A stretch of DNA of 62,561 nt from a virus. Taxonomy: Duplodnaviria > Caudoviricetes. The stretch is from the IMG/VR virus record IMGVR_UViG_3300045993_000669, positions 1 to 62,561 of that record. One strand, given 5' to 3'. The position numbers were made by a program, and so were the translations under genes. The stretch's first letter is position 1; every line of letters starts with the position of its first letter. The notes beneath the pieces were generated by a model that was not told the origin of the DNA, did not search any database, and was given only the letters and a program-made list of their open reading frames with translations. Positions 1 through 62,561 of the stretch are shown one piece after another.

Positions 1-1
1 G

Positions 2-571
2 AGCGATGACCGCCCAATCTATGCCCATTGGTTTCGTTGCAAATCCTGTGCGAATAGGTTCCACGTGAAGCGGCTCACCGCCGATCCGGCCAAGGTGAAA
101 ACGCCCAAATGCCCGCGCAAGTCATGCGGCGGCAAGTCGCGCGAAAGCCATGTCCCCGATATCGGCTTCGACGCCGCCGAGGGCAAAGCACCCGCCGTGG
201 GAGGCTCCCTGTCCGGACGCGCCTTCGATTATGCCATGCAGACCACCATGGCCGATCACGGCATGACCGACATCAAGGACACCATGCGCGCCGGGGAAAA
301 CTCCGTCCCGCCCCTGCCGCCACGCCTTCAACAGCAGGCCGACAGTTTCTGGAACCCGAAACAGGCCCCTGCACAACGCCGCGGGCGTGTCGATCTGTCC
401 GGCCTCTACGGCGCGGCCGCCAGCCAGGGCGCACCCCCGCCGGGCGTTCAGAAATTCTCGGCGGGCGAAGGCCATGCGATCGCGCCCATCCTCAACAGCC
501 AGCCAACCGGATCGTCGCCCATCCCGAGACACACCATCGTCGGAGGGGACCGGCCGGGAGGCGCACGCTAA
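2..571 (+). CDS. Zn-ribbon protein (FmdB-like N-terminus); gene wraps round from the contig end
   Basis: CKSC...CPRKSC Cys pairs; same frame as 62297-62561; sits just upstream of portal. Confidence 0.65.
   Translation, partial: SDDRPIYAHWFRCKSCANRFHVKRLTADPAKVKTPKCPRKSCGGKSRESHVPDIGFDAAEGKAPAVGGSLSGRAFDYAMQTTMADHGMTDIKDTMRAGENSVPPLPPRLQQQADSFWNPKQAPAQRRGRVDLSGLYGAAASQGAPPPGVQKFSAGEGHAIAPILNSQPTGSSPIPRHTIVGGDRPGGAR
140..266. repeat. Exact 127-bp terminal direct repeat, copy 1 (circularisation overlap)
   Basis: Identical to 62435-62561 (cgcgaaagccatg...cacggcatga). Confidence 0.95.
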
Positions 572-619
572 ATCAACGCTTTGTTGCGGGACGCTCGCCC
601 GGCGTGTTAGCGGAACGGC

Positions 620-2392
620 ATGCGAATCCCAGGCAACGCGTCCCGCTCGCGCTGGGCGGGCGATCTCATCCAGGCTTGCACCGCCTCCCGGCCCCAGCGC
701 ATCCAGCGCGGCGCCGCCTACCGCAACCTGTTCCTCACGGGCGATGAAAACGGCATCCCGCAAACCTTTCTGAGAACACAGGACTTCATCCGCGATGTCC
801 TGGCCTTTCTCTACTCGCCGTCCGATCTCCGCTTCACCATGGACTACTTCGGACAGGTCAGCCCAGCGGAGAGGGCCAAGGGCCGCGCCGCCGCCGCCTT
901 CGTCCACCAGCACATCAGCAACGCCGAAATCGACGATGCCATGGGCGATTGCGTCCTCTGGGCACTCGTCAAGGGCAAGACGATCCAGCAAACCCTGTGG
1001 AGCCGCCAAGGGCTGGAAACCTATCTGATCCAGCCGGAAATGTTCGGGGTATATAACGAGAGCGTCACGTCCCTGGAAAGACAGGAAGCCTTCACCCACA
1101 CCACCTTCCCGACGCTATCCCGCTTCCGGCAAATCATTTCCGGATTGCCCGACAACAAGCAGGCCAGCCTGATGCGCCGGGCCGAGCAATCGCCGCAGCA
1201 GTCCAACGAACGCGATACCCAGAACTCCATGCTCCGCCAGATCGTCGTCGGCGGCCTCGCCCCCTATGCCATCGCCGGATCGGGCGCCCCGCAGGCACAC
1301 GGCATGGTCCAGCACCTGTTCGCCCCGTCCCCGCTGATGGATCGCGCCACCGCCGAAACCGTCGTGCAGATGGACGAACTGTGGTTCTGGAATGACGACC
1401 AGGACGATTGGGCCACGATCACCATGATCGGCGATACCATCGTCTTCGGCGAACACGCCCTGTTCAACGCCTTCAGCAGCCAGGACGGCCGCGAAAACCC
1501 GCACAACCCGCTGGCCAAGAAACACGGCTTCGTGGAATTTTGCCCCCTGCCGCTCGACGGATATTTCTGGGGCATGTCGTATATCCAACTGGTCTCGCTC
1601 ATCCAGAAATCCATCAACAACCGGATCGACGGCATCAACTGGATGCTCCGCAAGCAGGAAGACCCGCCAAGGGTGTTCAGCGGCTCAACCTCGGTGAACC
1701 AGAACGCCTATGCCAAACTGAACAAGCCCGGCGGGTTCTTCACCGACAGCAGCCCGAACGCCAAGGTTCAGGACCTCGTGCAGGCCATCCCAACCGATGT
1801 CTGGAAGTCCTTCCACGAACTGAACGCCATGTTCGACACCATCGGCGGCATGCCCCCCATCATGCGCGGCGAAGGCGAAGGCTCCGTGCGATCGCAAGGT
1901 CAGTCCGATACCCTGCTCCGCACGGGCGGCGCCCGGCACAAGGACGCCTCGCTGAAGGTGGAGCGCAGCGTGGAGCGGGTAGGCGGCAATTGCTTCGCGC
2001 TCCTGCAGGCCAAAACCACGGACACCCTGATCGCCTGGGTCATGCCGGGAACAAAATCGATCGAGGTTGACGCCGCCCCCGATCCCGATCTGGAACCCCC
2101 GGCCCCGGGGATGCTGCCCATCAGTTTCGGGCTTCAGCACCTGTCCGACCGGGCCAAGATCGCCGTGGACAGCCATTCCGCCAGCCCGGCCTTCCGCGAG
2201 GAAGCACGCCAACTTGCCTTTGCCTTGCACAAGGTTGGCGCGGCCAGCCCGCAGCGCGTGGTCGAAATGGTCCATCCCAGCAGCGAAGATGCGCTGATCG
2301 AGGACATCGAACGCCAGCAGATCGAGAGGGCCGCGCTGATCGCCGCGCACCCCGAAATCCTTACCAAAGGCAAGGGCAAGCCGAAGGTGTGA
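620..2392 (+). CDS. Portal protein
   Basis: 590 aa between terminase and scaffold/capsid; podovirus portal-like segment FWGMSYIQLVSLIQKSINNRID. Confidence 0.8.
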   Translation: MRIPGNASRSRWAGDLIQACTASRPQRIQRGAAYRNLFLTGDENGIPQTFLRTQDFIRDVLAFLYSPSDLRFTMDYFGQVSPAERAKGRAAAAFVHQHISNAEIDDAMGDCVLWALVKGKTIQQTLWSRQGLETYLIQPEMFGVYNESVTSLERQEAFTHTTFPTLSRFRQIISGLPDNKQASLMRRAEQSPQQSNERDTQNSMLRQIVVGGLAPYAIAGSGAPQAHGMVQHLFAPSPLMDRATAETVVQMDELWFWNDDQDDWATITMIGDTIVFGEHALFNAFSSQDGRENPHNPLAKKHGFVEFCPLPLDGYFWGMSYIQLVSLIQKSINNRIDGINWMLRKQEDPPRVFSGSTSVNQNAYAKLNKPGGFFTDSSPNAKVQDLVQAIPTDVWKSFHELNAMFDTIGGMPPIMRGEGEGSVRSQGQSDTLLRTGGARHKDASLKVERSVERVGGNCFALLQAKTTDTLIAWVMPGTKSIEVDAAPDPDLEPPAPGMLPISFGLQHLSDRAKIAVDSHSASPAFREEARQLAFALHKVGAASPQRVVEMVHPSSEDALIEDIERQQIERAALIAAHPEILTKGKGKPKV

Positions 2393-2405
2393 TTTCAAGC
2401 AGTTG

Positions 2406-2435
2406 TTGACACTTCCTAAAACGTCACATTAGGTT
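2406..2435 (+). promoter_or_regulatory. Sigma70-like promoter
   Basis: TTGACA-18 nt-TAGGTT in an AT-rich gap after the portal gene. Confidence 0.55.
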
Positions 2436-2496
2436 GCGCCCGCCGGCAATCCGCCGGCCCCGGTGACTTCTCTCGGGCAACTCAAGGAGATCGACC

Positions 2497-2541
2497 ATGA
2501 ACGCACGCTACAAGCGCGGCCGGAAGGCCCGCCGCCGGTAA
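2497..2541 (+). CDS. 14-aa Arg/Lys-rich micropeptide MNARYKRGRKARRR
   Basis: AAGGAGA Shine-Dalgarno 6 nt upstream of ATG; downstream of promoter; followed by a hairpin. Confidence 0.55.
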   Translation: MNARYKRGRKARRR

Positions 2542-2603
2542 CCGGCAGGCGCCCGGCGGCTTCGTTAGCGAATGCGCCGGGTGCCGGTCTTTCAGGAGGT
2601 TCG

Positions 2604-3035
2604 ATGGCTTTGGGGCCAATGCCGGCCGGAGTGCCAGGAGGCGGATTGCCCCCAGGCATGGGTATGCCGCCGCCCCCAGGCCCGCCCGGCAACGCAGGCC
2701 CGGCCACCATCCCCCAAGGCAACCCCGGCAATATCAAGCAGGCCGCCGAACTGCTGAACATCGCCCTTCAAGCGATGAACAAAGCCCTGCCCTCCATCCC
2801 GCTCGGTTCGCCCGCACACGGCAAGGTCATGAAAATGATCACCGACCTGCAAAAGACGATGCAGGAAACAGCGGAAGACATGAAGGGCAGCCTTCAGCAG
2901 ATGATGGAACTCATGAAACAAATGAAGGCGAAGCAGCAGCAAGGCGCGCAAAGCGCCCTCGCGCCGCCGCCCAACCAAGGCCCCGCCATGCCACAGGGCA
3001 TGCCCGCACAGCCGCCGCCGCAAGAAGGAATGTGA
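2604..3035 (+). CDS. Pro/Gly/Gln-rich head-module protein
   Basis: AGGAGGT RBS before ATG 2604, a better start than 2463. Confidence 0.7.
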   Translation: MALGPMPAGVPGGGLPPGMGMPPPPGPPGNAGPATIPQGNPGNIKQAAELLNIALQAMNKALPSIPLGSPAHGKVMKMITDLQKTMQETAEDMKGSLQQMMELMKQMKAKQQQGAQSALAPPPNQGPAMPQGMPAQPPPQEGM

Positions 3036-3037
3036 TC

Positions 3038-3241
3038 ATGGCCAGCACCATCAACAACCCGCCCGGACCCTTCGCCCCCTACGACAATCAGGTGAAGGAA
3101 GACGACCCGTACATGATCCGCGTGCCGACCCGGCGCATGGACATCGGCGCCAGGGCATCCGGCATGCCCGGCAGCCTCGGCGCCGGCCCGGGCGAAATCG
3201 TCCATGTCGGCACGTCCGTGAAGGGTAACCGTCAGTCGTGA
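3038..3241 (+). CDS. Small hypothetical head-module protein
   Basis: Tightly packed ORF. Confidence 0.6.
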   Translation: MASTINNPPGPFAPYDNQVKEDDPYMIRVPTRRMDIGARASGMPGSLGAGPGEIVHVGTSVKGNRQS

Positions 3242-3852
3242 GCGACAGCGACCCAAACGCCGTTGTCGTACCGCGCGATCAGTTCGACATCGGCCAGCGC
3301 GCCACCGCGCTCCTGAACCAGATGCTCGGCCACCCCAAGCACGCGGCGGCGGCCGAAGCGATCATCCAGGAATTGAACCCGAACGCGAAGTTCCCCGGGC
3401 GGGCCGCCCGCGAGGCAGCCTACGCCCCGGTGAACGCCGCCCTGGAAGAAGAACGGGCCGAACGCCTGAAACTGGAGAAGCGCCTCAATGACCGTGAAGC
3501 CGCAGACAAAGAAGCCGCCGACAAACGCGCGGAAGCCGACATCGAAGCAAGGATCGAAGGCGTCAAGCGACAACACGGATTCTCCGACGAAGCCATGGAG
3601 AAAGTGATCGGCCGGATGCGGGAGAAGAACAACCCCGACATCGAGGCCGCCGCCGCCTACGTCGCCGGGACCATGCCGCGCGCCACACCCGCGATCGGGA
3701 ACGATGGCCTGCCGCGCAACGTGGACAACTACGGCTTCGGCACGGGCGACGAAGCCTGGAAAGGGCTGCACGCGAACCCGGATCGCTGGCTGGCGGACGA
3801 AATCCGCAAGACCGTCGCCGACCCGGAATTTCTCCGCCTCGGAAATCAGTAA
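3238..3852 (+). CDS. Putative scaffolding protein
   Basis: Charged coiled-coil protein immediately upstream of the capsid gene. Confidence 0.6.
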   Translation: MSDSDPNAVVVPRDQFDIGQRATALLNQMLGHPKHAAAAEAIIQELNPNAKFPGRAAREAAYAPVNAALEEERAERLKLEKRLNDREAADKEAADKRAEADIEARIEGVKRQHGFSDEAMEKVIGRMREKNNPDIEAAAAYVAGTMPRATPAIGNDGLPRNVDNYGFGTGDEAWKGLHANPDRWLADEIRKTVADPEFLRLGNQ

Positions 3853-3865
3853 GGACCCGCGATAG

Positions 3866-4954
3866 ATGTCAGCCACAACCTTCACGAGCGCCATCAGTGG
3901 CGGCATCGTCCCCGGCGGCCTGACGGGCCAGCAACTGTCCTACATCACCCGCCGCGCCATCATCCCAACCGTGTTCGTCCAGGTCTATCAGGCGCATCCG
4001 CTCCTGAGCCTCCTGATGGCGAACACCCAGGCCGCCCTCGGCGGCGTCGGATCGATCACCTTCCCGGTGCAGGGTTCGTCCTTCGTGTCGTTCCAGTGGG
4101 GCGGGTTCGGCGGCGACTTCGCGATGCCGCAGGATCAGATCGCGCTCAACAACGCGCAGTTCAACCTGAAGGCGGGCATGGTCCCCATCGGGTTCTTCGG
4201 CTTCGAGAGCATCATCCAATCGTCCGAGGTCGTGATCCCCAAACTGCGGGCCGTGACATCCGACGCCGCGGTGGTGATGAAGCAGGCGCTGGCCACGGCC
4301 CTCTATTCCTACACCGCCAACCCCCAGGCGCTCGACGGCCTCGTCGGCGCCTACGACAACGGCACGAACGCCGCGACATACGGCGGCATCGCCCGGACCA
4401 ACGGCTACTGGCAGGGCCAGTACTATCCCAACAGCGCGACGATCGCGAACCGCCTGGGCGTGGCCAACGCCATCATGAAGGTCCACACGGGCGCGGGCGG
4501 CGAAGCCCCTGATTTCATCGTGATGAACCCGGTGAACTGGGCCACGCTGATGTCCGACTTCATGGGCGCGGAGATGTTCCAGACCACGCCGAAATCCCGC
4601 TACGACAGCGACAGCGTGGTGAACGCGGGCTTCAGGGCGATCCGTGTCCTCGACGTTCCGGTCTTCCCGGACCCGTTCTGCCCCATCGGCGAGATGTACG
4701 CGATCAACAGCCGATACCTCGCGATGTTCATGCACCCGTCCCTGCAAATGTTCTTCACCGGCTTCGAATCCCTCGTCTCCCAGGGCCAGCTGGCCTCGGT
4801 CGGCGTGTTGGTCGCGGGCCTGAACATGTGCTGCATGAAGCCATCATCGGGCGCGCATTTCACCGGCATCCAGTCTCCCGCATGGGTTGGCGCTCCGTCG
4901 CCGCCGCCTGTCGTCGCCTCTCAGACCGGCTTCGCCGGCGCCCCACTCGTTTAA
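3866..4954 (+). CDS. Major capsid protein (HK97 fold)
   Basis: 362 aa, strong codon bias, position; LDGLVGA..TYGGIAR and PDFIVMNP motifs typical of podovirus MCPs. Confidence 0.85.
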   Translation: MSATTFTSAISGGIVPGGLTGQQLSYITRRAIIPTVFVQVYQAHPLLSLLMANTQAALGGVGSITFPVQGSSFVSFQWGGFGGDFAMPQDQIALNNAQFNLKAGMVPIGFFGFESIIQSSEVVIPKLRAVTSDAAVVMKQALATALYSYTANPQALDGLVGAYDNGTNAATYGGIARTNGYWQGQYYPNSATIANRLGVANAIMKVHTGAGGEAPDFIVMNPVNWATLMSDFMGAEMFQTTPKSRYDSDSVVNAGFRAIRVLDVPVFPDPFCPIGEMYAINSRYLAMFMHPSLQMFFTGFESLVSQGQLASVGVLVAGLNMCCMKPSSGAHFTGIQSPAWVGAPSPPPVVASQTGFAGAPLV

Positions 4955-4966
4955 GGAACCCTCCCC

Positions 4967-6034
4967 ATGGCGAACCGTTTTGGTGGCGTTGGTGTTACGC
5001 TGCCCCTCAACCAGATCGGCACCAACGGCATATCGCTTCAGGCCGGACAGGTGCAATTCGTTCCGCCCGGATACTACAATCTGCGTCATGGCATTTATTC
5101 CTCGGTGCAGACCTTCGATCCGGTCATGAACGTGTGGCGCCCGTGCGGCTCCGATCCGGGCGCGTGGCAGCAGGTCGATTCGGACGGCAGCAACTACCGC
5201 ATCGCCAACCAGTCCGGCTGCCCGGTGGCCTGTCTCCTGACCAACGCGGGCACCGGCTACACCACGGCCCCGACTGTCACGGCCTCGGCCGGCGGCTCCA
5301 AATGGACCGCCATCATGGGGCAGGTGATCAGCACCACGATCACCGTCACGGCCCCCGGCTCGAACTACCTCTACCCGCCGCTCGCGATCATCAGCGCGCC
5401 GCAGGGGCCGGGCATCACCGCATCCGCCAAGGTGAACCTCACCGCGGGCGCCGTGTCCTCTATCACCGTGATCGACCAGGGCGGCGGCTATACCTCGCCG
5501 CCAACAATCTCGCTGGTCAACGATCCGCGCGACACGAACCCCGGCTCGGGTGCGACGGCCGTCTGCACCCTGACCGGCGCGGGCACCGTCAACGCGGTGA
5601 TCTGCACCGACCACGGCACCCCGCTCGCGGCCCTGCCCACCCTTTCCTTCACGGGCGGCGGCGGCGCATCGGCGGCGGCAACCGTCATCATGGATTGGGC
5701 GGTTCAGGCTTACGTGGTCTCCGGCGGCGGTGCCACCTACACCGGCAACGTGATCGTCACCACGATCGGAACCGGCATCCCGACAACGGCCACCGCCTAC
5801 ACCAACCCGAACAGCCAAGCGTCTTTCCTCCGCACAAGGCCCGCCGTTATCCTCGGCGCTCTCTCGGCCGGCGCGATCACGGCAACCGGACAGGTCTTGC
5901 AGGACGGCGGCTCCATCGGCGGCATCGCCTCCAATATCGGGTTCGCGACCTTCGGCGGCGCTGTCGGCACCGTGGCGACCCTGACCTTCACCGTGGGCGG
6001 CATCGACGACTTCCTGTGGATGCAGGCCGGATAA
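4967..6034 (+). CDS. Virion structural/decoration protein with G-x-G-Y-T-x-x-P-T-V repeats
   Basis: Thr/Gly/Ala-rich beta-type composition, directly after capsid. Confidence 0.65.
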   Translation: MANRFGGVGVTLPLNQIGTNGISLQAGQVQFVPPGYYNLRHGIYSSVQTFDPVMNVWRPCGSDPGAWQQVDSDGSNYRIANQSGCPVACLLTNAGTGYTTAPTVTASAGGSKWTAIMGQVISTTITVTAPGSNYLYPPLAIISAPQGPGITASAKVNLTAGAVSSITVIDQGGGYTSPPTISLVNDPRDTNPGSGATAVCTLTGAGTVNAVICTDHGTPLAALPTLSFTGGGGASAAATVIMDWAVQAYVVSGGGATYTGNVIVTTIGTGIPTTATAYTNPNSQASFLRTRPAVILGALSAGAITATGQVLQDGGSIGGIASNIGFATFGGAVGTVATLTFTVGGIDDFLWMQAG

Positions 6035-6035
6035 T

Positions 6036-6794
6036 GTGGGCTGGCAGAAATACATCAATGAAACGCGGAACCTGATCCGCGACCCGCAGGGCTTGTTCGT
6101 GCCAACGAACACCCTGACGGGCTACATCAACGACGCCCGCCATGAAACCTCGCTGCTGACCGACTGCTGCCGGAGGCTCATCACCGGCCAGTCCCCCTTT
6201 GGCGCCACCGCCGTGCCCGGATCGGCCGTTCCCGGTGGTGCCATGCCAGGATCAACATCGGCCAGCACCTTCAACACCATCGCCGGCCAGGAACGCTACC
6301 CGTTCATCGGTTTTGGAAATATTTACCTGAACCAGCAATACCAGGGCCTTCGCGGCATCCGCGACGTGATCAGCGTTTCCGTGTCCTGGGGCGGCACGTC
6401 CCGGCCATCGCTGGATTGGATGCCATGGGAGGACCTACAGGCATATCTCCGGTCCAACCAGATCCTGGTGACGAACTACCCATCGGTGTTCTCCATCTAC
6501 AACGACGGCGAGGCGGGCGAGGTCTACCTGTATTCCACCCCGCAAACGGCGAACGAGATGGAATGGGACGTGTTCTGCACCGCGGGCGATATCTTCTCCG
6601 ATGACGATTACGACGCGATCCCCGACCCGTTCACGTCCGGGGTGAAGTTCTACGCGGCGGGCCGGGCGTTCGAGGACAGCGGGCGGTACGACAGCGCATC
6701 CCTGATGTTTGCCCGCTTTGAGCATAGCAACGGCCTCCGCCGCGGCGCCGTAGACCGCGGAAAAACAAAAAGTTTCTACCCGGTTTGGCGATAA
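6036..6794 (+). CDS. Head-tail adaptor (P22 gp4 / T7 gp11-like)
   Basis: Position and size; YINDAR... and IPDPFTSGVKFYAA pattern. Confidence 0.65.
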   Translation: MGWQKYINETRNLIRDPQGLFVPTNTLTGYINDARHETSLLTDCCRRLITGQSPFGATAVPGSAVPGGAMPGSTSASTFNTIAGQERYPFIGFGNIYLNQQYQGLRGIRDVISVSVSWGGTSRPSLDWMPWEDLQAYLRSNQILVTNYPSVFSIYNDGEAGEVYLYSTPQTANEMEWDVFCTAGDIFSDDDYDAIPDPFTSGVKFYAAGRAFEDSGRYDSASLMFARFEHSNGLRRGAVDRGKTKSFYPVWR

Positions 6795-7624
6795 TGTGGG
6801 TCAGCCAATATCCCCCTTGCCTTCTCGGCCTTTCGCTCAAGGGCCGTTTCGGCATTTTGGTAAAGCGCGTCGATAACGGCGTACGCTGCCCGACAGTTCA
6901 TATACACCTTGAAAATATTCCCTTCCGGACAGACCTTGACCTTGGTTTGTGCGACGGTTTTGCAGAACGTGAGGAACTGATCCATCAGAGTTTCGCTCCC
7001 ACGGAGGGCGAGATAAGGCTTTTTGCCATTGCAAATGATCGATCCATCTCCATCGATCGTCCCTCTCCAGAAGTTTGGATTCAGTTCAAGGCCATATGTG
7101 CGTGCTGTGAAAGTTTTGCGCTCAGTGATGCCAAAGGAGGCGAGATCGCCGACCATCCTCTCGGATACGACAGTGACGAGCGCGCAGCCATTGTCTTTTA
7201 TGGCACGGCCTTTGATGTAGGAAACCTGTCCGGGGGGGTAGGTTCCTATGGGAGCGTCAGTTCCAAGGAAGATTCGGAACTTCTCCAAATGTGCCAGATC
7301 CTTAATGCTCAAATGGAGCCGCACCTTATTTCCCATAATGCAGCCGTCAGCCATCAAAAATCCGCACCAATAGGCGGAGTCTGGGGTAACCGTGGAGAAT
7401 GCCGAGTGGTTGACCGTGTATCTGCGGTTCCCAATCCATTCGCCACGGGACAGGATAAGTTGTTGGGCGTCAGTCCGGGCTCGGGCGCATTTTGCTCGCC
7501 TCACGATGCAGGAGACGTTCCAGTCGTTTATTCCCATGATGGCCGCAATGTTCTTGGGCCGATCGCCTGCCGTGTACCGGGCTATGACTTCGGCGCGGGC
7601 GTCGTCGGATATAATGTATCGCAT
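6776..7624 (-). CDS. Free-standing LAGLIDADG homing endonuclease with N-terminal HTH
   Basis: Two motifs AYWCGFLMADGCI and NFWRGTIDGDGSI; C-terminal LERKAEKA; lower GC than flanks. Confidence 0.85.
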   Translation of the reverse strand: MRYIISDDARAEVIARYTAGDRPKNIAAIMGINDWNVSCIVRRAKCARARTDAQQLILSRGEWIGNRRYTVNHSAFSTVTPDSAYWCGFLMADGCIMGNKVRLHLSIKDLAHLEKFRIFLGTDAPIGTYPPGQVSYIKGRAIKDNGCALVTVVSERMVGDLASFGITERKTFTARTYGLELNPNFWRGTIDGDGSIICNGKKPYLALRGSETLMDQFLTFCKTVAQTKVKVCPEGNIFKVYMNCRAAYAVIDALYQNAETALERKAEKARGILADPHYRQTG

Positions 7625-7671
7625 GGGGGTGATTTTACCCCGATCCACATCGAACGCCAGCTGTAACCCCC

Positions 7672-10002
7672 GTGTCCGGCGCACAGCAAAACCCGCAGGA
7701 TCAGCAACGGGCCATGCTCGCGCGGATCGCCGCCGCCGATCAAAAGCGCCTCGGCCTGCCCGAAGACTTCAAGGTCTACTCCGCCTTCCCGTTCCAGGGG
7801 ATGAACCAGCAGGCCGCGCGCACGGCCATGCAGGATGTCGAGTTCTTCGTCCTGGAAAACTTTCTCATCACCGGCCCCGCGCAAATGCGGACCCTCTGGG
7901 ATCGGGGTGCGGCGATCTACAACGCCCAGGGCGGCCCAACCATCGTCTACTTCGCATGGTTCAACACCGGCACCGATCAGTTCTGCGCCATCTTCCTGAG
8001 CGACGGCACGGCGGTGCAGGTCTCCCCGCTCGGCGTGGTCACCACCATCTCGGCCGCCCCCGGCACCTTCTACAACGGCGGCCAATTGCCCTTCGCCCAG
8101 CAATCCGGATCGCAGTTCCTGCTCATCTCGAACAACCTGACGGCCAACAATTACTGGATCTGGGACGGCTCCGTTCTCTACGCGGCGGGCACCCTCGGCC
8201 CATACCAGCCGGGCGATATCATCGACAGCGGCAGCGGCTATACCTCCGCGCCATCGGTCACCGCATATGGCGGATCGGGCACCGGTGCCACCTTCGCCGC
8301 GTCGGTCTCCAACGGCAGCGTCGTTTCCGTGGCTGTGACGAACGCGGGAACCGGCTATCTCCCGGGCGAAACCGTGCAACTGGCCTTCTCCGGCGGCGGC
8401 TCCGACAGCAGCGCCATCCTTCTGGCCGTCCTGTCCGGCGGCTCGCTGGATCACCTGGACCTGATCTCCGGCGGCAGCGGCTACGGCGCGGCGCCCACCA
8501 TCACCATCACCGGTGGCGGCGGCACCGGTGCCACGGCGGTGGCCATTGTCGCCGCGGGCATCGTGACCGGGATCACCATCACCGCGAACGGGTCCGGCTA
8601 TACCTCGTCCCCAACGGTGGCGTTCACCGGTGGCGGCGGCGCGGGCGCGGCGGCCGTCGCGGTTCTGTCCGGCGGCTCGGTCGCATCGGTGACCATCATC
8701 AGCGGCGGCTCGGGCTTCACCGGAACCCCGGCCCTGGCGTTCGCGGGCGGCGGCGGAACCGGGGCAGCGGCAACAGCGGTCATGGCAGGCGGGGCCATCG
8801 TCGGCGTCACCATGTCGAACGGCGGCAGCGGCTACACGTCATTGCCCACCGTCGAGGTCCAGATCGCCCTGAGCAACTCGGCCATGGGCCGCATCGATGT
8901 CATGCCGTTCGGCGTGTCCGGCACCAGCATCGAGACGTTCCTGAGCCGGGTGTGGATATCCAACCCGCATCAGGTCGGCGATCAGACAACCGGCGGGACG
9001 TTCCTGGTCAGCGCGCCATCGTCGCTGACGGACTTCTCCACATCGGCCGGCGGGCTGCTCTTCAACAGTTCCGATCGCTTCCTCCGCCACACCTATACCG
9101 GGCTGCGGCAGAGCAACGGCTACCTCTACACCCTGGGCGATTCCTCAATCTCCGTCATCAACAACGTCCAGACCGGCGCCAATGCCATCACGTCCTTCAA
9201 CTACCAGAACGCCAACAGCCAGATCGGCGCGGCGTGGCGCGACAGCATCCAGGACTACAAACAGGCCGTTCTGTTCGCGAACCCGAACGGCACCCATGGC
9301 ATCTACGGCGGCTCGGTGCGAACGGTCTCCGGCAAGGTGGTAAACGTGTTCAACGACGCCCTCTTTCCCCCAACCCCTGGCGCCCTCTCCCCGTCCTCGG
9401 CGGTGGCCACAATCCATACCATCCCGGTGTACTTGCTGCTGATGACGGTCACCGATCCGATCACCGCCGCGCCGCGCAACATCATGATCTTCTACGACGA
9501 AAAGGAATGGTATTTCGCGAGCCAAAGCACGGGCCTGACCTTCATCGGATCGCAGATTTTCGACAGCGAACTGACGGCCTGGGGCACCGATGGCACGTCG
9601 CTGTTTCCGCTGTTCGACACCCCATCGGCGGCCCTGACCAAGATATTCGCCACCAAGATGTACGGCGGAGAACGCGAACTTGTCGTCAAGAACGCCATGG
9701 TCATGTATCTGCGCTCGACCGACAAATCCCCCGGCCAGAACGGCATCAGCGGCACCATCATCATGGAATCCGAGGGCAAAGCGAAGCAGGACGGGCAGCA
9801 AGAGGAAGCGCCGCAACTGCGGGTCCTGAATGAAGTCCAGCCGTCTTTCCAGGCCCCGAATGGCACCCAGCCGGTATGGGCGGCGTCGGCAACTGCCGTC
9901 GTTGGAACGGCGCTTGGCGCCACTATGATCAGCAATTCACCGGATTTCGTGATATCGGGCATAAGCATCGGCTACCGGGATGATTTCGCGATCTTCGGAT
10001 AA
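7672..10002 (+). CDS. Tail nozzle / DNA stabilisation protein (P22 gp10 / T7 gp12-like) with inserted GSGYT repeats
   Basis: 776 aa after adaptor; FQGMN motif near N-terminus; central Gly/Ser/Thr repeat block. Confidence 0.65.
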   Translation: MSGAQQNPQDQQRAMLARIAAADQKRLGLPEDFKVYSAFPFQGMNQQAARTAMQDVEFFVLENFLITGPAQMRTLWDRGAAIYNAQGGPTIVYFAWFNTGTDQFCAIFLSDGTAVQVSPLGVVTTISAAPGTFYNGGQLPFAQQSGSQFLLISNNLTANNYWIWDGSVLYAAGTLGPYQPGDIIDSGSGYTSAPSVTAYGGSGTGATFAASVSNGSVVSVAVTNAGTGYLPGETVQLAFSGGGSDSSAILLAVLSGGSLDHLDLISGGSGYGAAPTITITGGGGTGATAVAIVAAGIVTGITITANGSGYTSSPTVAFTGGGGAGAAAVAVLSGGSVASVTIISGGSGFTGTPALAFAGGGGTGAAATAVMAGGAIVGVTMSNGGSGYTSLPTVEVQIALSNSAMGRIDVMPFGVSGTSIETFLSRVWISNPHQVGDQTTGGTFLVSAPSSLTDFSTSAGGLLFNSSDRFLRHTYTGLRQSNGYLYTLGDSSISVINNVQTGANAITSFNYQNANSQIGAAWRDSIQDYKQAVLFANPNGTHGIYGGSVRTVSGKVVNVFNDALFPPTPGALSPSSAVATIHTIPVYLLLMTVTDPITAAPRNIMIFYDEKEWYFASQSTGLTFIGSQIFDSELTAWGTDGTSLFPLFDTPSAALTKIFATKMYGGERELVVKNAMVMYLRSTDKSPGQNGISGTIIMESEGKAKQDGQQEEAPQLRVLNEVQPSFQAPNGTQPVWAASATAVVGTALGATMISNSPDFVISGISIGYRDDFAIFG

Positions 10003-10013
10003 GGAGCAAAGCC

Positions 10014-10280
10014 ATGGCGAGACTGCCCTTCACGGACGATTTCGTGGCCTTCGGAGAGAACCCCGGCGGCGCTACCCAGGTGACAGCCAACGGCGTGTCC
10101 CACGATCAGGGCGACGGCATGAACCATCAGGAAATCGATGGACCGTCGATCAACGGCCGCCGCTGGACCATCCGGGACGAAGCCACGATCATCCCGCCAA
10201 AGAGGGATTTCAGTTCCGTTGGCCTCGGCGGCACCAAGCGGACCCTCAAGGGCGTGCAACGCAATCGCACGGGGGGCTGA
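10014..10280 (+). CDS. Hypothetical protein
   Basis: AAGGAG RBS, operon context. Confidence 0.6.
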   Translation: MARLPFTDDFVAFGENPGGATQVTANGVSHDQGDGMNHQEIDGPSINGRRWTIRDEATIIPPKRDFSSVGLGGTKRTLKGVQRNRTGG

Positions 10281-10283
10281 CCC

Positions 10284-10625
10284 ATGCGCGCGGAGTTGCT
10301 GAACATCCCGCGAACCCCGGAAGACTGGGCGCTGTGGGGGTTCGCGCACCGCGACGATCACGAAATCATCCGGCTGGCCATTCAGCGCCAGACCGGCGTG
10401 AACCTGCCGGGCTACCCGCTCGACCCCGTGCCGATCGATGATGAAGCGGCGATGGCCCGCTGGTTCGAGATCGACCAACTGGCGCACAACGACATGAACA
10501 ACGTCCTGAACCTTGTCGGCGCCGCGCTGGATGAAGTGGATTTCAACAAGCCGGAGGAAGCCACGGCGTGGATTTATCTGCACCGCAAGGAGCATGAAGC
10601 AGCCGGGGGGGTGCTGGGGGTATGA
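10284..10625 (+). CDS. Hypothetical protein with conserved-looking His residues
   Basis: Operon context. Confidence 0.6.
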   Translation: MRAELLNIPRTPEDWALWGFAHRDDHEIIRLAIQRQTGVNLPGYPLDPVPIDDEAAMARWFEIDQLAHNDMNNVLNLVGAALDEVDFNKPEEATAWIYLHRKEHEAAGGVLGV

Positions 10626-11698
10626 GCCTGCCGTTCATCGTACATGGGCTTCCCCGATCTAGAACCGCGTGGCTCGCGCGGTTCCTGTCGTATGGCGATT
10701 ACCAGTGCGCGCATCAGCAAATCCGCTATCTGCGGACGATGGACGATGCCAAGGCGTGGTTTTCCCAGGACTTCACCGGGACCTCGGAAACCGCCGCCAT
10801 GCCCTGGTGGCGCACGGTGCAGCGGCTCCGCCCCGATATCCGCACGCTGGTGGTGCGCCGCCCGGTTCAGGCGTGCGTCGATAGCATGATGCGGGTCGAT
10901 ATGCGGGGCGTGGGTTCATTCGATCGCGCGGGTTGGACGAAGGCCATGATCCAGTGTGACCACAAACTTGATCAGATCGAGCGGCGCGTCCCTGGCGTTC
11001 TGTCGGTGCAATTCGACGATCTGGCGGACGAGGCCGTTTGCGCCAAGGTCTTTGAACACTGCCTTCCGTACGCTCACGATCACGCATGGTGGTCCGCCAT
11101 GTCGGCGCAGAATGTGCAGATCGATAATCCGTCGCTCTGGCGATATGCCCTGGCCAATCGGAAGCCGCTCGAAACCCTGGCGCGGATTGCCAAACACCAG
11201 ACCCTGGCGGCGTTCGCGGCGCAACCGTTCGAGCCGCCCGAGGGAATCACGTTCCAGGTGGAGGGGTACGAGTCATTCGGGGATGCCGAGGCGATGTTCA
11301 AAGAGCATTGCGTGGCGGTCGGAGAGGACCCGGACAGCTATCTTCGCAAGAACATTCCGCTGTTCAAAAGGCTGATCGATATTGGGGCGTTGCAGTGCAT
11401 GACGGCCCGGAGCAACGGTCGGATGTTCGGCTATCTGATCACGGTGATCGCGCCATCTCTTGAGGACGAAGCGATCAAATCGGGGCACCATACCGCGTTC
11501 TACGCATCTCCCGCCTTCCCTGGCCTTGGCATGAAACTCCGGCGGGCCGCCGACGCTGAGTTAGCCAAGCGGGGATGCAGCGAGGTCTTTATGCGCGCTG
11601 GCGTGCGGGGTTCCGGAAAAAGGATCGGCTCTATCTGCCGCCGCCTTGGGTCAGAGGACATCGGCCAGATGTATAAACTCGAACTGATGAGGGCATAG
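10622..11698 (+). CDS. Sulfotransferase-like P-loop domain fused to GNAT acetyltransferase
   Basis: N-terminal GLPRSRTAWL and VVRRPVQACVDS; C-terminal FYASPAFPGLGMKL...RRLG. Confidence 0.6.
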   Translation: MSLPFIVHGLPRSRTAWLARFLSYGDYQCAHQQIRYLRTMDDAKAWFSQDFTGTSETAAMPWWRTVQRLRPDIRTLVVRRPVQACVDSMMRVDMRGVGSFDRAGWTKAMIQCDHKLDQIERRVPGVLSVQFDDLADEAVCAKVFEHCLPYAHDHAWWSAMSAQNVQIDNPSLWRYALANRKPLETLARIAKHQTLAAFAAQPFEPPEGITFQVEGYESFGDAEAMFKEHCVAVGEDPDSYLRKNIPLFKRLIDIGALQCMTARSNGRMFGYLITVIAPSLEDEAIKSGHHTAFYASPAFPGLGMKLRRAADAELAKRGCSEVFMRAGVRGSGKRIGSICRRLGSEDIGQMYKLELMRA

Positions 11699-11700
11699 TC

Positions 11701-13353
11701 ATGGGCATCGGAGCAGCCGGTGGTTTCGGTGCTTTTTTGGCTGAAGTTAGCGCCGCTGTCTCGGAGGCGGTGGCGGCTATAGGCGTTGAAGCGGGGGCGG
11801 CTGGCACTGCCACGGCGGCGGGCGTCGAAGGGGCTGGCCTTGTCGGCGGTGCGGGTATCGCGGCCGGCGAAGCCGCCGCCGGAACGGGCGCTGCGACGGC
11901 TCTTGGCGGCGGTCTCGCTGCCGGCGTGGGGGACGCCGCTTCTGGCGCCCTGACTGGCGCGGCATTCGGCGCGACGGAGTCTGCCATCACGGGCGGCGAT
12001 CCTGGCGTGGGCGCGCTGACCGGTGGCCTGACCGGCGGGGCGGTCGGCGGCTTCGGCGGCGCGGCGGGCGGTCTGTTCGGCAGCACCATCGCGGGCGATG
12101 CGTTCGTTGGCGCCGGGGCCGGTGCGCTCGGGGCCGGGATCACGGGCGGCAACCCCCTGACCGGCGCCGCGGGCGGTGCGGCATCTGGCGCGTTCACGGG
12201 CGCCCTGGCCCCCGGCGGCGATCTGTCCAGCAGCGGCATCGCGGGCGGCGGCGGGACATCGGCCAGCGGATCGGCTGCACCACCCGGAACCACCGGGGAT
12301 TTCCAGTTCGGCCAGGAAACGCTGCCAACCGGCGGCGCGGCGGGCCAGACCACAAGCCTGTCCGGCGATATCGGATCGATCATCGGCGGCGGCGGGGCAT
12401 CTGGCGCGGTCGATGGATTTGGCGGCGCACCCCCGGCTGGCGCACCGCTCGATCCCACGGCGGCCACCGATCTGACCGCCAATCTGGCCCTCGGGGAAAG
12501 CGGCGGGACGGCGAACATCGGATTTGTGGAGGGCGCTCCAAGGCCGGATATCACCGGCCAGGGGAACGAGCCATTTGGCACCGGTGCCGGCGGCACCCAG
12601 GTTGCCAATGCGCTGCCCGGCATTTCCGTTCCTGGCGCGGCGCAACCCCTGGCGGCTCCATCGGGCGGCCTCGCGGCGGGCGCGGTAAATGATTTGCCCG
12701 GCGCTCCCCCCGGCGGCACCCCGGCGATCGCGGGCGGTGGACCGGTGGGGGCCGAGGGAGGAACATTCACAACAGGCACCCCGCCCGCTGCACCTGGGCC
12801 AACCAGCGCGCTCGGCAAGTTCCTGGCAGAACCGGGCTTCGACAAGGGATTCGACGCGCTGGGCGCCAACGCCAACTGGCTGGTTCCGGCCGCGACCCTC
12901 GGATACACCGCCCTGAACGCCCATGCCGGTCTTTCAGGGGTGCCCGGCTACACGCAGTTGAACACCACGGCCAATTCGCTCAACTCGCAGGGCCAGCAAC
13001 TGCAAAGCTACCTCAACACCGGCACCCTCCCGCCCGGCGTCCAGCAATCCCTGACCACGGCCGGGAAGTCCCTCAAAGCCTCAATCCGCAGCCAGTACGC
13101 ATCAAAAGGCATGTCCGGCTCGTCCGCCGAAATGTCCGATCTGGCCCGCGTGGATCAGACCATCGTGTCGTCGGGCGTGGACATCGCCACCCGGCTGCTT
13201 GCCCAGGGCGTCAGCGAACAGGGCCTATCGGCGCAACTGTACCAGTCCATCCTGAGCGCCAATCTGCAAAGCGATAGCCAATTGGGAACGGCCCTCGGCA
13301 CGCTCGCGGCCAGCGCGGCACGGCCCACGGTCAACTTGCAGGTGGCCCGATAA
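11701..13353 (+). CDS. Putative ejection/internal virion protein (Gly/Ala-rich)
   Basis: Glycine-zipper-like hydrophobic repeats; position. Confidence 0.6.
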   Translation: MGIGAAGGFGAFLAEVSAAVSEAVAAIGVEAGAAGTATAAGVEGAGLVGGAGIAAGEAAAGTGAATALGGGLAAGVGDAASGALTGAAFGATESAITGGDPGVGALTGGLTGGAVGGFGGAAGGLFGSTIAGDAFVGAGAGALGAGITGGNPLTGAAGGAASGAFTGALAPGGDLSSSGIAGGGGTSASGSAAPPGTTGDFQFGQETLPTGGAAGQTTSLSGDIGSIIGGGGASGAVDGFGGAPPAGAPLDPTAATDLTANLALGESGGTANIGFVEGAPRPDITGQGNEPFGTGAGGTQVANALPGISVPGAAQPLAAPSGGLAAGAVNDLPGAPPGGTPAIAGGGPVGAEGGTFTTGTPPAAPGPTSALGKFLAEPGFDKGFDALGANANWLVPAATLGYTALNAHAGLSGVPGYTQLNTTANSLNSQGQQLQSYLNTGTLPPGVQQSLTTAGKSLKASIRSQYASKGMSGSSAEMSDLARVDQTIVSSGVDIATRLLAQGVSEQGLSAQLYQSILSANLQSDSQLGTALGTLAASAARPTVNLQVAR

Positions 13354-15143
13354 TGTCCGGTTCCCTCGCGGCATCCGCCGTCCAAGGCATCTCCGATGCG
13401 CCGGAATACCGCGCGCCGAGGCAGTCCAGCTTCCGGGCCATGCTCGGCCTGGGGGATGTGGATAGGCAGGAAGCAGCCGATCAGGCACGCATCGACAAAG
13501 CGCAAAGACAGGCGGAATTTCCGAAACTGGCCGCGCCGCCCCCGCCGCAGACGCCAACCGATCCGCTTCAGGCGTTCGGACAGCCCGCCATGTGGCTGGC
13601 CGTTTTCGGCTCTCTCGCCACCCGCCGGCCGTTCGCGAACGCGATCAACGCCGCCGGGCAGGTGATGCACGCCACCGCATCCTTGGATCATGATGCCGCC
13701 AAGGCTGCCTACGACACGTGGAAGATCAACAACGAAAACGCATTCAAGATGGCCCATTGGGAACAGGACATGCTGAAGAATGCGATCAGCCAGAAACACA
13801 CCAATTCCCAAGCCGCCGCGTCGATGATCAAAACGACATACGCCGCGACTGAGAATAAAGTCCTTGAGGAAATCTTTAACCGGGAGGGGTTCGCGGGCGT
13901 CGAAAAGTTCTTCCTGGCCGGCAAAAGGCGTCTTGGTGAAGCCGAGGCCGGCGCGAAGGGCATAGACGACCACATGAGCGCCACGACCAGCATCGTGACT
14001 GGGTGGCAGTCAAACGATCGGATGGCCCAGGCCGATGCCTTGCAAAAATTTGCCGATACGCAAGCCGCTTTGTCGAAGACCAAGAAGGGGACGGTCAAAG
14101 AGCAAATGGACGCCCAGGCCGGGGCGGTCCGGCTATATGCCGCTGCTGGCGATCTCCGCTCTGATGATCCTGCACGATGGGAGACCGGACACAAGATCGG
14201 CGCCGAGGCGATTGGCATGGGCGCCGGGGTGCTGAAGGCTCCGAAGGAAGCAACTGGCGGCGCTGCGGCCAGCAAGTTGAGAGACGAGAACACCCTGGCG
14301 TTAGACGAGTTCAAGAAGGCGCACGACGGCCGCTCCCCAGGTCCAGAGGACGAACCGGAGATGGCGAGATTGCGTGCCGTTGAGCACGCAGCGAAGCCAG
14401 GGTTCACGCCGCAAATGTCTGAATTGATGGGCGAGATGGCGATGCGCGGGATCACCCTACCGGCAGGACTTCGCTCGCGAGACCAGCAAATCTCCGCGTA
14501 TGCTGGCGCGATTGCCGCCAACCCTGGCAAGTCTATGGCCGAAATCGCGGACCTGATCAAAACCGCACAGATCGAACTTGGAGCGCAGAAGAAGGAAACG
14601 ACAACCGCGGCCGGTGTTGCCGGGCGCGTGTCGGTCGCGGCGAACGAACTTCAAACGATGGCACCGCTGGCATTGGCGGCGTCGGCCAAGGTGCCGCGTG
14701 GGTCGTTCCTGCCAATTTCCAAGTTGATGCAAGCCTCGCAGAATGCGCTGTCCGATCCGGCGTTGAAAGATTTGCAGGTCAAAACCAACGCGATGTTGAA
14801 TGCTTACGATATGCTGGCGGCGCGCGGCGGCACGGACAAGGAAAAGCGCCAGGAAGCCCACAACCTTTTGCTGACGGCCAACAGCCCAGAAGTCTATGCA
14901 GTGGCGATCAAGGCATTCATGCAGGAAGCCGAGGCTGCCTTGCAGGCGGCGGAAAGGGCCGAGCGCGTGAGGCCCCACACCGCGGCTGCTCCGACTGAGG
15001 CACCGAAGGGACCGCCGAAGCCCGCTGGCATGACGGACGAAGCCCTGATCGCCGCTGCGAAGGCACGCATTGCGGCAGGGAAACCAAAAGGCCCGGTCAT
15101 CGAGCAATTACGCTCCTGGGGTATTGAGACGGGAGGGCTGTAA
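13353..15143 (+). CDS. Putative ejection/internal virion protein
   Basis: Ala-rich helical 596 aa; position. Confidence 0.6.
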   Translation: MSGSLAASAVQGISDAPEYRAPRQSSFRAMLGLGDVDRQEAADQARIDKAQRQAEFPKLAAPPPPQTPTDPLQAFGQPAMWLAVFGSLATRRPFANAINAAGQVMHATASLDHDAAKAAYDTWKINNENAFKMAHWEQDMLKNAISQKHTNSQAAASMIKTTYAATENKVLEEIFNREGFAGVEKFFLAGKRRLGEAEAGAKGIDDHMSATTSIVTGWQSNDRMAQADALQKFADTQAALSKTKKGTVKEQMDAQAGAVRLYAAAGDLRSDDPARWETGHKIGAEAIGMGAGVLKAPKEATGGAAASKLRDENTLALDEFKKAHDGRSPGPEDEPEMARLRAVEHAAKPGFTPQMSELMGEMAMRGITLPAGLRSRDQQISAYAGAIAANPGKSMAEIADLIKTAQIELGAQKKETTTAAGVAGRVSVAANELQTMAPLALAASAKVPRGSFLPISKLMQASQNALSDPALKDLQVKTNAMLNAYDMLAARGGTDKEKRQEAHNLLLTANSPEVYAVAIKAFMQEAEAALQAAERAERVRPHTAAAPTEAPKGPPKPAGMTDEALIAAAKARIAAGKPKGPVIEQLRSWGIETGGL

Positions 15144-15144
15144 C

Positions 15145-16827
15145 GTGGCGGACGCCGTAGACCCCTTCGCACATCTCGATGCCGCTGATGGAGCGGCAAG
15201 CGATCCGTTCGCACATCTTGATGCGCCCACCGACGCTCCCGCTGATGCCGCCCCGCCAAAGCCGATGATGACGCCATTGCAGCGGTTCGGCACCGGCCTG
15301 AATGACCCGCCAACCGGCGCCGCGCAGCTTCTGCGGAATGCCACGCCGGACGTTATCGCCAAGCCGATCGACCGTCTCGGCTCCGCCCTCGGCATGGCTC
15401 CGCCTCCGACGAACGAAAACGTGGCGGCCAGGGAAGCGGATATCGCGGCCACGACGCCATCCGATCCGAGGTCGGAAACCACGCTGGATGAAAAGGGGCG
15501 GGCGATCCATCAACCCGCCAAGACTACAGGCGGAGCGGACCCCCTGCGAATGCTTGGGCAAATCGCATCCCCGATCAACTATTTGGGTGCCGCCGCGAAA
15601 AGCCCCATGGTCGCAGGCGCTTTGATGGGGGCAACGGCAGGCGCCACAACCCCGGTGGATAAGGGGCAGTTCTGGTCAGAGAAGGCCAAGCAGGTTGGGG
15701 TTGGTGCGGTCGTTGGAGCGGGCCTGGGCGCTGCCGGGAGTGCCGTTGGCCCTACGTTTCGGGCTGATGCCCAAAAACTGCTGGACGCAGGCGTTTCATT
15801 AACCCCTGGCCAAATGGCCGGCCGGATTCCCAGGAGAACGGAAGAGGCCGCGAAAAGCCTACCGATCACGGGCATGTTCATCCGTGGCGCCGAACTGCGG
15901 ACCATGGACAGTTTCAACCGGGCCACGGTGAACCGCTTGCTCGAACCGCTTGGCGTCAAGGTGGCCGATGATCTGCATGGGCATGATTTGATCGCGGCGG
16001 GACAACGCGCGCTCGACGACACCTATCACTCCATCTTGCCGAACATGAAATTCGATTTGGCGAAGGACCCTGCATTCGCCGCGGCGGAACAGAACCTAGT
16101 AGACCTGACGCGCTCCATGCCAGCGCCACAAGTTCAGCAGTTCGACACGCTTCTTCGTGATCGTGTCGCGACCCGGCTGGCCCCGACCGGAACGGCGGAC
16201 GGCGAAACCATCAAGCAAGTCGATAGCGAACTGAGCCATGTCGCGTCCGAATACATGCGCTCGCCTGACCCCGGCCACCGAGAATATGGGAGAGCCGTCG
16301 CAGAACTTCGCAATATTCTCCGGGACTCGCTGAAACGGCAGAACCCAGCCTTTGCCGACAAACTGGACGCGACCGACGCGGCATATGCAATGATGGTCCG
16401 CATTGAAGGTGCGGCGGCAAGGCGGCCCACGTCAGCAGGGCGGTTTACCCCAAGCGATCTCCTGGCCTCGGTCAAGGCGTCTGATAAGTCCGTTCGCAAG
16501 AGGCGGTTCGCGAGGGGCGATGCGCTTTTGCAGGACTGGGGGGACAGTGCCCAGGAAGTGATCGGCAACCACATGCCAGATAGTGGCACCACCGAGCGCG
16601 CTGCCTATGACGTTCTCGGCGGTGGCGGCCTACTGTTTGCCAAACCGCAGATCGCGGCTGGTCTTGCCGCTGCATCCGTCCCGTACACGAAGCCTGCCCA
16701 AGCGGCGGTGAATATGTGGGCGAAGCCTGCGGGATGGCGGCAAAGCGCGGCGCGGTTTGTAAATCAGGCCGCCCCCCCGTTGGCGCCGGCCGCCGCCGTT
16801 GGCGCCACCGAAGGGATGGAACGCTGA
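15145..16827 (+). CDS. Putative ejection/internal virion protein
   Basis: DPFAHLD repeats at N-terminus; PDSGTTER motif; GTG start after GGAGG. Confidence 0.6.
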   Translation: MADAVDPFAHLDAADGAASDPFAHLDAPTDAPADAAPPKPMMTPLQRFGTGLNDPPTGAAQLLRNATPDVIAKPIDRLGSALGMAPPPTNENVAAREADIAATTPSDPRSETTLDEKGRAIHQPAKTTGGADPLRMLGQIASPINYLGAAAKSPMVAGALMGATAGATTPVDKGQFWSEKAKQVGVGAVVGAGLGAAGSAVGPTFRADAQKLLDAGVSLTPGQMAGRIPRRTEEAAKSLPITGMFIRGAELRTMDSFNRATVNRLLEPLGVKVADDLHGHDLIAAGQRALDDTYHSILPNMKFDLAKDPAFAAAEQNLVDLTRSMPAPQVQQFDTLLRDRVATRLAPTGTADGETIKQVDSELSHVASEYMRSPDPGHREYGRAVAELRNILRDSLKRQNPAFADKLDATDAAYAMMVRIEGAAARRPTSAGRFTPSDLLASVKASDKSVRKRRFARGDALLQDWGDSAQEVIGNHMPDSGTTERAAYDVLGGGGLLFAKPQIAAGLAAASVPYTKPAQAAVNMWAKPAGWRQSAARFVNQAAPPLAPAAAVGATEGMER

Positions 16828-16831
16828 CCGT

Positions 16832-17062
16832 TCAACTCAGGAGCAAGAACAGCGAAAAGCCCAGAATGGCGGCGGGGAGCAGTCCGCTGGCGTCCCATGC
16901 TTTCAGCGACAGGAAGCTGATTTCGATCAGTTGCCACGATAGCCAGACGGCCAAGATCGTGGTGATCACGCCACCAGTCGTGATCGTCATCTCTGTTCCC
17001 CGCGCAGCCACTGGAAGGCATGGCCCGCTAATTCGACGCACGAAGGACCGAATACCAGCCAC
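16832..17062 (-). CDS. Small membrane protein
   Basis: Two hydrophobic segments. Confidence 0.35.
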   Translation of the reverse strand: MAGIRSFVRRISGPCLPVAARGTEMTITTGGVITTILAVWLSWQLIEISFLSLKAWDASGLLPAAILGFSLFLLLS

Positions 17063-17150
17063 GCCCCCACGCGACAGACCAATTCGATAATCGCTGGCAA
17101 CGCCATGAGAAAGAACACCGCCAGCACGATGCCCCCCGCGATCGTCAGCA

Positions 17151-17396
17151 TCAGTGCAGTCCCCGCGTCTTGGCGATATGGAGATCGGCGTTTTCCTCGA
17201 TCTGGGCGATCTTCGCGAGCGCGGCTTCTGGATCGGGGGCCAGTCTTGCCATTTTGCGCGCGCCTTCCATAGTCACGAGAAACCCGTATTCAGGGTCCAT
17301 CGTGATGTCGTCCATCGTCAGACCGGCGCGGAAGAACAGATCAAGCCACCCGGCCACGTACTCGGCCGCTTTGTCCGGCGTTTTCTTCTTGGTCAT
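17151..17396 (-). CDS. Hypothetical protein
   Basis: Coupled to the BRO gene. Confidence 0.55.
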   Translation of the reverse strand: MTKKKTPDKAAEYVAGWLDLFFRAGLTMDDITMDPEYGFLVTMEGARKMARLAPDPEAALAKIAQIEENADLHIAKTRGLH

Positions 17397-17397
17397 G

Positions 17398-18000
17398 TCA
17401 GTTCACCGCCTCGGCTGCGGTTGGGGGCGTTTCGTCCAGATCGACCATGAACGAAAACTCTTGCTGGTTCAGCAAAGCGACCAGCGATGGCAGCGGCTCG
17501 AACCCGAGGGTCCGAATCCACATCTCGGCCCCGGAGCGTGATTGGCCGCAGCGGATCGCAAGCGCGATCTTCGCCATCTTGAGTTTGACCGACAGTTCTT
17601 CCGGGGCCGCCGCTGGTACCGGTCGGCCATAGCTTCCGGTCTTGCGGATCGTCGGCAGAAGGTCCGCCGTCACCCATAATCTGAACCGGTATGCCTTGGT
17701 CCCCTCCTTCATCGCCGCGTTGGAACGGAGGATTAGGGCATACAAACCGCTCTCGGAGACAATCACGCGCTCCAAACCGGTGGTTGACCCCTCGGTTTTG
17801 CCTAGGGGGGTATCGGAGTTTCCTATGGTAATGACGTCTTTTTCGTGCGGCGCGAGGACTCTGACGGCATCGGAGGGGTTCTTTAAGCCGGTGATTGGGC
17901 CGATATCGGCCACGATAAACCACGGTTCGCCGTCCCGCATGATGGATCGGATGACGGTATCGGTCTCAAACAGGTATGGTATAAGGTCGAAGGTGTTCAC
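17398..18000 (-). CDS. BRO-N domain antirepressor-like protein
   Basis: DGEPWFIVADI, VSESGLYALILRS, FRLWVTADLLPTIRKTGSY; AAGGAG RBS. Confidence 0.9.
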   Translation of the reverse strand: MNTFDLIPYLFETDTVIRSIMRDGEPWFIVADIGPITGLKNPSDAVRVLAPHEKDVITIGNSDTPLGKTEGSTTGLERVIVSESGLYALILRSNAAMKEGTKAYRFRLWVTADLLPTIRKTGSYGRPVPAAAPEELSVKLKMAKIALAIRCGQSRSGAEMWIRTLGFEPLPSLVALLNQQEFSFMVDLDETPPTAAEAVN

Positions 18001-18361
18001 GAAGCGTACTCCTTTGCTTTGGAGCCGCGCCCGAATAGACTGAGATTAGGCTTTCGGACGGTGGCTCGTTCGTTCAGTCAGGGGCGGCAAAGGGTCTCAC
18101 CCCGATGCCGTCCCGAACATCCTACCCATTCCCCACACCAGCGCAATGTTATTGAATCAGCCCCAAGGGGGGACCACCATGGCCCTCCCTTTGCCTCCAA
18201 GGCAGGGAAGATAAGCCCCCTACCCCCCAAGGTATGACCATGACGGTGATGCCTCGGGCCAAAATGGTAGGGTAAGGTACACCCCTTTGTACCTTACGGT
18301 ACACCCCCTTGCTGAAAACCGTTTGCTATTACCCCCGGGCGCACCGTGGTAATGCCGTCCC

Positions 18362-18688
18362 ATGGCCATCGAAAAACCGAACCTCGGCGCCGATCTGGAC
18401 AACTTCTTCCGCGCGCTTTTGCGCGAGGCCAGCCCGGATGCCCAGGCGCCGGCCGATCCCGACGCGCCCGCCGGGACGCTTCCCGATGAAAAGCCCGCGC
18501 TCGGCTTCCGCGACAGGCTCGATCTGTTCAAGGCGGGCGTGGCGTATATGTCGGTGAAGAACAAACTGGATGACGGCAGCGGCAAGGAAAAGAGCGATGA
18601 GTTCGGCAAACTACAGCGGGGATACAGCCGTGGAGCGGGAAGGGGTCGTAGCGGTGCTGCCGCGGCGAACGGAGCCACCGAGCAGTAA
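18362..18688 (+). CDS. Hypothetical protein
   Basis: ORF with phage codon usage after an intergenic gap. Confidence 0.55.
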   Translation: MAIEKPNLGADLDNFFRALLREASPDAQAPADPDAPAGTLPDEKPALGFRDRLDLFKAGVAYMSVKNKLDDGSGKEKSDEFGKLQRGYSRGAGRGRSGAAAANGATEQ

Positions 18689-18971
18689 TCCCCCCCCCTT
18701 GGCCGCGCCGGCACCGGCACCCCCGGTTCCGCCGCCCGCCGTCACTCCGCCTCGGGATCGGGCGTTCATCGGGGTTCTGACCGCTTTAACGCACCTTCTG
18801 GCCGCGCGCTTCCTTCTTCTCTTGGCCGTGCTTGGCGCCTTCGTTCTGGCCGTCATGGCTATGCCAACCGGCGGGTATGCTGGCCTCGCCATCCTGATTG
18901 CTTATTGTTCTCTGACGGTCCTGCCGTTGGTGTATCTCGACATCGAGACCCACCGCAGAGGCGCCCGGTAA
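18570..18971 (+). CDS. Membrane protein (two TM helices); start uncertain
   Basis: Hydrophobic C-terminal half. Confidence 0.55.
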   Translation: MTAAARKRAMSSANYSGDTAVEREGVVAVLPRRTEPPSSNPPPLAAPAPAPPVPPPAVTPPRDRAFIGVLTALTHLLAARFLLLLAVLGAFVLAVMAMPTGGYAGLAILIAYCSLTVLPLVYLDIETHRRGAR

Positions 18972-21019
18972 TGACCCTTCCTGCCCTGACCGTCTATTCG
19001 GCTGGCATCGGCACGTTTTCCCCTGACTGGGGGAACGGGATTGTCCAGGGTGCGGCATTGCTGGCGAACCTCCGCGCGTTCCAGGGCCTGTCCGGCATGA
19101 CGGTCTGGATGGTCGGCACCACGGCGGCGGGCGACGGCGGGCAGGGCATGTTCGTCTGGAACGCGGCGGCAACGACGCCCGACGATGGCGGAACATCGGC
19201 CATCGCGGTGTCCGGCGTGCCAACGGGACGATGGATCAGACAGAACTATTTCGGCGAAACGATCCGCACAACGGCCACCGGAACGAACACGATCCTCCTG
19301 ACGCCCATTGGCATTCCTCTCGCCGCCTACGTCAATCAGCAAATGTTTACCTTCTTCGCGGCGGGCACGACGACGGCAGCCAGCACGATCAACATCTCCG
19401 GCCTCGGCGCGCACCGGGTGTTTCTGTCCGATGGCGTCACGCTGGCCGGGAACGGTGCGATCCAAAGCGGCATGTTCACGAAGGTGGCCTACAGCGCGGC
19501 GGGCGATAGCGGCGCGGGCAGTTTCATCATCATCGGCCCGGCGGAGCATCCCCCGCAGATCATCATGTCGGGTGCGCCATCGGGCCTCGCGGCAACGTCC
19601 ATCGGCAACGCGATACCCAGCTACAATGCGATCCTCGTCACCGCGACAACCGGGCAGGCCACGGTCTGGGAGAACGGCGCCTCGATCCAGTTGACCAACA
19701 ACCTCGGCCACGCGGCGGCGGTCAACAAGGTGGCGCTCTACACGGCGATCGAAGCGACGGGCGCGACGGCGGGCGACAGTTGGGCCTTCAACCCGCTGCT
19801 GCGGCTCGACGCCGGCGCGATCCCCAATCAGGCGCATCAGTGCGCCGAGTTCGATGTCGCCAACAACACGGGCACGGACTTCAACGACACCGAGGCCAGT
19901 TTCGGCCCGCCCGCCGTGTTCGGCTTGCAGGTCACCGGCATATCCACCAACCGCTGCACCGCCGCCATCGCCATCCTCGGCAACATCGCGGGCGTGCAGC
20001 CGATGTGGAACCGGGGCATTGTCCTGTCCAACACGTCCGTCCGCCTCGCGGGCTATCAGGACTTCACCGGCAGCACGACCAGCCTCGATATCTGGGGCAG
20101 CCACACCTACGGGTTCGACACCAAGAACGCGGCGATCTCCGGATCGGCCATCAGGGTCGCCGCCGGGCATCCGATCTCGTCTCGGAACGTCGGCGACTCC
20201 GCCGATCTGGCCCTGATCCAACTCGACGGATCAGACCGCGTATTCATCGGGAACGCGACATCGACCGACGTTCTGTTTCTGGCGCCGAACGTCGGGCCAA
20301 GCGCGGACAACACGATGACGAGCGGCAAGGCCATCGCCCGCTGGTCCGCCGTGTGGGCCGCGAACGGCGCGATCCAGACATCCGATCCGAGAATGAAAAC
20401 CGCCATCGCGCCGCTGCCAACAATCCTGCCCCTCGTGATGGCGATCCAGCCGAAAACCTTCAAATGGAAGAGCGGCGGAAAGAAGTTCGTTCCCGTCACG
20501 AAGACGCATCTGGTCCGCGACGTGGAAGCCTATGACGAAGAAGTTTCCGCCGTGGAGATGGTGGACGGCGTTGCCACCTGGGTAACGAAGACCGTCAAAC
20601 ACGAGGCGCCCGCCTACGATGAATTGGCCGTCGTGAACCCTGACGGCACCCCAGCCATCGCGATCATTCCTGGGCGCCCGGCGGTTCATGACGCGGCGGG
20701 CAGGGTCATCCGGGCGGCGGTGCCAGAACAACGGGTGCGGCGGATGCACCGCGAGCCGCGCTACGTGATGAAGACCGAGACCGTCAATGAATTGCAGGAG
20801 ACGCCCGGCGCGCGGACCCATTGGGGGTTCATGGCCCCGGAAGTAAAAGCCGCGTTCGATGGGATCAGGATGGACTTTGGCGGGCATGTGCTGGCCGAGG
20901 ACGGCACGCAGCACTTGCGGCCGGACCAGATGATCCCGGTGCTTTGGAAGGCGGTTCAGGAACTGGCCGCCGAGGTCCAGGCGCTAAAAGCGGCGGCTGC
21001 CGGGAAGGCGCCAGCATGA
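18971..21019 (+). CDS. Tail fibre/spike with C-terminal intramolecular chaperone (peptidase S74)
   Basis: TSDPRMKTAIAPL, HWGFMAPEV, LWKAVQEL coiled coil. Confidence 0.85.
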   Translation: MTLPALTVYSAGIGTFSPDWGNGIVQGAALLANLRAFQGLSGMTVWMVGTTAAGDGGQGMFVWNAAATTPDDGGTSAIAVSGVPTGRWIRQNYFGETIRTTATGTNTILLTPIGIPLAAYVNQQMFTFFAAGTTTAASTINISGLGAHRVFLSDGVTLAGNGAIQSGMFTKVAYSAAGDSGAGSFIIIGPAEHPPQIIMSGAPSGLAATSIGNAIPSYNAILVTATTGQATVWENGASIQLTNNLGHAAAVNKVALYTAIEATGATAGDSWAFNPLLRLDAGAIPNQAHQCAEFDVANNTGTDFNDTEASFGPPAVFGLQVTGISTNRCTAAIAILGNIAGVQPMWNRGIVLSNTSVRLAGYQDFTGSTTSLDIWGSHTYGFDTKNAAISGSAIRVAAGHPISSRNVGDSADLALIQLDGSDRVFIGNATSTDVLFLAPNVGPSADNTMTSGKAIARWSAVWAANGAIQTSDPRMKTAIAPLPTILPLVMAIQPKTFKWKSGGKKFVPVTKTHLVRDVEAYDEEVSAVEMVDGVATWVTKTVKHEAPAYDELAVVNPDGTPAIAIIPGRPAVHDAAGRVIRAAVPEQRVRRMHREPRYVMKTETVNELQETPGARTHWGFMAPEVKAAFDGIRMDFGGHVLAEDGTQHLRPDQMIPVLWKAVQELAAEVQALKAAAAGKAPA

Positions 21020-22002
21020 CCGTCCCCACCAACGCCATCCTGTCGAACGGCGTCGGGGTAATCCCGGACGATCTGGCGAATACATGGGTCCAGTGCTGTC
21101 AGACCTTCGCGCAACTCCGCCAGTTCGTCGGCAAGAGCGGGATGACGACAATCCTGCAAGGCGCGGCCGCACCCGGCGACGGCGCGGCCGGCGTGTTCTA
21201 CTGGCAAAACGGCATCTTCACGGATGACGGGCTGAACACCATCGTCCCGCCCGCCGCAGCCGGGATCGGCGCGTGGCAGCGGATCATCCTGTTCGTCTCC
21301 GGCGTGACATCGGTAAACGGCCAGACCGGCGTAGCGGTCCTCGGTGTAGCGGACATCGCGGGCGCGGCGCCGCTCGCCAGCCCGGCCTTCACCGGCAACC
21401 CCACGGCCCCCACGCCGATCCCGGCCACCAACAACACCGAACTGGCCACCACGGCCTATGTGTGGGCGTCCCTGGCCATCCCCCCGGCCTACGGCAGCAC
21501 GACCCCGAACGCCGTCTCCGCCACCACACTGAGCGCCACCGGCCTGATCACCCCGGCGACGGTGGCGGGGATCAAGGGCACCACCCTGGCCGACAGCGCC
21601 CAGGCGGGCAGCATCGGGGAAACCATCACGTCCACGGTCCTGGCCGGTGCGGCGGTCGCGCTGACAACCGTGGTATCGGCCAACATCACCCAGATCATCC
21701 TCACGGCGGGCGATTGGGATGTCTGGGCCACGGCGGCCTTCGCGGCGGCCGGCGGCACCACCGTGTCTTCCATCGCCGCGGGGATCAGCACCACCACGGC
21801 AACCCTGCCCACCATCCCAGGCGCGGGCGCTTCCTTCGTTCTCGCCGCCACGTTGACCGCCGGGGCGACACAGGCGCACCCCGTGGGCATGACGCGCATC
21901 AACGTCTCCACCACAACGACGGTGTTCCTGGTCGCCAACGCCGCGTTCGCGGTGTCCACCATGGGCGCCTATGGCTTCATCGGCGCCCGCAGAGTGAGGT
22001 AA
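21016..22002 (+). CDS. Tail fibre protein
   Basis: VTSVNGQTG and APLASPAFTGNPTAPT..NNTELATTAYV fibre motifs. Confidence 0.8.
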   Translation: MTVPTNAILSNGVGVIPDDLANTWVQCCQTFAQLRQFVGKSGMTTILQGAAAPGDGAAGVFYWQNGIFTDDGLNTIVPPAAAGIGAWQRIILFVSGVTSVNGQTGVAVLGVADIAGAAPLASPAFTGNPTAPTPIPATNNTELATTAYVWASLAIPPAYGSTTPNAVSATTLSATGLITPATVAGIKGTTLADSAQAGSIGETITSTVLAGAAVALTTVVSANITQIILTAGDWDVWATAAFAAAGGTTVSSIAAGISTTTATLPTIPGAGASFVLAATLTAGATQAHPVGMTRINVSTTTTVFLVANAAFAVSTMGAYGFIGARRVR

Positions 22003-22008
22003 TCCGTC

Positions 22009-22680
22009 ATGTATTTGCCAAACGCCGCCGGGCAGTCCGGCGTTCATCGTGCCTTCCGCGCCGATGGCTCCCTGACATCCTCTGTCCTGCCGCAACTGAT
22101 TCTGCCCCAGGCCCTGTCACGCTGCCAACTGATGATCATGAACACGTCCGCCGCCGGGATGTTCATGGAACACGGCCCGCCCCGGGCGAACGCCACGATC
22201 ACGGCGGGCGTGGTCACGGCGGTGACCGTCCTCAACGGCGGCTTCAACTTCACCCTGCCGCCTACCGTGCAGTTCCTCGGCGGCGCGGGCCAGGGCACCG
22301 GGGTGCTTCAGGGCTATGCCGACTTCATCGCCAATTCATCCTGGAACGGGCGCGGCCTGATCGGGTCCGTCTCCCCCACCGGCACCAGCGCCGTGACAGC
22401 CCGGCCCGCCGTCGCCCGTGCAGTGCTGACGGCCAACGCGGTGACTTCCATCGTGATCGACGACGGCGGCGCGGGCTACATCAACCCGCCCGAGGTCCTG
22501 CTGATCAACGATCCTCGCGATCCGTTCGGGTGTGCCAATCCGGCGACGGGCAGCGGGTCCGGCCTGATCCTGGCCCCGTCCGGCGGGTCCTATTACCTGA
22601 ACCACACGGCGATGTGGACGGATGCCATCGCGCTCTTTGGCACCGCCGGATCGACGTTCTTCTGTGAGTACATGATATGA
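22009..22680 (+). CDS. Structural protein with GGAGYINPP-type repeat
   Basis: Repeat shared with 4967-6034 and 7672-10002. Confidence 0.6.
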   Translation: MYLPNAAGQSGVHRAFRADGSLTSSVLPQLILPQALSRCQLMIMNTSAAGMFMEHGPPRANATITAGVVTAVTVLNGGFNFTLPPTVQFLGGAGQGTGVLQGYADFIANSSWNGRGLIGSVSPTGTSAVTARPAVARAVLTANAVTSIVIDDGGAGYINPPEVLLINDPRDPFGCANPATGSGSGLILAPSGGSYYLNHTAMWTDAIALFGTAGSTFFCEYMI

Positions 22681-25600
22681 TCGCGCGCCTTCGCCTCGTT
22701 CTGCTGCTGATCCTCGCTTCGGGCGCGGCGGTGGCGCAGCCGGTCTTTCCGAACCAGCCGGGGCTTCTCGGCCGGTCCTACATCAACAACGATCCGATGA
22801 TCTCGACCCTGGACAGCCTCGCGAATGGCGGCGTCCGGATGTACGGGGATCTGCAAGAGTTCGACGCGGTGGCCTGCTACAACGTGGGCGGCGTGCAATG
22901 CCAGATCGCCAGCGCGGCTACCGGCGACGGCTCATCCCTCACGATAACCGGCGTGACGCTCCCGGTGTGGATCGTCGGCGGGAACCTCGTCACGATCCTG
23001 GGCACGAACGTGGCGGCCAGCACCACCATTACTTCGTTCACCGGCACGCCCGGCGGCGCGGGCACGATCACAGTCAACAATCTCCCCACGGGCGCGCTGG
23101 GCACGATCAACTTCCAGCAACCCAAAAACGTCATCGACTTCCCCCTGTCCGGAACCACCAGCACGACGGTTACCGCCGTGAAGGGATCGAACACCCTGAC
23201 GCTTGGCTCCAGCGCGTTCTGTGTCGCCAAAATCCAGGGCCAGCCCCTCTACATCGCGGGCATCACGGCGCCGGGCACGCTCCTGGCTGGCTGCCTCTCA
23301 TCCAACAAGATCGCGCTCTCCCTGCCGATCACCGCCGATCCGCTTGGCGCTACCTTCACGGTCCAATACGGCGTGAACTTCCAGGCCACTTGCCCGCCGA
23401 ACCCTGCCTCCGTGGGCGTCACCGGCTGCGTTGGATCGTATTTGACGACCCCTTTTTGGCTATCCGCTGGCAGCGCGGCGCAGGGCGATTTGCAACTGAT
23501 CACCGCCGTGAACTCGTCAACCAACATCACCTACGGGTCCAATTCCGCCGTTCTCGTGAACACCAACGCGGCCCATTTCCTGGTCGGGCATGACGACAGC
23601 GCGGGCGCCACGGCGGCGTGCGGATACGCCCTGGCGCGGAACCTGATCCTTGACGTGCCTGTGAACCACTTCACACCTGCCCTCGGGCGTACCTGCTACG
23701 ACATCAAACTGCGCGGCTTCGGCAGGCTCGCGACCGGCGGCGACACGCTCAAGGCGGCGGCCACGGTGTTCCCAGAGCCGATCGTCCCGGCATGGGATGC
23801 GCCGCTGCCATCGCCCCCGAAGCCAGGCATCATCGCCCGTCTGCATCTCCCCAACATGATCGCCGCGGGGCGGGCGCCCATCGCGGTATCGACCTATGAC
23901 AGCCTCGGTGCGCCAAACCCTAACAACTACAATTCGATGGATGCCTACCCGGCGGCCCTGCTCCGCGCGATCATGACGCAGAACCCGCTGCTCGCGCCGG
24001 CCATGAAGATGTGCGGCGTCGGTGGCGCGACGATGGCGAACTTCAACGGCAACCCCAACCAGACCGGCACGCCCTGCATCACCGGCACGGGCACGTCCTT
24101 CCTGAGCCAGATCGCGGCCTACACCACGCCGAACGCCGTCCTGGTCGGCGGCACCAACAACGACCGGGAAGGGTTCGATCCGCTGCAAATGGTGGACGCG
24201 TGGGGCAAGATCACGCTCCCCTCGGCCAATGGCGGCGCGTTCACCAACGGCGCGGATTGGATCGCGGTGGTCCACCATCCTTATTCCCGCATCAACACGA
24301 ACGCCGGTAGCACATCGCCCATCGAAATCGGGATGGAATATGCCAGCGGCTGGCTGTCCTCTTTCTGCGCCGTGATGCGATGCGGCAAGATCGACGCGGC
24401 GGTGGAAGGCATCAAGCACCTGTGGGGCTACGATCCGCTCGCCACGGCCTTTGAGAAGCGTTTCGATATAGTCTCGTCCGTCATCGGCAATCTGGCGCTT
24501 CCAACGACCTACCCCCGTTTGATCCACGGCGCCGCGATCACGGTCGGCAAGACAGCGCAGGCGGGCGCCGCGTTCTGGGCCAACTTCACGGGCGGCTCCG
24601 TTACCGATTCGCGCGGCCCCTTCATCGCGTTCAAGGTCGGATCTGACGGCAGCCTCGCGGTCGGCAACTGGGTGTGGATATTCCAGATCGCCGGGCCGAC
24701 ATTCGCCGTCCAGTGCGATCTCACGCCGCTGTTGCCCGGCCTCGGCTGCGCCGATCCGGCAACCGGCAAGCCGCCCGTTATCCCCAGCCTCAAAGGCACG
24801 ATCACCGTCCCGGCGGGCGCGTCTCCGGTGGTGACGACCAGCGCGGCGAACTGGGGCTGGACGTGCCCGGCTGCGGGCGCCACGGTCGCGATACCGCAAG
24901 CTGGCACGGCGCAGAGCATCCCCGGCCACGGCGCCTACACCGAACCCTGGATCACCACCACGTCGGCCTGCACCACCACCAGCGTGACCCTGGTTGGCAC
25001 CGCGCCAACCCCCGGCACCTACACCAACAGCTTCGTCATGCTCGGCAACCCCGTCATCTCCACGGGCGTGGTCGATGTGGGCGACGGCAGCGGCAACGAG
25101 GCGTGGGGCGTCGAATGGAAGGGCGAAGACTTCCTGATGTGGTGCAACGTCAAAAACACACCATGCTTCACGTCCAAGCTCATGCGCCCGCGCGCCGCCT
25201 ACTCCATGAAGATCGTCAGCGGCGGGACGAACCCCGTCTTTCCGATCGCCGCCGATCCCAGCAACTCGAACCTCCCGCTGTTCTCCGTGGCCGTGCCGGT
25301 CGCGAACCTGACGATCCTCCGGGACAGCGACATCAACGGCCCGGCGTCCAATATTCTGCTGAACAGCGTGGGCATTGGCCCGTCCGGCGGCGACGGCAAC
25401 AACCACAACACGTCCCGGTTTGGCGCGGGCACGGTGGCGCAGTTAATCGCGGCAAATGATTTGTCATTCCCCAGCGCGGGCGGGATCACCACCGTCGTGC
25501 CAACAACTGGCCAGACGATCACCGTCCCGGCCTCCACCGGCTCCTATATCGTCTCCCCGGCCGGCACGCTGGCCACCCTCACCGTCGTCCTGCCGCTCCA

Positions 25601-25790
25601 ATCCTACAAACTGGGCGACGTGCTGGATATCTCGTTCAACCAGATCATCACGGCGCTGACGATCACCCCAGGCACCGGCCAGACCGTCAACGGCGCGGCG
25701 GTCACCACGGCGGCCCTCGGGGCAACCCTGCGCTACAAGGTGACCGGGGTTCGCTCGGGCAACGTCGTCACGTGGCAGCGGATTCAGTGA
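22677..25790 (+). CDS. Large tailspike-like protein with SGNH/GDSL hydrolase-like domain and apparent signal peptide
   Basis: YDSLG, GVGGATM, GGTNND and DGNNH motifs; N-terminal MIARLRLVLLLILASGAAVA/Q. Confidence 0.6.
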   Translation: MIARLRLVLLLILASGAAVAQPVFPNQPGLLGRSYINNDPMISTLDSLANGGVRMYGDLQEFDAVACYNVGGVQCQIASAATGDGSSLTITGVTLPVWIVGGNLVTILGTNVAASTTITSFTGTPGGAGTITVNNLPTGALGTINFQQPKNVIDFPLSGTTSTTVTAVKGSNTLTLGSSAFCVAKIQGQPLYIAGITAPGTLLAGCLSSNKIALSLPITADPLGATFTVQYGVNFQATCPPNPASVGVTGCVGSYLTTPFWLSAGSAAQGDLQLITAVNSSTNITYGSNSAVLVNTNAAHFLVGHDDSAGATAACGYALARNLILDVPVNHFTPALGRTCYDIKLRGFGRLATGGDTLKAAATVFPEPIVPAWDAPLPSPPKPGIIARLHLPNMIAAGRAPIAVSTYDSLGAPNPNNYNSMDAYPAALLRAIMTQNPLLAPAMKMCGVGGATMANFNGNPNQTGTPCITGTGTSFLSQIAAYTTPNAVLVGGTNNDREGFDPLQMVDAWGKITLPSANGGAFTNGADWIAVVHHPYSRINTNAGSTSPIEIGMEYASGWLSSFCAVMRCGKIDAAVEGIKHLWGYDPLATAFEKRFDIVSSVIGNLALPTTYPRLIHGAAITVGKTAQAGAAFWANFTGGSVTDSRGPFIAFKVGSDGSLAVGNWVWIFQIAGPTFAVQCDLTPLLPGLGCADPATGKPPVIPSLKGTITVPAGASPVVTTSAANWGWTCPAAGATVAIPQAGTAQSIPGHGAYTEPWITTTSACTTTSVTLVGTAPTPGTYTNSFVMLGNPVISTGVVDVGDGSGNEAWGVEWKGEDFLMWCNVKNTPCFTSKLMRPRAAYSMKIVSGGTNPVFPIAADPSNSNLPLFSVAVPVANLTILRDSDINGPASNILLNSVGIGPSGGDGNNHNTSRFGAGTVAQLIAANDLSFPSAGGITTVVPTTGQTITVPASTGSYIVSPAGTLATLTVVLPLQSYKLGDVLDISFNQIITALTITPGTGQTVNGAAVTTAALGATLRYKVTGVRSGNVVTWQRIQ

Positions 25791-26041
25791 TCCGCGCCGC
25801 CGCCCCTATCGTCGTCTCGGTCATCATCCTGATCATGTTCGCCGCCGTCAGCGTCTTGGTTCTGACGAAGGGCCTGTATCCCGGCTCCGAACCCGTGGCC
25901 CTGATGCTGGTCGGCGGCCTGATCGGGATGGTCGGGCAGGTCGGGAATTACTGGCTGGGGAGCAGCGCGGGGAGCAAGGACAAGGACCTTGCCCTCGCGG
26001 CGGCCCAGAACGCGAAGGCCCCGGAACTGCCGCTGCGATAG
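25787..26041 (+). CDS. Holin-like two-TM protein
   Basis: Two TM helices followed by NYWLGSSAGSKDKD. Confidence 0.65.
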   Translation: MIRAAAPIVVSVIILIMFAAVSVLVLTKGLYPGSEPVALMLVGGLIGMVGQVGNYWLGSSAGSKDKDLALAAAQNAKAPELPLR

Positions 26042-26850
26042 CCCAGAACGCATTCCCTTGCCTTAGGTCATGGCTAAGGTAAGGTTGGGATTGGGTGTCA
26101 CTCACTCAATAACGGCAGCGTCTACTGCCGCTTCGGTAGCCCAGAACGCCGAAACGCCCGGGCGATTGACGCACCGGGCGCTTGGGTTTAGTCGGGCGCA
26201 TCGGTGCTTTTCTTGGCAGAGCACACCGACGCGACAGCTTGCGAGGCGAGATATAATCTCCCGAAACATTCTCCGCAAGAGACTGCCCGTGCCCTTGGCG
26301 CCCATGCCCTGGCGTCATCACCCCGGACCAACCGGGGAACGCAGCTTGCGGGATATGGATGGCTCCGATGAACAACGGCATCAGCACCCCGATCTGGCCT
26401 GAAACAAGGGAACGCCGCCCGCGCGTACGCACTTGCGGGATTGCCAACCAGGGCCTTTCAAATCGTGTAGGCGGTCAGGCCCGCCTGTGCGGTGACCCCA
26501 TTTCGCCCGATCGCAACAAGCGGTTCCGTGGCTGCGCGAGTACCCTCACAAGTTTTGCCTCGATGCGGCCAGCAGACCAGCAGGCGCATCCTGTCCCAAA
26601 TGCCGACACCCTACCATGCTGGGCAGTTTCACGACGGCGGCCGCCATTGAGCAGCCGAAAGCATGGGCACGCTCGTCTGGCCCGCGTAAGGGCAGTGAGG
26701 AATCATCGTTGGCTTGATACACGGGGCGAGGCGGCTGTCGATAAACCGCCAGGGACCAACTTGCCGCATGGGGTTCACACCCCCCGGTAGCTTGCATCCT
26801 GGACGTGCCTTCAGGACCGTAGAGCACGCACGCTCTACGAAATGGGGACG
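26041..26850 (+). ncRNA. Putative large structured ncRNA, family unknown
   Basis: About 800 nt without a credible ORF; dense hairpins with G-U wobbles mostly on the + strand. Confidence 0.45.
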
Positions 26851-26887
26851 CTTGCCTAAAGAGCAACAAAGAGCAAACGAGGGTGAA

Positions 26888-27160
26888 ATGAGAAACGGGC
26901 CGTGGAAAGACCTGAAAGTGGAGACCGGCAGATGGCGTGATCTGAAAATCGCCAAACCGGGCGTTGCTTCTCGAACCGGGAAGCGATTGGATGACGAAAC
27001 CCTTCTCGCGCGGGCGACGGAAGATGCGAAGCGCCTCGCGAAGAAGATTGTCACATTCCCGACTGACAGCCGAGGCTATGCTGTTTCGGCCGAAATCCCA
27101 CCCGATGTTCTAGCGCACCAGATGACGCCGGTTCCGAAGAAAAAGCGGGCGCGGTTGTAA
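26888..27160 (+). CDS. Hypothetical basic protein
   Basis: GAGG RBS before ATG. Confidence 0.5.
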   Translation: MRNGPWKDLKVETGRWRDLKIAKPGVASRTGKRLDDETLLARATEDAKRLAKKIVTFPTDSRGYAVSAEIPPDVLAHQMTPVPKKKRARL

Positions 27161-27293
27161 ACCAAGCAAAAGGCGTCCACTGATGATGGAAATACTTTCC
27201 TGGCTCCTGGTGGCCGGCCTTGCTGTTGCTGCTCTCTCCGGGGTCCAGGCGTTCGACGTGCTGATCGTTGATCTCACCGGAGGATGGTAGTTC

Positions 27294-28052
27294 TTGCCCG
27301 AGGACGAACGCGGCAACCCACGGCTCAACCTGCCATCGCCCGATCCGTCCGTTCTCACGACGGCGCAACTGCACGAGGCGGTCAACAACCTCCGCGCCCT
27401 GATCACCGCCGACATCCGCGCCATCGAAACCCGGCTCGACGGCATCGACAAAGCGACCGAACTTTTCACCGAAAACCTGACGCGCGTGCCTACCGATGTG
27501 GACCGGCAGATCCAGCATTTGAAGGAACTGCACGAGGCGCGGTTCGCCACGGTAAAGTTGCAGTTCGAATCTGTTGAAATGCGGTTCACGGAACGCGGCC
27601 AGCGGACCATCGAGGCGATCCAGAACTCACGTGATTCGCTTGCGAACGCGATAGAATTTGCGAAGGAAGCCGCCGACACGAGAGAAGTCGCTAGCGCGCT
27701 GGCGATCGGCAAATCCGAACACGCTTTCACCAAGCAGATCGACGCGCTGATCGGCCTTCGTGTGGCCGACATGCACGCGATGGAGGGCAAGATCGAAGAC
27801 CTGAAAGGCCGGATGGACCGCACCGAGGGCCGGTTCATGGGCGGACAGGAGACGAAGACCGAACGCCGCCTCGACACCGGTTCCGTCGTGGGTATGATTT
27901 CCGCGGGCGTTGCGGTCGGCATGGCGATTGTCACGCTGGTTGGCGCCTTCGCGGTGCAGCATTCGCCCGCGCCAACCCCATCCATAGCCGTTGCCCCTGC
28001 CCCTTACGTCCTCCAGGCTGTGCCCCCCACTGCTCCTGCGCCTACTAGGTAG
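27294..28052 (+). CDS. Coiled-coil protein with C-terminal TM helix
   Basis: Heptad-rich sequence plus hydrophobic segment. Confidence 0.65.
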   Translation: MPEDERGNPRLNLPSPDPSVLTTAQLHEAVNNLRALITADIRAIETRLDGIDKATELFTENLTRVPTDVDRQIQHLKELHEARFATVKLQFESVEMRFTERGQRTIEAIQNSRDSLANAIEFAKEAADTREVASALAIGKSEHAFTKQIDALIGLRVADMHAMEGKIEDLKGRMDRTEGRFMGGQETKTERRLDTGSVVGMISAGVAVGMAIVTLVGAFAVQHSPAPTPSIAVAPAPYVLQAVPPTAPAPTR

Positions 28053-28095
28053 AAGACGGCGCTTGACGCCCGCCACCCCAAAGGAATACTGCGCC

Positions 28096-28563
28096 ATGCA
28101 CCCTCACCATCCGTGCCTGATCCGCGAAATCATCATCCGGGAATACGCCTGTCCGCCCACCGGGCCGCGCCATATCGTGCTGGGCATTCCTGAAATCACC
28201 AGAAAGGGCCAACCCGTGGCAAACTTCCCCGTTCGCAGTGACGAAATCGTTAGTCTCCCGCTTCTGCTTCAGTCCAATGGCGCGGTTGTCCCGACGCCGC
28301 CCGGCGATACCTTCACCGCCGTTTCCAGCGATCCGTCCGCCCTGAATGCCGTGATCGGCACCATGTCCAACGGCCTTCCGGCCCTGGTCATCAACCGCCT
28401 CACCCTCGCGATGAATGACGTGACCGTGACTGTTTCTGACAGCGCGGGTTCCACGCCGGCCACGCAGGTTTTCACGTCCGCCGATGCTCCGCCCGTTGCC
28501 GCGGACATCTCGATCGACACCACGAACGTGGAACGCAGCACCCAGCCTGTCCCCACGGTCTGA
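28096..28563 (+). CDS. Ig-like beta-domain protein
   Basis: FTAVSSDPS and VTVTVSDSAG Ig-type motifs; alternative start at 28216. Confidence 0.5.
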   Translation: MHPHHPCLIREIIIREYACPPTGPRHIVLGIPEITRKGQPVANFPVRSDEIVSLPLLLQSNGAVVPTPPGDTFTAVSSDPSALNAVIGTMSNGLPALVINRLTLAMNDVTVTVSDSAGSTPATQVFTSADAPPVAADISIDTTNVERSTQPVPTV

Positions 28564-28913
28564 TGCGCCTGCATTCCACTGCCATGGCGGCGGCGGCGCT
28601 GGTGGCGCTGTCCGCCATGGCCCCCGTTGCCCCCGTTGCCTGGGCGGCTGGTACGACACCGCCCAAGGAACCGAACCCGCCGGTCTACGTCCAGTGCAAG
28701 CTGTCCGCTGCGAAGGACCTGGACCGGCTGGCGCGGGCCTTGGCGAACGCTCAGATCGGCGTCTCGGCCATGAAGGCCAATGTCCGGCCGGACGGCCAAT
28801 ACCGGGATCAGGACGTGCGCGAGACCCGTGCCGCGATGCACAAGCTGCGGGTTCTGCGGTTTGGCGCGGGCGGCGATGATGTCTGTGTTGGTCCAGCGAA
28901 GGGCGGCAAATGA
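28563..28913 (+). CDS. Exported protein with signal peptide
   Basis: Ala-rich hydrophobic N-terminus ending AWA. Confidence 0.55.
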   Translation: MRLHSTAMAAAALVALSAMAPVAPVAWAAGTTPPKEPNPPVYVQCKLSAAKDLDRLARALANAQIGVSAMKANVRPDGQYRDQDVRETRAAMHKLRVLRFGAGGDDVCVGPAKGGK

Positions 28914-29083
28914 GCCTTGTCGCCATCATCATAATTTTGCTGCTGATTTTTGGCGGCGGCGGCCTTGGCTGGCACGCGGGATGGTATGGGAACGGCTCGG
29001 GCGCAGGCTACGGCATCTTCGGCGGGATCGGCGGGATTCTCATCTTGGTACTATTGGCGCTTTTGATCACCGGCCGATTGTAG
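28910..29083 (+). CDS. DUF3309-like small membrane protein (57 aa)
   Basis: MSLVAIIIILLLIFGGGG...GGIGGILILVLLALLITGRL; not in the ORF track. Confidence 0.7.
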   Translation: MSLVAIIIILLLIFGGGGLGWHAGWYGNGSGAGYGIFGGIGGILILVLLALLITGRL

Positions 29084-29247
29084 CTGGCGGCACGGCCCGG
29101 CGAACGAGCGCACGCTTCCCCGCCCTTCGCCTGCCAGCCGTGCCGCCTCGCGCCGGTTGGGGCGGCGCGGTCTCGTTATTTGAAGAACGCCACGATCATT
29201 GCGGCGAGAAGTACGGCCGCAGCGAAGTCCATCAGGGTCTCCATTAC

Positions 29248-30454
29248 TCAGCCTCTCCCAGTGCGATCGTAGAGATCAACCCGCTCGTGCGGCTGGGTGC
29301 GCTGCTTGAGCCATGCGCGCCTTGCGTCCCAATCTAAGAGCCAAGCAAGGCCCTTCGAGAATCCGATCAGCAGGACGAAAAACACCAGCCAGAAGATGGT
29401 GAAATTCAGCGGTGTGTATCCGTCCATCACTCCGCCCCCGCCGCGTCGATCTGGGCCAGAGTCTCGGTAATCAGCATGTCAACGGTTTGCGGCAATGGCG
29501 GTGTGCCCCATTCTGTCGCCTGCGCCCATGTGGCGTCTACCAGCGCGTCGAGCAGGGGCCGCAGTTCGGCCAGCACGGCGTCGGCGAGGATCAGTAGGTC
29601 CAAGTCACCATGGACCGGCACGTTCGTTAAGTCGGCAGAATACGGCTCGGTGACGCAATCGTTGTCATCCAGAGACTTCAGCATCCCCCGCGCGATCCGC
29701 TCCCGCAATGTGGTCATGGCGTCTTCAATCCTCGGATTTCTATGGCGCAAGAGCGGCAGGCCACGGCGGACAGACTGATCTCATGTCGGTCGGCAGCGGC
29801 CTCGCACGCCTTCGCGGCGGTCTCAAGGATTGCGTTGCGCTCCGCCGTCAGCCGGGCGACCTCGGTGTTCAGGCGGACGATCTCACGCGCCATCATAGTG
29901 ATAGCCTGCTCCGGGGTCAGCGTGGTCTCGATCTGGATCGGATCGTTCATTTCAGCGCGTCCTTTGCCAAGTCCGCCGCCCATTGTTCGTCTGTCATGTC
30001 TTCAACTTTCTAATTTCGTAAGCGCACTGCGAACACGCGAACCGCTCTCTGACACTGGCGAGTGGGTTTGCCCCGGCGTATGCTGGATCAAGAAAATTCT
30101 GCGCCTGATCCTCGCACGCCTTCGCGGCTTCTTCCAGCGCGGCGTTGCGTTCTTCCTCGCGCTCCTGCCGGTATCCGAGTTTGAACTGCCCGCTCATGTG
30201 CGCCAATTCGGGCGGGTCGGCGTAAGTGCGGGCGGTCATTTTAGAAGTTCCTGGATCTTGGCGGTGATGTCCTCTGAGTCATAGAGCGTTGCCGCGATCT
30301 CATCGGCAATTCCCTCGATCCCGTTCCGCAGCCGCTCAATCTCGGCCACCAGCCGCTCCGGCCACGTCGGCTCCGGCCCGCCGTGGAGCGCGCGGCGCGC
30401 GGCTCCCGTTTTGATCTCGGCCATGATCTGGTCGATCGTGAAGGCGTCAGGCAT
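29248..30454 (-). other. Run of about five small leftward hypothetical genes
   Basis: Coupled ORFs; ERNAALEEAAKACE / ERNAILETAAKACE motif in two of them. Confidence 0.55.
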
Positions 30455-30519
30455 CGGGCGCGTCCTATTCGTTCGATGCCGAACCATGCCCCAGCGTGGC
30501 GTGACAGTCAACAACAGAG

Positions 30520-30548
30520 TTGACGTGTGTAATACAGTGCCTTACGGT
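30520..30548 (+). promoter_or_regulatory. Sigma70 promoter with palindromic operator
   Basis: TTGACG-17 nt-TACGGT; TGTAATACA palindrome in spacer. Confidence 0.6.
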
Positions 30549-30553
30549 GCGGC

Positions 30554-30724
30554 ATGGCAAACACCCCCGCTCTTGGCTTCCGGCTGGACGAAGATGCTAC
30601 GGCGGCGCTGGTCCGTGCCGCGAAGGCGGACAGCCGCCCCGTTGGCGCCCTGATCCGGCTTATCGTGGTCCGATGGCTCGTGGAGAACGGGCACTTGCAG
30701 GAGGACAAGCCCGATGCCGGATGA
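30554..30724 (+). CDS. Ribbon-helix-helix (Arc/CopG-like) regulator, 56 aa
   Basis: LGFRLDEDATAALVRAAKADSRPVGALIRLIV; not in the ORF track. Confidence 0.7.
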   Translation: MANTPALGFRLDEDATAALVRAAKADSRPVGALIRLIVVRWLVENGHLQEDKPDAG

Positions 30725-31094
30725 GAAGCCGCGCGCCAAAATAAGCAGGCTCACAGGGCGTCCCGTCGTGATCGAAGCGCGCCGCCAGGGTCTACCGAAG
30801 CGTCCTGAGCCTCCATCCGCTGGTCCGCTGCCCGTGGAACCTGCACCGCTCCCGCGCCCTCTCGCGCCAGCCAAGGCCGCCGCAGATGCCGGATGAACCT
30901 CGCCTTACCGCCGCGCAACGCCGGGCGCTGATGGCGCTCACGGGGGAGTGGGCGAGACCACGAAGTGATCTACCGGCGGTCAGGTCTTTGGCCCGGCACA
31001 CCGGGAGACTAGCAGAACGCGGCGTGAGCATAGCAGTGGAGTATTTCCGCCTCACGCCCGCCGGGATCGCGGTCAAGGCGCGGCTGGAGTCGGA

Positions 31095-31436
31095 ATGACG
31101 GACGAACCGGTCGATTTCGCAGCCCTGGCCGCCGAGGCCGCGAAGACCGCCTACGATCCGCGCGCCAAGCGGTGCTGGCCGTGGTCGCACCAGTGGACCA
31201 TGTGGGAGACGGAGCGGACGGGGCGCCAGCAGACACGCCGCTGCACTGGATGCGGCAAGACAGCCGTGAGCCAGTTGCGCCGAACGTGCGATCACGAGTG
31301 GCGGACGTTGAATGCGGTCAGTTTGTTCAGCCGGACGGATTATGGCGGGAAGGAAGATTTACCTTTTGCCCGCGCGCTCGATCAGCAATGCACTAAGTGC
31401 GGCGATATTCGGCGGGTCAGGACGGACGGGCGATAG
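31095..31436 (+). CDS. Cys/His-rich Zn-finger protein
   Basis: HQW...CTGCG and HEW...CTKCG duplicated motif. Confidence 0.6.
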   Translation: MTDEPVDFAALAAEAAKTAYDPRAKRCWPWSHQWTMWETERTGRQQTRRCTGCGKTAVSQLRRTCDHEWRTLNAVSLFSRTDYGGKEDLPFARALDQQCTKCGDIRRVRTDGR

Positions 31437-31559
31437 CCCCGCCGGGCCGGGCCGGACCGGTTAGGATCGGGCGGGGAAAACCGTGGCCCGAGGCTTTTTG
31501 GTGCCCGAACTTCGCGGATTAACGACCCGCAAATTGGGGCCGCTGGGCAACTGGCGGCC

Positions 31560-31934
31560 TCAGTTGCGTCTACGGGCCGCGATCAGCGCCACGGCGGCGG
31601 CCCCCAGCACGGCCAGCGTGCCCGGCTCGGGGGTGTTGATGGGGGCTACTATCCCAAGTTCCGGCCCTACTTGGGGTAGTCGGTCGTCAAATTGGGGCAG
31701 GAGCCGCGGCACCGATCCGGGCCAGGGCGGCACCCAGGGCACGACTCCCGGCCACGGCCGGATCAGATCGGGCGGCGCGGTCTCGGATGGCAACGGCGGC
31801 AGGGTGGTGATGACGATGCCAACGGACCAGCACACGATGCGCGCGGCACGGCGGGCGGCTACCTGGACGGCCGTGTAGCGGATGATCCGGCCACCGGGGA
31901 GCCAGCGCGCGGCGCGGGCCACACAAACGATCAA
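31560..31934 (-). CDS. PEP-CTERM sorting-domain protein
   Basis: C-terminus TPEPGTLAVLGAAAVALIAARRRN. Confidence 0.7.
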   Translation of the reverse strand: MIVCVARAARWLPGGRIIRYTAVQVAARRAARIVCWSVGIVITTLPPLPSETAPPDLIRPWPGVVPWVPPWPGSVPRLLPQFDDRLPQVGPELGIVAPINTPEPGTLAVLGAAAVALIAARRRN

Positions 31935-32021
31935 GACTCATCTCCATCAGTTTTCGTATTGATATTTGCCCAAGGCACCACGAGCGCCAAGCGTCGTCGT
32001 GGCGCGGATCGTCAAAAACGC

Positions 32022-33485
32022 TCATGGCGTCGGTCCTTTCAGGAGCCTACGGAGGCTATATCGCCACCCGCCATCCGGCCCGGAATAAAATTCCAGTATC
32101 TTCTCGATCCCCTCCCGCAGCCGCACCAGTTCCCGTGCGTCGTCAGGGGACGCGGGGCCGATGTAGCGGTAGCCGGTTTCGTGTAGACTGCCGGGTGGCC
32201 CTATAAAGGTCCAAATACCACCACCATTCGGGAGTATTATCCACCTTCTGGCTGCAGGCGCGTTGTCCTCCAGCTGCAGCCAATGCCACCCCTCCACCTC
32301 CGGGTTTGGCGGGCGCCCGTCCCACGCGGCTGTTTTATCCGGCATCTTTAATCCCCTCATCGTAAGCCCTGACCAGCAACCTGAGCGCGGCGCGGATTGT
32401 GCGTTCGCTTCCGGGCTGCTCGGCAATGGATGCAACCACATCACGCAACGCCTTGCCGTTTTCCTCCATAGCCTTCAATCGGCGATGAAGGTTCAACGCC
32501 ACGGACTGTGCATCGCTCATGGCGTCGGCTCCTTGGCGAGAAAGGCGGCGATGTCAGACCAAAGGCCCTTGACTGTCACCTCCACGAACGCCCTCCGCAG
32601 CAGCGCGACCATCTCGGCCCGGCTGTTCACGGCGGACACGATGGAGGCGGCAATGGCGTCGTCGTCAGCCAGCGTGCCTTGGCTGTCGATTTCGCAGACA
32701 GTCTCATCATCCGCATCCAGGATAATCCACGGCTCGTCCTGGGCGACCTTCAGCGGCAGTTTCATTGCCCCCTCCATTTCCTTGCTGCCCCGTCTGCCCA
32801 ATAGGCCCGCATGTTCACGACGTTGCTGGAAGCCGATGCTGTCTGTGCGTCCTGGCGGCAGTTCTCCACGATTTCATCCAACCGCTGTTCCAGCGTTTTC
32901 ACGCGGCCCGCCAGCGGCATCAGTTCCGCGGCGATCTGCCGGGCCGTGCCGTCCGCCAGCCGGGACAGGGCCTCGGCACGGGCCGCGATTTCGTCTGCCA
33001 GCGTCGTCATCCTACGTTCCCTCCCTTGAGTCCGCAGTCGCCCTCTGGCAAGCGGTCTTTGTAAAAAGGATCATCCGGATGGGCTTTGAGATAACCGGCG
33101 GATAACGTCCAGGACCACATCATACAGGCGGACGCGAGGCAGAAAACGTTGCTTGGAACAAAGCCATCGGACTCTCGATTGTATGAGCCGTCGCTATCAA
33201 TAATACGCGCCATTGGGCACCATTTCGTTTTGGCCTCGTCCTCGGTCATCCCTTCGCCCCCTTCTTCCGTTCGCCCGTGACCATCTTCACGTCGGCCGCC
33301 AGCATATGCACCGCCATATCCGCGTCCGCATCCAGCACAGGAGGCCCAGCGGCGCCGTTCACCAGTTGCGCGGGGGTAGGCGGCGGCACCGCCCGCAGAA
33401 GCGCCTGTAGCCACCGCTGCACGTCCCGCACGCGGGCAGCATCGCCGGCCGGGATCTGAACTTTGAGTTCGATCAGGACCGTCAT
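32022..33485 (-). other. Run of about six small leftward hypothetical genes
   Basis: Overlapping start/stop codons. Confidence 0.55.
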
Positions 33486-34240
33486 GCCAAATCCCCGAAT
33501 TTGTTGCCCAGCATCCCGGCCACGAGGGCGTCCAGTTCCGCGGGACTTCCGGGTTCCGGCCTGTCGCCGTATTCGGCCTCGGCCGGCGGCACGATCGCAG
33601 CGAACGCCTGATATGCTCCCAGGCTCACGGCCTTGGCTTGGAGGGCTTCCAGTTCGTCGGAAAACTGCTCCAACGCATCAGACAGTTTCTTGATGAACGC
33701 TTCGTCCCTGCCCGTCTCGGTCATGTAGAGCGGCATGCGGTTCTGATACGAGACGAAAATCGCCCTGTCCGCCTCGCACACGAAAAGCTGCCCCTGGACC
33801 TGACAAACGTAATCAGAGCCATGACCGAACAGCAGCCGCTCCAACTGCACCGGGATTGTCGGGCATTTCGACTCGGCTGTGATCGCAATCTTGTCTCCGG
33901 CCATCACCACGCGGTCAGGCGATGCGCCGAACCTGCCATCCTCGGTTTCAACAAAGCCGATTGCCTTGGTCTCGATGTCGTTCAGCATCTCCATCTGGGC
34001 CACGGCGAACTGTTCTTGCTCTCGCCCGTCCTGGATATGGGAAATGCGATCAAGGCTGTCCGCCTGCCATCGCAACAAACGTCCGGCGATGATCCTGACC
34101 GCGTATTTATGACGCGCCTCCGCCAGTTTCTGGGTCTTCGGCGTAATTACATGGTGGAACTCCGAAGCCGTGGGAATCACGGCCCGTCGTTGATACCAAT
34201 CCGCGCTCCCCTGCGATAAATCCCAAAACAATCGTGCCAT
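33482..34240 (-). CDS. YqaJ / lambda-type exonuclease
   Basis: QGSADWYQRR..PTASEF, GASPD, ESKCP, YVCQVQGQL. Confidence 0.9.
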   Translation of the reverse strand: MARLFWDLSQGSADWYQRRAVIPTASEFHHVITPKTQKLAEARHKYAVRIIAGRLLRWQADSLDRISHIQDGREQEQFAVAQMEMLNDIETKAIGFVETEDGRFGASPDRVVMAGDKIAITAESKCPTIPVQLERLLFGHGSDYVCQVQGQLFVCEADRAIFVSYQNRMPLYMTETGRDEAFIKKLSDALEQFSDELEALQAKAVSLGAYQAFAAIVPPAEAEYGDRPEPGSPAELDALVAGMLGNKFGDLA

Positions 34241-34833
34241 TACACGCCACCCCTGATCTTGAAATAGATGCGGGCACAGGCCCGGGCATCGACCAGGGCA
34301 TCGTGGGCGCCGGGCAGTTCCTCGCCAAAGAAGTGCTTGATGGCCTCGCCAAGATTGGGAGACTTCGGCCCCGTGAACCCAGCCGCGATCTGCCGCTCCG
34401 TTGGCGGGAGTTTCAGGATGGGCTTTGCCGCCGCGCATGTGTCAAACGAAGCCCGCTTCTCGATAGCTTCGATGAAATCCCGCTCGATGCCGTAGCGGGT
34501 CATGGCGATCCGCATAATCCGATCATCGAACGGTGTATTGTGTGCCACCCGGAGCGAGCAAACACCCTGCGACATGATGTATGCCGCTACAGCCTCGTTT
34601 TCTGGCACGCCTTCGTCCATTGCGCGCTCATGGCTGATGCCGTGGATCGCGGTGACCTCAGGCGATATCGTCCATCCGTTCGGCTTGATGATCATCGTCT
34701 TGGCCCGCGCCTCAGTGCCGTCGTCAGCGTGGCGGATGAGCGCGATCTGCACCAAATGAGGCTGGTTCGGATCGTTCGACCGTGCCTTGAAATCCGGCAG
34801 GCCGGTTGTCTCCACGTCGTACACGAGGATCAT
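34240..34833 (-). CDS. DnaQ-like DEDDh 3'-5' exonuclease
   Basis: YDVETTGL, VAHNTPFD, AHDALVDA. Confidence 0.9.
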   Translation of the reverse strand: MILVYDVETTGLPDFKARSNDPNQPHLVQIALIRHADDGTEARAKTMIIKPNGWTISPEVTAIHGISHERAMDEGVPENEAVAAYIMSQGVCSLRVAHNTPFDDRIMRIAMTRYGIERDFIEAIEKRASFDTCAAAKPILKLPPTERQIAAGFTGPKSPNLGEAIKHFFGEELPGAHDALVDARACARIYFKIRGGV

Positions 34834-35618
34834 GTTTGCGCCTCCCTTTTCTTGTTCTGGGCGATGAACCCAAGCAACATATTCTTCACGGCGAGGTAGG
34901 GCGCTCCGTTCTCCAATTCCTCGAAACTGTGGATCGTGCCCCCACCGTCCACGTTCTGGAACATACGTTGCAGTATCACGCTTTCCTGTTGTCTGGCCTC
35001 AACGCAGAGGTCGGCCAATTCCTGCACCATTGCGCCGTCGATGAACTTCTGCCCGCCCCTCACCCCGTCGTCGTCCATGTTCGCGAAAACGACGTTGAAC
35101 GCCCCGCAAAGGGCATACCGTTTCAGGTAGGTCTCGGTCGATCCGCCGCCGTGCAGCACGGTTTTGACCGCTTTCCCCTGCGGCCCCATCGTGTCGGCGG
35201 GCGCCTCGCGGTGGTACAGTTTGGTGTGCCGGCCAAGCGAAACGGACACTTCGACGCGGATGTTTCCAGGGGTCAGCGGCGGTATCGTGTTCGATGATAC
35301 CGAAAACCCGTGCTTGACGTAGATCGGCCGGATCGCGGCGTCCACGTGTTCCAGTTTGGCATACATGCTCCGGGTCTGGCTGTTCTCGGTGCGGCGCACC
35401 ACGGGCATGATCTCGGCTTGGCATAGGTTCATCGCGGCGTTGAACGCTTCCTCGGCCTGCCGCGCCTGTTCCCGCTCTTGCAGCGCCACCAGCCTGTCGA
35501 ACATCTCCGGGTTCAGGTCCGGCGAACTGGCCAGTTGCAGGATGCGGGTTAGGATTGCTCCGCTGTCGGACGTGGCAACCGCGCCCTCCGGCACAACGGC
35601 GATCTCGGTGTCTGTCAT
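34830..35618 (-). CDS. ERF-family single-strand annealing protein
   Basis: YAKLEHVDAAIRP and GSTETYLKRYAL...DDDG. Confidence 0.85.
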   Translation of the reverse strand: MTDTEIAVVPEGAVATSDSGAILTRILQLASSPDLNPEMFDRLVALQEREQARQAEEAFNAAMNLCQAEIMPVVRRTENSQTRSMYAKLEHVDAAIRPIYVKHGFSVSSNTIPPLTPGNIRVEVSVSLGRHTKLYHREAPADTMGPQGKAVKTVLHGGGSTETYLKRYALCGAFNVVFANMDDDGVRGGQKFIDGAMVQELADLCVEARQQESVILQRMFQNVDGGGTIHSFEELENGAPYLAVKNMLLGFIAQNKKREAQT

Positions 35619-36016
35619 GGCTCGTCCTTCCATTCTCCGGCTTCGATCAGGAACGCGCGGGCCTCGGCGCACAACGCTTCCAACTTCACGATGCAGTCTT
35701 GCTGTAGGGTCGCCGTGCGCGTCGTGCTGTGAAGTCTGGCAACGATGTCGTTCCGCTTTTGCTTTGCGAGGATGGCGACGACTTCCTGTTCGGCTCGATG
35801 GCCAAATCCGATACGGGACTCACCGCCAATCTGGAATCCTTCATTGGTGGAATACCTTGGTTTCCGTTTGAACCGCCTGCCTCCAATAATGATCTGTGTA
35901 TCCGTCACGCGGTCGATCTTCCGGCGCGCATAACGCGGCATCCATCCGCCTTCAAACTCGATCACCTCATCCCCAGGCCCCAGGTCGGCCAGCGTCCGCT
36001 CCTTTGTGTCGGTCAT
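35615..36016 (-). CDS. Hypothetical protein
   Basis: Coupled ORF. Confidence 0.55.
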   Translation of the reverse strand: MTDTKERTLADLGPGDEVIEFEGGWMPRYARRKIDRVTDTQIIIGGRRFKRKPRYSTNEGFQIGGESRIGFGHRAEQEVVAILAKQKRNDIVARLHSTTRTATLQQDCIVKLEALCAEARAFLIEAGEWKDEP

Positions 36017-36258
36017 GCCCCCTCTCCCGTCGCGTCCTCGATGCCCGCCTTCACGGCCAGCAGCCGCTCGGCCAGCGCGCCGCACTCGGAGGGGGAAAGG
36101 TAGAGGCACAAATCGATGCCGAGTTTTAGTGTCGTGACCTGCACGCTCACAAAATCCATGGCGGTTTCGCTGGTATAACGGAACCCTGTTGCCTTGATAC
36201 GGACTTTCTCGCCGCCAATCTTCAGCGGCTCGGAATTGATGACAACGTGGTCGGACAT
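36013..36258 (-). CDS. Hypothetical protein
   Basis: GGGAG RBS. Confidence 0.55.
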   Translation of the reverse strand: MSDHVVINSEPLKIGGEKVRIKATGFRYTSETAMDFVSVQVTTLKLGIDLCLYLSPSECGALAERLLAVKAGIEDATGEGA

Positions 36259-36359
36259 CTGGATTCTCCCGTGTGTTCCGCTCTTTCATACTACCCCGCT
36301 CCATATGCTACTAGCGCAAAAGTGTTGACCGCGCCAGATTTCCGCACCATCCTCCGACC

Positions 36360-36584
36360 ATGGACCAACCCCTCTCTATCCCGACGCCCGAAATCGTCCG
36401 CAAGGCAGCGGCCGCCCGGGGCCTGTCGATCAACGAGATGAGCCGCCGCGCCAAAAAGCACCCGGACCTGTTCCGCCGCTGGGCGAGAGGCAACAACGCG
36501 TCCCAGGAGACGATCCAGGCGTGGCTGGACGTGATCAACGCCACCCCGCTCCAACCCCAAACCGATCAGGACACCCATGTCTGA
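36360..36584 (+). CDS. Cro-like HTH regulator
   Basis: RGLSINEMSRRAKKHPDLFRRWARG; TTGACC promoter upstream at the divergence point. Confidence 0.65.
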   Translation: MDQPLSIPTPEIVRKAAAARGLSINEMSRRAKKHPDLFRRWARGNNASQETIQAWLDVINATPLQPQTDQDTHV

Positions 36585-37134
36585 AACCAATGGCCCAGGC
36601 CGCGCCACGCCAGAGCAGATCGCCAAAGCCCTGGCGGAATACACGACCCTGAAGACCGAAAGCAGGCGCGTGGCCGGCAAGATCAGCACCGTCCTGAAGA
36701 TGTTCGAGAAGGACGGGGGGAGCCGCAAGGCGCTGAAGGCGCTGCACGACAGCCTCAATCTAAACAAGGACGAGGCGGCGGCGGATTTGCGGGAACGCGT
36801 GCGGTACTTGGCGCTCTACGACCGCGCCGGGATTTTCACGAAGGCGACCCAAGCCAGCCTTGATCTGGGCGTGGAATTGGGCGCTTCCGTGAAGACGGCG
36901 ACCGGGGATGCCGGGGCTGGCCTCGCCCGTGCCCGTGCCCATGCTGACGGCTACAACAGCGGGAAACTGGGCGCCTCGGTGGAGGACAACGTATTCGTGC
37001 CGGGGACGCCTGAGTTCGTGGCATGGCGCAACGGCCACGCTGACGGTGCCTCCGATCGCGCGGAGCGGCTGGGCGAAGTGGCGCCCGCACCCACGCGGCG
37101 GGGCAAGGGCAGGGGCGCGGGGGCTGCGGCATGA
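36577..37134 (+). CDS. Possible GapR-like DNA-binding protein with RMF-like C-terminal motif
   Basis: Helical N-terminal half; ADGYNSG..N.F..GT....AWRNG motif. Confidence 0.4.
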   Translation: MSETNGPGRATPEQIAKALAEYTTLKTESRRVAGKISTVLKMFEKDGGSRKALKALHDSLNLNKDEAAADLRERVRYLALYDRAGIFTKATQASLDLGVELGASVKTATGDAGAGLARARAHADGYNSGKLGASVEDNVFVPGTPEFVAWRNGHADGASDRAERLGEVAPAPTRRGKGRGAGAAA

Positions 37135-37430
37135 GCGACCGTTACATTCTCGACGCCGCCGGGCAGCCGGTTCATGAGCCGGACCTTAACACGTGGGGCA
37201 GTTGGTTCGAGACCGCCGAACGCCACGTCGCGAAAGATCAAATCGGGGATGTGTGTGTCTCGACGGTTTTCCTTGCTTTGGACCACAGATTTGGCGGGGG
37301 CGGCGACCCGGTTTTATGGGAGACCATGATCTTTCAAGGTCCGCACGATGGCTACCAGGAACGGTACACGTCGCGCGCCGCTGCCGAAGCGGGCCACGCG
37401 GCGGCGGTCAAACTGGTGCGGGCTGCGTAG
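37131..37430 (+). CDS. Conserved-type phage hypothetical protein
   Basis: VSTVFLALDH...LWETMIF motif. Confidence 0.65.
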   Translation: MSDRYILDAAGQPVHEPDLNTWGSWFETAERHVAKDQIGDVCVSTVFLALDHRFGGGGDPVLWETMIFQGPHDGYQERYTSRAAAEAGHAAAVKLVRAA

Positions 37431-37924
37431 TGCCCACCCGCGGCGATGTGGACTGGGACCCGCCGATGATCGCACGGCTGCGGGAGTTGTGGGCGCAGAC
37501 GGAGCCATTCCTGTCCACTGCGGCAATCGGGCGGGCCATGGGCTGCTCCAAGTCCGCCATCGTGGGCAAGGCGCACCGGCTGCATCTCCCCTCGCGCGCC
37601 AATCCCATTATCCGGGGCGATGGCACCCCGCCAAAGTCCAGCCCCGTTCCCCCACCCCAACAGAAGGCCCCCGCCGCCGTGCTTCACTTTCTCCCCACAC
37701 CCGCCCCTGAGCCGGACCCGCCCGCAAAGGCGGTGCTTCTGCCCGCCGCCAGCACGGCGCCGATGAAACTGTCCCCCCCGTGGTCGCGCTGCCATTGGCC
37801 GATAGGGGAACCCGGAACCCCCGCGTTCCGCTGGTGCGGCGAACGGGTGGCCGCGCCGCAGAAGCCCTATTGCCCCGAACACGCGGCGCGGGCTTTCACC
37901 AGAAGCCGCCACGACGCAGCATGA
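37430..37924 (+). CDS. gcrA: GcrA cell-cycle regulator homologue
   Basis: W...LRELW...SKSAIVGKAHRLHL and CHWPIGEP...WCG...PYCPEH. Confidence 0.9.
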   Translation: MPTRGDVDWDPPMIARLRELWAQTEPFLSTAAIGRAMGCSKSAIVGKAHRLHLPSRANPIIRGDGTPPKSSPVPPPQQKAPAAVLHFLPTPAPEPDPPAKAVLLPAASTAPMKLSPPWSRCHWPIGEPGTPAFRWCGERVAAPQKPYCPEHAARAFTRSRHDAA

Positions 37925-38241
37925 TCGAGAGCGTCCAAACTCTCTGCGATGCCTGCGCGTATGTTCCTCTTTCACTAAAAGAGGGCAAGGAACACGGCGC
38001 ATTTTTCCTGTTCGGCCTTTTCTGGGTTTTGTTCTTTGCTTTTTGGTACACATTCGGAAAACGTCGTGACTGAGATTGCAGGCCTCTCCTGCGCGTGCGG
38101 CGAGACGGACCTGATCGCGGTGGCGCCCGGATCGGAGCCGGAAAAGGTGGACCTGTTTACCGCCCGCATCGCGATCTCCCATGGCACCCCCGCCGTGGCT
38201 TGGTGCGCCGCGTGCTGGCCCACGAAAGCGGCGGCGGTAAG

Positions 38242-38751
38242 GTGACGGACTACGCCCCGCTCCCCGGCGTGATCCTGTTCCTGGATTTGGCGGGCACCAT
38301 CGGCTGGGCGGCAGGGCGCAAGGGCGACGATCCCCCGGCGATGGGCGCGATCAAACTCCCGGACGGCCCGCACTACGGCAACCGGCTGATGGCGGCGGAG
38401 AACGCGCTGATCGATTTGATCGAGACGCACCGGCCCGCCAGGATCGTCTGTGAGGCGCCGCTGAGGCTCAAGGCGCAATCCAACGCTGCGACGGCCCGCT
38501 GGCTGTATGGCCTGTTGGCCTACTGCCACGGCGAGGCTGCGCGATACCAACTGCCTGTGGAGGAAGTGGACGCCGACAAATGCCGCAAGGCGGTGCTGGG
38601 CCAATCGCGGGTGACGGCGGACCAGAAGGCGCGGGGGCTGACGATGAAAATCCTTTCGTTGCGATATTGCCGATATCGGGGATGGAACCCACCGACGCAC
38701 GATGCCGCCGATGCCGCGGTGATGTTCTATTACGTAATGACGAGGCGATGA
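38242..38751 (+). CDS. RuvC-like Holliday junction resolvase
   Basis: LFLDLAGTIGWA, IVCEAP, HDAADA acidic motifs. Confidence 0.75.
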   Translation: MTDYAPLPGVILFLDLAGTIGWAAGRKGDDPPAMGAIKLPDGPHYGNRLMAAENALIDLIETHRPARIVCEAPLRLKAQSNAATARWLYGLLAYCHGEAARYQLPVEEVDADKCRKAVLGQSRVTADQKARGLTMKILSLRYCRYRGWNPPTHDAADAAVMFYYVMTRR

Positions 38752-38776
38752 GACTCTTTGAATTAACTAAGGAATG

Positions 38777-38806
38777 TTGTAGGTTCGTTCCGTCGCGTGG
38801 AATAAT
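38777..38806 (+). promoter_or_regulatory. Putative promoter for pentamer array 1
   Basis: TTGTAG-18 nt-AATAAT with extended TG. Confidence 0.5.
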
Positions 38807-38818
38807 CCACCGGCCCAA

Positions 38819-38927
38819 GGCTGGGCTAGGATCGGCGTGTCCGGGACAGGCAGGGCGTGGCAGGCATGGCTGGTCAGGGATCGGCAAGGCTTGGCGGGGC
38901 AGGGATCGGCGCGGCAAGGCGAGGCAA
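38819..38927 (+). repeat. GGC-NN pentamer array 1 (putative guide RNA): 8 + 13 pentamers split by GGCA
   Basis: Strict 5-nt periodicity parsed by hand. Confidence 0.9.
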
Positions 38928-38931
38928 TCGG

Positions 38932-38957
38932 GGCGGGGCAGCAATGTCCCGCCTTTC
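38932..38957 (+). terminator. Hairpin terminator closing array 1
   Basis: GGCGGGGCA-GCAA-TGTCCCGCC followed by TTT. Confidence 0.65.
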
Positions 38958-39053
38958 GCTATTGCGAGCGACGCACAATGGTATAAGGTGACCGGCGGCG
39001 GCAGGGGTGCGCTAACACCCCAGACCGCCTGATCCGAACCTTGGAGATGAGCC

Positions 39054-39671
39054 ATGGCCCGAACTGTGAAAAAGCCTACCACGAATCCGTCTCAGACGCA
39101 GGGCATTGAGTTGCCGCGTTTCGATCTTCAACGAATGCAAATCCGACTGATCGGGGACGCCCCGCTGATTTGCCACGCATGGAGCCAAAAAGCCAAACAG
39201 CAAATGCTGGACAAACAGACGAAGCAGGCCAAGGCTGCGCGAGCGGCCAAGGACCCGATGCAGGACTTCCTTGATAGCCTCTATCCTTTTCCCGGCGGCG
39301 GATACGGCTTCCCCGCTATTGGGTTGAAGTCTTCCGCCGTCGATGCGTGTTCTCATGTTGAGGGAATAACGAAAGTCGAAGCGCGCGGCGCATTCCACAT
39401 CCAGGCCGAACTGGTAAAGATTGAAAGTGGCGAACCAACCATGCGCGAAGACATGGTAAGAGTCGGCCTTGGAACGGCTGACATCCGATATCGCGGACAG
39501 TTTTTAAAGTGGGCGATCAATGTTCCGATCACGTTCAACGCCGGGGTGTTGTCCGTTGGGCAGATCACAAATCTGTTCAACGTCGCCGGATTTTCAATCG
39601 GAATCGGCGAATGGCGGCCGCAGCGGGACGGCATGTTCGGGCTGTTCCACGTTGCCCGCGAGGGCGAATAA
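39054..39671 (+). CDS. Cas7/RAMP-like RNA-binding protein (VIPR-like effector)
   Basis: IGDAPLICH, GFPAIGLKSSAVDA, C-terminal G-rich loop GIGEWRPQRDGMFGLF; flanked by pentamer arrays. Confidence 0.7.
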   Translation: MARTVKKPTTNPSQTQGIELPRFDLQRMQIRLIGDAPLICHAWSQKAKQQMLDKQTKQAKAARAAKDPMQDFLDSLYPFPGGGYGFPAIGLKSSAVDACSHVEGITKVEARGAFHIQAELVKIESGEPTMREDMVRVGLGTADIRYRGQFLKWAINVPITFNAGVLSVGQITNLFNVAGFSIGIGEWRPQRDGMFGLFHVAREGE

Positions 39672-40219
39672 TGGCAGCGCGTCCATCAAGGCGGCAGGCG
39701 GAACCGGCCCGTCCGCCGCCGCGACCGGCCAATCCGCAAATGATTTATCGTTTCACGGCTGGGGCGCAACTTCCGGTGGACGCGCAAACTGCTGGCGAGG
39801 CGTTGGAACGGATACGGCGGCACCGTGGGGCGTTCTTCACGCCGGCCGATGTCGTGGAGGCGTCCCGCTTGCCCCGGGCGTCGTTGCATCGTTGTTTCGA
39901 ATGGGATGATGCGGTGGCGGCGGCTGCCCACCGGATCACGCAGGCCGGATACCTCATCCGGCACGTCGAAGTCATTCCGGCCGCCGGGACGAACACGCCG
40001 CCGGCGAGGGCTTTTGTTTCTGTCACTCAGGACGGCGGGCGGTCGCGGTCTTACACGTCGATAAGTGCGGCGATGCAAGACGCAGGATTCCGCGCGCAAA
40101 TACTGGCCCAGGCACTCGCGGACGTTGAGTCGTTCGTCCGGCGGTATGACCAGTATTATGGCGTTGCTGAATTGATGTCGGTGGTAACCGCGAAGATCAA
40201 AACGGCGGCGGCGGAGTAG
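39671..40219 (+). CDS. Partner protein of the RAMP-like gene
   Basis: TAATG coupling; LHRCFEWDDAVAA..HR..QA motif. Confidence 0.75.
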   Translation: MAARPSRRQAEPARPPPRPANPQMIYRFTAGAQLPVDAQTAGEALERIRRHRGAFFTPADVVEASRLPRASLHRCFEWDDAVAAAAHRITQAGYLIRHVEVIPAAGTNTPPARAFVSVTQDGGRSRSYTSISAAMQDAGFRAQILAQALADVESFVRRYDQYYGVAELMSVVTAKIKTAAAE

Positions 40220-40223
40220 ACTT

Positions 40224-40690
40224 GGCAGGCGAGGCATGGCGCGTCCACGCAAGGCGGGGAGCGGCGCGGTAAGGACGGGCTGGGCGGGGCATGGCAGGCC
40301 AGGACGGGCAAGGCGTGGAGTGGCCGGGATCGGCTCGGAACGGCTGGGCAGGGCAGGCGTGGAACGGCAGGGTGCGGCATGGCATGTCGCGGCGGGTCTA
40401 GGCGAGGCAGGCGAGGTTGGGCACGGCTAGGACGGGCGTGGAGTGGCATGGCGAGGCTGGGCAGGCGTGGCGGGTCGGGGCACGGTCGGGCGGGGCGCGG
40501 CTGGGACGGGCGCGGCAGGGCAGCCAAGGCGGGGCATGGCAACGCACGGCGAGGCAGGCACGGAATGGCAGGGCGAGCAAGGGCACGGTGGGTCAAGGCA
40601 TGGCAGGGCAGGCGAGGAGTGGCACGGCAAGGATCGGCAAGGAATGGCACGGCGCGGCGCGGCTCGGCAGGCTTGGATCGGGAACGGCAT
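40224..40690 (+). repeat. GGC-NN pentamer array 2 (putative multi-guide RNA): 8 units delimited by GGCA
   Basis: Units of 13, 11, 10, 10, 11, 6, 10 and 11 pentamers. Confidence 0.92.
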
Positions 40691-41012
40691 GAGCCTGACC
40701 GACTACCAGATCAGGAGCCTTCGCACCCTGGCAGCCGCGGGCGTGCCTCTGCCGGATATCGCGAAGCAGTTGGGCGTGCCGGTTTCCCGCGTCAGCCACG
40801 CGGCCCATTCGCTGGGGGTTGTCCTGACGACGAAGCGTTACAAGACCAGGATGGAGAAGCGCGCGGCCAGGGACACAGATGCGTCGAAGGCGGAACGGAC
40901 GCTGGCGACGGCGCACGCGCTGAACGACGCCAAGACCGCGCTCCGCCGGGAGATCGCGCTGGCGAAGGCCGAGGCGGCAACTTCGCCGCCGTACAGGGGA
41001 TCATGGGAATGA
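40689..41012 (+). CDS. HTH protein
   Basis: GVPLPDIAKQLGVPVSRVS. Confidence 0.65.
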   Translation: MSLTDYQIRSLRTLAAAGVPLPDIAKQLGVPVSRVSHAAHSLGVVLTTKRYKTRMEKRAARDTDASKAERTLATAHALNDAKTALRREIALAKAEAATSPPYRGSWE

Positions 41013-41371
41013 CCGGAACACACAGGGCCAACGGCGGCTACGCGAGGGCGGAGAAGCTATCGACCGCCCGCCGTTCCGAGATCGCACGGAAAGCGGCGAA
41101 CGCGAGATGGGCCAAATCCGCAAATGATTTACCAATCGACACGGCTGTTGTCGAAGCCTGGAACAGCGGAATCCTTTCGCAAAAGCAAATCGGCCGGAAA
41201 TTCAGGATCACGGAAAACCGGGTGGCGTATCTGGTCCGTGCCGCCCGGCTGGCTGGGATGAAGGTCCGTGCTGCTCGGGATAAGGTGCCGCACGAGGCTG
41301 TGGTGACGCGGGCGGAGTTCGAGGCGTTGGAGCGGCGGATCGCGGCGTTGGAGCGGGGGAAACGGGGATGA
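41009..41371 (+). CDS. Protein with GG.ARA.KL....RSEIARKAA.ARW motif plus HTH
   Basis: Motif visible; LSQKQIGRKFRITENRV. Confidence 0.65.
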   Translation: MTGTHRANGGYARAEKLSTARRSEIARKAANARWAKSANDLPIDTAVVEAWNSGILSQKQIGRKFRITENRVAYLVRAARLAGMKVRAARDKVPHEAVVTRAEFEALERRIAALERGKRG

Positions 41372-41567
41372 GGACGGTTATCCTGCTGCCCCTCCGGCTC
41401 GGCCATTTCGCCACGCGCAGGAATATCGCGATCACTTCGCAGAATCGGCACGCGTTCTCCGCGGCGCAACACGACGGCCTGATATCGATCACGCCGATTA
41501 CCAGCACGACGGCCTGGGTTGAACTGACCGCCAAGGGCCGGGCCGAGATCGATCGGAAGGGGGGAGC

Positions 41568-42263
41568 GTGAAGCCACGCTGCGAGATCATTGGGAACGCC
41601 ACGCTGATTTTAGGCGATTGCCGCGAGATACTCCCGACGCTCGGGCCGGTGGATGCCGTGGTGACCGACCCTCCGTATGGGATAGCGACGGTCTGGAAGG
41701 GCGGAAACGGTTATGGTTGGGGACGTGATCGTGCTGAACGCAATGCTTGGGATAGTGCGCCTCCGTCACCCGAGACAATCGGCACGATCAGAGATATTTC
41801 TAATCAGCAGATAATCTGGGGAGGAAACTACTTCCCGCTTCCTCCGTCACGCGGCTGGCTTGTCTGGAAAAAACCCGGCAGTGGATTCAGCCTGTCCGAT
41901 GCAGAATTGGCGTGGACCAACATCGATCAGCCAGTCCGATGCTTGGAAGTGCATAGACTTACGGCTCTGAATGGGGAGTTGTCGCCCGGCGGCCCGGTGC
42001 GGCCTGATCACCCTACACAGAAGCCAATCGCACTGATGGCATGGTGCTTGGGTTTCGTTTCAGGCACGATTCTCGACCCCTTCATGGGCAGCGGCACGAC
42101 CGGCGTGGCCTGCGCGCGGCTCGGGCGGCGGTTCATCGGCATCGAGATCGACGAGAATTATTTCAACATAGCCTGTCGCCGGATCGAGGACGCCCAACGG
42201 CAGGCCGATCTGTTCGTGACGCCCGCGCCCGTGCCCAAGGCGGTCCAGACCGAACTGCTCTGA
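41568..42263 (+). CDS. N6-adenine/N4-cytosine DNA methyltransferase (beta class)
   Basis: VTDPPYG, HPTQKP, LDPFMGSGTTG. Confidence 0.92.
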   Translation: MKPRCEIIGNATLILGDCREILPTLGPVDAVVTDPPYGIATVWKGGNGYGWGRDRAERNAWDSAPPSPETIGTIRDISNQQIIWGGNYFPLPPSRGWLVWKKPGSGFSLSDAELAWTNIDQPVRCLEVHRLTALNGELSPGGPVRPDHPTQKPIALMAWCLGFVSGTILDPFMGSGTTGVACARLGRRFIGIEIDENYFNIACRRIEDAQRQADLFVTPAPVPKAVQTELL

Positions 42264-42593
42264 CGGTTGACCGCGCTCGCCGGCCGGTTGTAGGATTTTC
42301 GGAGGTTCACGGGGGCCTCGCAAACCCCCGCTTTCTCACGAACCTGCCCAGCGAATTGCTCGTTCCTGGGGAATGACGACGACAGAAAGGGTCTGCCATG
42401 CGTACAATTAACGTAGATGTGTTGCAGGAAAATGCAAGCGCCGAGGTAGCCCGGCGGCGGATAAACGCCGCGCGCCAGCGATTCCTTCAGACCCTACGCG
42501 CCGAAGCACCCTATCTCACCGTCCAGGAACTGCGCTCCGACAACGCCACACTGCGCTCAGCCGCCGATCAGATCATCTTCCTGGCCCACTGCG

Positions 42594-43994
42594 ATGGTTG
42601 ATGGATCGCTCTTCGGGCTGCGCCAGCCGCCGTCCAACCAGCAGGCCGAACAGGCCCTGCTTGGCGCGATCCTGTCCAACAACAAGGCCATGGCGCGGTG
42701 CGAGGGGCTGACGCCGGACCACTTCATCGATCCCGTGAACGGGCGGATTTTCAGCGAGTGCCAGCGGCTGATCAATGCCGGGCGCCTCGCCGATCTCCTG
42801 ACCCTGCGGACCATCTTTGAAAACACCGGGTTCCTGGAAGAAGCCGGGGGAATCGCCTATCTCGCGGGACTTCTCACGGCCACGACCGGGATTATCAACA
42901 CCACCGAGTACGCCCGGGTGATCGCCGACACGGCCCGGCTGCGGCAGGCCATCGACATCGGGGAACGGCTGGTGAACGAAGCCTACGCGGGCGGCGGCGA
43001 CCCGCAGAGGCTGTTCCTGGACATAGCGGCGGACCTGGACAGGCTCGGGGCCGCGCGCCGGGAGAACGCCACCACGACCCTGGCCGATGCCATGCGGCAG
43101 GCCGAAGAGGCCATGGCGCGGGCGCAGGACGGCCAGACGGCGGGCGTCTCCACCGGCTTCCGCTCCTTCGATCTGCGGCTTGGCGGATTGGAGCCGGGAT
43201 TCGTCTACGTCCTGGCCGGACGCCCATCCATGGGGAAATCGAGCCTCGGTCACCAGATCGCGATGAACGTGGCCCGCGCCGGGGTTCCCGTGCTGGAATT
43301 TTCCCTGGAAATGTCAGCCGCACAACTCGGCCGGCGGACCCTGGCGACGGCGGCGAACGTACCGATCGAAGCCATGAAATCGGGCCGCGTGAACATGCTG
43401 GACGCCGAGGCCATCGTGCGCGCCAGGGCCGAACTGTCATCGCTGCCCCTGGCGATTATCGACGCGGGCGGCCAGACGCCAGGGCAGATCGCGGCGGCGG
43501 CGCGTGCCCAGAAGCGCAAGGCCGGTCTCGGCCTGATCATGATCGATCACCTGAACCTCGTGCGTGCCGAGGACGCGGACGCCAAGCACGGGGGGACCTG
43601 GGCGACGGAGCGGGCCAGCGGCGCCGTTCTGGAAATGGCCAAGGCATGCGATTGCCCCGTGCTGCTGCTGGCGCAACTGAGCCGGGGCGTTGAAGGCCGG
43701 GAGGACAAGCGCCCGGTTCTGTCGGATCTGCGGCAGGCGGGCGCCATCGAGCAGGACGCGGATGCGGTCGGGTTCGTGTACCGGCCTGAATACTATCTCG
43801 GGCATGAGCCACAGGCGAAAACCGGGGAGAAGGCGGAATCCTTCGCCGCGCGAAGAAACGATTGGTTTGCCGATAAGGAGAAACACAAAGGCAGTGCAGA
43901 GGTCATCTGGGCAAAGGTGCGAGACGGGGAACCCGGAATCGACAAGCTACGGTTCGACGCTCAGACGGCCACGTTTTGGGAAGAACCCAGGTGA
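42594..43994 (+). CDS. dnaB: Replicative DNA helicase
   Basis: AEQALLGAIL, AGRPSMGKS, LAQLSR, SDLRQAGAIEQDAD. Confidence 0.95.
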   Translation: MVDGSLFGLRQPPSNQQAEQALLGAILSNNKAMARCEGLTPDHFIDPVNGRIFSECQRLINAGRLADLLTLRTIFENTGFLEEAGGIAYLAGLLTATTGIINTTEYARVIADTARLRQAIDIGERLVNEAYAGGGDPQRLFLDIAADLDRLGAARRENATTTLADAMRQAEEAMARAQDGQTAGVSTGFRSFDLRLGGLEPGFVYVLAGRPSMGKSSLGHQIAMNVARAGVPVLEFSLEMSAAQLGRRTLATAANVPIEAMKSGRVNMLDAEAIVRARAELSSLPLAIIDAGGQTPGQIAAAARAQKRKAGLGLIMIDHLNLVRAEDADAKHGGTWATERASGAVLEMAKACDCPVLLLAQLSRGVEGREDKRPVLSDLRQAGAIEQDADAVGFVYRPEYYLGHEPQAKTGEKAESFAARRNDWFADKEKHKGSAEVIWAKVRDGEPGIDKLRFDAQTATFWEEPR

Positions 43995-44809
43995 GCAACG
44001 CGGCCCGGGAGTGGGCGTTCAACCTCCCCATCACCGGACCTAGGAAGTCCGTCCTAGTGGCTCTGGCGCAACATGCCGATGAGCAGGGGCTTTGCTGGCC
44101 GTCCATATCCCGTCTCGTGCTTTATTCCGGGTCCCAGGAGCGGGCCGTCAGGAACGCGCTGCGTGACCTGGAGGAAGCCGGTTTGGTGATCACTGACCGG
44201 TCAAAAGGACGGGTCGCGAGCCACTACAGGCTATCGTTCAACCCGGCATCTGATGCAAAAGACCCGGCACATGATGCCCCGTTGCCAGAACCCAACCCGG
44301 CATCTCATACCATCCAACCCGGCACGTCATACCGCAACCCGGCATCTGATGCCGTTCAACCCGGCACCACATGCCCCCTAATAGTCAATGAACAGTCAAT
44401 AGAATCGTCAATAGAATCGTCAGGGCGATTACCCAGGAAGCGCGTCAAAGCGAAACCGGAAAAGGAACCCGATACCGTCATCCCGGATTGGATCGATGCG
44501 CGGTCCTGGCAAGACTTCCTCGACCATCGGAAAAAGATGCGGCGGCCTCTCACGGCTGGGGCAACGCGGCTCCTGATCGGAAAACTCGACGGCCTCCGAT
44601 CGAAGGGATTTAATCCTAACGAACTTTTGGACACGGCGACAATGAACGGCTGGCAGGGGGTGTTCGAGCCGAAGACCGCGAACGGGCAGCGGGCGCCGCC
44701 GGCATCAAAAATCGCATGGATGAAAAACATGTTCGGCCCACAGGCCGATCCCGAGCAAGACCGGTTCGATCTCGACCTAAACCCTGAAAGGCCCAAAGAC
44801 CATGAGTAA
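43991..44809 (+). CDS. Replication initiator (HTH_36 / lambda O-like)
   Basis: KSVLVALAQHADEQGLCWPSISRL; internal iterons; C-terminal WQDFLDHRK...NGWQGVF. Confidence 0.85.
   Translation: MSNAAREWAFNLPITGPRKSVLVALAQHADEQGLCWPSISRLVLYSGSQERAVRNALRDLEEAGLVITDRSKGRVASHYRLSFNPASDAKDPAHDAPLPEPNPASHTIQPGTSYRNPASDAVQPGTTCPLIVNEQSIESSIESSGRLPRKRVKAKPEKEPDTVIPDWIDARSWQDFLDHRKKMRRPLTAGATRLLIGKLDGLRSKGFNPNELLDTATMNGWQGVFEPKTANGQRAPPASKIAWMKNMFGPQADPEQDRFDLDLNPERPKDHE
44238..44372 (+). repeat. Origin iterons, 6 x ACCCGGCA core
   Basis: Copies at 44241, 44262, 44295, 44317, 44337 and 44359 inside the initiator gene. Confidence 0.8.
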
Positions 44810-45356
44810 CCTAACCGTCATTCCAGGCCACGATATTCCCAGGGCTTCACGGCACCTGGAAGAAGCCATCAACCGAATACTTCAACCGTCATCAGACGCG
44901 GAATTTGGCTGGCGGAACGTCGTTGTCACGCCAAGCGATGCCAGGGAGGCCGAGATCGTTGCATCTGCTATGCGGCGGCAATCTCAACCGGTCTCGGCGG
45001 AAGCGTTGATGCGATGGTTCGCGCCGGTCAATATCGGCGTGAAGAACCCGCAGACGAAGGAAGACTTCCTTGCCAAGTGCCAAGCATTCTCCGTGGCTTG
45101 TTCTGAAATTCCCGCGCGGTTTCTGACGGATCAGACAGCGCGGGAGGCCATGCAAAAGTTCTCATTTTTCCCGTCGGCGGCGGAGGTCTATGCGCTGTTG
45201 TCCGCTCACGCCAACCCGTGGAACCTTCGGATATACGCACTGGATGAGATCGCGAAAACGCCGCCGCGGTTGATGGCGCCAGAGCGGCCAGATGATTACG
45301 AGGAAAAGCAAAAGGCCGCGCTGCTGTTGGAGCGGCGCAACTGGCAGGTTCGATAG
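44802..45356 (+). CDS. Replication-associated protein (possible helicase loader)
   Basis: Follows initiator; FFPSAAEV motif. Confidence 0.5.
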   Translation: MSNLTVIPGHDIPRASRHLEEAINRILQPSSDAEFGWRNVVVTPSDAREAEIVASAMRRQSQPVSAEALMRWFAPVNIGVKNPQTKEDFLAKCQAFSVACSEIPARFLTDQTAREAMQKFSFFPSAAEVYALLSAHANPWNLRIYALDEIAKTPPRLMAPERPDDYEEKQKAALLLERRNWQVR

Positions 45357-45374
45357 GCCATGGCCTGACGGCGT

Positions 45375-47760
45375 TCAGGGGCCGTCCTGTGCGATCCCCC
45401 TGGCCTCGGGCAGCCAGAGCCACGCGGTGCCACGGTGCGCGATCCTGCGGGCGCCACGCTGCTCCCCGATCAGGCGGTACGCCAGCGCCTTGGCGTCATC
45501 GTGGGGCATCCGGCCCCGTGCCCAGTCCTCCAACTCCGGGAACGTGAACGTCCCCCTCCGCCGCATCCAGATCCCCGCCGCCAGCACCAGCGCGGCCGGC
45601 AGCGGTTTCCCCATTTCGATCCCGTCCATTTTCCCCGTTTCCCCAGAAAGCCAGAACGAAGTTACGCACGCCCAAGCCAACGAAAAGCCAGCCCCCGAAC
45701 AGGCAGGCGTACTGCAGGACGATCATACCGGCGGCACGTCCACGACGATCCCGCCCGCGCCACGGATCGCGGAGATGATGGCCTCCACGCTTTCTAGGAC
45801 GTGCCATTCTGGGCCTCTGGCGCTGCCGACGTAGATGATCGACCCGCGATTATTCAAGGGCGCGATTGCCTTGATCCACGCCACGTTGATGGCCACCTGC
45901 TCGGGCAGCCCGTTGACGGTCAGGAGGATAAACAGCGGCGTGGTCATTGCTTTTTCTCCCGATCCGCCGCCAGATCGCCGCCGCGCCGGGCAACGGCCAG
46001 ATCGGCGTTGATGACGGTCGCGATCAAAAACGCCACGGCGCCAACTGCGAACCCGCCAGCGGCAACCGCGAGATAGAACCCGTTCATGACTTGTCTCCGT
46101 GCGGGCAGGCGTGCGGTTCTACGTCGTCGATCTTGGCCAATTTGTTTCCTCCTTCGTTACAGGGTCGATGAAGTAAATCGCGGCGCCGAACAGGATCAGC
46201 GGGAAACGGCGGGCGAGGATATCCATCCATCGGTTGACGCGAGAGTGGCTTTGAACGCGGTATTTCCGTTCCCGCCATCGATCGTCTGGCTCGCATCGGT
46301 ATCGCCACACGAGCCGGTAGACCACGTTGCCGGGGCCTGGGCCGTTCCCGCCGCCCTCCCCATAATCCCGCGCCTCGGCCTCGGTGCCGAACCCGCCCAC
46401 GCTGCTTGCCATGTTGGCATCGCTGTCCATCAGCACGCTTTCCCAAAGCCCGTCCGCCCGCTGGCGCACCACCACCCGCCATTCGGGATTGCCGGCCAGC
46501 GGCTCCGTCCAGTGCCGGTTGCGGGATGCGCGATCGGGCGTCACGGCGATTGGCCGTTGATGAAATTGATCAGTAATTTGGCGTCGTCGATCATGTCGCC
46601 AATCGGCGTTTCGTTGTGGCTCCGAGTGGAGATTGCCAGGATCACGCGTTCCCGCAGCGCGCGGCGTTCCTGTTCATCGGAGGGCTGCATGGGTCCGTCC
46701 CGGTCGTAAGCAGATCGCAACGGCGGAATCGTGAAAGCGTTCGCCGGGGCCGGAGGGGCGGCCTTCATGGCCTCGGCTGCCACGCGGCGCCAAGCCGATT
46801 GGGCGGCGGCGCTGCGTTCAGACAACGTAAAATCCGGGCCTAAATAAATGCGGCTCAGCCTGTCCGCCAGGGCATCCAGGGGTTCATCGAGAGACCCAGC
46901 CGGTTCCGGGGCCTTCGCGGCGGCAACGGCGGCGTCGATCTTGGACTGGACAAGGCATGCCGTGCGGCGCCAGCGGTCGCGCTCTGATCCACTGACGCCG
47001 CGCCAAAACACCTCCGCGGGCGCCCAATGGTCTTCAAATAAATGTATCGCAAGTTGATCGGGGTCCATTTCACTCTCCTTCTGTCAGTTCGCGGGTCCAT
47101 GCCAGGAACGCGTCCAGCACCCCCGGCTCCATGAACACGATATGATCCCCCTCGGCCCGCGGCGCCCGTAGCTGGACCTGATAGCCGTCGAACGAAACGT
47201 ACAGCCCGTCGCCCAGGTATCGCTCTTCAAACGGTTTCATGATTATTCCTCTTCCACATCATCCCAGTGCCGGCGTTCGGAATGAACGCTCACCCGGAGC
47301 GATCCCATTGCCGCTGCCCAGGCCCGCCACACGGGCTGGTTCGCCCGCGTGAAAGCGTCCACCACGATCCGCACCAGCAGCCGGTCCAGCACGATCAAAC
47401 GCCGGATAGCCCGGACCCCAGCCAGGAACATCATCCCGTTCGCCACCAGCAAGGCAACGTTGGCGCCCAGCAGCACGGTCAGCCAATCCATGGCCCGTCC
47501 CCCCCTTCGTCTCCCTCATCCTTGGCCGGCGGCGGCGGCGGCCGGTTGCGTGCCATCCATGCGGCATACCGTGTCAGCCACTCTTCCATTGGCTCCGTCA
47601 TCTTCACCTTGCCGTGCCAGATGCGGACGGCGGTTTGCCATTGCACGCCCATGGTCCCGGCGATCAGGCCCGGCCCGTGTCCGGTCTCCCGCAGCCGCGC
47701 GATCAGGTCGCGCTGGGGTGCGGGCGCCTTCATGGGCTGCCATCCCGCAGCCGCGGACAC
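45375..47760 (-). other. Run of small leftward hypothetical genes
   Basis: Coupled ORFs including an unlisted 56-aa ORF at 47070-47240. Confidence 0.55.
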
Positions 47761-48056
47761 AGTTCGATCACGCGGCGTGCATCACGGGCGTTCATCAGGC
47801 TGATATGGCAGTCTTTCTTGCTCATCTGCATCATATCCGCCAATCGGCTGTAGGCGGCGCTCCTGCTCATGATTTTGTCTTTCCAGATCGGATCGAAGGC
47901 TGCATGTGCCTGTATCCGCGAAAAATGGGTTTCCCGGTCAACGAGCGGTTTCCCGCCCCAGGACCAAAGGCCGCAGCACTCCGCCTTGTCGCCAAACTTG
48001 CCCTTGCTGGCCTTGGCTGGGTTGCCGCACCTGGGGCAGATCGGCGGGGCTTTCAT
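47730..48056 (-). CDS. DUF3268-like zinc-finger protein
   Basis: CPRCG...AHAAFDPIWK...SRSAAYSRLA...CHI. Confidence 0.7.
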   Translation of the reverse strand: MKAPPICPRCGNPAKASKGKFGDKAECCGLWSWGGKPLVDRETHFSRIQAHAAFDPIWKDKIMSRSAAYSRLADMMQMSKKDCHISLMNARDARRVIELCPRLRDGSP

Positions 48057-48451
48057 TCCTCGTCCTCTGGCCACGCGGCCAGCACCGGCAGGTCTTCGGG
48101 GTCCAGCGCGGCCGGTTTCTCGATCTCGTAATCCTCCAGGCTTTCCACGATGGTTTCCCATTCATCGATCAGCCGGAGCGTTTCCTCGCCCTTCGCGCTG
48201 TCCTGCCAGGTTTCGCTTTTGGCCTCGTATTGGTCGCGCCAGCCGTCGATGACGTTTTCCTTGGCCCACTCCCGCAGGTCCGATTGGGCGCCGTTGAACT
48301 CGGCCAACGCCTCCCGCAGCGGCGCGAATGCCTCTGTCACGGCGGCGTTGTATGCCTCCATGGCCTCGCTCAGTTCCTCGTATCGTGTGGATAGCTGGGC
48401 CGTCAGCGCGTCCAGATCGGCGCGGGCGGCCTTCTTCAATGTGAATGCCAT
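48053..48451 (-). CDS. Acidic coiled-coil protein
   Basis: KSETWQDSAKGE motif; AAGGAA RBS. Confidence 0.65.
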   Translation of the reverse strand: MAFTLKKAARADLDALTAQLSTRYEELSEAMEAYNAAVTEAFAPLREALAEFNGAQSDLREWAKENVIDGWRDQYEAKSETWQDSAKGEETLRLIDEWETIVESLEDYEIEKPAALDPEDLPVLAAWPEDEE

Positions 48452-49075
48452 CGTTTCGTTCCTTTATTGGCTAACCCATTCCGGTTCGCTGATTTCCGCG
48501 CCGTCCTCAAACCATTGGACCTTGCCGTCCGACCGCTCGAACTTGACCGTCCGGCCTTCCTGGCGGCTTTCACAAATCGCATCCCAGTCGATGCCATTGC
48601 CTAGCGATGCCTCGCCGCCGGCATCGTCATAGGCGTAGATCTGCCCGTTGATTCCCGCTCGCATCGTTTCGTTCCTTCGTTGGTAAATGATTTACCGGCC
48701 CACGGCGGCCCATTGTTCGTTGCGTTCGGCGGCCAGCCTGCGCTCGCATTCGGCCCCGTCGATCTCGCCCCGGTAATAGGCGTCATGGATCTGGCAGAAC
48801 CGGCCCGTGGCCCTGGTGCGGTCCCGCAGTCCGGACGCCTTGGCCCAGCCCGGATCGGACAAATCGGGGAACGCGGCGGCCACGGCATCCAGGGCCGAGA
48901 GGATCACCTGGATGCGCGCGGAGGCTGTCCCATCGCGCGATATCCCGGCCGATAGCCGTTCGTGGTCGAGCGCGGGCAAGAGGGTGTCGAGGATGCGTTT
49001 CATGGTTTGGTTTCCTGTTCCGTTTGGTTCAATTCCATCCGATTTTCACGGTGCCATTTCGGTTTCGTGTTCTGT

Positions 49076-49645
49076 TCAATCCGCCGCTTCCGGCCATTGC
49101 TCCGGGTCCCATTCGCACGGGACCAGATCCAGGACCGGGGCAGGCTCCCGTGCCGGCCCGGCCAGCCGATGGGAAACCGGCACGATCCGCCGCGGCATGA
49201 TTTCGCCCGACAGCACGGCGGGTGCGGCATAGTCCGGCCCCGCGGGCAGCACGCCGCCCGGCCAATAGCGGGCGCTGGGCATGTTCACGTCGCGGGGCGA
49301 TTTGCCCGACACCGAGAGGCCAACCCATCGCACCCACGCCGCGGGCAATCGTGCCTTCAGGCAATCGGCCGAGAGATACCAACGGGCGCCATGGTCCGCG
49401 ATCGCCAGCATGCGGGCCGCGGTGAATGCCGGCATGAAATCATCGAAACCCCGGAAGCTATTGCCCGGCTGCCGGATCGCGATTGCCCCTCCGGCCCGCC
49501 TGTGTGCTGCCAGGATGGCCCTGGCGTAGGCTACCTGATCCATGGAGGGGGCAAGGGCGATAGCCTGCCCTGGCGCATCCTGGGCAGGCTGGCGCAGCAA
49601 CGCGCCAAGCCCGGCCCCCGTGGCGGTCCAGATGCCGCCGGTCAT
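49076..49645 (-). CDS. Hypothetical protein
   Basis: Coupled ORF. Confidence 0.5.
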   Translation of the reverse strand: MTGGIWTATGAGLGALLRQPAQDAPGQAIALAPSMDQVAYARAILAAHRRAGGAIAIRQPGNSFRGFDDFMPAFTAARMLAIADHGARWYLSADCLKARLPAAWVRWVGLSVSGKSPRDVNMPSARYWPGGVLPAGPDYAAPAVLSGEIMPRRIVPVSHRLAGPAREPAPVLDLVPCEWDPEQWPEAAD

Positions 49646-49862
49646 TTCAGGATTCCTTGCGCGACCATGCGACGTTCCGCCCGTGCGGCCGCATCCCGGC
49701 TGGCATAGGTAACGTCGTCCTGATCAGCGCAAACGATGCGCCATTTTTTGTCTGGATAATTCCGGCTGACGCAGCCAACGGCCCCCGAGGGGTAACGCAG
49801 ATTGTCCACGTACCACCCGCCATGGCGCCAACGGGAATACGCCGGAGTCCATGCCGCGGCGT

Positions 49863-50717
49863 TCACGATACCGCCCCCCGGAGCGCATCGATTGCCGCAT
49901 CAAACCGGCCATCGATTTCCCCCGCATCCCATAGCCGCAACACTTCGCGGGCCGCATCCCCCACGGCTTTAATCGACAATGGCAGGGCAGCGGCCGGCCG
50001 AGGGGCAATCCCGGCCCCCCCGGAAAGCGAGGGGCTGCCGGCGCCAATGATTCCGCCCGATTGCCGGGCAGGCCGCACGGCCGCAACCTGGGTCGCGGTA
50101 GCCTTCCCCTTCGGCGATGCCGCGATCGCGGCCTGAAGCACGGCAGCGGCCCCCGTGCCATCCTGCCTGATTGCCGCTATCGCGACCGTTGGCGACACTG
50201 CCCCATCCCGGACCATTTCCCGCACCGCATGCGGTGCTTCCGCCAATTCCAACAGGCTGGCGACATGCTGCCGGGTGCGGCCGATCCGGGATGCGATCTG
50301 TGATTCCGGCCAGCCAAACGCCAATAGCCGTTTCACCACTTCCGCTTGTTCAAGCCCGGTAAGCGGAAGGCCGGAATTGCTGGTCAAGAGCATTAGCGCG
50401 CGATCCGCTTCATTGGTGCCGCGGGCTTCCGGCAGACACGGGATGGTTTGAATCTCGCACCCCTCAGCAATGGCCAGGCGGACCGCCAGCAAGCGGCAAT
50501 GGCCATCCGTCACAACCACCCGGTCCCCTTGCATGCGCACCGTCAGCGGCCGCGTTTGCATGAACCCGCCGGATTTGATGCTTTCCGCGATCGCCAGGAT
50601 ATGGTCCCGCACCGCGGGGGTATCCGACCGGACGTTAAAGCCCGGATCGATTTCGATAAGAGCGGGCGCCAGTTGATACATATCAACCCGTTTGCCCAGA
50701 TCTTGCAGCCTTGCCAT
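49863..50717 (-). CDS. ParB-like nuclease domain protein with HTH
   Basis: GFNVR, VVTDGHCRLLA, GWPESQIASRIGRT. Confidence 0.8.
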   Translation of the reverse strand: MARLQDLGKRVDMYQLAPALIEIDPGFNVRSDTPAVRDHILAIAESIKSGGFMQTRPLTVRMQGDRVVVTDGHCRLLAVRLAIAEGCEIQTIPCLPEARGTNEADRALMLLTSNSGLPLTGLEQAEVVKRLLAFGWPESQIASRIGRTRQHVASLLELAEAPHAVREMVRDGAVSPTVAIAAIRQDGTGAAAVLQAAIAASPKGKATATQVAAVRPARQSGGIIGAGSPSLSGGAGIAPRPAAALPLSIKAVGDAAREVLRLWDAGEIDGRFDAAIDALRGAVS

Positions 50718-50804
50718 TTTCCAATCCTTCCCAGGACATAAAGAAATCCGCCTATCGCGGCACGGCCAGGGGCAATCGCCCGCCCCTGGCATTGTCGAGA
50801 TACG

Positions 50805-51917
50805 CTACGCCGCGGTTGCTGCCAGGACGCTGCCAAGGATATCGGCATCAGGCACGATCTCGGCCCGTGCCCGATGGGCCGGCACGTATTTGTATGATCC
50901 GTCCGCCATGGCGATCGCGCTTTCATACGCGGCCGTTTTGATCGCGGCGCCCGTGCCGAAAAATGCCGAATTGAGCCGATTGTCCTGATTTTTGGCGCGC
51001 GCGGAATGATCAACGTACTCTGTCACCGCGTTAAGCCAGCCCCAGACAGTGCCATCCGTGCCGGCCAATCCGGCCCCTTGTGCCGTGCCATCCAGGGCAA
51101 GACGCGCCACCGCCTGCACCGGGCTGGTCGCGCGCTTAATGTTCGCGGCCCGCTCGGCCGGCGACATATCGGACCATCCGGGAACAAAGATGCGGCCGGT
51201 ATGGTTGATCACTTCGGCATCTTCAATCTTGGTTTCCGCCATCCGGCGAAAATCGTTCATGGCATCGTCAAAGCGCGATCCTTCCGTGAGAAGGCCAAGC
51301 CCGGATTTCGCCGCGGCCGGATCGAACACGGAGCGATGGGCTACCCGCACGCTGGCCTTGTCCTTCCCGCGGGCAAGCGAAAGCGTGTTGTGGCAGACAA
51401 CCCGCACGGTTGTGTACCGGGCTTCCGTCGCGAGGCTGCCATCGGCCGATGTCGAAAGCAGGATGTAGCCCTTGAGCCTATCGGCCGGATCAGCGATCGC
51501 CGCGGATTCGCCCGTCGCCGCCAATGCCCAGAAACGCCGGCCGCCAAACAAGCAACCCGCCGTTTCCATTGTCATGCCCATCCGCTCCGTCAATTCGCGG
51601 AAAAATTCCATTACTTCCAATGGCTGCACAACCTGGTAGTCATCAGACACCACGCCAAGCGGGGCGGCCGTGTCACTGCGAAAGAGGACAACCCGGTCGT
51701 CCACGCTTGCCCAGCTGGCCGGATCGTCCGCGGATATCCCGTCCACGGCATAGCGGACCCGCGACCGGAGAATGCTCCAATCGAAGCCGGCCGCCGCGAT
51801 CCATTCCTCAATCGCGGCCCCGGCTGCCAGGTGGTTGCCAAGGCCATGCCAGCCAACCGCCCCCGTGTACGCCATTTCCGCGCTGCCATTGGCGCGGATG
51901 CTGATTTCGTCCGCCAT
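50805..51917 (-). CDS. DUF932 family phage/plasmid protein
   Basis: WHGLG, LGVVSDDYQVVQP, TTVRVVCHNT, WGWLNAVTEYVDH. Confidence 0.85.
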   Translation of the reverse strand: MADEISIRANGSAEMAYTGAVGWHGLGNHLAAGAAIEEWIAAAGFDWSILRSRVRYAVDGISADDPASWASVDDRVVLFRSDTAAPLGVVSDDYQVVQPLEVMEFFRELTERMGMTMETAGCLFGGRRFWALAATGESAAIADPADRLKGYILLSTSADGSLATEARYTTVRVVCHNTLSLARGKDKASVRVAHRSVFDPAAAKSGLGLLTEGSRFDDAMNDFRRMAETKIEDAEVINHTGRIFVPGWSDMSPAERAANIKRATSPVQAVARLALDGTAQGAGLAGTDGTVWGWLNAVTEYVDHSARAKNQDNRLNSAFFGTGAAIKTAAYESAIAMADGSYKYVPAHRARAEIVPDADILGSVLAATAA

Positions 51918-52229
51918 GATCAATTCCCCCGGATAATCAATTGCTGCACCGCGTCGCGGGCCGCATCCGTCGCCAGCCGGGCCGCATCCATCGCCGCGGC
52001 ATGACGGCTGCCCTGCGGCCGGCCGTTCCTGGCATCGTCCTGCAATTCGGCGAGCGTGATTTTCCAGGGTTCGCCTACCCGGCGTTCATTCTCAATCGCG
52101 AATAGCAGCGCGGAAACCGCCCTGATTTCATCCGTGTTCATCGTCCGTCCTTTCCCAAAGATCAGTTGAAACCCGCGCCTATCGCGGCATTGCCGGGCGC
52201 CATGCCCCCGGCATTGTAGCAATAGGCGA

Positions 52230-52733
52230 TTAGGCTGCCGTTTCCTCCCGTTCCTTCGCGCCGCGGACAAACCGGCCGCAGAAAGGACTATTTTGGCCAA
52301 TCCATGTATTGACCAGGAACTTGGCCACCAGCTTGCCCCCGCGGCTAATCGTCAAATAGAGGCAATCCGACGAAAATCCGGCATCCGACATGCGTCCCGT
52401 CGTCATGGCATCCATGTAGAACGTGAAGCCCAAAATATCGCCGGCCCGCAATGCAGCAACCGCCGTGTCCGTCACGTCCAAGCATTCGCCGCCCGGCGAG
52501 AAATACAGATGGGCGATGCAATCGACCTCGCGGACGCTCATGCGGTACGAGTGAGACAAAATGACCTCGGCCGGCACCAGATGATGTTGATCGCATGCGA
52601 AAGGATCACGCTCGGATTTCGTCGCGTTCTTGACCGCGTAAACAGAGGATGTCCCGTCCTTCCGATCCATGCGAACCACAATCGTGTTGCATTTCCGAAG
52701 CGCAGCCACGTCAATTTTTGATAACTCAGCCAT
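52230..52733 (-). CDS. Hypothetical protein
   Basis: GGGAAGG RBS within repeated leader. Confidence 0.6.
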   Translation of the reverse strand: MAELSKIDVAALRKCNTIVVRMDRKDGTSSVYAVKNATKSERDPFACDQHHLVPAEVILSHSYRMSVREVDCIAHLYFSPGGECLDVTDTAVAALRAGDILGFTFYMDAMTTGRMSDAGFSSDCLYLTISRGGKLVAKFLVNTWIGQNSPFCGRFVRGAKEREETAA

Positions 52734-54718
52734 TGTTCTACCCTTCCCAGGATCAGTGTTTTCCGCCTATCGCGGCATTCCGAGGCGCCGGTTGCCCCTC
52801 GGATTGGCGCGGCAGCCGTCAATCGTCAATCGCGGCCGTGTCCTGATAGGTCGCGAAATGGTCCGGCCCGTTGTGCAGTTCGATCCGGCCATGCCGGCCA
52901 AAAACGATCCGCGTGACCGGAACGCCGCCGCTGGTGATGCCGATCGATGCCACGGCCGCGGCCCCGACTTTCAACCGGCCCGGCAGATATGCGCGGCGCA
53001 AATCGGACGCGGAAACCATGATAATTGCCATGTCATCATCCTTCCCAGGATAGGGGGGCAATGCCCGCCCCGGTTGTCAGATCCGGCTGGTGATTTCCAG
53101 GATGAGAAGCGGAATAACCGCGGCCCCCAGAATGATCAGTAAAATTGCCGCTTCCATGATGCCGTTCCTTCCCAGGAAACCCGGCTGCGCCATCCGCCGC
53201 CGGTGAACAGAACGTATGACATTGTTGTCGATCGTTCTACAGACAATCGCGCATGGCAGCCATGCAAACCGCGCGGGGCGAAAATGATTTACCAATCGGA
53301 CCCATGCTTACGGAATACCGCATCGATGGCCAGCTGTTCACGGCCGTCGCGACAACCCAGCACAAACCGCCGCCGCCAGCCCGGCCCTTCTCAACAATCA
53401 CCTGGCAGTCCGTTTGCCCCCAATGCGAGCAGCCGTTCACGTTCACGCGGAAATGGCGATGCTACGCGCCAACCCAGCACGGAATCAGGCGATGTGAACC
53501 CTGCTTAGACAAAACTCGCGCGAGAAATGGCAGGGTCCCAAACAAACAGGCCAATAAGGCTGTCCTAAAATTCCGGGAAACCGCACCCGTCCCTCGCACC
53601 CCTGAACAGTTCAGACTCAACGCGCCAACCGCCACAGCAAACACCCGGAAAAGAACAGGCCGCGTTCACGTCGCGCAATTTGTGCCTCGCACGGCGCCCC
53701 CGGCAGCTGATCAGACTGCGGCGGTTGCCTCTCGCAAGCCTCGTGCGCCGCGTCCAGGTGGCGTGTTCAGTGATTGACGGCCGAGTCTGTACCGCATGCC
53801 GGGTGCGATCGATCGCCGTTTCCGCTCTCGGCCGGCCGTCATACAGAACCATGATGCGTCATCAAACGACCATTTGATCGCGTGGCCACCTTTTCTGTAA
53901 ATGATTTCAATGGCTTGTGCGGCATTGCCTGTCCTACCCTGCCCAGCCTGCCATTCCGCCCCCCCCGGCCTGCCCTGGCCTCGGCCGGCCGCCCTCGCCG
54001 CGGCGCCGGTTCCGCCCGGGCTTTGGGACGCCGACGCTGGGAGAAAAGGAGCGCCCCTCATATTCCCGCCAAAAAAAATCCGAGTTTGATACCGTAATTC
54101 ATTGGGTGTCGTCGGCTTGGCGCTGCGTGGATGGCTGTGTTTGATCGCTCGGCTGGGCGGGCGATTGGCTTGGCTTGTGCGGGTGGGTTGTAGAGCCGCG
54201 CGCTTCGCTAAGATCGCGGAAGGATGAGGTTGTTATGGCGCTTCGCGCAATTCTCTCATCCTTAATCCTTCTCTCCTTTTTTGGAGTGAGGACATAGGGC
54301 GTTGTTAGCCCTGGGCCGGGTCGAGCCTGACAACGAACGCGCTCCCCGTGGGTGGGGACTTTGTTCGGGCCTGCAAGCGGTGGAAGTGCCAATGCCGCTC
54401 GGTAGCCACGTGCCGCTTGGTGTCCGGTGCCGTTCGGGGGCTGCCGCCGGGGGTTATGCCCGGCGTTCGGACACGATCAGGCGTTTTCTTTTCGCAGAGG
54501 GACCCAGGGGAACCCGCCTTTGTGGGCGTGCGCGACTGAGCAGAATGTGTGGACTTTCAGGCCTTCCCGGCCGTCCGGGTATCCTGTTGTGAGGGTGACG
54601 GTTTCCTTTTGGAAGCCGCAGACATCGCATTTTCGGGCGCCCGGTACGGGCGTGCGGGTGGTGATCTTTCCGGCGTCGATGGCCCGGGCCTTTTTGGCCT
54701 TGGCCCAATCGCGGCGGG

Positions 54719-55111
54719 CTACCATTGGCCCCGGCCCCCGGCTGCCTTCGCCCGGTAGTCTTTGATCCAGGTGAGGGGTGGCTTGGGCTTGCGGCCCTTG
54801 GCGCGCTGTGAGGCGGCGTAGCGGGCATAGGTGAGCGCGAAGCCGGATGCCGCCGCTGCGTCCTCTGTGCCGTCCATGGCCGCGCTGGCGGGGTCGATGC
54901 GCCTGACGGGACCGGCGGCGCCGAATGTGCCCGGCACATATTTGCCCTTGGCCTTCCCCCCGGCCTTTGGCCGCTGCGGGTTGTGCTTTGGCTGGATGAT
55001 CTTGGCTTTGGGCAGGAAGATGCGGAGCGCGCCGGCGTTTTTGATGAGGGCCTTGCGGCGGGCCTCGATCTGGTCTGCTTCGGAGGCTTGCGTAGAGCGG
55101 GCTGCGTTCAT
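54719..55111 (-). CDS. Basic hypothetical protein
   Basis: Lys/Arg-rich ORF. Confidence 0.5.
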   Translation of the reverse strand: MNAARSTQASEADQIEARRKALIKNAGALRIFLPKAKIIQPKHNPQRPKAGGKAKGKYVPGTFGAAGPVRRIDPASAAMDGTEDAAAASGFALTYARYAASQRAKGRKPKPPLTWIKDYRAKAAGGRGQW

Positions 55112-55312
55112 ATTCTGACGCCTGATGCTTGTTTTTCGGGCATCGGCGTTTCCCTGGAAAGTGACGCCGATGCCCAATCCTTCAGAGGAACCCGCCCGGC
55201 CGTCAAGCCCGGGCGGTTTCTTTTTGCCCATTTCCCCCATTCTTCCCTTCCCCCTGGGCAATTTCGGTAGTAACGGATGGCCGTATCAACGGGATAGGGC
55301 GAGGCGCGGGCC

Positions 55313-58300
55313 ATGGGCACCAACGGGATTCCCGATAAGAAACAGGATGCGGCCGCGCCGCGTGCTTCCCGTGCCTGCTTCCGCCCCGCCGACGCCGCGG
55401 ATCGTTCAAATCTTTGTGAACGGTTCGATGCCCTGATGCGGCGGCCCAGGCCGCAGCCGGCGCCTTCATCTATCCCTCGGGCCGAGCGGCCGCCATCGGG
55501 ATACACGGCGGACGAAATGGCCAGGATGCTGGCCGATTGGGAGAGGAAGCTGTACGCCCAGCCCGTGGCGCCCCCGCGCATCCGCGGCACAAACGAGGGA
55601 CGGACGATCACGATCTTCGATGAGGCCGATCTGATCGAACGGCCCCGCGATCCGGGGAAAAGCACGTTCGCCGCGGACCTTGGCAAACTGAATACGATCG
55701 CAGCCATGCGCGAGATCGGCCGCTTGGCCGAATGGCAGCGCGTCCACGATGAGATGCGGCGGATCGAGCAGGACATGCGGGCGATCGCGGAAGCCGCGGC
55801 GGAACGGCCCACGCTGGAAAGCATTACCCAGGCGGTCAACCGGGATTTTGCGCGGCGTCATCCCCTGCCGCGGACGAACCCCATGATGGAACTGATCGAG
55901 AAGGACCAGCGGCCGCCCACGAAATCCCATCCCTTCCCCGCCCGCGCCTTGCAGCAGGACAAGCCGGACATCGGATTGAGAACGCCCTGGCAATGACGGA
56001 TGCCCCATTCCCGGCCCGCGCCCTCCGGCATATCGAAACAGACATCGGCCTCAGATTTGGCGGGGGAAACCAGCACATGACCTTTGCCGAACGCCGCTGG
56101 CAGCACGCATCCGAAATGCTGGCCGTTCTGAAAGAGCAGCACCCAGGCCAGATCATCGGCGATCAGCCAACGCAACAAATGATCCGGGACGCGGCGATAC
56201 TCGCGATCGGCGAAATGCTGGACGAAATCCTCGCGAGGATCGGATGAAGCAATATCTGTCCTCAGACCTCAAGCCGGGGACCTTCAGCGATGACCCCGGC
56301 CCGAATCGCGTTGACCCCGGCCCCGGACCACGGACGGACCGGGATAAACTGGCCAGGATCATTTCCGATTTCTATTCGTATGAAGCCCCTGGCAGGCTGT
56401 GCCTGAGCAAAGCCGACTATCTCGCGGCTGACGCGGCGATCGCGTTCTTTGAGAGAACGAAGCCATGAGGCACGGGGCATCCCGGAACGGCTCAATCGGT
56501 GCGCGCGGCGTCCGCGCCACGGAGAGGCGAATCCGGGAATACACGGCGGCGCTATCGTCCGAAGATGAAACCGAAGCCCAATATGCGCGGGAATATCTGG
56601 CCAGCATCGGGTGGCAGGCGCCAACCCGCGAGGACCCGGGGGCTGTGCGCCTGATCGCCGGCCCCAAGCCAAAGCCATGACCCCCGAAGCCAGGATCGCC
56701 CGGGCGCTCGAACTGCTGCTGCCCCTCGCGACCGCCGCCATCCCGGCCGACTACGACGTGCGATGCCGCGCGCTCGATCACGCGATAACACTCCATGGCG
56801 GCTGCCAAAGCGCCGACTTGGTGGTGTCCGAAAGCAAAAAGTTCCTCGCCTTCCTGCTGAACGTGCCGGACATGCCGAAGGAGGAATCGTAAGCGGTATG
56901 GAAAAACGCCCTGACCCGATATCGACGACATTCCAGGTCTCTTCCCCCGACTACGAGATAACGCTGATCTCAATGACGGACCCGCAAATCGCCCGCCTGA
57001 AAATCGTTCTGCTGAATACCAATCAGGAATTTTCCGTCGATCTGTCGGAACGGGCCTGCAAGCTGATCGGCGGCAACCTCCTGGAAATGGGCGCGCAGAT
57101 GGAATGGGATGACGATAAATGAGCGGCATCGGCGGAACAGAGGAAGAGCGGGACAAGCGGATCGCCGAGGCCGAATTTATGCGCGAGCGCGGCCTATGGG
57201 CGCCGGGGGCCGGGCCGTGGAACGATATCGCGGCCGACGCCATAGCCTCAATCAGCCGCGATCCCGGAACAGCGGAACCCGATCCCGCTCTGCCGCACGA
57301 TTACGAAGCCCGCTGCCTCGCCTTGGATATCGCGGCCCGTGTCCACAAGGAATACGGCGATGCCGATGCGATCCTCGAAGACTCCGGACGCTTCCTGGCC
57401 TTCCTGCTGGCAAAGCCCCCGCCGCCCCTGCCGGGGGAGCGGGGGCGGGACGATGGCTGAACACACGATCAAATCCGTGGACCGGGATGTCCGGTTCGAG
57501 TGCATCGTCATGCGGCAAGGGAATAGCCATGACATTGAGTTCCTGCGCCGGTTCTCCGCCACCCGCTGGGAAATTAAGCGCGGCGATGTCTGGTGGAACC
57601 TTCACGCAGCAGAAAACCACGAGCGCGCACGTCAGGATTATATGGATCGGCTCGCTCCATCCAAGTGGTCCGTCTACCGCTGGGTTCTGTATTCCCAGCG
57701 GGAGGTCTGCGATCTCGTGACCCTTCACGGCGGCGTGGCCGATGTCCATTTCAAACGCTTCCCAACCGGCGAATGGGAAATCAACCACAGCGACGAAACC
57801 TGGGTCCCCTGGCCGGAACACGCCTGCGAAGAAGCACTGTATCAGGCATACATCAAGGAATGATCACCATCGCGGTCATGAGGGACGGGGATATCTGCGT
57901 TGAAACCGTCAGCGGAAAGCGGGAACGCAAAGCCGCCGCCACCGGATTGTTGGACTGGTCCGAAATGACGCCGGAGCATTGGTCCGCCCTGAACGCATAT
58001 TGGATCGCCAAGACACCCGAGGCAGAGAAGGCCGCCTACGCCCGCATGATGGAACTCGGGTTCCCGGATGCCTATTGGGCCGAATGGGAAGATTGACCAT
58101 GGCCGGACGGCCGGCGGACGAAATCCTGGCCGTCCGGATCGAAAGCAGGCTGAAGGCCCGGCACACATGGGCACGCATCCGCCGCGAACTGGCGTGCGGA
58201 ACATCGACGATCGCCCGGATCGCCAAACTGATGAAGGAACCAAAAAATGTGGACCCTCACCCTCATGATCCAGGGACAAGCCCCGGCGATCCTCCAATAC

Positions 58301-59392
58301 GAGAAGGGGGATAAGGCAGAAGCCGCGTTCGCCCTGGCCGCTTCGGCGATCGACGGCGAAAATCAGGGCGCCCTCTCCTTCCGCGATGGCTTCGGCCGCG
58401 CCTTCTCCATCATGGGCGCGCACATCCAGGCCGCCATGCTCGAAGACCTGGAAAACGCACGCAAGGGCGATATCGCGATCCAACTGCTGAACGCCCGCGC
58501 ACAGGCCAATCTCAACAGAATGGCCGCCGCCGACCCAGCCGTCCGGGCCGCCCAGGCAGGAGCGCAGCTGATCGCGCCTATGAACGGGTTCCCCCGCCAA
58601 TAGCCAAGGATGCCGATTCGACACTTATATAGATGTGCGACACGGGGCCATCCCGGCCCCCGGAAAGGAAACAACAATGGCCGACCCATGGGATGCCCCG
58701 GATTTCTGCTCCAACGGCGAACGCGCCGCGGCGAAAAAGCTGGCCGGTGAACACGCCGATGCCCTCACCATGCTCGAACCCATGCAGGTGTGGACCCCGG
58801 AAGGCGTGCGCCATCTGATCACCCCCGACCCCAAGCCGCTTTGGCTCAACTTCCTGGCCTTCACAAAAACCGCCGCCGAAGTGCTGCCCGTGGCCCCGGC
58901 CCCGAAACCGGCCCCTGCGCCCGCGCCGATCCATCCCCAAGGGATAGACAGGCCAACCCCCCCATCCAAAGCCGCCTGATCCCATGCGGCGCCGGCGCCA
59001 TCCGCCCCCCAAAGGGATAGACACGCCAGACCCCCACGAGGGCCTGCTGTACCATCCAACCCAGGGGTGGGTGACGCCGGAACGGATGACCTACATCTGC
59101 CAAAGCAACATCATCGCCATGGAACTGCATCCGTCCCTCGAATGGCTGCGCGAGGAAGACCGGCGGGAAATGGAACGGCCCGATGGCTAAGGCCCCCGAA
59201 GCCGCGCAGATGCGGTCCATCATCAAAGCGATGACCCACATCATATTTGAACAGGATCAGGAACTGGCAAAACTGACAACCAGACGGGTGCGGTATTCCT
59301 GGCGCGATATCAACGGGAAAATACAAACCGTGCCCCGCCTGTCGAGAGCGGATGAGGCCGCCTTGCAGGCCCGGGATTTAGCCCATGGCTAA
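55313..59392 (+). other. Run of about 14 small rightward hypothetical genes upstream of terminase
   Basis: Coupled ORFs with RBSs. Confidence 0.6.
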
Positions 59393-61280
59393 GACCACCA
59401 AGGGCTGGCTGCCGATCTTCCGGAAATACCTGAAGCACGCCCGCATCCAGTCCAAACACGCCGAATCCGATCCCGATGGCACCGGCTCCCCGCTCGAACT
59501 GTGGACATCGCAAACCCGCGCGATGACCGATATCCTCAACGGCCTCGATGACGGCAAACACGTTTTCTACATCCTGAAAAGCCGTCAGCTTGGCGTCACG
59601 ACCATTACGCTTCTGATCCTGATCTTCTGGCTCGCCCTGCATCCCAACACCATCGCCTGCCTCGTCACCGACGATGAAAAGAACGCCCGGAAGAACCGCG
59701 CCACCATTGAGTTCTATCTGAAGTCTCTCGCGCCCTTCATGGGAAATTCGTTCCATACCGTGAAGCCAACCAACCGCGGCGTCATCACCTTCTCGAACGG
59801 ATCGCGGCTCGATCTTCTCGTCGCGGGCAAGAGCAAGGAAAACTGGGGCGAAGGCGAAGGATATCTGGCAGCATTATTGACCGAGGTTTCCGCCTACGGA
59901 AAGGTCGAGGGCCTGGAGTCCTTCCGCCACGCCATGGCGCCCGATAATCCCCGCGCTCTCTACATTTACGAATCTACTGCGAAATCAATGAACCACTGGA
60001 AGGATATGTGGGAGGCCGCGCGTGAGGATGAATTTTCCTCCGTCTGCATCTTCGTCGGCTGGTGGGCAAATGATTTGCAGCGCATCGGAATACGGGACCG
60101 CAGATACAAAGCCTTCGGCTCACTACCGCCAACGCCCGATGAACAGGTGCTGATCGACGCGGTGAAAGACCAGTACGACTTCGATATCACGATGGAACAA
60201 CTGGCGTGGTACCGCTGGCAGCAGACCGTGCCAAGTTCCGGCGGCATGGACATGGATCAAAACCAAGCGTGGACCGAGTCTCAATGTTTCATACAGAGTG
60301 GCATTTCGTTCTTCCAGGTCCGGCTGGTGATGAAGCGCCGCGAGGAAATCACCAGCGCCGAACCCGCGATCGTCAGCGACGGCGGCTTTTCCTATGAGGG
60401 ATACACGTTCTACCTCGGTGACGATTACCATCTGTCGAAGGTGGAGAAATTGGACCCCGAGAAGCACACCTCCGCCGATGTCAAACTGCGCGTCTGGGAA
60501 CGCCCGGACCCAAACGGATATTACGTGATCGGCTGCGATCCGGCCTACGGACGAAGCGAACTCAACGACAATCACGGAATCCAAGTATGCAGGGCCTTCG
60601 GCGACAAACTGGTGCAGGTGGCCGAATGGGCCGACAACATCCCCGATACCCGCCATTGCGCCTGGGTCCTCGCATACCTCGCCGGCCAATATGCCAACTG
60701 CCGGATCAATATCGACATGACCGGCGGACCCGGCATGGCCGTGATGCAGCAGGTGGACGATCTGCGTATCAGGATGCGGTCAGAGGAATATGCCAAGAAG
60801 GCCGAGGGCTTTGAAGACTTCATGGGCGCCGCCTCCTGGTATCTGTACCGCCGAGTCGATAGCCCCGGCCCCGGCTTCGTCTACAACTCCAAGATCGGGC
60901 GTGATCTGAAATTCCGCTGGATGAACATCCTGCGCGATAGCTGGGTCACCAACCTGCTCGAACTCCGCTCGGTCCCCCTGCTCGACGAAATGGCCATCAT
61001 CCGCCAGGAAGACAGCAACATCGGCGCATCGGCCCCCGGGCGGCAGAGAGACGATCGCACCTTCGCCATGATGCTGGCCACGGTCACCTGGGTGGAAAAC
61101 CTCCGCAACGGCCTGATCGCCAACGGCGTCACGTGGGACCGCAACATGCCCGCGGCACCCCCATCGCCCATCGCCGAAAGCCTGAACCGGCGGATTTACT
61201 CCATCCTGCGCGCCCAGGCCGAAAACGACGACGCACCCCCCGCACGCGACTTCTGGGCACAGAGAGGGATTATTGCGTAA
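59385..61280 (+). CDS. terL: Terminase large subunit
   Basis: LKSRQLGVTT Walker A, LLTEVS Walker B, ESTA motif III, IGCDPAYG nuclease, RDDRTFA. Confidence 0.92.
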   Translation: MAKTTKGWLPIFRKYLKHARIQSKHAESDPDGTGSPLELWTSQTRAMTDILNGLDDGKHVFYILKSRQLGVTTITLLILIFWLALHPNTIACLVTDDEKNARKNRATIEFYLKSLAPFMGNSFHTVKPTNRGVITFSNGSRLDLLVAGKSKENWGEGEGYLAALLTEVSAYGKVEGLESFRHAMAPDNPRALYIYESTAKSMNHWKDMWEAAREDEFSSVCIFVGWWANDLQRIGIRDRRYKAFGSLPPTPDEQVLIDAVKDQYDFDITMEQLAWYRWQQTVPSSGGMDMDQNQAWTESQCFIQSGISFFQVRLVMKRREEITSAEPAIVSDGGFSYEGYTFYLGDDYHLSKVEKLDPEKHTSADVKLRVWERPDPNGYYVIGCDPAYGRSELNDNHGIQVCRAFGDKLVQVAEWADNIPDTRHCAWVLAYLAGQYANCRINIDMTGGPGMAVMQQVDDLRIRMRSEEYAKKAEGFEDFMGAASWYLYRRVDSPGPGFVYNSKIGRDLKFRWMNILRDSWVTNLLELRSVPLLDEMAIIRQEDSNIGASAPGRQRDDRTFAMMLATVTWVENLRNGLIANGVTWDRNMPAAPPSPIAESLNRRIYSILRAQAENDDAPPARDFWAQRGIIA

Positions 61281-61482
61281 TGATCACACGCCACCGCACC
61301 GGGGAAATCATCCCGCGCTGGAACGATAGGCCCGCCGACCGCTACATGGCCCATCCCGAACTGCGGGCCGCCACGATCCAGGTCCTCGCCGATCCCGGCC
61401 ATGTCTACGTGGTGACCGGGGGGAAAGTGCCCGAGACCGTCGCGGAAGCCGTGGCCATGGCCGCCAAATGGAAAGCCCCGAA

Positions 61483-61854
61483 ATGAAAAAGCCCATCGTG
61501 ATCATCGACGCCGTGGCCGAGCCGGAACCGGAAGGGGACGGGGGTATGGTGTTAACGGCCCCCCCGGAGGCCCCCTTAAGTGGGGACCCGGAAGCCGCCC
61601 CGGAAATCGAAGAGGGCTGGTTCCGGATGGACATCGCCCCCGTGGACGGCACGCTGATCGAAGTCCACGCCGGACCCGGAACAAGGGTGATCCAGGCCCG
61701 GTACCGCATCACACGCCGGCGCGAGCCGCAATTCCGCCAATGGGTTGTGGTGGGCTTCTGGGTCAACGCGATCACGGGCGAGGAACTGTCCTTCCATCCG
61801 GCCGCTTGGCGCCTGCCGGAAGGCTTCAACCAGCCAGGGATGATCCTCCCATGA
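61483..61854 (+). CDS. Hypothetical protein (DUF551-like motif)
   Basis: WFRMDIAPVDGTLI...PAAWRLP. Confidence 0.55.
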   Translation: MKKPIVIIDAVAEPEPEGDGGMVLTAPPEAPLSGDPEAAPEIEEGWFRMDIAPVDGTLIEVHAGPGTRVIQARYRITRRREPQFRQWVVVGFWVNAITGEELSFHPAAWRLPEGFNQPGMILP

Positions 61855-62296
61855 GCGCCAAGCAGCATTGGTTTGCCGTCGCGCTCCATAGTGCCGCCCT
61901 GCTGCCGGGATTGATCCTGATTCTGCTGCTGGCCGCCTGCGACCGCCCGCCCGGCCCGGCGCTTCAGGCGTGCCGCGGCATCCTCGGCCCCGATCCGCCG
62001 CACCTTCTGTCGAACATGCAGACCCGCATCGCGTTCAATCAGATGATGCGGCGTTGTATTAAGGAGCGCACCGCCTATGCCCAGCAATGAACAAGCCATG
62101 AGCAGGAAACCCGATCTAACGCGTCAAGACATGACGGACTTGTCGGCGGCAATCACACTGATCGCCGGTGTGGTCGTAAGGCTCGGATACGGGCGCGCAT
62201 CTGTCCATTGTGTGGACCTCGCACACGATCTGGTGGAGCGGACAGTCGGCCCCTGTGTGGCTCTGAAAGTGTGGACTGATACCGGAGGCGAAAGAA

Positions 62297-62561
62297 TTGA
62301 GTGACCGGATCAAACATGAACACTGGTTCAGGTGTAAAGCCTGCGCGAATCGGTTCCACGTCACCCGTCTGACCGCCGATCCGGCCAAGGTGAAAACGCC
62401 CAAATGCCCGCGCAAGTCCTGCGGCGGCAAATCCCGCGAAAGCCATGTCCCCGATATCGGCTTCGACGCCGCCGAGGGCAAAGCACCCGCCGTGGGAGGC
62501 TCCCTGTCCGGACGCGCCTTCGATTATGCCATGCAGACCACCATGGCCGATCACGGCATGA
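62297..62561 (+). CDS. 5' part of Zn-ribbon protein (continues at 267)
   Basis: GGAGG then TTG; HWFRCKAC...CPRKSC. Confidence 0.7.
   Translation, partial: MSDRIKHEHWFRCKACANRFHVTRLTADPAKVKTPKCPRKSCGGKSRESHVPDIGFDAAEGKAPAVGGSLSGRAFDYAMQTTMADHGM
62435..62561. repeat. Exact 127-bp terminal direct repeat, copy 2
   Basis: Identical to 140-266. Confidence 0.95.

Follow-up and report, generated by a model that had tools for sequence, protein, structure and literature searches.

A phage locus with a Vipr homologue and staggered pentamer arrays, very probably a VIPR system

Genes and arrays at the locus

The locus described here lies on a phage contig of 62,561 nucleotides (the window, analysed over its whole length; IMG/VR record IMGVR_UViG_3300045993_000669), which is filed as a virus record and carries head, tail fibre, terminase, Erf, DnaB and O-like genes. 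It consists of an intergenic leader, a short array of pentamers followed by a hairpin, two overlapping genes, and a second, longer array that runs up to the next gene (Table 1). The phage is from a wetland or pond, and a GcrA-like regulator and a DNA methyltransferase adjoin the locus. Names in the table follow VIPR (Viral Interference Programmable Repeat), an RNA-guided system for silencing DNA that is related to CRISPR and was first reported in 2026 (bioRxiv 10.64898/2026.04.26.720920, 10.64898/2026.04.26.720927, 10.64898/2026.10.15.759431). In the mechanism reported there, a filament forms on pentamer RNA, holding the GG motif and displaying the NN dinucleotides, which read a gapped target. 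Described systems are small, with just vipr and vap as genes; they occur mostly in viruses and are flanked by non-coding tandem YNNGG (GGY/NN) repeats.

Table 1. Features of the locus, with positions in the window.
Feature	Position	Strand	Basis
Intergenic leader, presumed promoter region	38752..38818	+	Between the stop of a RuvC-like ORF (38751) and the first pentamer
Array 1, unit 1: 9 GGH-NN pentamers, ending GGCAG	38819..38863	+	Phase-aware parse
Array 1, unit 2: 13 pentamers, its first G being the last G of unit 1	38863..38927	+	Phase-aware parse
Hairpin of 11 bp with a GCAA loop, then UUUCGCUAUU, which likely terminates array 1 or caps its 3′ end	38930..38955	+	
vipr, coding for the 205-aa Vipr homologue (ancestral RAMP/Cas7-like)	39054..39671	+	Homology, fold
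Putative vap-like accessory gene; product of 182 aa (start at the coupled ATG) or 159 aa (start at M24, 39740)	39671..40219	+	
Array 2: 8 staggered vrRNA units, 90 pentamers	40228..40670	+	Periodicity, parse
Array 2, unit 1: 14 pentamers	40228..40297	+	
Array 2, unit 2: 12 pentamers	40297..40356	+	
Array 2, unit 3: 11 pentamers	40356..40410	+	
Array 2, unit 4: 11 pentamers	40410..40464	+	
Array 2, unit 5: 12 pentamers	40464..40523	+	
Array 2, unit 6: 7 pentamers	40523..40557	+	
Array 2, unit 7: 11 pentamers	40557..40611	+	
Array 2, unit 8: 12 pentamers	40611..40670	+	
Trailing partial unit: 3 pentamers, extending to just before the next gene (ATG at 40689)	40670..40684	+	Parse

The list of ORFs contains the 205-aa gene exactly as the initial annotation gave it, and the 182-aa ORF downstream does overlap its end, in the motif TAATG. 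However, homologues of the second protein begin at residue 24, and therefore the shorter product is as likely as the one from the coupled start. A promoter that had been claimed ahead of array 1 was not recovered: a consensus scan of positions 38600-40900 returned no sigma-70 promoter.

Both arrays are real but slightly longer than first counted. Array 1 holds 22 pentamers in two in-phase units over 38819-38927 on the + strand (21 in the initial annotation; the array detector spans 38863-38937), and array 2 has the eight units described, with 90 rather than 82 pentamers. Together, the ten units hold 7-14 repeats each, and nine of them hold 9-14. With an array defined as at least 7 of 10 in-phase GG[CT], the 62.5-kb window contains only these two, each on the + strand, and its − strand has no array. 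Order-2 Markov simulations of the window produced no array in 100 runs, and when sequences were simulated from the composition of each array region, coverage as high as that observed occurred in 0 of 1000 cases for array 2 and 3 of 1000 for array 1. The same detector also recovers the experimentally shown vrRNA regions of phage SUSP1.

The earlier description of the repeat, a near-constant GGC (with the variants GGA, GGT and GTC) followed by two free bases, is borne out over 116 parsed pentamers. G occupies position 1 in 114 of these; position 2 has G in 105 and T in 7. Position 3 is C in 89, A in 20 (17%) and T in 7, and never G. Positions 4 and 5 carry little information (0.20 and 0.06 bits) and are close to random. 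The commonest trinucleotides were GGC (79), GGA (19), GTC (7) and GGT (5).

The hairpin after array 1 had been called a terminator. It is stable (−20.1 kcal/mol, z −3.9, with 0 of 200 shuffles as stable), but a strict terminator rule left it uncalled because the U-tract is weak. At the trailing unit beyond array 2, neither sequence reading nor a terminator scan revealed a hairpin or terminator.

The Vipr homologue and its partner

The 205-aa protein belongs to phrog_4652 (E = 1.4e-25) and is homologous to the Vipr of SUSP1 over nearly its full length (E = 3.2e-3 in a single-sequence search, falling to 1.2e-8 and 2.8e-13 in searches with profiles A1 and A2). The A2 match is to PDB chain 36pp_D, SUSP1 Vipr itself, and pairs residues 24-198 with 4-190; the described Vipr family takes in SUSP1 Vipr and the X1U2U4 lineage. 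An hhalign comparison with the annotated SUSP1 ORF gave a probability of 98% (E = 3e-13). Identity is low, at 38 of 171 aligned residues, and Pfam, NCBIfam and PADLOC hold no family for the protein.

In SUSP1 Vipr, contacts with the GGY motif or with the backbone of the target are reported for H17, K33, R138, D177, W178 and R179 (10.64898/2026.04.26.720927). These correspond to H41, K57, R147, E186, W187 and R188 here, so that five of the six are identical and the sixth is a D-to-E change. R147 and R188 are each invariant in alignment A2 (63 of 63 sequences). Note that this mapping was made with hmmalign, as MAFFT --add had placed the C-terminal half of the SUSP1 protein wrongly.

The initial annotation had pointed to RAMP/Cas7 hallmarks and proposed a fold comparison, and the predicted structure agrees with them. 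A single-sequence AF2 model was unusable (pLDDT 40), so an alignment-based model was used instead (pLDDT 95.1, pTM 0.86). All Foldseek matches listed for this model were CRISPR effector-complex entries (best E = 5.2e-6), the first 13 of them type III-A Csm. In VIA-align, the model matched Csm3 (9g9a_D) at Z 11.2 (rmsd 4.0, 149 aligned residues); 27 chains scored Z of at least 8, and ranks 1-33 were all CRISPR-Cas proteins or effector complexes. The modelled protein thus has a Cas7/RAMP fold. Its G183-x-G185-E-W-R-P segment aligns to the SUSP1 G-loop, and R147 lies inside a β-hairpin (residues 129-150), identified as the thumb from the alignment rather than from a superposition on Vipr.

By analogy with SUSP1, one Vipr protomer would bind each pentamer, with H41, R147, E186, W187 and R188 sequestering the GG(C/T/A) bases and leaving the NN dinucleotides exposed. 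The SUSP1 pocket is said to exclude purines (10.64898/2026.04.26.720927), and an A at position 3 in 20 of 116 pentamers therefore counts against the assignment of the locus.

The protein encoded downstream belongs to phrog_15946 (E = 2.9e-21). Of 93 vipr loci, 78 encode a homologue of it, in most cases 9-100 nt downstream of vipr, and we regard it as a conserved, putative accessory (vap-like) protein. It has no match in Pfam, NCBIfam, PADLOC or PDB, and neither a PDB profile search nor the ESM Atlas returned a named relative. It has no recognised DNA-binding domain, a weak HTH_IclR match (E = 0.22) being the sole hint of one. Published accounts of VIPR place 670 Viprs in a tree, distinguish seven types and name the accessory families vap1-vap6; vap1 of SUSP1, the vap family that we compared, is unrelated to the partner (hhalign probability 0.04%).

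Staggered guides and a candidate target

The association of vipr with pentamer arrays extends beyond this phage. The initial annotation had suggested a check for co-occurrence, and homologues do adjoin same-strand arrays at 82 of 93 loci, with an array on the other strand at 1 of 93. The G+C content of the array-bearing loci ranges from 0.43 to 0.69. Upstream arrays are found in 6 of the 93 relatives, only one of which (L006) also has a downstream array. No guide is common to the window and its relatives, which fits hypervariable guides. Contigs from four DNA metagenome runs are identical to the window, and therefore no guide turnover is visible; the sequencing runs listed for the sequence include no RNA dataset.

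All nine unit junctions in the window are one-base overlaps, with a 4-nt step after GGCAG (GGCA[G]GC). In array 2, each unit closes with GGCAG, the final G of which also opens the following unit. A one-base overlap was likewise found at 206 of 220 junctions among relatives, and it matches the staggered vrRNA layout, in which neighbouring vrRNAs are reported to overlap by 1 nt (10.64898/2026.04.26.720920, fig. S18 legend). Units abut without a tail or ribozyme between them, and no Rfam hammerhead or other relevant family was detected across 38000-41500 (E up to 1). At each boundary, a repeat one base short would shift the register by −1. We propose that a continuous filament could therefore not run on, and that it is most likely this register shift, rather than a tail or ribozyme, that marks where a guide ends. 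For the arrays of relatives, a conserved 3′ tail was considered and rejected: hairpins like the one after array 1 close many of them, but their excess is modest (median −17.1 versus −15.2 kcal/mol, Mann-Whitney P = 0.0014), and we read them as terminators.

Transcription of the arrays from the + strand would yield about ten vrRNAs of 7-14 GGH-NN repeats. The filament would pair the NN dinucleotides with double-stranded DNA as NN-x-NN-x, the skipped base usually falling on a codon wobble position, and genes carried by rival phages or other mobile elements would be repressed at the level of transcription. Guides of the relatives may follow this reading rule. At an NN identity of at least 0.9, 4 of 272 guides found a match with a 1-nt skip and none with skips of 0 or 2 nt, compared with 2 of 816 shuffled guides. 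These four best cross-targets represent three independent targets. In all four, the skipped base is at the wobble position and the guide has the sense of the coding strand; they could therefore not pair with mRNA, which fits DNA targeting.

One guide of the window has a candidate target. The read bases of the unit starting at 40297 match an excisionase-like gene (HTH_17/phrog_66) in a metagenome contig (L110) at 20 of 20 positions, and a 63%-identical homologue (L111) in a complete 85-kb phage at 19 of 20. Skipped bases fall on wobble positions in both, so that codon positions 1-2 are read, and no shuffled guide matched as well (0 of 200 and 0 of 100). In the contig, the protospacer is on the + strand and the HTH gene on the − strand; the guide is thus antisense to the HTH mRNA. 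In both targets, agreement is poor over the final two NN, which come from the terminal GGCAG pentamers (1 of 4 and 2 of 4 bases). The assignment of this gene as a target is suggestive only. A single exact metagenome match over 20 specified bases is close to chance for a collection of that size (a rough estimate of about one, not computed), and the match in the 85-kb phage is not independent, because it follows from homology.

Nine of the ten guides had no match above shuffled controls in the window, the 93 homologue loci, contigs L110 and L112, or the 85-kb phage, where the 40297 guide was the only one to match across the whole genome. Under the 1-nt skip rule, no guide exceeded shuffled-order controls on its own contig or the 93 loci. 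Exact scans of IMG/VR gave 0 matches for units 40410, 40356, 38863, 40228 and 40297; a 16-base core of unit 40611 gave 13, all at chance level on the remaining 8 bases. The 272 guides of relatives showed no enrichment on L110, L111 or L112.

A fuller model can be drawn from these observations, and we offer it tentatively, as a possibility that we consider doubtful in its entirety. In staggered arrays, a register shift (GGCN[G]G) would by itself mark each boundary by halting the Vipr filament. The protein would measure and delimit guides along a single long transcript of the operon, none of a tail, a ribozyme or a Cas6-like enzyme being involved. The GGCAG that closes a unit would serve as a handle rather than be read, and the accessory family would be one unrelated to vap1. 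One guide would silence an excisionase-like regulator, common to a P4-type primase element and the 85-kb phage, through codon positions 1-2.

Assignment to VIPR and alternative readings

We find that the locus is very probably a phage-encoded VIPR system of the staggered-array kind. The initial annotation had noted a resemblance to VIPR, and this now has a foundation in a homologue of SUSP1 Vipr with its contact residues kept, a RAMP fold, and arrays at 82 of 93 related loci. The sequence anatomy, homology, fold and co-occurrence are established for the locus. Its proposed mechanism (one subunit per pentamer, GGC gripped, NN read, a gapped target) is the published VIPR mechanism and is likely to apply here by homology. 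Transcription, processing, RNP assembly, DNA binding and silencing would likewise proceed as in the published SUSP1 system. Points that weigh against the assignment are the negative sigma-70 scan, the nine guides with no match above shuffled controls, the A at position 3, and a partner protein that is unrelated to SUSP1 vap1 and has no recognised DNA-binding domain.

Other readings of the same features deserve consideration. The nearest solved folds of the protein are Csm3 and Cmr4, from RNA-targeting type III complexes, and the only candidate target of a window guide lies antisense to the HTH transcript. One might therefore suppose that guides in a Vipr filament pair with RNA made by rival elements, in the manner of Cas7 backbones in type III systems. 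This is very improbable: VIPR of SUSP1 is reported to bind double-stranded DNA, with silencing from either strand, and the four best cross-targets of relatives are in coding-strand sense, unable to pair with mRNA. We consider it equally improbable that the locus descends from a VIPR system but has lost its silencing role, with arrays that are decaying or that act as decoys or sponges for the Vipr of other phages. Both ORFs are intact, the contact residues are conserved, GG is kept in 105 of 116 pentamers, unit lengths of 9-14 fit the published vrRNA length of 9-16 repeats, and the identical sequence recurs in several metagenome runs. Such decay or decoy use would nevertheless account for some degenerate pentamers (GTC, CGC, GCA, GCC), for the one unit with only 7 repeats and for the nine guides in ten without a found target, and solo or decoy vrRNAs are described in satellites and phages (10.64898/2026.10.15.759431, section 8).

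It is more improbable still that the tracts are not guides at all, but G-rich coding or structural DNA (a Gly/Arg-rich ORF, a G-quadruplex or a protein-binding site) beside an unrelated RNA-binding protein. Long ORFs can indeed be drawn over array 2 (for example, 40379-41371, 330 aa), and the tract is 74% G+C and 51% G. However, a 5-nt period is incompatible with a codon period, NN is almost information-free while GG is fixed, and strand-specific tracts adjoin vipr homologues at 82 of 93 loci over a G+C range of 0.43-0.69. That no guide of the window recurs in relatives also fits hypervariable guides.

A class 1 CRISPR-Cas system was considered and rejected. TRF found no CRISPR-like array, with direct repeats of about 24-40 nt alternating with spacers, in the window. 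A PADLOC scan of the 48 window ORFs found no core cas gene (cas1, cas2 and cas10 included), its only matches being methyltransferases and a generic DEDDh exonuclease labelled CRISPR-associated, and the two operon ORFs had no PADLOC match in a separate scan. This agrees with the earlier statement that cas1/2, a nuclease and a classical CRISPR array are lacking, the generic exonuclease match aside. The likeness to Cas7 proteins such as Csm3 and Cmr4 is one of architecture, comprising a RAMP fold with an RRM core, a glycine-rich loop and a β-hairpin thumb; by analogy, a filament on guide RNA would interrupt pairing at regular steps. Sequence identity to the Vipr homologue is, in contrast, only 6-14%, and the reported step is 5 nt with 2 read bases in VIPR but 6 nt with 5 read bases in CRISPR.

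Among VIPR systems, the closest likeness is to the staggered-array kind (10.64898/2026.04.26.720920). Common to both are phage encoding, a Vipr homologue with an adjacent accessory gene, the lack of CRISPR repeats and core cas genes, and GGY/NN pentamers in units that overlap by one base; here, nine of the ten units hold 9-14 repeats and the other holds 7. Unlike them, the present locus has A at position 3 in 17% of pentamers and a second, upstream array, and is known from its sequence alone. Escherichia phage SUSP1 carries a type II VIPR (NC_028808, 28031-29061; PDB 36pp) with the same order of upstream vrRNA, vipr, vap and downstream array, a homologous protein and conserved GGY-contact residues. 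However, its two detected downstream repeat tracts lie ~60 nt apart and its vrRNA is reported to have an invariant 3′ tail with a pseudoknot, whereas the units here abut without a tail. SUSP1 repeats are mostly GGT and those here mostly GGC, and the accessory genes are unrelated.

The locus is a further example of a system already described, and the picture of VIPR is unchanged by it. Because VIPR is so recent an addition to the RNA-guided systems, each well-dissected natural locus is useful in defining their range. This one adds family-wide figures for one-base-overlap junctions and for co-occurrence of the partner gene, together with a partner family distinct from SUSP1 vap1. It also offers candidates for the bench, namely, ten natural guides and one predicted target gene. 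The footprint on that predicted target is codon-phased, like the one reported for SUSP1 against its satellite.

Identity and layout of the VIPR locus

The locus is very probably a phage-encoded VIPR system of the staggered-array kind. All hallmarks of VIPR open to in silico testing are present, together with the staggered architecture, and those that define CRISPR-Cas are lacking; the locus therefore appears to belong to a known kind. The initial annotation had likened the locus to reported VIPR systems, and Vipr homology, the predicted fold and array co-occurrence bear this out. As it had also described, two coupled genes, vipr and a vap-like partner, lie between two arrays.

Features of the VIPR locus, with array units from the phase-aware parse
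Feature	Position	Strand	Description
Leader, short	starts 38752	+	upstream of array 1
Array 1	38819-38927	+	22 pentamers, units of 9 and 13
Hairpin, strong	38930-38955	+	-20.1 kcal/mol, z -3.9
vipr ORF	39054-39671	+	205 aa
Partner ORF	39671-40219	+	its ATG overlaps the vipr stop in TAATG
Array 2	40228-40684	+	90 pentamers: eight units of 14, 12, 11, 11, 12, 7, 11 and 12, plus three trailing

Array 2 extends to the ATG of the following gene at 40689. Of the 116 pentamers parsed, 114 begin with G and 105 have G as the second base. The third base is C in 89, A in 20, T in 7 and G in none, and the last two bases are near-random. With the threshold set at 7 or more in-phase GG[CT] out of 10, no other array is found on either strand of the window. 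Order-2 Markov simulation of the window (100 runs) produced no array, and among 1000 simulations with the arrays' own composition, coverage as high as that observed came up in none for array 2 and in 3 for array 1. As a positive control, the detector recovered three arrays, one of them upstream and two downstream, at the locus already studied by experiment in SUSP1, an Escherichia phage with a published VIPR system. A terminator had been proposed after array 1: the hairpin there is stable, but a strict terminator rule made no call. The promoter claimed at the locus gained no support from a consensus scan. Downstream of the array 1 hairpin and ahead of the vipr ribosome-binding site, a second stable stem-loop at 38990-39035 might regulate vipr expression; taken as a whole, the 136-nt leader before vipr folds at -61.6 kcal/mol (z -3.4).

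Pfam and NCBIfam hold no family for the 205-aa protein, which PHROGs places in phrog_4652 (function unknown). Its family comprises 4524 proteins at E ≤0.001 among 4798 candidates (90% clusters) or, at 50% identity, 3387 representatives at E ≤0.001, with 483 of these at ≤1e-30. The sole significant match among PDB sequences was 36pp_D, the solved SUSP1 Vipr protein, at E 3.2e-3 for the sequence alone and at 1.2e-8 and 2.8e-13 for profiles of 24 and 63 sequences, respectively. This alignment is collinear across nearly the full length, and an hhalign comparison with the annotated SUSP1 ORF returned 98% probability (E 3e-13). In the cryo-EM study, named residues grip two guanines and a pyrimidine, and one touches the target backbone (10.64898/2026.04.26.720927). 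Aligned from SUSP1 to the window with hmmalign, these positions correspond as H17 to H41, K33 to K57, R138 to R147, D177 to E186, W178 to W187 and R179 to R188; all 63 relatives share R147 and R188.

The alignment-based AF2 model had a pLDDT of 95.1 and a pTM of 0.86; a single-sequence model (pLDDT 40) was discarded. Among the matches listed by Foldseek against the PDB, all were CRISPR effector-complex entries (best 9ash_F, E 5.2e-6, TM 0.44). A search independent of Foldseek ranked Csm3 first (9g9a_D, Z 11.2, rmsd 4.0, 149 residues), with Z of at least 8 for 27 chains and only CRISPR-Cas protein or effector-complex entries at ranks 1 to 33. The model thus has the RAMP/Cas7 fold that had been proposed, and the refuting condition named for it, lack of that fold, does not hold.

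The vipr gene (39050-39650) has 54 to 57% G+C versus 63.5% for the window. It failed a GC3 filter (≥0.70) passed by the RuvC-like ORF at 38095-38751, the DnaB-like ORF at 42594-43994 and 72 others. The low G+C and GC3 suggest that the cassette was acquired fairly recently.

A conserved cassette and its array grammar

We compared 93 relatives' loci, comprising all 13 confirmed in genome contigs plus, from IMG/VR, the best 80 of 422 confirmed; several are near-duplicates, so they do not represent 93 independent events. Homologues had been expected to occur with pentamer arrays, and 82 of these 93 loci have a same-strand array no more than 1 kb upstream or 2 kb downstream (placements: 77 downstream, 6 upstream); only 1 of the 93 has one on the opposite strand. 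In at least two of the 11 array-less loci (L027 and L052), the sequence stops less than 70 bases from the gene. A partner homologue is present in 78 of the 93, usually starting 9 to 100 bases after vipr; in four loci it lies upstream of vipr, alongside the array. The window's neighboring RuvC-like and HTH genes are not conserved in this set. Because vipr, partner and array are kept and the neighbors are not, the unit is vipr plus partner plus array, which, judged from these loci, is a mobile cassette. Both genes occur in cultured Gordonia phages, including UmaThurman, Pipp and ODay, and Mycobacterium phages, Donkeykong and Brocalys among them, carry a vipr homologue.

The partner falls in phrog_15946 and in virus-only ESM Atlas clusters, with no relative in Pfam, NCBIfam, PADLOC or PDB (best hint HTH_IclR, E 0.22). 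Its homologues (153 to 162 aa) start at the window protein's Met24, and thus the first 23 residues, which are Pro/Arg-rich, may not be translated. Six vap families are named among VIPR accessory genes in 10.64898/2026.04.26.720920. The partner family differs from SUSP1 vap1, to which profile comparison found no relation (probability 0.04%).

All window units end in GGCAG, whose final G doubles as the first G of the following unit, so that the step there is 4 bases rather than 5, as found at 9 of 9 window junctions. Among relatives (93 loci, including the best 80 of 422 from IMG/VR), 206 of 220 internal junctions, not de-duplicated, are 4-base steps, which come after GGCAG (135), GGCCG (37) or GGCTG (22). 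This is the commonest junction type in 65 of the 66 loci having any junction, and the median in-phase run is 11. The one-base-overlap layout is that of the staggered arrays in the fig. S18 legend of 10.64898/2026.04.26.720920, where individual vrRNAs come from positions overlapping by 1 nt. Rfam detected no hammerhead or other family between units. In SUSP1 the detector places two repeat tracts ~60 bases apart, whereas the window units have no long tail between them. A terminator-like hairpin closes many relatives' arrays, as it does array 1; array 2, unlike array 1, has no terminal hairpin, and transcription may run on past it into the following gene. Position 3 is A in 17% of window pentamers versus 5% of 3367 relatives' pentamers, as counted by a detector biased toward GGY, and the window has a second, upstream array. 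A search for 5-nt periodicity reported in 10.64898/2026.10.21.760802 yielded 99 VIPR-like clusters, of which some use non-canonical trinucleotides.

By homology with the steps published for SUSP1 in 10.64898/2026.04.26.720920, 10.64898/2026.04.26.720927 and 10.64898/2026.10.15.759431, each vrRNA would be coated by Vipr protomers, one per pentamer. Vipr would flip out and grip the GGY bases and display the NN bases, which would pair with target DNA, leaving one unpaired base between successive pairs, and the complex would repress transcription of rival mobile elements. We infer that a one-base-short repeat would break the filament register and so set guide ends there.

Candidate guide targets

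Targets were scored by the published NN?NN? rule on both strands. Against the phage itself and the 93 loci (including the best 80 of 422 from IMG/VR), none of the ten window guides scored above shuffled-order controls, in agreement with the lack of self-targeting reported in 10.64898/2026.04.26.720920. Exact IMG/VR scans with six guides returned nothing or chance-level matches. The first ten NN of one array 2 guide (40297-40356) had a single match in an exact scan of the metagenome collection, at 1163-1191 of contig L110; by a rough estimate, not computed, one exact 20-base match is about the chance expectation for so large a collection. The match lies within a 115-aa HTH_17 / phrog_66 "excisionase and transcriptional regulator" gene adjoining a P4-type primase (Zn-ribbon, DUF7146, Toprim), and 9 of 9 skipped bases fall at codon wobble positions. 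A complete phage of 85,259 bases that has terminal repeats (L111, G001) encodes a 63%-identical homologue, which matches 19 of 20 of the same bases; this second match follows from the homology of the two genes, although their skipped bases differ at 8 of 9. Shuffled guides equaled this guide in 0 of 200 and 0 of 100 cases. The candidate footprint resembles that reported for SUSP1 on its satellite's recombinase. The other nine window guides had no match in the 85,259-base phage, and the window phage has no homologue of the candidate target gene.

We also scanned 272 distinct relatives' guides, last pentamer dropped, against 886 kb of sequence. Four reached at least 0.9 NN identity under a 1-nt skip and none under 0- or 2-nt skips, compared with 2 of 816 shuffled guides under a 1-nt skip. 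One, from L035 (3820-3879), is an apparent anti-VIPR guide: of its 24 read bases, 23 match L002 vipr (1526-1560) at conserved MLDKQMKKA codons. Near-identical guides from L071 (6868-6917) and L074 (6929-6973) match L079 at 7029-7057 (19 of 20 and 17 of 18), in a phrog_498 gene, a ParB-methyltransferase fusion, that belongs to a related phage; an L068 guide matches another gene of this type, in L077 (18 of 20). In all four, the skip falls at the wobble position and the guide sense is that of the coding strand, which fits targeting of DNA rather than mRNA in this clade, in small numbers. These few matches also fit the targeting of rival VIPR systems by some vrRNAs, as published in 10.64898/2026.10.15.759431. 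The matching L071/L074 guide is a lone guide-sized pentamer unit ~2.3 kb downstream of vipr, separate from the main array.

Phage and community context

The sequencing runs listed for the locus were all DNA runs, with contigs identical to the window. Same-run contigs match parts of the arrays and then diverge into different pentamer-repeat sequence (window 38855, 40489 and 40522; loose ends, runs X1, X4 and X6); thus, other VIPR arrays coexist in those communities.

The window spans the full length of a virus record, and the VIPR locus lies in its replication/recombination module. PHROGs identified a major head protein, tail fiber and spike proteins, large terminase, anti-repressor, Erf-like annealing protein, exonuclease, RuvC-like resolvase, DNA methyltransferase, DnaB-like helicase and O-like initiator, and no integrase among the 46 ORFs scanned. 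The anti-repressor (Ant), Erf-like protein and exonuclease are at 17398-18000 and 34240-35672. The absence of cas genes held up in PADLOC, which found no core cas gene among 48 ORFs, only a generic DEDDh exonuclease match labeled CRISPR-associated and methyltransferase matches. Five bases past array 2 begins a 107-aa HTH protein (40689-41012), weakly GcrA-like (Pfam GcrA, E 0.0026; in NCBIfam E 0.044, well short of the cut-off), with a DNA methyltransferase downstream at 41568-42263 (phrog_67, E 3e-48); together, these hint at an alphaproteobacterial host. Lambda carries its origin iterons within the initiator gene. The O-like initiator gene here (43976-44809) contains two tandem-repeat blocks at 44293-44422, one with 3.8 copies of a 22-nt unit and the other with 3.7 copies of a 12-nt unit, which look like iterons of a replication origin.

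What the first reader, a model, noticed from the sequence alone, without database searches (positions are those of the whole stretch)
40224..40669. GGCA tetramer punctuation divides the array into discrete guide-sized units
Seen: the 5-nt phase slips only at an invariant 4-nt GGCA (40224, 40293, 40352, 40406, 40460, 40519, 40553, 40607, 40666; also 38859). This gives units of 13, 11, 10, 10, 11, 6, 10 and 11 pentamers, mostly 50-65 nt, each with a distinct NN string. Slippage microsatellites would not behave this way. Inference: processing sites or filament boundaries, analogous to CRISPR repeats.
Basis: partly seen in the sequence, partly recalled or inferred. Interest (0 to 1): 0.8.

Follow-up and report, generated by a model that had tools for sequence, protein, structure and literature searches.

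The report
Guide boundaries in phage VIPR array
The GGCA "punctuation" is real and marks the joints between about ten short guide RNAs of a VIPR system, a CRISPR-like RNA-guided DNA silencer of phages first described in 2026 preprints, so this is a new example of a known kind.

Summary
Observation confirmed. The 447-nt array (40224-40670, + strand) is GGC-NN pentamers whose register slips only by -1, each time at a 4-nt GGCA (9 places; a 10th in a small array at 38819-38927). This gives units of 13, 11, 10, 10, 11, 6, 10 and 11 pentamers.

It is a VIPR locus: upstream array, vipr (39054-39671), accessory gene (39671-40219), downstream array. The protein family profile hits the solved SUSP1 Vipr protein at E 1.6e-13 and the model folds like Cas7.

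The same punctuation recurs widely. In 85 loci found by protein alone, 303 of 309 non-pentamer units are tetramers, 211 of them GGCA, and 61 of 61 arrays lie on the vipr strand.

In a related contig, one unit bounded by two GGCA matches another phage's vipr gene at 23 of 24 NN positions under the published one-base-skip rule. Its flanking units do not match.

The discovery preprint (bioRxiv 10.64898/2026.04.26.720920) already mentions "staggered" arrays with 1-nt overlaps, not yet confirmed by RNA sequencing.

Still open: RNA ends, and targets of this phage's own guides.

The scan noted VIPR on other DNA before. Verdict: new member of a known kind.

The parts
38819..38927 (+). Upstream vrRNA array. 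It has two units: 8 pentamers plus GGCA at 38859, then 13 pentamers.
   Evidence: Tiling parse. Same strand as vipr. SUSP1 also has one vrRNA upstream of vipr (preprint text; my parse).
39054..39671 (+). vipr gene, 205 aa, Cas7-like RAMP.
   Evidence: phrog_4652, E 1.4e-25. Family profile against PDB 36pp_D 'SUSP1 Vipr protein', E 1.6e-13. AlphaFold2 model pLDDT 93.6. Foldseek: 60 PDB hits at E<=1e-3, and those listed are Csm3/Cmr4/type VII Cas7.
39671..40219 (+). Accessory (vap-like) gene, 182 aa. Its ATG overlaps the vipr stop codon (TAATG).
   Evidence: phrog_15946, E 2.8e-21. Homologues in 54 of 120 array-bearing viral loci. Confident model, pLDDT 91.6, but no significant PDB fold or sequence match. 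No similarity to SUSP1 vap1. The calls used 39674-40219, i.e. without the first Met.
40224..40670 (+). Downstream staggered vrRNA array of 8 units.
   Evidence: 83 pentamers: 55 GGC, 5 GGT, 14 GGA, 5 GTC and 4 other.
40228..40296 (+). Unit 1: 13 pentamers plus GGCA (40293).
40297..40355 (+). Unit 2: 11 pentamers plus GGCA (40352).
40356..40409 (+). Unit 3: 10 pentamers plus GGCA (40406).
40410..40463 (+). Unit 4: 10 pentamers plus GGCA (40460).
40464..40522 (+). Unit 5: 11 pentamers plus GGCA (40519).
40523..40556 (+). Unit 6: a short unit of 6 pentamers plus GGCA (40553). It begins with GCC, not GGC, and may be a truncated guide.
40557..40610 (+). Unit 7: 10 pentamers plus GGCA (40607).
40611..40669 (+). 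Unit 8: 11 pentamers plus GGCA (40666). The next gene's ATG is at 40689.

Best explanation
The region 38819-40670 is a VIPR (Viral Interference Programmable Repeat) system of a roughly 62.5-kb phage. It reads: small vrRNA array, vipr, an accessory gene, then a large 'staggered' vrRNA array. By homology with the studied SUSP1 and P. fulva systems, the arrays are transcribed with the genes. One Vipr protomer binds each GGY triplet and so builds a helical filament on the RNA. The two variable bases of each pentamer pair with double-stranded DNA whose matching dinucleotides are separated by one skipped base. Bound targets in competing phages are then silenced. Each GGCA is the place where one pentamer register ends and the next begins one base early (GGCA[G]GC...). 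Two GGC triplets there lie 4 nt apart instead of 5, so a filament cannot run through. Each stretch between two tetramers is therefore one guide of about 10-13 repeats. Shown here: the anatomy, homology of the protein, recurrence of the punctuation across hundreds of viral loci, and one natural target whose match fills exactly one GGCA-bounded unit in a related phage. Inferred: transcription, filament formation, cutting at or near the tetramer, and what this phage's ten guides target.
For: (1) Protein. A 44-sequence family profile hits PDB 36pp_D 'SUSP1 Vipr protein' at E 1.6e-13, over profile positions 20-200 against residues 4-188 of 202. In that alignment the RNA-contact residues named in the cryo-EM preprint (H17, R138, D177, W178, R179) pair with window H41, R147, E186, W187 and R188. 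The last four lie in invariant or nearly invariant family columns. The model (pLDDT 93.6) resembles Cas7 subunits of type III and type VII complexes. (2) Array. GGY/NN pentamers lie on the gene strand, one array upstream and one downstream, as in SUSP1. (3) Linkage. A DNA motif scan alone returned at least 120 viral stretches. 67 of 120 encode a Vipr homologue (24-65% identity) and 54 of 120 the accessory protein. (4) Punctuation in 85 loci found by protein alone. 58 of 85 have a GGC array (77 of 85 with GGY scoring), and 61 of 61 arrays lie on the vipr strand. Units: 3059 pentamers, 303 tetramers, 6 hexamers. Tetramers: GGCA 211, GGCC 45, GGCT 20. (5) Unit size peaks at 9-11 pentamers, with 65-68% of units in 8-13. 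This fits the published 9-16 repeats. (6) GGC conservation is highest at unit ends, 0.80 at position 1 against about 0.53 mid-unit. (7) Natural target. The 12-repeat unit between two GGCA in L147 matches the vipr gene of L137 at 23 of 24 NN positions (E about 6.5e-4 for all guides against 3.5 Mb). The skipped base falls on codon position 3. The match is 21 of 24 in two further vipr genes and only 17 of 24 in L147's own vipr. The four units on either side do not match. (8) Ten-repeat windows inside units have best hits with at most 1 mismatch in 3 of 542 cases. Windows crossing a tetramer give 0 of 763, and shuffled guides 0 of 542. (9) The preprint's fig. S18 legend describes staggered arrays with 1-nt overlaps.
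Against: No RNA evidence: no listed run is on record as RNA. None of the window's 10 guides has a target above shuffled-guide level in the 3.66 Mb I could scan, which includes its own genome. 23 of 83 pentamers in the large array do not start with GGY; 14 are GGA. In SUSP1 the third-base pocket is said to exclude purines. Unit 6 has only 6 pentamers, below the published 9-16. The accessory protein shows no similarity to SUSP1 vap1, and its fold has no significant match. Support from natural targets rests on one robust hit and one borderline hit (E about 0.14). The excess among within-unit windows is small: at 2 mismatches or fewer, 10 of 542 against 4 of 542 shuffled. The published staggered architecture is itself a prediction.
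Confidence: 0.85

Rival explanations
1. Same VIPR system, but the tetramers are not cut. The array acts as one long RNA carrying several separate Vipr filaments (beads on a string), and the register slip only breaks the filament.
For: No ribozyme, hairpin or tail lies between units: they abut directly. Rfam finds nothing there. No nuclease is evident in the two-gene locus. The staggered type was not among those confirmed by sRNA-seq.
Against: The fig. S18 legend speaks of 'individual processed vrRNAs'. The characterised vrRNAs are discrete RNAs of about 100 nt. A DNA-threading filament tethered to neighbours on both sides seems sterically awkward; this is my inference.
Confidence: 0.2
2. The array works as DNA, not RNA. 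It could be binding sites for a DNA-binding protein (iterons or a centromere), or a G-rich structure-forming tract (G-quadruplex or R-loop).
For: The + strand is G-rich: GC skew is +0.237 in 40001-41000, the highest in the window. The GG-N3 spacing could in principle form two-layer quadruplexes. This is my inference and was not tested.
Against: The replication origin is accounted for elsewhere: iterons and an AT-rich repeat lie inside the O-like gene at 44293-44422. All 61 of 61 arrays share the strand of vipr, as expected for a transcript. The variable NN of a related unit spell a target by the published RNA-DNA rule. A DNA-site model explains neither the hypervariable NN nor the -1 slips.
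Confidence: 0.03
3. Low-complexity sequence: a slippage microsatellite, or a real protein-coding repeat.
For: Two of the six frames across the array are free of stops. In other phage records such arrays are annotated as hypothetical proteins, for example under a CDS in Gordonia phage Pipp.
Against: The period is 5, not 3. NN differ from unit to unit. Contigs from three further pond metagenome runs are identical over the array, with 0 other letters and no indels. A hypermutable slippage tract should not be so stable, though these may be one population. The punctuation is conserved among loci whose Vipr proteins share only 24-65% identity.
Confidence: 0.01

Closest known systems
VIPR 'staggered vrRNA arrays' (bioRxiv 10.64898/2026.04.26.720920, Results and the legend of fig. 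S18; text read, figure and supplementary data not seen)
   Same: A Vipr gene plus an accessory gene. [quoted passage not shown] This is what the GGCA tetramer is.
   Different: Nothing contradicts it. The text I could read does not name the junction letters ('ggca' occurs 0 times), gives no unit-size statistics, and reports no experiment on this architecture. I could not tell which of the seven types this locus belongs to.
Type II VIPR of Escherichia phage SUSP1 and the Pseudomonas fulva prophage (same preprint; cryo-EM preprint 10.64898/2026.04.26.720927, sections 5 and 6 read)
   Same: Homologous Vipr. One repeat tract upstream and several downstream of the two genes, on the gene strand. 10-15 pentamers per tract.
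   Different: In SUSP1 the four tracts are separate, with about 74-79 nt between tracts. They have no 4-nt slips and are mostly GGT. [quoted passage not shown] Here the units abut with no tail and are mostly GGC, and one guide takes 34-69 nt of DNA instead of about 148. The accessory proteins are unrelated by BLASTP. Vipr identity is low: 31% over 65 residues.
Class 1 CRISPR crRNA arrays and Cas7 backbone filaments
   Same: A RAMP-fold protein polymerises along a guide RNA. Foldseek top hits are Csm3/Cmr4-type subunits. An array encodes many guides.
   Different: There are no 24-40-nt direct repeats, no contiguous spacers, no cas1/cas2 and no Cas6 site. The period is 5 nt with 2 informative bases, not 6 nt with 5. 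Guides are delimited by a one-base register slip, not by repeat handles.

Membership tests
VIPR system | A Vipr protein: a small RAMP/Cas7-like protein homologous to the described Vipr | tested here: met
   Family profile against PDB 36pp_D 'SUSP1 Vipr protein': E 1.6e-13, near full length. BLASTP against the SUSP1 gene product: E 8e-8. Cas7-type fold hits.
VIPR system | Residues that hold the GGY triplet (SUSP1 H17, R138, D177, W178, R179) are conserved | tested here: met
   The HMM alignment pairs them with window H41, R147, E186 (D to E), W187 and R188. R147 and R188 are invariant; H41 and E186 are nearly invariant in the closer set. Residue roles are taken from section 5 of 10.64898/2026.04.26.720927.
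VIPR system | Tandem GGY/NN (YNNGG) pentamer tracts of about 9-16 repeats flank vipr on its strand | tested here: met
   Ten units of 6-13 pentamers, with 72% GGY in the large array. The periodicity is real. In relatives, 61 of 61 arrays are on the vipr strand.
VIPR system | An adjacent accessory (vap) gene | tested here: inconclusive
   A conserved neighbour gene is present (54 of 120 loci) and overlaps the vipr stop codon. It is unrelated to SUSP1 vap1. Only weak, non-significant winged-helix-like fold hits were found, best E 0.21. I could not match it to vap1-6, because the supplements are closed.
VIPR system | NN dinucleotides specify DNA targets with one skipped base, the skip falling on the codon wobble position | tested here: inconclusive
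   Window guides: no target above shuffled level in 3.66 Mb. Related array L147: 23 of 24 NN against the L137 vipr gene, skip base at codon position 3, E about 6.5e-4.
VIPR system | vrRNAs are expressed, are of discrete size and co-purify with Vipr | not testable with these tools
   No RNA holder is listed.
VIPR, staggered array architecture | Adjacent vrRNAs overlap by 1 nt, with no tail or ribozyme between them | tested here: met
   All 10 register changes are -1, at GGCA followed by GGC (or GCC once). Rfam finds no ribozyme or other family in 38000-41500.
VIPR type II (SUSP1-like) | Each repeat tract is followed by a conserved structured 3' tail of about 40 nt (pseudoknot) | tested here: not met
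   Units abut directly. SUSP1 tracts are separated by about 74-79 nt.
CRISPR-Cas | A direct-repeat/spacer array and adaptation genes | tested here: not met
   Tandem-repeat and tiling analyses show only the 5-nt period. The neighbouring genes are RuvC-like, an HTH protein, a methyltransferase and DnaB.

The most novel reading that the evidence does not exclude
The one-base register slip is itself the ruler. With no RNA structure, ribozyme or repeat handle, a 4-nt step between two GGC triplets ends one Vipr filament and starts the next. The exposed joint (usually after the A) is where a host RNase or Vipr trims. This 'frameshift punctuation' would pack guides about 2.5 times more densely than in SUSP1. 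It would be a way of defining guide-RNA ends not known from CRISPR, TIGR or type II VIPR. The joint letter is array-specific: GGCA dominates in 125 of 135 arrays and GGCC in 5. Arrays are more homogeneous than shuffles (81 arrays at 80% or more of one type, against a shuffle mean of 63 and maximum of 73). That would mean the joint base is read by something.
Probability: 0.45. Interest if true: 0.6.

Novelty: new member of a known kind. Interest (0 to 1): 0.4.

Why it matters
VIPR is a months-old discovery: an RNA-guided DNA silencer of phages, proposed as older than CRISPR. This locus adds a high-GC example from wetland and pond metagenomes, with a GcrA-like gene nearby. It belongs to the array architecture that the discovery paper only sketches and did not test.

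The numbers gathered here make that architecture concrete:
- The slip is almost always -1.
- The joint is GGCA in 70-85% of cases.
- Units peak at 9-11 repeats.
- GGC is best kept at unit ends.
- One natural target fills exactly one unit.

They also make the architecture testable. How guide ends are set without a tail or a ribozyme is an open question.

Practically, such arrays are being annotated as hypothetical proteins or left blank in cultured actinophage genomes (Mycobacterium phage Quico, Gordonia phage Pipp). Those phages offer tractable hosts for the experiment.

Tried and rejected
Ideas held before the literature search and then dropped:
- A TRAP-like ring protein binding 11 triplets.
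- A G-quadruplex or R-loop tract.
- Chi-like sites.
- A replication origin. The iterons are at 44293-44422.
- A partition site.

Searches that gave nothing usable:
- Targets of the window's 10 guides under the one-base-skip rule, scanned against the window and all fetched loci (3.47 Mb, then 3.66 Mb). The best hits equal those of shuffled guides, and there is no self-target.
- Relatives by large terminase, to enlarge the target set: only 8 loci.
- Relatives by Vipr in species genomes: 5 loci at 47-60% identity, no close relative.
- A collection-wide search with the guides' gapped patterns was not run, so the targets stay open.
- RNA evidence: no RNA holder listed.
- Unit gain or loss among variants: contigs of three pond metagenome runs are identical over the array, and a fourth run holds only fragments. 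Nothing can be learned from them.
- Promoter and terminator consensus scan of 38600-41100: 0 promoter-like sites, and 1 terminator-like site at 38703-38721 against a shuffle mean of 2.3.
- Rfam at E<=1: only a chance lncRNA hit at E 0.94.
- Pfam: nothing for vipr or the accessory gene.
- Accessory protein: no significant PDB fold match (best E 0.21) and no convincing sequence match (best E 0.015 to an ssDNA-binding protein over 46 residues).
- The search for related loci with the 44-sequence alignment failed for lack of conserved stretches. A 12-sequence alignment worked.
- Alternation of strong and weak triplets, seen by eye in the window, is not general: correlation is 0.06 at lag 1 and 0.11 at lag 2.
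- One search had a counting bug and was replaced.
- Most guide-target hits with 2 mismatches in 20 are at chance level and are not counted as targets.

Full report
**1. The observation**

The window is the whole assembly held for this sequence: one 62,561-base contig at 63.5% GC. It has phage genes:
- major head protein, large terminase and tail fibre proteins;
- Erf-like annealase;
- RuvC-like resolvase, GcrA-like regulator, DNA methyltransferase and an O-like initiator.

Between two + strand genes lies a G-rich tract, 40224-40670. GGC triplets there are spaced by 5, 10 or 15 nt. The exceptions are 4-nt steps at 40224, 40293, 40352, 40406, 40460, 40553, 40607 and 40666. At 40519 there is a 9-nt (4+5) step, because the next triplet is GCC.

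I tiled the sequence by dynamic programming. The scheme scores units by their first three letters and penalises 4-nt and 6-nt units equally. It finds only two arrays in the contig, both on the + strand: 40228-40670 and 38819-38927. Every non-pentamer unit is GGCA. The small array has 8 and 13.

The pattern is not chance:
- A motif spanning a joint occurs 6 times in the window and 0 times in 100 shuffles.
- Ten joints all ending in A has P about 7e-5, given the array's own composition.
- G autocorrelation peaks at lags 5, 10 and 15 (0.52, 0.44, 0.45). It is flat in the neighbouring gene.

**2. What surrounds it**

The array follows two genes without Pfam matches that belong to PHROG families of unknown function. 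These are ORF 39054-39671 (205 aa) and ORF 39671-40219, whose start overlaps the first gene's stop codon. The small array lies just upstream of the first gene.

**3. The element is widespread and linked to these two genes**

- Tiling found 99 arrays in 89 of these 120 loci. They hold 6058 pentamers, 609 tetramers (520 GGCA) and 17 units of other lengths.
- 67 of 120 loci encode a homologue of the 205-aa protein (24-65% identity), and 54 of 120 a homologue of the second protein.

That scan required one GGCA joint per locus. I therefore repeated the count on loci found by protein only: 80 viral contigs kept from 497 relatives, plus 5 species-genome loci.
- 58 of 85 have a GGC array, or 77 of 85 when GGT also scores. 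The 8 without an array are mostly short contigs.
- All 61 arrays lie on the strand of the gene.
- Units: 3059 pentamers, 303 tetramers, 6 hexamers.
- Tetramers: GGCA 211, GGCC 45, GGCT 20, GGCG 6, others 21.

So the -1 slip is the rule. GGCA is the usual letter pattern, but not the only one.

Further statistics:
- Units between two tetramers peak at 8-10 pentamers in the motif set and 9-11 in the protein set. 65% and 68% lie in 8-13, with a tail of short units.
- GGC is best conserved at unit ends: 0.80 at the first pentamer against about 0.53 in the middle.
- GGCA dominates in 125 of 135 arrays that have three or more joints. Arrays are more uniform in their joint letters than shuffles.
- The same design occurs in cultured actinophages. 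Mycobacterium phage Quico has it in an unannotated gap upstream of gene 57. Gordonia phage Pipp has it under the annotated CDS 43.

**4. What it is**

A literature search led to bioRxiv 10.64898/2026.04.26.720920. I read its Results, Discussion, four Methods sections and the supplementary figure legends held in the text. I saw no figures or supplements.

The preprint describes VIPR systems:
- a small RAMP protein (Vipr) and an accessory gene (vap);
- vrRNAs of 9-16 YNNGG repeats, in which the NN pair with double-stranded DNA while every third target base is skipped;
- natural targets that lie in competing phages.

The companion cryo-EM preprint is 10.64898/2026.04.26.720927. I read sections 5 and 6 plus passages. 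It shows one protomer per repeat in a helical filament, with the GGY bases held between neighbouring protomers.

Two further preprints were seen only as passages. They use or recover VIPR arrays.

The discovery paper says that, besides the SUSP1-type arrays, there are 'staggered arrays with overlapping vrRNAs'. The fig. [quoted passage not shown] Only the ribozyme-type and single-vrRNA types were confirmed by sRNA-seq.

**5. Membership tested here**

- A 44-sequence profile of the 205-aa family hits PDB 36pp_D, 'SUSP1 Vipr protein', at E 1.6e-13 over nearly its whole length. The next hits have E above 0.6.
- In that alignment the RNA-contact residues of SUSP1 Vipr pair with conserved window residues: H41, R147, E186, W187 and R188.
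- The AlphaFold2 model (pLDDT 93.6, pTM 0.83) gives 60 PDB matches at E<=1e-3. Those listed are Cas7-type subunits of type III and type VII complexes.
- The accessory protein folds confidently, but has no significant structural or sequence match and no similarity to SUSP1 vap1.
- I parsed the SUSP1 locus with the same tiling. Its four tracts (11, 15, 14 and 10 pentamers, mostly GGT) are about 74-79 nt apart and have no 4-nt slips. So the window is not of the SUSP1 (type II) design.
- I could not assign a type number.

**6. Do the tetramers delimit guides?**

I wrote every unit of every array as a one-base-skip pattern and scanned all fetched DNA.

Most hits are at the level of shuffled guides, but one stands out:
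- The 12-repeat unit between two GGCA in the upstream array of L147 matches the vipr gene of L137 at 23 of 24 NN positions. E is about 6.5e-4 for 719 guides against 3.5 Mb.
- The skipped base lies on codon position 3, in a conserved Lys/Gln-rich stretch.
- The same site in two other vipr genes matches 21 of 24. L147's own vipr matches only 17 of 24.
- The match begins at the first pentamer after one tetramer and ends at the last pentamer before the next. The flanking units do not match.

A second hit, 19 of 20, is borderline at E about 0.14. It also starts right after a tetramer.

I also compared ten-repeat windows:

| Window type | Best hit with at most 1 mismatch | Best hit with at most 2 mismatches |
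|---|---|---|
| Inside units | 3 of 542 | 10 of 542 |
| Crossing a tetramer | 0 of 763 | 3 of 763 |
| Shuffled | 0 of 542 | 4 of 542 |

This is a small excess in the expected direction.

The window's own ten guides found no target, and no self-target, in 3.66 Mb.

**7. Mechanism, with its status**

- Shown: the anatomy, the homology, the recurrence, and one unit-sized natural target.
- By homology with SUSP1: transcription with the operon, one Vipr per GGY, NN pairing with a one-base skip, and silencing of rival phages.
- Inferred for the joint: two GGC triplets 4 nt apart leave one base instead of two between bound triplets. A filament therefore cannot continue in register. It ends there, and the next filament starts one base early.
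- Open: whether the RNA is also cut there, and by what. A variant without cutting is the main rival.

Caveats:
- 23 of 83 pentamers in the large array are not GGY; 14 are GGA.
- Unit 6 is short.
- There is no RNA data.
- Contigs from three other pond metagenome runs are identical over the array, so nothing can be said on unit turnover.

**8. Novelty**

The kind is known from 2026 preprints, and the scan has met it on other DNA (8 notes, read after my own identification). This locus is a new member, with the less studied staggered array.

In the text I could search, the joint letters are not named: 'ggca' occurs 0 times in the discovery preprint. 'Staggered' occurs 0 times in the cryo-EM preprint and in the October preprint. 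The closed supplements may hold this information.

The statistics and the unit-sized natural target reported here are modest additions, not a new system.

Noticed in passing
L147:3786-3943 (guide) and L137:4139-4174 (target): A vrRNA unit of one viral contig targets the vipr gene of another VIPR-carrying contig at 23 of 24 NN positions. It matches its own vipr at only 17 of 24, through non-synonymous differences. This is an example of VIPR-against-VIPR conflict in this clade.
   Followed up: yes
L215:2617-2832 (Gordonia phage Pipp, MN234179) and L214:1608-1848 (Mycobacterium phage Quico, NC_028751): Cultured actinophages carry the same GGCA-punctuated arrays next to a Vipr homologue. In Pipp the array lies under an annotated 'hypothetical protein' CDS (gene 43). 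In Quico it lies in an unannotated gap before gene 57. BLAST also places array-like DNA under hypothetical-protein CDSs in other mycobacteriophages.
   Followed up: partly
window 44293-44422: A 22-nt repeat (3.8 copies) and an AT-rich 12-nt repeat (3.7 copies) lie inside the O-like initiator gene (43976-44809). This looks like a lambda-type replication origin with iterons.
   Followed up: no
window 39669-39673: The vipr stop codon and the accessory gene's start codon overlap (TAATG). This suggests translational coupling of the two genes.
   Followed up: no
window 40224-40670, and 146 distinct arrays in the loci: GGC is kept best at the first and last pentamers of a unit and worst in the middle. 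The window's array has unusually many GGA units (14 of 83) compared with 2-6% across arrays. In SUSP1 the third-base pocket is said to exclude purines.
   Followed up: partly
window 40523-40556: One unit has only 6 pentamers and starts with GCC instead of GGC. It may be a truncated or decaying guide. Short units of 1-6 pentamers form a tail in the size distribution of other arrays too.
   Followed up: no
window 37466-37924 and 40689-41012: There is a GcrA-like regulator gene (Pfam E 2.8e-19). The small HTH gene right after the array has a weak GcrA/HTH match below Pfam's cut-off. Together with Vipr relatives in MAGs titled Rhodospirillaceae, this hints at an alphaproteobacterial host.
   Followed up: no
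L159, L161, L194 and L189 arrays: A few arrays use GGCC rather than GGCA as the main joint. Arrays are more uniform in their joint letter than shuffles, so the fourth base may be read by a lineage-specific factor.
   Followed up: partly

What the first reader, a model, noticed from the sequence alone, without database searches (positions are those of the whole stretch)
40228..40292. First unit of array 2 spells a protein motif when every third target base is skipped
Seen: NN = GA AT GC CA AA GG GC GC AA CG TG GG AT, which as codon positions 1-2 can read E-I-A-Q-K-G-A-A-K-R-W-G. This is the common phage motif ...RSEIA+KAA..RW. This genome's own version lies at 41078-41116 (EIARKAANARWAK; 17 of 26 bases match, in phase), so it is similar but not a perfect self-target. 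Inference: the code is NN-x with the skipped base on the wobble position, making targeting immune to synonymous escape. Unit B reverse-complemented reads L-Q-V-D-E-R-T-T-F-R-W, which is HTH-like but weaker.
Basis: partly seen in the sequence, partly recalled or inferred. Interest (0 to 1): 0.85.

Follow-up and report, generated by a model that had tools for sequence, protein, structure and literature searches.

The report
VIPR guide-RNA array in a phage
The repeats are guide RNAs of a phage VIPR system, a recently described RNA-guided gene-silencing system that reads two bases and skips one, and the first unit matches a conserved motif in a small gene carried by other phages.

Summary
Bases 40228-40292 are 13 pentamers (GGC+NN), and their NN string reads E-I-A-Q-K-G-A-A-K-R-W-G at codon positions 1-2. 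The 17/26 match to the phage's own gene at 41078 is real, but on its own it is at chance level.

The locus is a VIPR system (Viral Interference Programmable Repeat; three bioRxiv preprints, 2026):
- a Vipr RAMP protein at 39054-39671 (profile E=1.5e-38 to the solved SUSP1 Vipr);
- an accessory-like gene at 39671/39740-40219;
- two same-strand GGY/NN arrays, 38819-38927 and 40224-40688, totalling 10 units separated by 4-nt GGCA slips.

For unit 1 I found likely natural targets. One metagenome contig matches 23/26, with the first 11 NN perfect and in codon phase. Four of 19 viral contigs encoding the same ~77-aa protein family (C-terminus EIARKGAAKRWGK) match at 21-23/26. This happens only at gap 1; gaps 0, 2, 3 and 4 and shuffled guides give 21 or less.

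No targets were found for units 2 and 8. The other seven were checked only against DNA already fetched. Expression could not be tested.

Verdict: correct reading, but the system is already known. This is a new member with a specific, testable target prediction.

The parts
38819..38927 (+). Upstream vrRNA array (array 1). It holds unit 38819-38858 (8 NN), a 4-nt GGCA slip at 38859-38862, and unit 38863-38927 (13 NN).
   Evidence: There is a period-5 signal. It lies in the intergenic gap between the RuvC-like gene and vipr.
39054..39671 (+). vipr gene: a 205-aa RAMP-type protein (phrog_4652).
   Evidence: A profile of 63 homologs hits PDB 36pp_D, 'SUSP1 Vipr protein', at E=1.5e-38. The single sequence gives E=0.0032 over the G-loop. 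The GGY-binding residues are conserved. It matches phrog_4652 at E=1.4e-25. There are 4524 homologs, all unnamed.
39671..40219 (+). Accessory (vap-like) gene, phrog_15946. The real start may be the ATG at 39740.
   Evidence: It matches phrog_15946 at E=2.9e-21. BLAST clustering finds homologs next to vipr in 25 loci, the window included. It has no Pfam, NCBIfam, PADLOC or PDB relative. The Atlas record starts at residue 24.
40224..40688 (+). Downstream vrRNA array (array 2). It has 8 complete units separated by GGCA slips at 40224, 40293, 40352, 40406, 40460, 40519, 40553, 40607 and 40666. The units are U1 40228-40292, U2 40297-40351, U3 40356-40405, U4 40410-40459, U5 40464-40518, U6 40523-40552, U7 40557-40606 and U8 40611-40665.
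   Evidence: Autocorrelation is 0.56 at lag 5. GC skew is 0.3-0.4. No Rfam family matches. No single ORF spans the array.
40228..40292 (+). Unit 1 of array 2, the subject of the finding. It is a 13-NN guide that decodes to E-I-A-Q/H-K/N-G-A-A-K/N-R-W/C-G-I/M.
   Evidence: The NN string and decoding are. Natural matches at gap 1 are L130 at 23/26, L137 and L149 at 23/26, and L140 and L146 at 21/26.
41078..41116 (+). The phage's own copy of the targeted motif (EIARKAANARWAK), inside gene 41009-41371. It matches unit 1 at 17/26 (65%).
   Evidence: The score is. The module is homologous to the target family: 61% identity over 28 aa, E=4e-8, and hhalign probability 95%.
38710..38741 (-). Partial self-match of unit 8, 18/22 at gap 1. 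It is in codon phase with the C-terminus (DAAVMFYYVMT) of the RuvC-like gene 38095-38751. This is a lead only.
   Evidence: The hit appears. Three of 200 shuffles reach 18, with 10 units tested. No better match was found among 3 homologs.

Best explanation
The window is a 62.5-kb phage genome from wetland and pond metagenomes. Its early region carries a VIPR system.

What is shown here:
- a Vipr (ancestral RAMP) gene at 39054-39671;
- an accessory-like gene directly downstream;
- two arrays of GGY+NN pentamers on the same strand, abutting these genes;
- the arrays divide into 10 units of 6-13 pentamers, separated by 4-nt GGCA slips.

What is inferred from the published mechanism: each unit is transcribed and becomes a vrRNA. 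One Vipr protomer binds each GGY, forming a helical filament that presents the NN dinucleotides. These pair with double-stranded DNA in which every third base is skipped. The bound complex represses transcription of the target.

For unit 1, shown here: the NN string matches, only with a one-base skip and in codon phase, the conserved C-terminal motif (…RR.EIA.KGAAKRW…) of a ~77-aa protein family. That family is carried on other viral contigs and in bacterial genomes, next to P63C/anti-repressor-like or XRE-protease regulator genes.

Inferred: unit 1 lets this phage silence that gene in competing phages or prophages, whatever their synonymous codon choice. The phage's own diverged copy of the motif (65% match) is spared.
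For: Vipr identity:
- A profile of 63 array-linked homologs hits PDB 36pp_D 'SUSP1 Vipr protein' at E=1.5e-38 over nearly full length. A weak Csm5 (RAMP) hit follows at E=0.11.
- Residues aligned with SUSP1 R138, D177, W178 and R179, which contact GGY, are R147, E186, W187 and R188 here. In the alignment they are kept in 62/63, 53/63 (D or E), 47/63 (W, F or Y) and 63/63 sequences.

Gene-array linkage:
- Of 114 sources with arrays (112 viral-contig and two phage-record loci, and the window), 83 have a Vipr-HMM hit within 2.5 kb, and 82 of those 83 are on the array strand. No locus has arrays on both strands.

Unit anatomy:
- Positions 1-3 were fixed as GGC by the parse, position 4 is purine-biased, and position 5 is uniform.
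- In-phase runs cluster at 9-16 units, as published for vrRNAs.
- The slip unit is GGCA in 186 of 216 slips.

Targeting by unit 1:
- Metagenome contig L130 matches 23/26, with NN1-11 perfect, in phase with an ORF ending RRKEIAQKGAAKRWSK*.
- Of the 120 nearest family proteins, 100 allow 21/26 or better. The other nine units reach at most 75%.
- On 19 viral loci encoding the family, gap 1 gives a maximum of 23, with 4 sites at 21 or more. Gaps 0, 2, 3 and 4 give maxima of 17, 18, 19 and 18. In 500 shuffled guides the maximum reaches 21 once and never exceeds it.

Published rule and function.
Against: - No RNA evidence is available, so transcription, processing and RNP formation are inferred.
- No structure model could be made.
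- The single-sequence similarity to SUSP1 Vipr is weak (E=0.0032, C-terminal part only), so this is a distant clade.
- There is no invariant 3' tail or pseudoknot between units, as type II vrRNAs have. The match to the preprint's 'staggered arrays' rests on a figure legend only.
- The metagenome scan gave 3 stretches (2 distinct sequences) for 20 specified bases. That number may be about what chance gives, and I could not run gap controls in that collection.
- The 19 viral loci and the 120 proteins were chosen through the family that the unit-1 pattern itself found, so those tests are not fully independent.
- Exact scans of viral contigs with unit-1 windows gave 0, 1 (a chance hit, 20/26) and 0 stretches.
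- None of 401 sampled genomes of one class, and none of 3 MAGs, match with 3 or fewer mismatches.
- No targets were found for unit 2 (0 hits) or unit 8 (2 distinct hits, without extension). The other seven units were compared only with the window and the fetched loci, which showed no gap-1 signal.
- Unit 8 has an 82% self-match, whereas the preprint saw no self-hits at 80% or above.
Confidence: 0.85

Rival explanations
1. The locus is a VIPR system, but the fit of unit 1 to the EIA.KGAAKRW motif is a coincidence helped by a very large, conserved protein family. On this view the true target of unit 1 is something else or is unknown.
For: - The self-match is at chance level.
- The metagenome scan returned only 2 distinct sequences for a 20-base pattern, one of them plainly unrelated.
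- The family has at least 3443 members, so some member may fit a loosely similar string.
- The follow-up tests used loci and proteins selected through that first hit.
- There are no hits in 401 genomes or in three exact viral scans.
Against: - The fit is to the family consensus, not to one odd member: the median is 22/26 over the 120 nearest proteins.
- It is in phase and occurs only at gap 1.
- None of the other nine guides and almost no shuffled guide approaches it.
- The L130 hit also shares the upstream, unsearched part of the module, GG.ARA..LS..RR.
Confidence: 0.1
2. Unit 1 acts on the phage's own gene 41009-41371 through the partial 17/26 match. On this view it is self-regulation rather than interference with rivals.
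For: The own site lies in the same motif, in phase, only about 800 bp downstream of the array. Unit 8 also has a partial match within the phage, next to the locus.
Against: - A 65% match is at the level of random sites in this genome.
- It is below the 80% used for natural targets, and the preprint found no self-targets at that level.
- Other phages carry much better sites, at 81-88%.
Confidence: 0.04
3. The arrays are not guide RNAs. They could be protein-coding, as GenBank annotates the equivalent stretches in two actinophages. They could also be structural nucleic-acid elements: G-quadruplex or R-loop DNA, binding sites on DNA, or an antisense Rho-loading site.
For: - Equivalent arrays are annotated as CDS in Mycobacterium phage Donkeykong (gp48) and Gordonia phage UmaThurman (gp40).
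- There is strong G over C skew on the sense strand.
- No RNA data are available.
Against: - A 5-nt period with 4-nt slips cannot conserve a reading frame, and no single ORF spans array 2.
- The arrays are tightly linked, on the same strand, to a protein homologous to one solved in complex with exactly such RNA.
- The variable positions of unit 1 carry target information at gap 1, which none of these models predicts.
Confidence: 0.02

Closest known systems
VIPR systems (Viral Interference Programmable Repeat): type II of Escherichia phage SUSP1 and a Pseudomonas fulva prophage (bioRxiv 10.64898/2026.04.26.720920, .720927 and 10.64898/2026.10.15.759431)
   Same: - It has a Vipr RAMP protein with the same G-loop and thumb residues.
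- It is a two-gene locus flanked upstream and downstream by GGY/NN pentamer arrays on the same strand.
- Guides are about 9-16 units long.
- The best natural matches follow the 1-nt skip rule, with the skipped base at wobble.
- The targets lie in other phages' genes.
- The locus sits in a phage.
   Different: - The protein is only distantly related (single-sequence E=0.0032).
- There is no invariant 3' tail or pseudoknot after each guide.
- Units abut and are separated only by a 4-nt GGCA slip.
- The accessory gene has no recognisable relation to anything named.
- The host is probably an alphaproteobacterium from wetlands, not an enterobacterium or a pseudomonad.
'Staggered' vrRNA arrays of other VIPR types (legend of fig. 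S18 of 10.64898/2026.04.26.720920)
   Same: Guides follow each other without spacers, and the end of one marks the start of the next with a 1-nt offset. This fits the 4-nt (5 minus 1) GGCA slip between units here and in related loci.
   Different: I saw only the legend. The figure, the type assignment and the example loci are in material I could not see, so the equivalence is inferred.
Class 1 CRISPR-Cas effector backbones (Cas7/Csm/Cmr RAMP filaments on crRNA)
   Same: - The protein has a RAMP fold family with a glycine-rich loop, and there is a weak profile hit to Csm5.
- One protomer binds per short RNA segment.
- Bases are flipped periodically.
- The function is RNA-guided recognition of foreign DNA.
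   Different: - There is no CRISPR repeat-spacer array, no other cas genes and no adaptation module.
- The guide is noncontiguous (2 of every 5 RNA bases pair with 2 of every 3 DNA bases).
- The system is phage-encoded.
- According to the preprints it represses rather than cleaves in most types.
TRAP-type RNA binding (trp RNA-binding attenuation protein on GAG/UAG triplets with 2-3-nt spacers; recalled, not from a call)
   Same: A conserved triplet recurs about every 5 nt and is bound by one protein subunit per repeat.
   Different: In TRAP the triplets are the whole signal and the spacers carry no information. Here the spacers carry the target specificity. The proteins are unrelated.

Membership tests
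VIPR system | Encodes a Vipr protein (minimal RAMP: RRM core, G-loop, thumb) | tested here: met
   The profile of A1 hits PDB 36pp_D 'SUSP1 Vipr protein' at E=1.5e-38, positions 18-206 of 210. The single sequence gives E=0.0032 over the G-loop.
VIPR system | Residues that hold the GGY bases (SUSP1 R138 in the thumb; D177, W178 and R179 in the G-loop; H17) | tested here: met
   The window has R147, E186, W187, R188 and H41. In 63 homologs the counts are R147 62, D/E186 53, W/F/Y187 47, R188 63 and H41 36.
VIPR system | vipr flanked by same-strand tandem GGY/NN pentamer arrays in intergenic DNA | tested here: met
   The arrays are 38819-38927 and 40224-40688. Across 114 sources with arrays (the window among them), 83 have Vipr within 2.5 kb, 82 of them on the same strand.
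VIPR system | GGY conserved while NN is hypervariable | tested here: inconclusive
   Within arrays, position 4 is G 36%, A 34%, T 18%, C 12%, and position 5 is uniform. Positions 1-3 were fixed by my parse. Comparison between close relatives was not possible: contigs from four other runs were identical, and the nearest loci are only 47-60% identical in Vipr.
VIPR system | Guides of about 9-16 repeats | tested here: met
   The window's units have 8, 13, 13, 11, 10, 10, 11, 6, 10 and 11 NN. In-phase runs in 123 sources cluster at 9-16.
VIPR system | Invariant structured 3' tail after the repeat tract (type II) | tested here: not met
   Units abut through a 4-nt GGCA slip with no tail, and no Rfam family, including hammerhead, matches. 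The preprint describes tail-less 'staggered' arrays in other types, so this argues against type II, not against VIPR.
VIPR system | Accessory vap gene (vap1-6) | tested here: inconclusive
   A conserved gene follows vipr. BLAST clustering finds it in 25 loci, the window included. It has no relative in Pfam, NCBIfam, PADLOC or PDB. The vap families are defined in supplements I could not see.
VIPR system | Natural targets follow the 1-nt skip rule at 80% NN match or better, mostly in coding DNA with the skip at wobble | tested here: met
   This is met for unit 1 only: 23/26 in L130, L137 and L149, and 21/26 in L140 and L146. All are in phase, and none reach 20 or more at gaps 0, 2, 3 or 4. Units 2 and 8 gave nothing. 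The other seven were not searched in the collections; against the window and fetched loci they showed no gap-1 signal.
VIPR system | No self-target at 80% or above | tested here: inconclusive
   Nine units have self-hits no better than shuffled guides give. Unit 8 has 18/22 (82%) at 38710-38741, and 3 of 200 shuffles reach this.
VIPR system | vrRNAs expressed, bound by Vipr, and repressing targets | not testable with these tools
   No RNA holder is listed among the runs. This requires experiments.
CRISPR-Cas | Repeat-spacer array with cas operon (adaptation and effector genes) | tested here: not met
   No 25-40-nt direct repeats with spacers appear in the tandem and periodicity scans. The neighbours are RuvC-like, GcrA-like HTH, methyltransferase, DnaB and O-like genes, and PADLOC finds nothing.

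The most novel reading that the evidence does not exclude
Unit 1 is a family-level guide. By reading only codon positions 1-2 of the most conserved peptide module (GG.ARA..L..RR.EIA.KGAAKRW), one RNA could silence a whole family of genes across divergent rival phages and prophages. That module is shared by small ~77-aa proteins and by the N-termini of P63C/anti-repressor-like proteins.

The phage's own copy of the module (EIARKAANARWAK) would have diverged at amino-acid-changing positions to fall below the recognition threshold. This would make self/non-self discrimination at the level of a protein motif. Unit 8 and the RuvC-like gene may be a second example.

In addition, the GGCA 4-nt slip would be the processing or register signal that separates guides in tail-less arrays.
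Probability: 0.35. Interest if true: 0.6.

Novelty: new member of a known kind. Interest (0 to 1): 0.42.

Why it matters
VIPR was described only in 2026 and tested in two gammaproteobacterial systems. This locus is a distant member from an uncultivated wetland phage.

It shows the same one-base-skip, wobble-skipping logic, recovered independently from sequence. It also gives a concrete target prediction: unit 1 against the EIA.KGAAKRW motif of a widespread small phage gene, with the phage's own diverged copy as a built-in negative control. That pair could be used to measure mismatch tolerance and self-avoidance.

The survey here adds three points:
- They are punctuated by GGCA slips.
- In at least two deposited actinophage genomes they are annotated as protein-coding genes, which matters for annotation.

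None of this changes the known mechanism.

Tried and rejected
Ideas held before the protein was identified, and dropped once the Vipr match appeared:
- a TRAP-like protein-binding RNA;
- G-quadruplex or R-loop DNA;
- an antisense Rho-loading site;
- a primase-site cluster;
- a partition centromere;
- a coding repeat.

The tetrapeptide-repeat gene of mycobacteriophage Tweety (PMC2884959, passages read) has a 12-bp coding repeat and is unrelated. Literature searches on pentanucleotide repeats found nothing relevant. A search for VIPR in actinophages found no paper holding both, and the main text of the first preprint does not mention Mycobacterium, Actinobacteria or Alphaproteobacteria.

Rfam with permissive thresholds over 38000-41500 gave only one match, at E=0.94. 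The promoter and terminator scan gave nothing above shuffles.

No RNA holder is listed among the sequencing runs. Contigs from four runs laid on 38700-40800 were identical where they truly matched, so they gave no information on guide turnover.

A local seed search with guides from all fetched arrays against 1.1 Mb of fetched loci gave only low-complexity hits.

Target scans that found nothing useful:
- unit 1 NN1-9 (0 stretches);
- unit 1 NN5-13 (1 stretch, 20/26, chance);
- unit 1 NN1-12 with the fourth dinucleotide half open (0);
- unit 2 NN1-9 (0);
- unit 8 NN1-9 (3 stretches, 2 distinct, 18-19/22 with no extension);
- unit 1 with up to 3 mismatches in 3 MAGs and in 401 genomes of one class (0 hits, and 0 in the backwards control).

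The search for related loci with the single protein 41009-41368 found one partial relative only. The RuvC-like protein has only 3 homologs in the protein collection, and none fits unit 8 better than the phage's own gene. The accessory protein has no relative in PDB and only unnamed viral clusters in the Atlas.

Full report
**1. The observation.**
Window 40228-40292 is 65 bases that parse into 13 pentamers, each a constant triplet (mostly GGC) followed by two variable bases. The variable bases read GA AT GC CA AA GG GC GC AA CG TG GG AT.

The own-genome site at 41078 matches 17 of 26 informative bases with one base skipped. It lies in the frame of ORF 41009-41371.

As a statistic, however, the self-match is nothing special:
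- With the arrays masked, gap 1 gives six sites of 17/26 or better in the window, the best being 18 at another place.
- Gaps 0, 2, 3 and 4 give four, three, three and two such sites.
- In 300 shuffles of the dinucleotide order, 99% reach 17 or more, with a mean of 4.6 such sites.

**2. Anatomy of the region.**
The stretch 40224-40688 is one long G-rich array with a 5-nt period. Autocorrelation is 0.56 at lag 5 and GC skew is 0.3-0.4. It lies between two + strand genes. A shorter array lies at 38819-38927.

Nine 4-nt slips (GGCA followed directly by the next triplet, GGC or in one case GCC) cut array 2 into eight units of 65, 55, 50, 50, 55, 30, 50 and 55 nt. Every length is a multiple of five. 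One slip cuts array 1 into units of 8 and 13 pentamers.

The window is the whole record, a 62,561-bp virus contig. It is present in wetland and pond metagenome runs.

The neighbouring genes form a temperate-phage early and replication region:
- a RuvC-like resolvase (38095-38751);
- phrog_4652 (39054-39671);
- phrog_15946 (39671-40219);
- a weakly GcrA-like HTH protein (40689-41012);
- the gene with RSEIARKAANARW (41009-41371);
- a DNA methyltransferase;
- DnaB;
- an O-like initiator.

**3. The same thing elsewhere.**
A distant blastn of the region against phage records matched only the array. It hit 23 records: 20 Mycobacterium, 2 Gordonia and 1 Aeromonas phages. In Donkeykong and UmaThurman the equivalent stretch is a GGC+NN array of the same kind in the early operon, annotated as a hypothetical CDS.

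By my estimate (an inference), a pattern of 24 specified bases should occur about once or less by chance.

Of 123 sources (122 loci plus the window), 114 have arrays of ten or more units, and none has arrays on both strands. The unit is GGC-R-N. With GGC fixed by the parse, position 4 is G 36%, A 34%, T 18% and C 12%, and position 5 is uniform. Spacing is 5 nt (3635 cases), 4 nt (116) and 6 nt (5). The 4-nt unit is GGCA in 186 of 216 slips, usually with 7-13 pentamers between slips.

Clustering the ORFs within 2.5 kb gave one dominant family, the homologs of 39054-39671, in 69 loci. A second family, the homologs of 39671-40219, is in 25 loci. Both usually abut the arrays. With an HMM of the first family, 83 of the 114 array sources have a member within 2.5 kb, and 82 of those 83 are on the array strand. 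The other 31 include plain microsatellites, arrays at contig ends and possibly solo arrays.

**4. Identity of the protein and of the system.**
The 63-sequence profile of the first family matches PDB chain 36pp_D, 'SUSP1 Vipr protein', at E=1.5e-38 over nearly its whole length. A weak hit to the RAMP Csm5 follows. The window protein alone gives E=0.0032 over the glycine-rich loop.

That name led to three bioRxiv preprints of 2026:
- 10.64898/2026.04.26.720920: I read the abstract, the Results, four Methods sections and passages.
- 10.64898/2026.04.26.720927: I read the abstract and the first part of the Results.
- 10.64898/2026.10.15.759431: I read the abstract and one Methods section.

They describe VIPR systems as follows:
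- A minimal RAMP protein (Vipr), usually with one accessory gene (vap), is flanked by intergenic arrays that give vrRNAs of 9-16 YNNGG repeats.
- One protomer binds each GGY.
- The NN bases pair with double-stranded DNA in which one base is skipped between dinucleotides.
- The skipped base mostly falls on the codon wobble position.
- Natural targets, called at 80% NN match or better, lie in satellites and rival prophages, and binding represses transcription.
- The Discussion states that skipping the wobble base would defeat escape by synonymous mutation.

The SUSP1 residues that hold GGY are R138, D177, W178, R179 and H17. They align with R147, E186, W187, R188 and H41 of the window protein and are largely conserved in the 63 homologs.

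**5. How this locus differs from the studied ones.**
The protein is a distant relative. There is no invariant tail or pseudoknot after each guide, and no ribozyme. Guides abut, separated only by the GGCA slip.

The preprint mentions 'staggered' arrays in which neighbouring vrRNAs overlap by 1 nt (legend of fig. S18). A 4-nt unit in a 5-nt lattice fits that description, but I did not see the figure. Three of the five related loci found in MAGs (L125-L127, of which two are labelled Rhodospirillaceae; Vipr 54-60% identical) have arrays downstream of the two genes, and two of these three show GGCA slips.

The accessory gene has no relative in Pfam, NCBIfam, PADLOC or PDB. I cannot assign it to vap1-6, or the locus to one of the seven types, because those definitions are in supplements.

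**6. Does unit 1 have a target?**
Exact scans of viral contigs found nothing useful:
- NN1-9 gave no stretch.
- NN5-13 gave one, which extended to only 20/26.
- NN1-12 with the fourth dinucleotide half open gave none.

A scan of metagenome contigs with NN2-11 (20 specified bases) gave three stretches. Two are the same AT-rich sequence, 22/26 in a 52-aa open frame, and look like chance.

The third, L130, matches 23/26, with NN1-11 perfect. It is in phase with a 76-aa ORF that ends ...LGGAARAKALSAERRKEIAQKGAAKRWSK*. It shares the upstream, unsearched part of the module with the window's own gene: 61% identity over 28 residues, E=4e-8, hhalign probability 95%.

The ORF belongs to a family of at least 3443 proteins of about 77 aa. 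Its C-terminal consensus is EIARKGAAKRWGK. Unit 1 fits that consensus at 24/26 if Arg is CGN, which is my arithmetic.

Further tests point the same way:
- Of the 120 nearest members, 100 allow 21/26 or better (median 22). The other nine units reach at most 55-75%. Of 200 shuffled guides, tested on the first 40 proteins, one reached 21.
- The family occurs on viral contigs: 19 loci.
- On their DNA, both strands, unit 1 at gap 1 reaches 23/26 twice (L137, L149) and 21/26 twice (L140, L146), with eight sites at 20 or more.
- Gaps 0, 2, 3 and 4 give maxima of 17, 18, 19 and 18, with no site at 20 or more.
- In 500 shuffled guides at gap 1 the maximum is 21 once and never higher.

In the loci examined, the small gene is convergent with one of two kinds of gene. 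In L130 and L137 it is a P63C-domain or phrog_2384 gene, with weak anti-repressor-like hits in L130. In L149 it is an XRE-metalloprotease-type regulator. So it sits in regulatory regions.

**7. Weak points.**
- At the 20-base level, the metagenome hit count (two distinct sequences) may be about what chance gives. I could not run other gaps there.
- The 120 proteins and 19 loci were reached through the family that the pattern found, so their agreement partly restates that the family motif is conserved.
- No match with 3 or fewer mismatches was found in 3 MAGs, or in 401 sampled genomes of the class of one of them.
- Unit 2 gave no exact 9-NN hit. Unit 8 gave two distinct hits without extension. 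The other seven units were not searched in the collections; against the window and the fetched loci they showed no gap-1 signal.
- Unit 8 has an 18/22 match inside the phage, at 38710-38741 on the minus strand. It is in phase with the C-terminus of the RuvC-like gene. Three of 200 shuffles reach this value, and ten units were tested. It is a lead, not a result.
- No RNA data exist for this phage in the runs listed, and no structure could be predicted.

**8. Verdict.**
The thing is already known as a kind: VIPR, described in 2026. This locus is a new and distant member with tail-less, GGCA-punctuated arrays. Unit 1 has a credible, testable target, namely the conserved C-terminal motif of a small gene of rival phages. 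The phage's own diverged copy is spared.

I put 0.85 on this reading as a whole. That is about 0.93 that the locus is a VIPR system and about 0.8 that unit 1 is aimed at this family.

Noticed in passing
L001 2956-3342 (Mycobacterium phage Donkeykong gp48) and L002 3016-3339 (Gordonia phage UmaThurman gp40): GGC+NN arrays of the same kind are annotated as hypothetical protein-coding genes. The neighbours gp49 and gp50 (Donkeykong) and gp39 and gp41 (UmaThurman) are homologs of the window's vipr and accessory genes. Twenty-three phage records matched the array by distant blastn: 20 Mycobacterium, 2 Gordonia and 1 Aeromonas. These are probably VIPR loci with the guide arrays mis-annotated as CDS.
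   Followed up: partly
window 39731-39747 and 41115-41131: There is an exact 17-nt direct repeat (0.02 expected by chance), with looser similarity extending on both sides. One copy spans the probable start of the accessory gene. The other lies directly after the RSEIARKAANARWAK motif of gene 41009-41371, in a different reading frame. It may be a regulatory site or a recombination junction.
   Followed up: partly
window 38710-38741 (minus strand) versus unit 8 (40611-40665): Unit 8 matches the end of the phage's own RuvC-like gene at 18/22 with one skipped base, in codon phase (DAAVMFYYVMT). Three of 200 shuffles reach this. It may mean that unit 8 aims at RuvC-like genes of relatives, but only 3 homologs were available and none fits better.
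   Followed up: partly
array loci L003-L122 and the window: The 4-nt slip between guides is GGCA in 186 of 216 cases. Slips are usually 7-13 pentamers apart, and the distance between them is mostly an exact multiple of five. This could be the register or processing signal of tail-less arrays.
   Followed up: partly
31 of 114 array-bearing sources (e.g. L003, L031, L076, L099; L082, L090 and L112 are plain microsatellites): Some arrays have no Vipr gene within 2.5 kb. A few are perfect pentanucleotide microsatellites, some lie at contig ends, and some with diverse NN may be solo guide arrays of the kind the third preprint describes.
   Followed up: no
window 43976-44809, with tandem repeats at 44293-44422: The O-like replication initiator gene contains internal tandem repeats (periods 22 and 12). 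This resembles a lambda-type origin inside the initiator gene.
   Followed up: no
window 40689-41012 and 41568-42263: A small HTH protein with weak, below-threshold similarity to the cell-cycle regulator GcrA lies near an N6/N4 DNA methyltransferase. This pairing suggests an alphaproteobacterial host, as do the labels on two of the nearest Vipr-bearing MAGs (Rhodospirillaceae).
   Followed up: no
L130, L137, L149: The ~77-aa target gene is convergent with a ~360-383-aa gene. In L130 and L137 this is a P63C-domain or phrog_2384 protein that carries the same GG.ARA..L..RR..IA..AA..RW module at its N-terminus. In L149 it is an XRE-metalloprotease-type regulator. The module is thus shared by several phage regulatory-region genes.
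   Followed up: partly
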